From: a virus
Taxonomy: Duplodnaviria; Heunggongvirae; Uroviricota; Caudoviricetes
Direction: 5' to 3' (one strand)
DNA length: 15,282 nucleotides
Virus record (IMG/VR): IMGVR_UViG_2740892031_000004
The notes beneath the pieces were generated by a model. That model did not search any database and was not told where the DNA came from. It saw only the letters and a list, made by a program, of their open reading frames with translations. This document shows positions 1 through 15,282 of this stretch, piece by piece. The translations under genes and the position numbers were made by a program. Numbering within the stretch: position 1 is the first letter of the stretch; every line of letters starts with the position of its first letter.

Positions 1-65
1 ATACAACGCCTTCTTCCATCATTCCTCGTCAGCCATGACAAAAATATAACCGCTGGCTCTTTCAT
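1..65 (-). CDS. partial hypothetical ORF; start codon in window, runs off the left edge
   Basis: ATG at 63-65 (minus) with AGGAG about 5 nt upstream; frame stays open to position 1 (MKEPAVIFLSWLTRNDGRRRC...). Only 21 codons visible. Confidence 0.3.
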   Translation of the reverse strand, partial: MKEPAVIFLSWLTRNDGRRRC

Positions 66-102
66 TTTTCTCCTGCGTCCAGCCCCTCTCTACCTGGAAG
101 CA

Positions 103-429
103 TCAAAGACGTGACGGCGTAAAGATAAATTGTCTCTTCACTCCCTGACAGGGGCGATTCTTTTCAAATCGCCATTTCGCCATGGCCTTCACCACTTCAT
201 CACGAAACAAATTATGAGGCTCTGAGCGGAGAAAAACGATCCGTGTCACAGTCCCATCAGCACCAATATCGAACTTAACCTCAACCAGCCCCTTGATATA
301 ATTTGCTGCAGCATATTCCGGATATCGTGGATACACCGTCACTAATTGCCGGGGCTCATCAGCTTTTTGCTGCGAGCATCCCACTGCCAGGACAGATAAC
401 AGAAAAAGTAGTAAAAGGCGTCTTTTCAT
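103..429 (-). CDS. lipoprotein with TonB C-terminal domain (108 aa)
   Basis: ATG at 427-429 with AGGA 8 nt upstream. N-terminus MKRRLLLLFLLSVLAVGC is a signal peptide with lipobox LAVGC. The remainder matches the TonB_C pattern (VYPRYPEYA...IKGLVEVKFDIGADGTV...FLRSEPHNLFRDEVVKAMAKWRFE). The ORF track extends to a GTG at 483, but the internal ATG with RBS and signal peptide is the better start. Confidence 0.7.
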   Translation of the reverse strand: MKRRLLLLFLLSVLAVGCSQQKADEPRQLVTVYPRYPEYAAANYIKGLVEVKFDIGADGTVTRIVFLRSEPHNLFRDEVVKAMAKWRFEKNRPCQGVKRQFIFTPSRL

Positions 430-739
430 TTTTATTCCTACGGGTCTTATTCTGACAATATATCCTGTGTTCCAGACTGCCACATCACCACATCCTGTGC
501 CATTATCTGACTCACATTACATACATCGCATCGGGATACAGTAGTAGCACTTTCTGTAATACAGCTTCCTGTTTCTTCCACCATCGCACCGGGATAAACC
601 CGCGAATCATTAACGCGGTAAAAACCCGGTGTGCATCGTTTTTAATTATCCCCGCACACTCGCGCAGAGGAGTCTCCCTGTCGGGCTGCGGTCTCTGTTA
701 ATGAGGGAATATAGCGACGATACGGCGCATCAACAAAAC

Positions 740-1213
740 TTATTTCAGGCACTGAGTGCGGATATAGTCCTGTGCCCCTTCCAGTTGCTTGTGCATCGTC
801 ATCAGCCGCTCTCTGAGGGTGAAATAATCCCGTGTAACGGTGTCTGCCAGTTGGGGGCCGGTTGCATTATCCACGCCGGAGGTGGTGGGGGCTTCACGCA
901 CGGAGCCTGGACAGGTGGCGTTGATCCGCAGGCGCTTACGACCAGCGGCAACGTCAGCGCGAAGAGTTTCATTTTCAGCTCTCGCATCGGCTAATTCCCT
1001 CGAGTATTTTGCATCGAGCGCAGCAACATCGCGCTGGCGCACCTGCATATCAGTAATGGTTGCGTTCGCCAGCTTCAGTTCACTGGCTTTGTTATCGCGC
1101 TGCGCTTTGTAGGTAATCGCGTTATCACGGTAATGGTCTGTTGCCATCCACAGCGCACCACAGGCCACCAGCAGAATAACGATAAACGCGGAAAGCATTC
1201 GGTTTATGTTCAC
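740..1213 (-). CDS. Rz: i-spanin Rz (lysis cassette)
   Basis: Translation closely matches recalled lambda Rz ([74 protein letters not shown]). Start ambiguous: GTG at 1211-1213 overlaps the upstream stop, or ATG at 1196-1198. Confidence 0.9.
802..987 (-). CDS. Rz1: o-spanin Rz1, embedded in Rz in the +1 frame
   Basis: [22 protein letters not shown] is a lipoprotein signal with lipobox; the proline-rich [26 protein letters not shown] matches recalled lambda Rz1. Lies entirely inside Rz. Confidence 0.85.
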
Positions 1214-1341
1214 CCCAGCAACCCCGACGAAGACAACATCATCCAGGCCATGGAAAGAAAAAGAGCAACCAGCATTAGTGAAAATGAAATGCCGACAATT
1301 ACACAGAGGATCTTCGCCAGCGTTATGAGTTTGTCTGACAT
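1210..1341 (-). CDS. small hydrophobic protein (43 aa), unknown function
   Basis: ATG at 1339-1341 with GGGAGG just upstream; [43 protein letters not shown] is essentially one transmembrane helix. Stop TGA overlaps the Rz GTG. Sits between endolysin and Rz. Confidence 0.4.
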
Positions 1342-1355
1342 GCTTAATCCTCCCT

Positions 1356-1538
1356 TCACGATTTCAACGCAATGACCAGTTTTGCCAGCCCATACAGCAT
1401 CGGGGACACAGCAACACCGACCGCCACCCACTTAATGGCAAAAGCCAGTGCTCTGCTGATGTCATCAGTTACAGGCGCTTTCAGTTCAAGGCCATTTTTC
1501 ATAGTCAACCTCAACAGAATTCGTTTACACTTCGCCAT
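1356..1538 (-). CDS. small protein (60 aa) with C-terminal hydrophobic segment, unknown function
   Basis: ATG at 1536-1538 with AAGGGAG 4 nt upstream; [60 protein letters not shown]. The ORF-track version extends to a GTG at 1571. Confidence 0.4.
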
Positions 1539-1694
1539 GTTCTCCCTTGCCTTACTCAAGGTCAGAAACACAAAACCTCGCTTGGTGCCAACAAACGGGG
1601 TTTTTACTTTTATTCACTTACGTTTCGCCAGTTCGCAGGATTTCGTGTTATCCGCCCGCGTGGCCATTCCTCATTTTTCAGCAAAATATTCTGC

Positions 1695-2228
1695 TTATCT
1701 GTCGATACCCCAGCACGCCAGCGCGCTCTCCTGGTCACGACGGGATACCTGACCGTAACAGTTGTTTGAACGAATACGGCAGTCTCTGCCACCGTCCTTA
1801 ATCCACCAGCGAATCGCTTCGCAGGCACCTTTTCGATCACCAGCATTAATTCGTCTGTAAAACGTCGACGGGAAACACTTACCGGGACCAATGTTGTACG
1901 GACAGAATGACGCGATCCCCGCTTTCTGGGGTTCGGTCAGCGGCACTCTGATGTTTTTCTCCACCCACGCCAGCGCTTTATCACGCTCAATGGCGTTAAC
2001 CTGGTCGCATTTTTCCTTCGACAACTTCATGCCCGGAACGACAGGTTTGCCATCCACCATGATGGCACCACGGCAGATGGTCCAGATACCTGCACCATCA
2101 CGGTATGCTGTGGTGTGGTTGCCTTCCTTTTCATCCAGAAACTGGTCGAGAATGTCAGGCGCAGGCGCACCAGCGGCAATCAGCGCCAGAACGGCAGCCG
2201 ACAGGCCGTATTTGATTTTGGTGTTCAT
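1695..2228 (-). CDS. R: phage lysozyme (T4-lysozyme / GH24 family) with N-terminal SAR-type hydrophobic segment
   Basis: 177 aa. N-terminal GLSAAVLALIAAGAPA hydrophobic stretch, then a Glu-8aa-Asp-5aa-Thr catalytic signature (DEKEGNHTTAYRDGAGIWTICRG) as in P1 Lyz / R21-type SAR endolysins. ATG at 2226-2228; no obvious SD in the AT-rich 36-nt spacer upstream. Confidence 0.9.
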   Translation of the reverse strand: MNTKIKYGLSAAVLALIAAGAPAPDILDQFLDEKEGNHTTAYRDGAGIWTICRGAIMVDGKPVVPGMKLSKEKCDQVNAIERDKALAWVEKNIRVPLTEPQKAGIASFCPYNIGPGKCFPSTFYRRINAGDRKGACEAIRWWIKDGGRDCRIRSNNCYGQVSRRDQESALACWGIDR

Positions 2229-2264
2229 GGATATATTAAATATTCAGCCGCTGTCCCTGGCCCA

Positions 2265-3155
2265 CTAAATACGCACTTTAAGATAAGTCAGCCCCGGATG
2301 AAGCCAGTAAGCCGGCACTTTTTTAAAGGGTGGAGTATTAAAATCACGAAGAAGAGCCTCCCGCACAATTGCATCCTTATCAGCACCACTGGCCAGCGCT
2401 TCAATCTCAGCGGCTACCTGAAGATATCCCATGCAACGGCCAACGCGCTTCATCAGCCCCTGCTTTTTATTGTTCTTCAGGTAATCAATGGCAAATTCAA
2501 TGAGCTCCTCACTGTGCTGGTGCGATGGAGGTGTTACTTTCCCATTTTCTGAGATGGTTATTTTCCCAGCATCACCGGATACAACAAAGGATGGCCGGTT
2601 ACACTCCCATTCCAGCTCACTGAAATTATCATTATGAATACTGAAACACTCTGCGAGATTTCTGCTCATCACTTTCCGACAATAATCGTCAAACGCAGCA
2701 AACTGCTTTTCATCACCAGAAGGCACCAATATCGACCATTTCTTATTCAGCTCAACGACGTAGCTCTCCAGTTTTTCAATACGTGATTCAACATCATCTT
2801 TTTCTGACCGCAGTGTTGACGGCGGCATCTTCAGAGAACAAGTAATTCTTCCCGGTAGCTTTCCTTTGTAGGTTATCAACACATCCTGCGCCTCTAAAAT
2901 TACGGGGCGCTTTTCCGGCAACGGTTCGTTCCATTCACATAACCCGGCAGCAACATCCATGAAAAACTGCTTCGCCTGCTTTTTCGCCTCAGCTTCGTAA
3001 AACTCCAGCGTGGCACCTTCAGTACGGTCAAGACTAATCGCCACATCTGGCAACAACAGCGACGCTTGCCCGTCACCTTCCGGCTTCACAGTAACAGTAA
3101 CCTTATCCCCGTAATTATTTATCCCCTTAACAACCAGTTCATATTTTTTATTCAT
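2265..3155 (-). CDS. hypothetical protein (296 aa) inserted between holin and endolysin; no recognised domain
   Basis: Long clean ORF. ATG at 3153-3155 lies 4 nt after the holin TAA stop (3160-3162), with a GGGGAGAG SD inside the holin 3' end. No signal peptide or transmembrane segment seen. I do not recognise the sequence. Confidence 0.7.
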   Translation of the reverse strand: MNKKYELVVKGINNYGDKVTVTVKPEGDGQASLLLPDVAISLDRTEGATLEFYEAEAKKQAKQFFMDVAAGLCEWNEPLPEKRPVILEAQDVLITYKGKLPGRITCSLKMPPSTLRSEKDDVESRIEKLESYVVELNKKWSILVPSGDEKQFAAFDDYCRKVMSRNLAECFSIHNDNFSELEWECNRPSFVVSGDAGKITISENGKVTPPSHQHSEELIEFAIDYLKNNKKQGLMKRVGRCMGYLQVAAEIEALASGADKDAIVREALLRDFNTPPFKKVPAYWLHPGLTYLKVRI

Positions 3156-3159
3156 CACT

Positions 3160-3375
3160 TTACTCTCCCCGCGCCGCCTTACGCCGGTCCTCTTTGATTT
3201 TGAAATACAGGTTAGTCAGGTACGTCAGCAGCCCAAACAGCAGACTCCCCAGCACGCCTATTGCCGCCCACTGAGACGGGGAAACCCTGTCCAGCAACTG
3301 CAGGAACCAGTAGCCCGTTCCCACCGCTGACGTGGTGTATGACACACCTGTTGTGATTTTTTCCATCTGGTACAT
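3160..3375 (-). CDS. S: class II holin, phage-21 S21 pinholin type, with dual-start motif
   Basis: [71 protein letters not shown] is near-identical in pattern to recalled S21 / EssD. Two in-frame ATGs (3373-3375 and 3364-3366) fit the holin/antiholin dual-start arrangement; GGGAGA SD upstream. Confidence 0.85.
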
Positions 3376-3451
3376 ACCCCGTCTCCCGTTATCCGGAAGC
3401 TCACAACAATATAAAGACCACCGGCACACACCGATGGTCCCTTGCGCAGGC

Positions 3452-3697
3452 TTACATCATCATGTCGCTGTCAGGTGTGGGTTCACCGCCATCTGAAGCA
3501 CTCCCGTCACCCGCGATACCTTCCGGCTCCGGAACCGCTGGTACGCCCAGCAGCTCATCCAGAATGGCATCCACTTCTGCATCAAGACGCGCCTCAAGGT
3601 TCTGGCGGAGTTTCTGTTTCAGTGCGCTCAGGACTTCTTCAGAGCGCAGGACTTCCTTCACTGCCTCAGCAGTGACCAGGGATGTGATTTCTGACAT
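3452..3697 (-). CDS. small acidic hypothetical protein (81 aa)
   Basis: ATG at 3695-3697; [51 protein letters not shown]... with an acidic, Pro/Gly-rich tail ending MMM. Resembles the small conserved ORFs found just upstream of S in Stx-type prophages (family not confirmed). Confidence 0.5.
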
Positions 3698-3734
3698 GGG
3701 ATTTTCTCGTTGAAAGGTGTTGTCAAGAAAGTGA

Positions 3735-3917
3735 CTACGGAATGAGCGGATCTTCGGGTTTGCTTCCGGCTGACTGACTGGCGCTGATTCTCTCAGCGGC
3801 CCTTTTATCAATCTGCCTGCGCCAGAAATCGCGCACTGCCCTGTACCCACCCGAAAGAAGATACATAACACAGACTGCCATACAGAAGTACAGCATTACC
3901 TGATGAATAAATGTCAT
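3735..3917 (-). CDS. small putative membrane protein (60 aa)
   Basis: ATG at 3915-3917 with weak SD; N-terminal hydrophobic helix (VMLYFCMAVCVMYLLSGG) followed by a basic tail. Confidence 0.35.
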   Translation of the reverse strand: MTFIHQVMLYFCMAVCVMYLLSGGYRAVRDFWRRQIDKRAAERISASQSAGSKPEDPLIP

Positions 3918-3935
3918 AATTTCTTACCGTTATGG

Positions 3936-3941
3936 TTGACA
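3936..3941 (+). promoter_or_regulatory. candidate -35 hexamer (TTGACA) for a short + strand transcript
   Basis: Exact TTGACA consensus at 3936-3941, but only weak -10 candidates 16-18 bp downstream (TTAGAA / TAGAAA). Confidence 0.2.
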
Positions 3942-4015
3942 ATGAGAACTGTTTTCATTTAGAAATGATTGATGTCGAAAGCATCTTTTCTTTACATTCT
4001 CCATTGGGATTACCT

Positions 4016-4052
4016 CCGCCAGCTTCCATTCCTGCCGCTGGCGGCTTTTTTT
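4016..4052 (+). terminator. intrinsic terminator on + strand, convergent with nanS-p 3' end
   Basis: 8-bp stem CCGCCAGC (4016-4023) / GCTGGCGG (4037-4044), then a T7 run (4046-4052). On the minus strand the run is A7 upstream of the hairpin, so this acts only for + strand transcription. Confidence 0.45.
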
Positions 4053-4053
4053 A

Positions 4054-6015
4054 TCATGCCGCGATGTCCGCGTTGTTCACTTCCACCTTCACACTGTCAA
4101 TCAGCAGCGTATATGTCGCCGCCTTTGATATGCCTGTCAGTTGCAGTTTGTCCGCCGCCCCTGATGCCGGAGATTTCACCAGTGTGAACGGCGTCCCCCG
4201 TTTCTCATCCAGTACCGGCGTCACCTGAATGCTGTTGTTTCCGGCAAACTCAAAAGCCAGTGTGTGCCATCCGTTATCAAAGACCCCGAACGTATCCAGC
4301 TTCGCATTCGGCTTCTTGTGGTGCATCGCGTTCAGGTTCGTCGCATCCGTCTGCAGGAAGAAGGACATCAGCATGTCGTTGCCTTCCTCTGCCAGCGTCA
4401 CTCCCTCCGGCAGGGACGACAACTGCCAGTAAATGCCCAGGGCAAACTGATTCGGCACCAGTGAACCCGGCAACTTAAACCGTACGCTCACACGTCCCCC
4501 CTTCTTCAGTAACTCCACTCCCTGTCCGGCTGCATCATGCTCCAGAAACCAGATGTGGTTTTCCGGTTTATTCAGTTGCAGGGCCTTACCTCCCGTAGCC
4601 CCCGCATCACTGACCACCGCTTCAGCAATGTTTTTGTTAACATTGTCTCCGCTCGCCGGTTTGTGATAATAGCGCCAGCCCTGTGATGCCAGGTCTTCGC
4701 CGGACGCCAGCAGACTCATCAGGGTTCGGTTACTGACCGGGGCTTCCGGCTCTCTCTCCGTACCTTCACCGGAAGGTCCGGTGGGCTTCACCGTATCAGG
4801 CTGTTTTCCGGTAATGAATTCAGCGTTTCTCCCGGCATGCACAAGAATCGCCGTTGCCAGACGGTCGGAAATAATCCCACGACGTGCCCATGATCCAAAA
4901 TGCGTTTTACGGTCGGCCGTCGTCCAGGTTTTGGCGTCCGTTCGACCACCGGCTCCGTAATACCCAATATCCGCAACATCCGGATCTTCTGACGGCTCGT
5001 TGGTACCCACATTTCGCCCGTTTTCATCCGTCATAAACGGCACAAAGAAGATTTTTTTTGCGGATTTCGTCTTGTATGCACCATACACCGCATCGTATTG
5101 CGAAGAATAAGTCTGCTTCCAGTAGTAGGTCGTGTCGCCACAAATCCAGGGAACCGATGACGGAGAGCCCCCGAGACACTGACCTCCGAATTCCGACAGG
5201 TCAGAACGATATTTTTCCACCATGGAATCAAACAGCCCCGGCTGAGTGGCGTATGCACCCTGTTTCAAATCAAACTCGCCCTGCATCCAGACCACTGCAA
5301 GCAGAATATTTTTAGGGTTGGCCTTCAGTGCGGCCTGAGTACGGGTAAGCAGGTCCTTGTACAGTGGCTTATCAACACCCCAGCGTGCCGAGGTCTCGCT
5401 TGCGCTGGTGGATTCGCTGAAGGTACCTTCATCGCCCGCCAAAAATGCAGAACCACCACGGCAGCACGGAACCAGAAGAATACCGGCATTCGCCGGAATA
5501 AACGGCAACAATTTCTTCGCGATATGTAATCCCTGCCCCACGCATCCATACTGAGCTGCGCTGGCTTTCGGGTGTGAAAACTTACTCAAATCCTGAACAT
5601 CATGCAGGCAGTGGTCCGCAGGAATAATGTCATTGTAGTTACAGGACGCACCACCCGGCGTGACAGTGCTGCGACGCGCCAGCTGTTTAATACGCGGGTC
5701 CGGACGGTCATATGTCTCCGGCAGCGGAAGCCCTTCACCATACGCCATACCGTTTGACCGCCCGGCTAGGGCAACAACAAAGTAATACTCCGGGTTGCTG
5801 GTGGTGCTGATAACTGCGCCTTCTCCATCCGACGGCTTCACCACCACAGGTGTGGTGACATCACCTTCCGCCGCAATGGCCTGCATCAGGGTATAAGGCG
5901 TGATGGCCACCGGACTGCCAAATGGCTGCCACCCCTCCTTCAGTTTTTGTGTCAGTCGTTTCGCAAGGTCTGACGGCGATGCCGCCCTGACAACATCATA
6001 GTGTTTAAATGCCAT
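4054..6015 (-). CDS. nanS-p: prophage NanS-p-type sialate O-acetylesterase (DUF1737 N-terminus plus SASA esterase region)
   Basis: 653 aa from ATG at 6013-6015 (ORF track gives 658 aa from 6030, which lacks an SD). N-terminus MAFKHYDVV...EGWQPFGSPV matches the DUF1737 pattern seen in the large yjhS/nanS-like proteins downstream of stx in EHEC prophages. Same position relative to Q and S as in Stx phages. Confidence 0.75.
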   Translation of the reverse strand: MAFKHYDVVRAASPSDLAKRLTQKLKEGWQPFGSPVAITPYTLMQAIAAEGDVTTPVVVKPSDGEGAVISTTSNPEYYFVVALAGRSNGMAYGEGLPLPETYDRPDPRIKQLARRSTVTPGGASCNYNDIIPADHCLHDVQDLSKFSHPKASAAQYGCVGQGLHIAKKLLPFIPANAGILLVPCCRGGSAFLAGDEGTFSESTSASETSARWGVDKPLYKDLLTRTQAALKANPKNILLAVVWMQGEFDLKQGAYATQPGLFDSMVEKYRSDLSEFGGQCLGGSPSSVPWICGDTTYYWKQTYSSQYDAVYGAYKTKSAKKIFFVPFMTDENGRNVGTNEPSEDPDVADIGYYGAGGRTDAKTWTTADRKTHFGSWARRGIISDRLATAILVHAGRNAEFITGKQPDTVKPTGPSGEGTEREPEAPVSNRTLMSLLASGEDLASQGWRYYHKPASGDNVNKNIAEAVVSDAGATGGKALQLNKPENHIWFLEHDAAGQGVELLKKGGRVSVRFKLPGSLVPNQFALGIYWQLSSLPEGVTLAEEGNDMLMSFFLQTDATNLNAMHHKKPNAKLDTFGVFDNGWHTLAFEFAGNNSIQVTPVLDEKRGTPFTLVKSPASGAADKLQLTGISKAATYTLLIDSVKVEVNNADIAA

Positions 6016-6208
6016 GGTTCTTTCCACCATCTGAAAAATAATTCTTTAAAATACCTGACATGTAATACAGAAAAAACACAAAACCATACCTTAAATAAAA
6101 ACCTCATCATCAAGCAGATATGCATGGATAAACTACAAGACGAGATATAAACCACCCTGCATTTAAATAAACAATAAACAACATCAGAAAAATAATTCTG
6201 CTCTATGG

Positions 6209-6235
6209 TTTACATTCAAAAATATCATTTATACT
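6209..6235 (+). promoter_or_regulatory. candidate sigma70 promoter for the AT-rich + strand ORF
   Basis: -35 TTTACA (6209-6214), 15-bp spacer, -10 TATACT (6230-6235), about 40 nt upstream of the ATG at 6276. Confidence 0.3.
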
Positions 6236-6275
6236 TTTCAGAACATCACCAGCAAGACATAAACAAGGAAACTAA

Positions 6276-6611
6276 ATGAAGTGGATTGTGATTGATACAG
6301 TTATCCAGCCATCATGCGGAATATCTTTTTCAGTCATATGGAGTAAAATAAAATTAATAATCTGGTATCAATCGGATGCTTTCTTACCTCCTGAAAGTAT
6401 ATTTACACTGACTCACACAGGTATCATGCTCAATAACAAAGTGCTACCTGTAACCATTTACAACGTAGCACCATTCAATAAAACATTCTGGAATTTAATC
6501 AAAAACAGCCAGGAATGTCCTACAAATACAGATAACGTATTGAATGAATGCTTTAATAACCGTTGCACTCTGCAAATATGTCCTTATGGACTAAAACAAC
6601 AAAGTCCATAA
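6276..6611 (+). CDS. hypothetical protein (111 aa) in an AT-rich islet; only convincing + strand gene outside IS2
   Basis: ATG at 6276 with AAGGA SD 6 nt upstream. The AT-rich coding sequence contrasts with flanking phage genes. C-terminal cysteine cluster (C81, C92, C97, C102). Stop codon lies inside a perfect 12-bp hairpin. No homolog recognised. Confidence 0.45.
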
Positions 6612-6614
6612 GGA
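6581..6614 (+). other. perfect 12-bp inverted repeat (hairpin) overlapping the stop of the + strand ORF
   Basis: TCCTTATGGACT (6581-6592), 10-nt loop, AGTCCATAAGGA (6603-6614). No strong U-tract on either side, so possibly a weak terminator or a protein-binding palindrome. Confidence 0.35.
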
Positions 6615-6625
6615 GTTTACTCACA

Positions 6626-6667
6626 TCTGACAAAATCAATATAAACAGCCCCTCCGGAGAGGGGCTG
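6626..6667 (-). terminator. candidate intrinsic terminator (minus strand)
   Basis: GC-rich 9-bp stem CAGCCCCTC / GAGGGGCTG (6646-6667) with 4-nt loop, followed on the minus strand by UUUAUAUUGAUUUUG. Confidence 0.4.
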
Positions 6668-6981
6668 GAGAGTGGCGCTATGTGCCATTGCATGATGCCG
6701 GGTGCCTCCCGGTGAGTTCAGTATCAGCACCTGAACCCGCACAGAAAGGATAAGGGTCGGTGACAAAACACCAGTTGCTGATTGCCCCTCCGCACAGGGG
6801 GATTCACCATGCCAGTTTCTTTTAACAAACTCCCCGCAAACCAGACAACAGTCAACCGCCTGAATTGTGAGGTATTTAAAAATTTCTCCAGATAACTGAT
6901 ACCCGGCTAACAGTCTGGCGTTTTCTTTTTCAGCAACGGGAAAGCAACAACCACCACACCCACCAGCCGCCCATTTACCAC

Positions 6982-7008
6982 AAATAAAAAAGCCTTCAGG
7001 ACTGAAGG
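6982..7008 (-). terminator. candidate intrinsic terminator (minus strand) at the end of the small ORF
   Basis: Stem CCTTCA / TGAAGG (6993-7008) followed on the minus strand by CTTTTTTATTTG (complement of 6982-6992). Confidence 0.45.
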
Positions 7009-7193
7009 TGTCTGTAACAACCAAACTGATAGTCTGCCAGACCCGCCATAACAAGCTGGGTCAGTATTAACTGGCAGCGTTCGCGTGAAAGGTAAGTATT
7101 CTGTGCAATCTCCCCGACTGTCGCCGGTTCGGTGACGCTTAACTCATTAAACACCACTCTGGCGGTTTCGGTCATATCCTGCTGTTTTAGCAT
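6996..7193 (-). CDS. small protein (65 aa) with helix-turn-helix-like segment
   Basis: ATG at 7191-7193 with AAGGGAAAAAG upstream; MLKQQDMTETARVVFNELSVTEPATVGEIAQNTYLSRERCQLILTQLVMAGLADYQ... The ORF track extends to an ATG at 7314-7316 that abuts the terminator T-run and has no SD. Confidence 0.4.
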   Translation of the reverse strand: MLKQQDMTETARVVFNELSVTEPATVGEIAQNTYLSRERCQLILTQLVMAGLADYQFGCYRHLQS

Positions 7194-7316
7194 GTCTTTT
7201 TCCCTTTTCTGGTTAACGTAACATACCAATAACTCTTGTCGGAAAAGCCAGCAAGCTGAAAGACCGGTATTCGCAACCACCAGCGCGTTTAATGTTCTGT
7301 GCCGTTTTTCAGGCAT

Positions 7317-7340
7317 AAAAAAACCCGCAAAAAGCGGGCT
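7317..7340 (-). terminator. intrinsic terminator about 80 nt downstream of Q (tR'-like)
   Basis: Stem CCCGC / GCGGG (7324-7338) with AAAAA loop; on the minus strand the hairpin is followed by a T7 run (complement of A7 at 7317-7323). Position matches the lambdoid pR'-qut-tR' layout. Confidence 0.55.
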
Positions 7341-7417
7341 CTTTCAAATGTCCATGTCTGCTATTCGCCTCGTGGTACAGCTTTGCGAAGCGTACCGGAA
7401 TTGAAGCAGTTTTTACG

Positions 7418-7972
7418 TCAAAAAGCAATAACTTTTTCCTCTATACCAAAAGCCATAACCATTGGTTTGTACAAAATAAATTCTGCCACCTTTAGCCAAT
7501 GCTCAATGCGTCTTTCACAGGTTCTTAAACTCCATTCCGGGTGTGCATCATTCAGCAGTTCAGCCATTTTGCGCTTAGTCATCCCCCGCCCCACATAACG
7601 CTGACTCAGGACATTGAGCAGCCCGGGATAGCCTGCCAGGACTTCACCAATAACCCTGTCGATTATTAACGCCTCTGAATCGGTACAATGTGCCAGCCAG
7701 CTTTTTTGATTGCCGTTGATCATATCCCGCAAAAAAGCCTCAAGTTCAGGTTTGTCCAGACCAGCTTTTTTCATCCTCCGGAGCGCCTCGTTAATTGCCG
7801 TTTTTGTCAGCTTTTTAGAGGTCAGTAATTGGTTGAACATATTTCCCGTCTTACCGCCGCCAATATACGACCACCGCCCCCACATCCGTAATTTCCCCTG
7901 GATCCAGACTGCTTCCAGCGTTTTTAGACGTAAATGCTCGCCGCTTTTGCCTGTAATTTCCGGATATATCAT
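7418..7972 (-). CDS. Q: late-gene antiterminator Q (Phage_antitermQ-like)
   Basis: 184 aa from ATG at 7970-7972 (ORF track starts at GTG 7984, overlapping the rusA stop). Sits directly upstream of a terminator and the lysis genes, and downstream of rusA. Family call is from recalled Q sequences. Confidence 0.75.
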   Translation of the reverse strand: MIYPEITGKSGEHLRLKTLEAVWIQGKLRMWGRWSYIGGGKTGNMFNQLLTSKKLTKTAINEALRRMKKAGLDKPELEAFLRDMINGNQKSWLAHCTDSEALIIDRVIGEVLAGYPGLLNVLSQRYVGRGMTKRKMAELLNDAHPEWSLRTCERRIEHWLKVAEFILYKPMVMAFGIEEKVIAF

Positions 7973-7980
7973 ATTTACGC

Positions 7981-8340
7981 TCACTCACTCTCAATTTTGT
8001 AAATCTTCACACCCAGCCGTCCACCAGATACTGGCTGACCACGTACAATATTGATTTCATCAAACTGCTCATCGTCCATTAACACTCCCGCATGCGTCAG
8101 CGCATCCAGCGGTGCTTTCAGGATATTGTCCAGGTCGCGACGACGCTTATCCGGTGGCTCTGCAATCACCTTTATCGCCAGCCTTCCGGACAGGCTTAAT
8201 TTCAGCCGCTGCTGGCGAACAATAAGCGCCACAGCCCGGCGATAACGCTTTCCCTCCTCCGAGATAAAATATGTGCTGCCACGGCGTCGCCAGTAAGTGT
8301 TCACCGTCGGCGGGTAAGGTAAAACCAAATCTATGAGCAT
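7981..8340 (-). CDS. rusA: Holliday-junction resolvase RusA
   Basis: 119 aa; core motifs match recalled E. coli RusA (PDKRRRDLDNILKAPLDALTHAGVLMDDEQ vs [30 protein letters not shown]; GGRL near the C-terminus). Confidence 0.9.
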   Translation of the reverse strand: MLIDLVLPYPPTVNTYWRRRGSTYFISEEGKRYRRAVALIVRQQRLKLSLSGRLAIKVIAEPPDKRRRDLDNILKAPLDALTHAGVLMDDEQFDEINIVRGQPVSGGRLGVKIYKIESE

Positions 8341-8352
8341 CAGTCACCTCTT

Positions 8353-9402
8353 TTACCCAAGCACGCCAGTTGCAAAGGCGTGATCAAGAAAACGAAAAAT
8401 TAAATCAACCTGAGAACCATGCTTTTCTTCGAACGCCAGAGGATCCGCATGAAGCTCGTTGTGATGCTCCCGACACAGCGGTAGCGTGAAAATATCGTGA
8501 GATTTTGTCCCCATTCCGCCCTGACCATGACCAATCAGGTGATGGGGATCGTCGGCTGGCTTACCACAACACGCACACGGCTGTGTCTTCACCCAGCGTT
8601 TGTATTTCTCGTTAACCCAGCGGCGACGTTTAGGTCGTTTCATGAAAGATTCCGGAGACTCAGGATCAACGGCAATGCTGACCACCGTCTTTTCCTGTGG
8701 TGGGTTCTGTTGCTGGTGGGCGTGAGGCAGCGGCGCAATATTTTTTGTGCGCTGTTTCAGTATGCTGGTGGCGGTCTGCTCTCCCGGTACGATGTCGCTT
8801 TCACGGTACATTGAGCGGATTTTTTCCGCACGCAACCCCAGCGAACGACGTAATACCACTTCCGGTAGCGCGTCCGCCACCTGATTGCGGACCGCCCACC
8901 AGGATAATTCAGCCAGAGATAATTCACGCTCCTGCGTACCGCTTATTGCGTGACCGATGACGTCAATCATCCATGCTGACAGGTTTTGATGAGCAAGTTG
9001 CTCGAGTGATTCGGATGTCTGGTCACGCAGCTGGTTATCGCAGTGCCAGCACAACACCATTGCGCCGGTACCATAACGGTGAATGACGGTTTCGCTGTGA
9101 TGATAATCGCCGTGTGGCCACTGGCAGGATTTAATATGGCGCAACAGCCAGTCAGACAATGCACCAGCACCACCAGCAGCACGAATCACCCGTGCGTTAC
9201 TGAAAAACGGCAGCAATGTTTTGTCTTCCACCAGCGGCTGGCGAGCGGCAGGAACGACCCCGGACGGCAGATTACGCATGCTTTTCGGTTCCGGCTCCAC
9301 CAGTAACCGGGTATTGTGGAATACCGGCATGGATTCACGGCCCGGCTTAACGATCACCAGCCCGAGTTCCGGTACCAGAACAGATCGAAGTAATACCCGC
9401 AC
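8353..9402 (-). CDS. DUF968-family phage protein (YdfU-like) with C-terminal HNH/zinc-finger-like motif
   Basis: 349 aa (GTG start at 9402; alternative ATG at 9328-9330). C-terminal CACCGK...DPHHLIGHG...CREHHNELH is an HNH-like Cys/His cluster. Size and position (between rem-like and Q) match Qin-prophage ydfU. Confidence 0.75.
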   Translation of the reverse strand: MRVLLRSVLVPELGLVIVKPGRESMPVFHNTRLLVEPEPKSMRNLPSGVVPAARQPLVEDKTLLPFFSNARVIRAAGGAGALSDWLLRHIKSCQWPHGDYHHSETVIHRYGTGAMVLCWHCDNQLRDQTSESLEQLAHQNLSAWMIDVIGHAISGTQERELSLAELSWWAVRNQVADALPEVVLRRSLGLRAEKIRSMYRESDIVPGEQTATSILKQRTKNIAPLPHAHQQQNPPQEKTVVSIAVDPESPESFMKRPKRRRWVNEKYKRWVKTQPCACCGKPADDPHHLIGHGQGGMGTKSHDIFTLPLCREHHNELHADPLAFEEKHGSQVDLIFRFLDHAFATGVLG

Positions 9403-9403
9403 G

Positions 9404-9682
9404 TTACCTCCAGATGCGTTGCTGGAATGTGCGGGACGGACGCGGTGGGCGTTCGGAGTAAGGAAGCCTGACGGAGATTATCCAGTGACGATAATCGAGG
9501 CTGAGGGCTTTCTTAATCTCGTATCCGTGTCTGCGGTAGCACTGAATTAGCCACTCGGCCTGTTCTTCAGTGCATGGGGGATGCTGGAACCAGTCAGATT
9601 TGAAAGTGCGGGAACACCGCCCGTGCCTGCTGGCAAAGACGGCAGAATCATCAGAATTGTGTAATTTGGTATCGTGCGCCAT
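9404..9682 (-). CDS. small hypothetical protein (92 aa), positionally rem-like
   Basis: ATG at 9680-9682; the ORF-track N-terminal extension (GTG 9811) would run through the hok terminator, so the internal ATG is preferred. Lies between hok and the DUF968 gene as rem does in Qin; sequence identity not confirmed. Confidence 0.45.
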   Translation of the reverse strand: MAHDTKLHNSDDSAVFASRHGRCSRTFKSDWFQHPPCTEEQAEWLIQCYRRHGYEIKKALSLDYRHWIISVRLPYSERPPRPSRTFQQRIWR

Positions 9683-9750
9683 CGGTTGTCTCTGCTGGCG
9701 CAGCAGGTGCCAGTTGTTCAGGCTGGCGTGCGAATTGTAAACCAGAATGC

Positions 9751-9781
9751 CAGGAAAAAACAAAACCCGCCGAAGCGGGTT
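9751..9781 (-). terminator. intrinsic terminator ending the hok transcript
   Basis: Stem AACCCGC / GCGGGTT (9764-9781) with CGAA loop; on the minus strand followed by TTGTTTTTTCC. About 70 nt downstream of the hok stop. Confidence 0.6.
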
Positions 9782-9848
9782 AAGTGCGGGTGCGTTGAGG
9801 ATGCCTGACACATCAGAGGTGGCGAGGGATTCTCCCCCGCCTGGTCTC

Positions 9849-10004
9849 TTACTCCTCAGGTTCGTAAGCTGTGAAGACAGTGACCTCCGTCTGGCCGGTT
9901 CGGATTCGTACCTCGCAGAGGTCTTTCCTCGTTACCAGTGCCGTCATTATGACGGTTAAACAGATGACGATCAGGGCGATTAACATCGCCTTTTGCTGCT
10001 TCAT
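9849..10004 (-). CDS. hokD: Hok/Gef-family type I toxin (51 aa)
   Basis: Minus-strand translation MKQQKAMLIALIVICLTVIMTALVTRKDLCEVRIRTGQTEVTVFTAYEPEE matches the Hok family and is nearly identical to my recollection of HokD/RelF. AAGGAG SD 9 nt upstream of the ATG at 10002-10004. Below the 60-aa cutoff, so absent from the ORF track. Confidence 0.85.
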   Translation of the reverse strand: MKQQKAMLIALIVICLTVIMTALVTRKDLCEVRIRTGQTEVTVFTAYEPEE

Positions 10005-10260
10005 AGCCTGCTTCTCCTTGACCTTTCGGTCCGTAAGAGGCTAATCTCTATGTGTCGCATAGATATGGCCTCAGATTAATGTTAAGCGTCTTGCAGGACC
10101 GCGTAATGTTAACTGGGGCTTTTCTCTATCTGCCTTTTGGTGTTCATGCCTGAGACAGATAGCCTCAAGCACCCGCAGTCATTCTACTTAACTAAGATTT
10201 CCCCGCAAACCGTTTTTGTCCGGCACAGTAAATATCCAACTAAACCAATGGCGTTCGCTG
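10005..10260 (-). promoter_or_regulatory. hok mRNA leader region (expected site of mok overlap and sok-type antisense control)
   Basis: Non-coding stretch upstream of hok. Hok loci normally carry a long structured leader with an antisense RNA; the individual elements were not resolved here. Confidence 0.3.
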
Positions 10261-10263
10261 TAT

Positions 10264-10443
10264 TTACCGCCAGTATTCAATGCACATGACCGCCATGAAC
10301 ACCCCTAAAAAAAGGGCATTTATATGTCCAAACATTAATATCAAAACATCAACTTTTTCCATATACCTTGCTGTGAAGATGATGGGCATACATGATGCGA
10401 ACAACCAGAACGCAACAAACAAAAACTGCAATGCGTTTTTCAT
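10264..10443 (-). CDS. small membrane peptide (59 aa, two hydrophobic helices) in an AT-rich islet
   Basis: ATG at 10441-10443 with GGGGGA upstream; MKNALQFLFVAFWLFASCMPIIFTARYMEKVDVLILMFGHINALFLGVFMAVMCIEYWR. Flanked by AT-rich non-coding sequence (10444-10613). Confidence 0.4.
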   Translation of the reverse strand: MKNALQFLFVAFWLFASCMPIIFTARYMEKVDVLILMFGHINALFLGVFMAVMCIEYWR

Positions 10444-10613
10444 TATTCCCCCTACAATCAATGTGCAATAACATTTAAACACACCTCAATTTGGCCGGAC
10501 ATATAAATATCTAAACCAGAAAAAATCACTTACATAGCGTTACAAACTCTTTAGTCTAAATATTCATCGCAAAATATTCCCCATACTTATCAGCCCGTTC
10601 TGCGCCAGGTAGC

Positions 10614-10928
10614 TCATTGCCTTATCTGGGAATCTGTAATCAGGTTTCCGGATGCTGGTGGATTTTCGCGTTTTAGTTGTTCATAAAAGTGCACAGCTTT
10701 AACCAGTTCTTCTGATGTCACCGGAACTGGCGGGGCAGCGAATAAGGCCTGAATTTCATAGTTCGGCCTGTCGTTGCAATCCTCTTTTGTCGGTACATAT
10801 TTCCAGTCACCAACCCACAGATTCTCCTGAAAGTCCGTAACGCCTTTTTTCACGTAGCGATATCGCCATGCAACTGGTTTTGCCTGCCCTGCCGTTTCAT
10901 GCCCTTCCTGATAATTAATCTCGCTCAT
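10614..10928 (-). CDS. hypothetical phage protein (104 aa) with MSEINYQ N-terminus
   Basis: ATG at 10926-10928 overlaps the upstream gene stop (ATGA). Shares its first 7 codons with the Ea22-like gene at 13657. Confidence 0.6.
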   Translation of the reverse strand: MSEINYQEGHETAGQAKPVAWRYRYVKKGVTDFQENLWVGDWKYVPTKEDCNDRPNYEIQALFAAPPVPVTSEELVKAVHFYEQLKRENPPASGNLITDSQIRQ

Positions 10929-11095
10929 TCATCGCCCCACTCATCACAATATGCTTCGACCGGAGTTTTTCCTGCTTCATAATCATCACGCCATGCTTCA
11001 GCAGCACTGCCACCACGTAACTCTGCATAGTCCATTAACAGTTCATGCCATGCTTCAAAACTGACGTTGTATTTAGTTGAACCAAAATCAGCCAT
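10925..11095 (-). CDS. small hypothetical protein (56 aa)
   Basis: Translated by hand (below the track cutoff): MADFGSTKYNVSFEAWHELLMDYAELRGGSAAEAWRDDYEAGKTPVEAYCDEWGDE. ATG at 11093-11095; stop overlaps the next start. Confidence 0.45.
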   Translation of the reverse strand: MADFGSTKYNVSFEAWHELLMDYAELRGGSAAEAWRDDYEAGKTPVEAYCDEWGDE

Positions 11096-11270
11096 TTTGC
11101 TCTTCCTCTTCGTCTTTTATTTCGTGATATGAGTAATTGCAGTAGTTAAAGAAAATATCTTTTGCTTCGTCATGTATTTCATCAGGCGTCGCATCATCAT
11201 CCACTTCGAATTCATCCTCGAAATCTCCACCGGCTATTCCCGTTTCAATAATTATTTTAAACTTTCGCAT
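11088..11270 (-). CDS. small acidic hypothetical protein (60 aa)
   Basis: ATG at 11268-11270, preceded by GAAAGGG within a GNRA-loop hairpin; Asp/Glu-rich sequence. Confidence 0.5.
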   Translation of the reverse strand: MRKFKIIIETGIAGGDFEDEFEVDDDATPDEIHDEAKDIFFNYCNYSYHEIKDEEEEQNG

Positions 11271-11363
11271 TTAACTACCGCCCTTTCGGGCGGCCTCCTG
11301 ATGTTCTGAGGGTGCAGAAATCCCTCCGGTTAAGGATTAAATTTTTAACAGAGCTAAATTTAA

Positions 11364-11658
11364 TTATTCAGTTCTGGATTTTGTCGCCCTGCGTATCCGC
11401 GCTTTCGCGTTACGCTCAATCTGAATTAGCTTTTCTATATTTTTTCGCCTTTCCCGCTCCTCCTGACGCAAGAGCCTTACATCATCTGCCAGTCTGGTTT
11501 CTCTTTTCGCCACAGAGAGCATCCAGTCAAATGGTTCCACAACTGCACCGCAGATTTTACAGCGGACCTGACGCTCTTTTTCGTCAACCCGGACAGAGGC
11601 GTGATGACAATATGGTCTTTCCGATGGCTCATAAAGAAAATTAACCTGATTACGAGGG
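11364..11658 (-). pseudogene. C-terminal part of a small gene split by IS2
   Basis: The frame continues across the IS2 junction. Joining 13056..12990 to 11658..11364 and removing one GAGGG copy gives an intact 117-aa ORF (MEIKPEDELSNIVLFPVKEDDPRNQVNFLYEPSERPYCHHASVRVDEKERQVRCKICGAVVEPFDW...) with a CxHH...CxxC motif. Confidence 0.7.
11654..11658. repeat. IS2 target-site duplication, left copy (GAGGG)
   Basis: GAGGG immediately left of the IS2 end; identical GAGGG at 12990-12994. Confidence 0.8.
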
Positions 11659-11749
11659 TAGACTGGCCCCCTGAATCTCCAGACAACCAATATCACTTAT
11701 TTAAGTGATAGTCTTAATACTAGTTTTTAGACTAGTCATTGGAGAACAG

Positions 11750-12115
11750 ATGATTGATGTCTTAGGGCCGGAGAAACGCAGACGGCGTACCACACAGGAA
11801 AAGATCGCAATTGTTCAGCAGAGCTTTGAACCGGGGATGACGGTCTCCCTCGTTGCCCGGCAACATGGTGTAGCAGCCAGCCAGTTATTTCTCTGGCGTA
11901 AGCAATACCAGGAAGGAAGTCTTACTGCTGTCGCCGCCGGAGAACAGGTTGTTCCTGCCTCTGAACTTGCTGCCGCCATGAAGCAGATTAAAGAACTCCA
12001 GCGCCTGCTCGGCAAGAAAACGATGGAAAATGAACTCCTCAAAGAAGCCGTTGAATATGGACGGGCAAAAAAGTGGATAGCGCACGCGCCCTTATTGCCC
12101 GGGGATGGGGAGTAA
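11750..12115 (+). CDS. insC: IS2 OrfA (InsC)
   Basis: 121 aa, [40 protein letters not shown]... matches recalled InsC. ORF track starts at an upstream GTG (11705). Confidence 0.9.
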
Positions 12116-12978
12116 GCTTAGTCAGCCGTTGTCTCCGGGTGTCGCGTGCGCAGTTGCACGTCATTCTCAGACGAACCGATGACTGGATGGATGGCCGCCG
12201 CAGTCGTCACACTGATGATACGGATGTGCTTCTCCGTATACACCATGTTATCGGAGAGCTGCCCACGTATGGTTATCGTCGGGTATGGGCGCTGCTTCGC
12301 AGACAGGCAGAACTTGATGGTATGCCTGCGATCAATGCCAAACGTGTTTACCGGATCATGCGCCAGAATGCGCTGTTGCTTGAGCGAAAACCTGCTGTAC
12401 CGCCATCGAAACGGGCACATACAGGCAGAGTGGCCGTGAAAGAAAGCAATCAGCGATGGTGCTCTGACGGGTTCGAGTTCTGCTGTGATAACGGAGAGAG
12501 ACTGCGTGTCACGTTCGCGCTGGACTGCTGTGATCGTGAGGCACTGCACTGGGCGGTCACTACCGGCGGCTTCAACAGTGAAACAGTACAGGACGTCATG
12601 CTGGGAGCGGTGGAACGCCGCTTCGGCAACGATCTTCCGTCGTCTCCAGTGGAGTGGCTGACGGATAATGGTTCATGCTACCGGGCTAATGAAACACGCC
12701 AGTTCGCCCGGATGTTGGGACTTGAACCGAAGAACACGGCGGTGCGGAGTCCGGAGAGTAACGGAATAGCAGAGAGCTTCGTGAAAACGATAAAGCGTGA
12801 CTACATCAGTATCATGCCCAAACCAGACGGGTTAACGGCAGCAAAGAACCTTGCAGAGGCGTTCGAGCATTATAACGAATGGCATCCGCATAGTGCGCTG
12901 GGTTATCGCTCGCCACGGGAATATCTGCGGCAGCGGGCTTGTAATGGGTTAAGTGATAACAGATGTCTGGAAATATAG
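12073..12978 (+). CDS. insD: IS2 OrfB transposase (InsD), DDE-type
   Basis: 301 aa, [34 protein letters not shown]... matches recalled InsD; overlaps insC as expected for the frameshift-fused IS3-family transposase. Confidence 0.9.
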
Positions 12979-12989
12979 GGGCAAATCCA

Positions 12990-12994
12990 GAGGG
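12990..12994. repeat. IS2 target-site duplication, right copy (GAGGG)
   Basis: Identical to 11654-11658. Confidence 0.8.
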
Positions 12995-13056
12995 TCATCC
13001 TCTTTTACCGGAAATAAAACGATATTGCTTAACTCATCCTCTGGTTTTATTTCCAT
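12990..13056 (-). pseudogene. N-terminal part (22 codons) of the IS2-split gene
   Basis: ATG at 13054-13056 with GGAGAGGAG upstream; MEIKPEDELSNIVLFPVKEDDP then the IS2 end. Overlaps the last 23 nt of the Ea22-like gene. Confidence 0.6.
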
Positions 13057-13657
13057 GCTCCTCTCCTTTGATGCGAATGCCAGCGACGCGTAATGCGTGT
13101 TCCAGGTCAATCAGGTAAAGCCAACTGCCATTTTCTTTAGGTATCATGACATGTCGCTCATCTGCATTTATCGGGTGTCCATATCGAAGGTCGTAGCGAG
13201 TCGGTAATTGAACTTCCCGCGCTTCCAGTTCAGCAATACGCTTGCACCCATCAGAGATAACTCCCTCGTAATACTCGCGCTGCTCGTTGAGTTTTGATTT
13301 TGCTGCTTCAAGCTCAACGAGCAGCTTCCCAACCGTAAGCGCAATATCCTCGTTCTCCTGGTCGCGGCGTTTGATGTATTGCTGGTTTCTTTCCTGTTCA
13401 TCCAGCAGTGCCAGCACGGTAGCCGGGTTAGCCTCTGCTATGAACTCAGCGTTTGCATAAGCCTGAGCATCTGTTTCAATCAGGCAGTTAACATGACGTT
13501 CCGCAATCACGCCACCGGGTTCTCCTTTCCATTTTTGACAAACAAAAACTCCTGTTAAATTGCCGTGTTGGTTAACAGATGTATGCCCTACGATGTAGCT
13601 TCCTTTAGTTGCTTTCTCTGCCTTTTCACGCAGTACCTGATAGTTAATCTCGCTCAT
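13034..13657 (-). CDS. Ea22-like family phage protein (207 aa)
   Basis: Start taken as the ATG at 13655-13657 (MSEINYQ...); ORF track extends to a TTG at 13681. Contains the NAEFIAEANPATVLALLDEQE segment I associate with Ea22-like proteins. Confidence 0.7.
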   Translation of the reverse strand: MSEINYQVLREKAEKATKGSYIVGHTSVNQHGNLTGVFVCQKWKGEPGGVIAERHVNCLIETDAQAYANAEFIAEANPATVLALLDEQERNQQYIKRRDQENEDIALTVGKLLVELEAAKSKLNEQREYYEGVISDGCKRIAELEAREVQLPTRYDLRYGHPINADERHVMIPKENGSWLYLIDLEHALRVAGIRIKGEEHGNKTRG

Positions 13658-13832
13658 TTTTCTCTTCATTCCGGTATACAAGAATTACAACGTCACCTCT
13701 GCTAATTACGCGAGCTGGATCCCCTGGTTCCATGCTGTCAATCCCGAAGGCTTCGAAAAATGCATCCATTGCCTTCTGGCGTTGCTCCTGCTTACGGCGT
13801 TTATTCCATTTTTGAACAACAGTGACAGCCAT
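13644..13832 (-). CDS. small basic hypothetical protein (62 aa)
   Basis: ATG at 13830-13832; charged, helical-looking sequence (KWNKRRKQEQRQKAMDAFFEAFGID). Overlaps the Ea22-like start by 14 nt. Competes with an overlapping 72-aa ORF in another frame. Confidence 0.4.
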   Translation of the reverse strand: MAVTVVQKWNKRRKQEQRQKAMDAFFEAFGIDSMEPGDPARVISRGDVVILVYRNEEKNERD

Positions 13833-13913
13833 CGTCCGCTGCAGAACATGATGTAGAAATAACCAAGAAGTGCCAAGCCGGTGTTCAGGGCCATATCAAT
13901 CGTTATCGCCGGG

Positions 13914-14216
13914 TCAATATTCACTGCCCACCTCCTGAAAAATCACCGCATGGCCCAGTTTCTCCGCCAGTGCCAGCTCAGCCCTTGCACCTGCCGACTG
14001 CTGCCAGCCTTTCAGCATGTAAACCGCATCCACGCAACGGAGCATTGCCATGCAAATATCCATGTAGTGTGGTTGAGTCAGCCCGTCCGGAAGTACTGCC
14101 GGGTTTAAAACGGTATGCCCTTCCCGTTTCAGCGCATCTTCCGCCCTGTGAAACGCCTCGCGGTTGAAATTTTCATATCCCGTCATCGGACCGGCGATAT
14201 AAATCCTCACCCTCAC
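13914..14216 (-). CDS. DUF4406-like protein (nucleoside 2-deoxyribosyltransferase-like fold), 100 aa
   Basis: GTG start at 14214-14216 overlaps the upstream stop (GTGA), with a strong AGGAGGG SD. N-terminal RIYIAGPMTG motif and overall pattern match my recollection of DUF4406. Family call not verified. Confidence 0.6.
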   Translation of the reverse strand: MRVRIYIAGPMTGYENFNREAFHRAEDALKREGHTVLNPAVLPDGLTQPHYMDICMAMLRCVDAVYMLKGWQQSAGARAELALAEKLGHAVIFQEVGSEY

Positions 14217-14467
14217 TCCTGAACCCTCCTGTCGAAATAAACGTAGTTATTCACTGCGCCCAACTTCATCCCAAACTTTTCGGCAATTTCCCGTCGGGGT
14301 ACGCCACGCTGATGCAGTTGCCGCGCCAGCTCAATATCACGCTGTGAATATTTTGCCGACGGGTGAAAATCACCCCGTAAAATCATGCTGATACCCAGTT
14401 CCCGCGCTTTCGTCCTGACGGCTGACTCACTACGACCAATCAGATAACCGATGCTTTCGACTCTCAT
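14213..14467 (-). CDS. small helix-turn-helix protein (84 aa)
   Basis: ATG at 14465-14467. Two HTH-like segments (SIGYLIGRSESAVRTKARELGI and VPRREIAEKFGMKLGAVNNYV). The ORF-track N-terminal extension overlaps the upstream gene. Confidence 0.55.
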   Translation of the reverse strand: MRVESIGYLIGRSESAVRTKARELGISMILRGDFHPSAKYSQRDIELARQLHQRGVPRREIAEKFGMKLGAVNNYVYFDRRVQE

Positions 14468-14526
14468 CGTTCCCGCACACTGCCGGAGTATCAGGATTTC
14501 AGCCCAGCGCCACTTCTTCCAGCCAC

Positions 14527-15243
14527 TCACCGCTGCTGCTCTCTGGTGGCGGTAATATCCCGGAGAATATCCCTGTGTTTGTTCAGTTCCCGCAGCGCAG
14601 CACAGACTCGCTCCCACTTCTGGACATCACTTTTCGCCCGGCGCAGCTCGCGGTTAGCCACATGCAGCGATGGTAGAATCAGGTCATCTGCTTTCATTTC
14701 GGTGATCGATGGCTGTAACCTCACAATGTCTTCCACGATTTCTGTTTTCATTTCTTCCTGTGCCATCATTTCCTGTACTGGTAACGCAACACCTGCTGGC
14801 TGAGGAAAGGCTTTACCATCGGTTTCCGCTACGGATGCAGCTTCCGGCTCTGCCGGTAAATCAGCGCCCGGTATGCAGTAACGAAATTTACCGCCCTGAT
14901 TCACGCGAATCAGACGCCCTTTGCTGATTGCCATGGCCAGCGATGAATTCGCCCGGCGCGAGGTAATCCCGAACATCAGTGCCAGCTCATCCGCCGTTTG
15001 TGGGCCATGTTGTTCAATCGCCTCAGTCAGCATTTGCGCTGTCACTTTCGGTACCGGTGACACCGGTTCACTTTCACCAGCCTGAATCAGCCACCACATC
15101 GAACCCTTGTTATCCGCTTCACCGCGGCGCTTCAGTTTCCACAGTTCGTTGACCGCATCTTCACGGCTGATTCCAAGGCGGGCCGCCACTACCTGTGAAG
15201 AGGCTCTTTTCAGTGCTTTCAGTGCGTCAGATACGGTTTCCAT
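14527..15243 (-). CDS. hypothetical phage protein (238 aa) with two winged-helix-like segments
   Basis: ATG at 15241-15243 with GGAGG SD. Segments [21 protein letters not shown] and [26 protein letters not shown] look like DNA-binding wHTH motifs; family not recognised. Confidence 0.65.
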
Positions 15244-15282
15244 TAAAATTTCCTCCGGACAAAATTACTTCACAACCCTCAT

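Follow-up and report, generated by a model that had tools for sequence, protein, structure and literature searches.

A DUF4406 protein of a lambdoid prophage has a minimal N-(deoxy)ribosyltransferase fold and is a candidate nucleoside-monophosphate N-glycosidase

We analysed a 15,282-nucleotide stretch of tailed-phage DNA (IMG/VR record IMGVR_UViG_2740892031_000004; hereafter the window) and found that its DUF4406 gene is an intact, ordinary copy of a very common, already annotated phage family, and that the encoded protein is a minimal member (four strands, three helices) of the N-(deoxy)ribosyltransferase / DrHyd fold. The further proposal that DUF4406 is a functional (deoxy)nucleoside-monophosphate ((d)NMP) N-glycosidase, similar to DNPH1 and MilB and carried in an exchangeable early-operon cassette, is one that we hold with moderate confidence, its substrate class and chemistry being deduced. 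Judged from sequence comparison, the family hypothesis would narrow from 'nucleoside deoxyribosyltransferase' to 'nucleoside-monophosphate N-glycosidase', on four grounds: Ser is invariant at a position that is Asp in the transferases, the Glu nucleophile is almost always kept, the usual general acid is replaced, and fusions with MazG/MazZ pyrophosphohydrolases recur. The window itself contributes nothing new; the family is abundant, yet without a described function, and the literature searched yielded no functional study or enzyme assay of any DUF4406 (PF14359) protein, and no functional study for DUF1627 or a phage 'nucleoside deoxyribosyltransferase'.

The DUF4406 gene lies in the early-right operon of a lambdoid prophage

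Three minus-strand genes follow one another in the order DUF1627, helix-turn-helix (HTH) and DUF4406, joined by GTGA stop/start overlaps. The TGA of the DUF1627/YdaW-like gene (14527-15243, minus strand, 238 aa; Pfam PF07789, E=5.6e-82) at 14529-14527 forms such an overlap with the GTG at 14530, which starts a tandem HTH gene of PHROG 323 type (14213-14530, minus strand, 105 aa). The HTH gene is overlapped at both ends, its own TGA (14215-14213) sharing a GTGA with the GTG start (14216-14214) of the DUF4406 gene (13914-14216, minus strand, 100 aa, MRVRIYIAGPMTGYENF...; Pfam E=2e-36). A Shine-Dalgarno sequence, AGGAGGG, was read from the sequence at 14230-14224 (minus strand), 7 nt before the DUF4406 GTG and within the 3′ end of the HTH gene. 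The initial annotation had described this GTGA overlap and strong Shine-Dalgarno sequence, both of which we read directly, and had a 100-aa protein coupled to a small HTH protein and following a 238-aa protein, which agrees with the order found here.

On the 3′ side, the start of a DUF4752 pseudogene (13644-13924, minus strand) overlaps the DUF4406 stop by 11 nt; a frameshift splits it into ORFs at 13706-13924 and 13644-13832, and positions 1-45 and 30-84 of the PF15944 profile match the separate ORFs. The next gene in the same operon is Ead/Ea22-like (13034-13681, minus strand; Pfam PF13935, E=1.7e-39). In E. coli Eco889, the RefSeq annotation treats the DUF4752 counterpart as a pseudogene with one end incomplete and marks the Ead/Ea22-like counterpart as partial. 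Four-nucleotide overlaps are frequent throughout the operon. A promoter and terminator scan of 12990-15282 gave no signal above chance level, and Rfam had no match in the region.

The gene order is that of a lambdoid E. coli prophage: cro, ydaT, O-like, DnaC-like, DUF1627, HTH, DUF4406, DUF4752 and ead, followed further on by hok, DUF968, rusA and Q. Compared with Eco889 (RefSeq) and Escherichia phage Rac-SA53, the DUF4406 gene lies in the accessory part of the early-right operon that is equivalent to ren/nin; its setting between the replication genes and Q bears out the earlier assignment to a phage early region. Transcription would presumably take place within the early-right operon, after induction. 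An identical DUF4406 gene is already annotated in Eco889, and the stretch 13600-15282 is covered to at least 80% in 391 of 5426 complete genomes. Rac-SA53 rac19, which is 89% identical to the window protein, lies at the same position (ydaW, X, DUF4406, ead), and only the upstream cassette differs, with the HTH gene here and DUF977/LygF there. These relatives, RefSeq WP_001545907.1 and Klebsiella phage phiKO2 gp58, all of DUF4406 (PF14359) / PHROG 355, match over the full length and have the same conserved residues. DUF4406 is under purifying selection (median dN/dS 0.10), and the family comprises >12,000 clusters at 50% identity and occurs in 591 of 50,697 phage records.

DUF4406 is a minimal member of the DrHyd fold

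The window protein matched the DUF4406 (PF14359) HMM with 124.5 bits against a gathering cut-off of 22 bits, residues 4-93 covering profile positions 2-91 of 91, and matched PHROG 355 with E=5e-48. The residues conserved in the family (G9, P10, G13, N18, F22, N38, P39, P43, Y51, W71, S74, G76 and E80) are all present. The protein has the three-layer alpha/beta Rossmannoid (flavodoxin-like) fold of nucleoside 2′-deoxyribosyltransferases (NDTs). The N-(deoxy)ribosyltransferase / DrHyd fold includes the NDTs, Rcl/DNPH1 and MilB/BlsM, and TIR domains are more remote members; the nearest structural relatives of DUF4406 are MilB, NDT and DUF1937, not TIR. The best PDB profile match was the NDT of T. 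brucei (E=2.6e-4), and a single-sequence PDB search returned 1t1j alone (E=1.4). This entry is a DUF1937 protein (PF09152) of about 20% identity, itself uncharacterised, and so gives no functional information. The initial annotation had proposed the DUF4406 family and a deoxyribosyltransferase-like fold, and the HMM and structure searches that it called for agree. NCBIfam and PADLOC scans of all three proteins returned nothing useful. No second Pfam or PHROG domain was found in the ten longest DUF4406 representatives, whose extra length is uninformative or a product of gene calling.

The predicted active site resembles that of (d)NMP N-glycosidases

All conservation counts refer to 136 DUF4406 representatives (50%-identity clusters). 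Across these, S74 is invariant (136/136), G76 and E80 are each kept in 134/136, and position 6 is Tyr in 113 and Phe in 19; the catalytic residue on whose conservation the earlier proposal depended is therefore present in nearly every representative. The predicted active site comprises Y6, S74, G76 and E80; C55 is located where the canonical general-acid Asp would be, or close to it. E80 aligns with the catalytic Glu nucleophile, which in the superfamily follows strand 3 within a [D/S]-x-G-x-x-x-E segment. In profile-to-PDB alignments, S74-x-G-x-x-x-E80 corresponds to D-C-G-T-A-F-E in the trypanosomatid NDTs (T. brucei, L. mexicana) and to S-P-G-T-H-[IV]-E in CMP N-glycosidase and BlsM. DUF4406 shares with the NDTs (PF05014; L. 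leichmannii, T. brucei, L. mexicana) the fold, the Glu nucleophile and a strand-loop of YIAGP type at the N-terminus, and differs from them in its shorter chain and in the invariant Ser that replaces Asp six residues before the Glu. This Ser it has in common with the 5′-phosphate-dependent hydrolases DNPH1 (Rcl, a 2′-deoxynucleoside 5′-phosphate N-hydrolase), MilB and BlsM (CMP / hydroxymethyl-CMP N-glycosidases).

For human DNPH1 we used a single sequence, checked solely by comparison with the residue numbers given in PMC10603095; hhalign to this one sequence, at low probability, paired Y6 with Y24, S74 with S98 and E80 with E104. In DNPH1, S98 coordinates the phosphate and E104 is the nucleophile, Y24, as opposed to F17 of MilB, sets the preference for deoxyribose over ribose, and MilB keeps the counterpart of S98 as S97 (PMC10603095). 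A literature search on Rcl Ser87/Asp92 found nothing.

DUF4406 also departs from these enzymes, to which its similarity is detectable by profiles only. The general-acid Asp of the Tyr-Asp-Glu triad, present in DNPH1 (D80), MilB and BlsM, has no conserved acidic counterpart in DUF4406: position 55 is Cys in 89 representatives, Asp in 20 and another residue in 27, and is Cys55 in the window protein. DNPH1 D80 aligned to M56 and the BlsM Asp to C55, in alignments that differ by 1-4 residues. The chain is of ~100 aa, compared with about 160-175 aa for DNPH1/Rcl and MilB/BlsM, and stops at residue 100, directly after strand 4, without a C-terminal helical extension. In DNPH1 this extension reaches the active site of the partner subunit (S128′); MilB, too, is without the coordinating Ser of the extension (PMC10603095). 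DUF4406 thus lacks the second phosphate ligand that the DNPH1 extension supplies, as well as a helical element of the E55/H56 type, and has as features of its own a conserved LNPAxLPxGL loop, Y51, F22 and W71.

Links to (d)NTP pyrophosphohydrolases point to a nucleoside-monophosphate substrate

In other phages, the neighbourhood of DUF4406 recurrently contains MazG/MazZ pyrophosphohydrolases and Dam/MT-A70 DNA methyltransferases. DUF4406 is fused to dGTP_diPhyd_N in one locus (L088) and to PRA-PH/MazG in gp158 of mycobacteriophage Redno2, where a dGTP_diPhyd_N gene also adjoins; another locus (L096) has a dGTP_diPhyd_N gene downstream, and in one cluster (L089) an NTP pyrophosphohydrolase gene of PHROG 2245 overlaps the DUF4406 start. 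PHROG 12019, a 'MazG-like pyrophosphatase', includes the DUF4406 domain, and the BFVD fold matches of DUF4406 include the name 'dATP/dGTP diphosphohydrolase N-terminal domain'. The repeated fusion and adjacency to MazG/MazZ-type enzymes favour a (d)NMP N-glycosidase and, with the Ser in place of Asp, suggest 5′-phosphorylated nucleotides as the substrate rather than nucleosides or DNA. In the window prophage, no MazG/MazZ, dNMP kinase or methylase gene stands beside DUF4406, so that this substrate assignment is borrowed from other clades.

On this proposal, the DUF4406 protein would bind a (deoxy)nucleoside 5′-monophosphate, the 5′-phosphate being held by the GPMTG loop after strand 1 and by the invariant Ser74, and Tyr6 would suggest a 2′-deoxy substrate. 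Glu80 would attack C1′ and expel the base, forming a covalent (deoxy)ribosyl-5-phosphate-enzyme intermediate that water would resolve, and the products would be the free base and (deoxy)ribose 5-phosphate. Such an enzyme may edit or sanitise the nucleotide pool in lytic growth.

The upstream neighbours are exchangeable cassettes

The mechanical call of the HTH ORF gave 134 aa (14213-14617); since the N-terminus is conserved in the homologues, residues W7 to G20 being invariant, we placed the start at the GTG at 14530, which gives 105 aa, the same as in RefSeq. The protein matched PHROG 323 (E=2.3e-25), and NCBI names it 'DNA-binding protein'. We describe it as a predicted tandem HTH protein from sub-threshold Pfam matches (Sigma70_r4_2, E=2e-4; HTH_7, E=4e-4), a profile match to the tandem-HTH structure 2lvs (E=4e-4) and an AF2 model (pLDDT 82.7) with two three-helix bundles, residues 9-45 and 63-98. 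Foldseek with this model gave no significant match (best E=0.011), as the two helical bundles are loosely connected; the best matches were bipartite HTH DNA-binding domains. In the 238-aa protein, the DUF1627 domain occupies residues 76-230 (PHROG 630, E=2.6e-115), and the Rac-SA53 counterpart of the gene is annotated ydaW. The initial annotation was right about the size of this protein; the two winged-HTH-like segments that it reported at the N-terminus may be present, as suggested by sub-threshold matches (DUF5817_CT, AbiEi_4, FeoC, HTH_11) and sequence pattern. The C-terminus varies with the downstream cassette.

A functional pairing of DUF4406 with the HTH protein, in which a DNA-bound N-glycosidase would act on or exchange bases in DNA or the HTH protein would regulate or target the enzyme, is highly improbable. 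The stop/start overlap and strong Shine-Dalgarno sequence speak for such a pair, and in 66 of the 80 close loci with the HTH gene DUF4406 lies immediately 3′ of it; a second clade (L156) also has both families side by side, in reversed order, and PHROG 2391, a 'DNA binding protein' family, is matched by the Ren-like DUF977 protein that can precede DUF4406 instead. However, of 82 close DUF4406 loci, 50 have DUF977 in the upstream slot and 31 have the HTH gene, the 4-nt overlap being identical in every case, and in the other 14 of the 80 HTH loci an unrelated 75-aa ORF follows the HTH gene, again with the same overlap; the 82 and 80 loci come from closely related prophages, and their counts are not independent. 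Across 18 distinct DUF4406 clades (80% identity), neighbours outside enterobacterial lambdoid phages are unrelated, and the adjacency of HTH and DUF4406 is not conserved across independent lineages. DUF4406 itself occurs in phages of Actinobacteria, Vibrio and Pseudomonas, whereas the named ones of the 150 HTH homologues, among the matches listed, are all from Enterobacterales, mostly E. coli and Salmonella. A single conserved upstream partner of DUF4406 was also considered and rejected, LygF/DUF977 not being homologous to the HTH protein. The functional coupling to two HTH genes implied by the initial annotation is thus not borne out: where DUF1627, HTH and DUF4406 meet, the GTGA overlaps are standard joints of exchangeable cassettes and no sign of a three-gene system.

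Alternative readings of the enzyme

The protein could instead be a genuine nucleoside 2′-deoxyribosyltransferase, as PHROG 355 and many GenBank phage records name it, and would then serve salvage or the rebalancing of pools by swapping bases among deoxynucleosides. The shared fold and Glu nucleophile and the NDT of T. brucei as best PDB profile match agree with this, and a PF05014 NDT of dZ phages has been shown to transfer deoxyribose from dA (bioRxiv 10.1101/2025.10.22.683976). We nevertheless regard a transferase as unlikely: the two aligned trypanosomatid NDTs have Asp at the position of the invariant Ser, PF05014 (Nuc_deoxyrib_tr) stayed below threshold (14.7 bits against a cut-off of 28.8 bits, E=0.036), the recurrent fusion partners make nucleoside monophosphates rather than nucleosides, and the names of the phage records are transferred annotations, some of them plainly wrong ('dCMP deaminase', 'MazG'). 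A non-catalytic nucleotide-binding sponge or sensor, in which the fold is kept without chemistry, would be in keeping with the small size (100 aa), with the missing general-acid Asp and with the inactive sensor versions found among TDS-clade domains (PMC9503650), and we give it very little credence. The invariant Ser74 and near-invariant Glu80, kept across very distant phages as an active site would be, argue for catalysis, and a pathway of two steps is suggested by the fusions with catalytic pyrophosphohydrolases. Of the roles that the initial annotation had offered as speculation, DNA modification and the degrading of host immune nucleotide signals would likewise be conjectural, and a pure sponge sequestering such signals is disfavoured by Ser74 and Glu80. 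Improbable, too, is a TIR/DrHyd-type counter-defence enzyme that would cleave NAD+ or NAD+-derived immune signals (cADPR isomers, ADPR derivatives) and so blunt Thoeris-like signalling. We found no match to a TIR or ARC family in Pfam and none in PADLOC, the nearest structures are those of MilB, NDT and DUF1937, and a survey of the viral NAD+-ADPr network reports ARC-type DrHyd domains only, with DUF4406 not listed (PMC9503650); the fusion partners are (d)NTP pyrophosphohydrolases, and no defence-related neighbours recur.

Possible place of DUF4406 in phage-host conflict

If DUF4406 is a (d)NMP N-glycosidase, it may also bear on immunity. dAMP reportedly feeds dITP synthesis in Kongming, and m6-dAMP derived from Dam is said to trigger PUA-Cal-HAD filaments. 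We consider it unlikely, and raise it tentatively, that DUF4406 proteins are dNMP N-glycosidases destroying dNMPs or modified dNMPs that serve host immunity as danger signals or precursors, a reading that would fit the recurrent MazG/MazZ and Dam/MT-A70 neighbourhood in other phages. Phage T5 Dmp, a 5′-deoxyribonucleotidase, counters Kongming by depleting dAMP (10.1101/2024.12.20.629578). Should DUF4406 destroy dNMPs, Dmp, itself a phage enzyme that removes them, could be its analogue in function; the chemistry would differ, Dmp being a Mg2+-dependent phosphatase that yields deoxynucleosides, whereas the chemistry proposed for DUF4406 is that of an N-glycosidase. Prophage-encoded defence, for example by hydrolysis of the hydroxymethyl-dCMP of T-even phages, was set aside as unlikely in view of the repressed early-right operon and of a family common in phages generally.

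If DUF4406 proteins do destroy dNMPs that serve host immunity, they would be to glycosidases what T5 Dmp is to phosphatases, and would make up a widespread class of anti-defence or pool-sanitising enzymes that has gone unrecognised. As dNMPs and modified dNMPs feed or trigger bacterial immunity, DUF4406 could reveal a common phage route of nucleotide-pool manipulation.

Gene layout and prophage setting

The three genes lie on the minus strand in the order DUF1627, HTH, DUF4406, and the observation in the initial annotation, including the GTGA overlap and strong Shine–Dalgarno sequence before DUF4406, proved right in every particular. The first gene encodes a 238-aa DUF1627 protein (14527–15243, −; Pfam E = 5.6e-82) and the last a 100-aa DUF4406 protein (MRVRIYIAGPMTG...; 13914–14216, −). 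For the small HTH gene between them, mechanical ORF listing gives 134 aa (14213–14617, −); its conserved start is the GTG at 14530, since conservation among homologues begins only there (W7, A10, E11, I14 and R16–G20 are invariant in 30 homologue sequences), and the resulting length of 105 aa is also that of the RefSeq annotation. Read directly on the minus strand, DUF1627 ends ...CGG TGA, and the HTH gene's GTG begins one base before that stop codon (GTGA at 14530–14527); the HTH/DUF4406 junction is ...CAG GAG TGA, with the DUF4406 GTG at 14216–14214 (GTGA at 14216–14213) and the Shine–Dalgarno sequence AGGAGGG at 14230–14224, 7 nt 5′ of that GTG.

The region 13600–15282 is approximately 99.9% identical to many E. 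coli chromosomes, and at least 80% of it is present in 391 of 5,426 complete genomes. In strain Eco889, annotation places the collinear genes in a lambdoid prophage adjoining potC, in the order LexA-like repressor/cro, ydaT, HTH (O-like), ATPase (DnaC-like), DUF1627, hypothetical (105 aa), DUF4406, DUF4752 (pseudogene), ead/Ea22 (partial) and, further on, hokD, DUF968, RusA, antiterminator, tRNAs, lysis and terminase. By this order the three genes fall between the replication genes and Q, in an accessory segment that corresponds to the lambda ren/nin region. At the same place the intact Rac phage Rac-SA53 carries ydaW (DUF1627), lygF, rac19 (DUF4406, 89% identical) and ead. A scan of 12990–15282 found no promoter-like or terminator-like signals above chance, a result that fits read-through transcription along the early-right operon.

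Elsewhere in the prophage, a 1.33-kb IS3-family element (11660–12989, +) with orfA (HTH_Tnp_1; 11705–12115, +) and orfB (rve; 12073–12978, +) is missing from the otherwise collinear Eco889 prophage and breaks the counterpart of the hypothetical gene WP_000403785.1; judged by InsD, it looks like IS2. The stretch 3423–5857 has no alignment to Eco889. The 658-aa product of the ORF located here (4054–6030, −) combines DUF1737, SASA (sialate O-acetylesterase) and DUF6645 domains and looks like a NanS-p-type prophage esterase; Eco889 has only a DUF1737 remnant in its place. Rfam matches comprise the sok antitoxin RNA (10002–10174, −; 106 bits), where the aligned Eco889 region has an annotated hokD, and the sRNA STnc100 (6637–6841, −; 133 bits).

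HTH–DUF4406 coupling is best read as cassette joining

The 105-aa protein matches PHROG 323 ('transcriptional regulator', E = 2e-25), with all Pfam HTH matches below threshold. It has 150 detectable homologues, which NCBI names 'DNA-binding protein'; the named ones among the matches listed are all enterobacterial (Enterobacterales), E. coli and Salmonella accounting for most. A profile search retrieved 2lvs, a tandem-HTH protein that binds CRISPR repeats (E = 4e-4), and the AF2 model (pLDDT 82.7) contains two three-helix bundles (9–45 and 63–98). The best Foldseek matches of the model were 2lvs, Tc3 transposase and AraC, all of them bipartite HTH DNA-binding domains and none significant (best E = 0.011). 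'Small HTH protein' is therefore a reasonable name.

The gene neighbourhoods speak against the HTH protein being a partner of DUF4406. Of the 82 closest DUF4406 loci, 50 have DUF977/LygF (PHROG 142, 'Ren-like exclusion protein') immediately 5′ and 31 have the HTH gene there; the two proteins are unrelated to each other, and the 4-nt stop/start overlap is identical throughout save at three HTH loci. The last approximately 15 residues of DUF1627 (14527–14580, −) vary with the downstream cassette, ending ...ITATREQQR where the HTH gene follows and ...SSRIVSEK where DUF977 does (loci L004, L020, L052, L002 and others; ...RDIVRQIVDSSSRIVSEK before DUF977/LygF), which indicates a recombination joint within the DUF1627 3′ end. 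Conversely, DUF4406 follows the HTH gene at 66 of its 80 closest loci, and at the remaining 14 an unrelated 75-aa ORF (MKILYQDYGPVGQ...; about 2815–3042 in L246, L249, L254 and L244) occupies the slot with the same 4-nt overlap. In one further clade (L156, 2239–3191) the window order is reversed: the DUF4406 protein, extended at its C-terminus by approximately 105 aa of no known family, comes first, and an HTH105-like gene (PHROG 323) overlaps its end by 4 nt. Beyond enterobacterial lambdoid phages, the neighbours of DUF4406 are exonucleases, HNH endonucleases, methylases, integrases and unknowns. Because the upstream slot is exchangeable, the HTH gene is found without DUF4406 and 4-nt overlaps are frequent throughout the operon (Eco889 annotation), the GTGA coupling is best read as ordinary cassette joining in a mosaic region, and we consider a loose functional link between the two proteins very unlikely.

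Fold and predicted active site of DUF4406

The nucleoside-deoxyribosyltransferase-type fold proposed for the 100-aa protein was confirmed, as was its family (Pfam DUF4406, 124.5 bits against a 22-bit cut-off). Pfam DUF1937 matches at the borderline, Nuc_deoxyrib_tr below threshold (14.7 against 28.8 bits) and PHROG 355 'nucleoside 2-deoxyribosyltransferase' with E = 5e-48. Among fold relatives, DUF1937 (1t1j) scored 12.5, the CMP/hydroxymethyl-CMP hydrolase MilB 11.5, several nucleoside 2′-deoxyribosyltransferases 10–11.3, TIR domains/SARM1/ThsB 9–10 and Rcl 9.2. DUF4406 is a minimal version of the fold, with approximately 100 residues and four strands against 135–175 residues in the characterised enzymes.

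Across 136 representatives of 50%-identity clusters, S74 and F22 are invariant, G76 and E80 are present in 134, Y51, G9 and P39 in 133, and position 6 is Tyr in 113 and Phe in 19. With a human DNPH1 sequence whose only check was the residue numbering of PMC10603095, hhalign paired Y6, S74, G76 and E80 with Y24, S98, G100 and E104. In DNPH1, the covalent deoxyribose-phosphate intermediate forms on the nucleophile E104, the 5′-phosphate is coordinated by S98 and by S128′ of the other subunit, MilB retains the equivalent Ser (S97), and DNPH1 Y24 versus MilB F17 tells deoxyribose from ribose substrates (PMC10603095). DUF4406 therefore retains the nucleophile; the earlier interpretation is partly supported, in that the fold and a conserved catalytic residue stand, and the HTH coupling is not a system. 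In a profile of the family, the segment aligned with S74-x-G-x-x-x-E80 reads D-C-G-T-A-F-E in the T. brucei and L. mexicana NDTs and S-P-G-T-H-[IV]-E in both BlsM and the CMP N-glycosidase 4jen, so that Ser74 at the discriminating position groups DUF4406 with the nucleotide (5′-phosphate) hydrolases rather than the nucleoside transferases.

DUF4406 differs from DNPH1 in having no conserved acidic equivalent of the general-acid Asp (D80): one alignment sets it against M56 and another against C55, a position with Cys in 89 and Asp in 20 of the 136 sequences. The substitute is predicted to be the unusual Cys, or Tyr51. DUF4406 likewise lacks the DNPH1 C-terminal extension and E55/H56 helical element, in whose place it has an LNPAxLPxGL loop that is highly conserved and specific to the family. 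On this analysis, a DNPH1/MilB-like nucleotide N-glycosidase is more likely than a nucleoside transferase.

Median dN/dS against 51 E. coli-type alleles is 0.10 at dS 0.46, and DUF4406 is thus under purifying selection. This matters because its downstream neighbours decay: directly 3′, the DUF4752 gene (13644–13924, −) is frameshifted into overlapping ORFs (13706–13924 and 13644–13832) that match Pfam profile positions 1–45 and 30–84, and its Eco889 counterpart is a RefSeq pseudogene incomplete at one end.

Phage partners and possible role of DUF4406

DUF4406 is a very large family: exhaustive phmmer search of 1.84 billion representatives gave 12,366 clusters (E ≤ 1e-3), and 591 of 50,697 phage records gave a tblastn match to the gene, with Arthrobacter, Vibrio, Gordonia, Mycobacterium, Pseudomonas, Aeromonas, Rhizobium and enterobacterial hosts. 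The longest representatives have no recognisable second domain. Fused or flanking (d)NTP pyrophosphohydrolase domains (dGTP_diPhyd_N, PRA-PH, PHROG 2245) occur in phages unrelated to that of the window. Locus L088 (2471–3502) encodes a 343-aa fusion of DUF4406 (10–101) with dGTP_diPhyd_N (224–317), a MazZ-type dATP/dGTP diphosphohydrolase domain; mycobacteriophage Redno2 gp158 joins DUF4406 to a PRA-PH/MazG-like domain and is followed by a separate dGTP_diPhyd_N gene; a dGTP_diPhyd_N gene lies right downstream of DUF4406 in L096 (2910–3272); and in the seven-locus L089 cluster (L089, 2100–2498) a PHROG 2245 NTP pyrophosphohydrolase gene overlaps the DUF4406 start by 4 nt. L085 (2480–3226 and 3190–3705) is among these loci, and two BFVD structural neighbours are titled 'dATP/dGTP diphosphohydrolase N-terminal domain-containing'. 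MazG/MazZ-type pyrophosphohydrolases convert (d)NTPs to (d)NMPs, and such partners would fit a two-step route from NTP to NMP to base plus sugar phosphate.

DNA methyltransferase genes adjoin DUF4406 in three other clades: an MT-A70 gene overlaps it in L087 (2782–3429), in L110 (3050–3592) a Dam gene follows it after 270 nt, and in Pseudomonas phage LESphi3 (L257; 1509–2504 and 3288–3998) a site-specific methyltransferase overlaps it, with an ASCH (PUA-like) protein downstream. Such neighbours may suggest a connection with modified nucleotides. Neither a pyrophosphohydrolase nor a methyltransferase gene stands beside DUF4406 in the window prophage.

The gene and its family are already known: an identical protein is RefSeq WP_001545907.1 'DUF4406 domain-containing protein', and Pfam and PHROGs list the family with a deoxyribosyltransferase-like label. 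We found no paper assigning it a function, and a survey of viral NAD+/ADPr domains, which reported ARC-type domains as the only DrHyd domains in viruses, does not cover it (PMC9503650). Arthrobacter phage proteins Kaylissa gp27 (L084, 2504–2869; 121 aa) and Coral gp53 (L086, 2438–2845; 135 aa) bear the deposited names 'MazG-like pyrophosphatase' and 'deoxycytidylate deaminase', respectively. Both have a DUF4406 domain (Kaylissa gp27 with a sub-threshold Nuc_deoxyrib_tr match as well) and neither has a MazG or deaminase domain, which makes it probable that the names are mis-annotations carried over by transfer.

The biological role of DUF4406 is speculative. Immune signalling has recently been shown to draw on dNMP pools: T5 Dmp counters Kongming by depleting dAMP (10.1101/2024.12.20.629578), and PUA-Cal-HAD filaments are triggered by m6-dAMP. 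A phage enzyme that destroys dNMPs could therefore act in counter-defence, a role that we consider unlikely for DUF4406. What the analysis adds for the family is a sharper, testable prediction, that of a nucleotide N-glycosidase over a nucleoside transferase.
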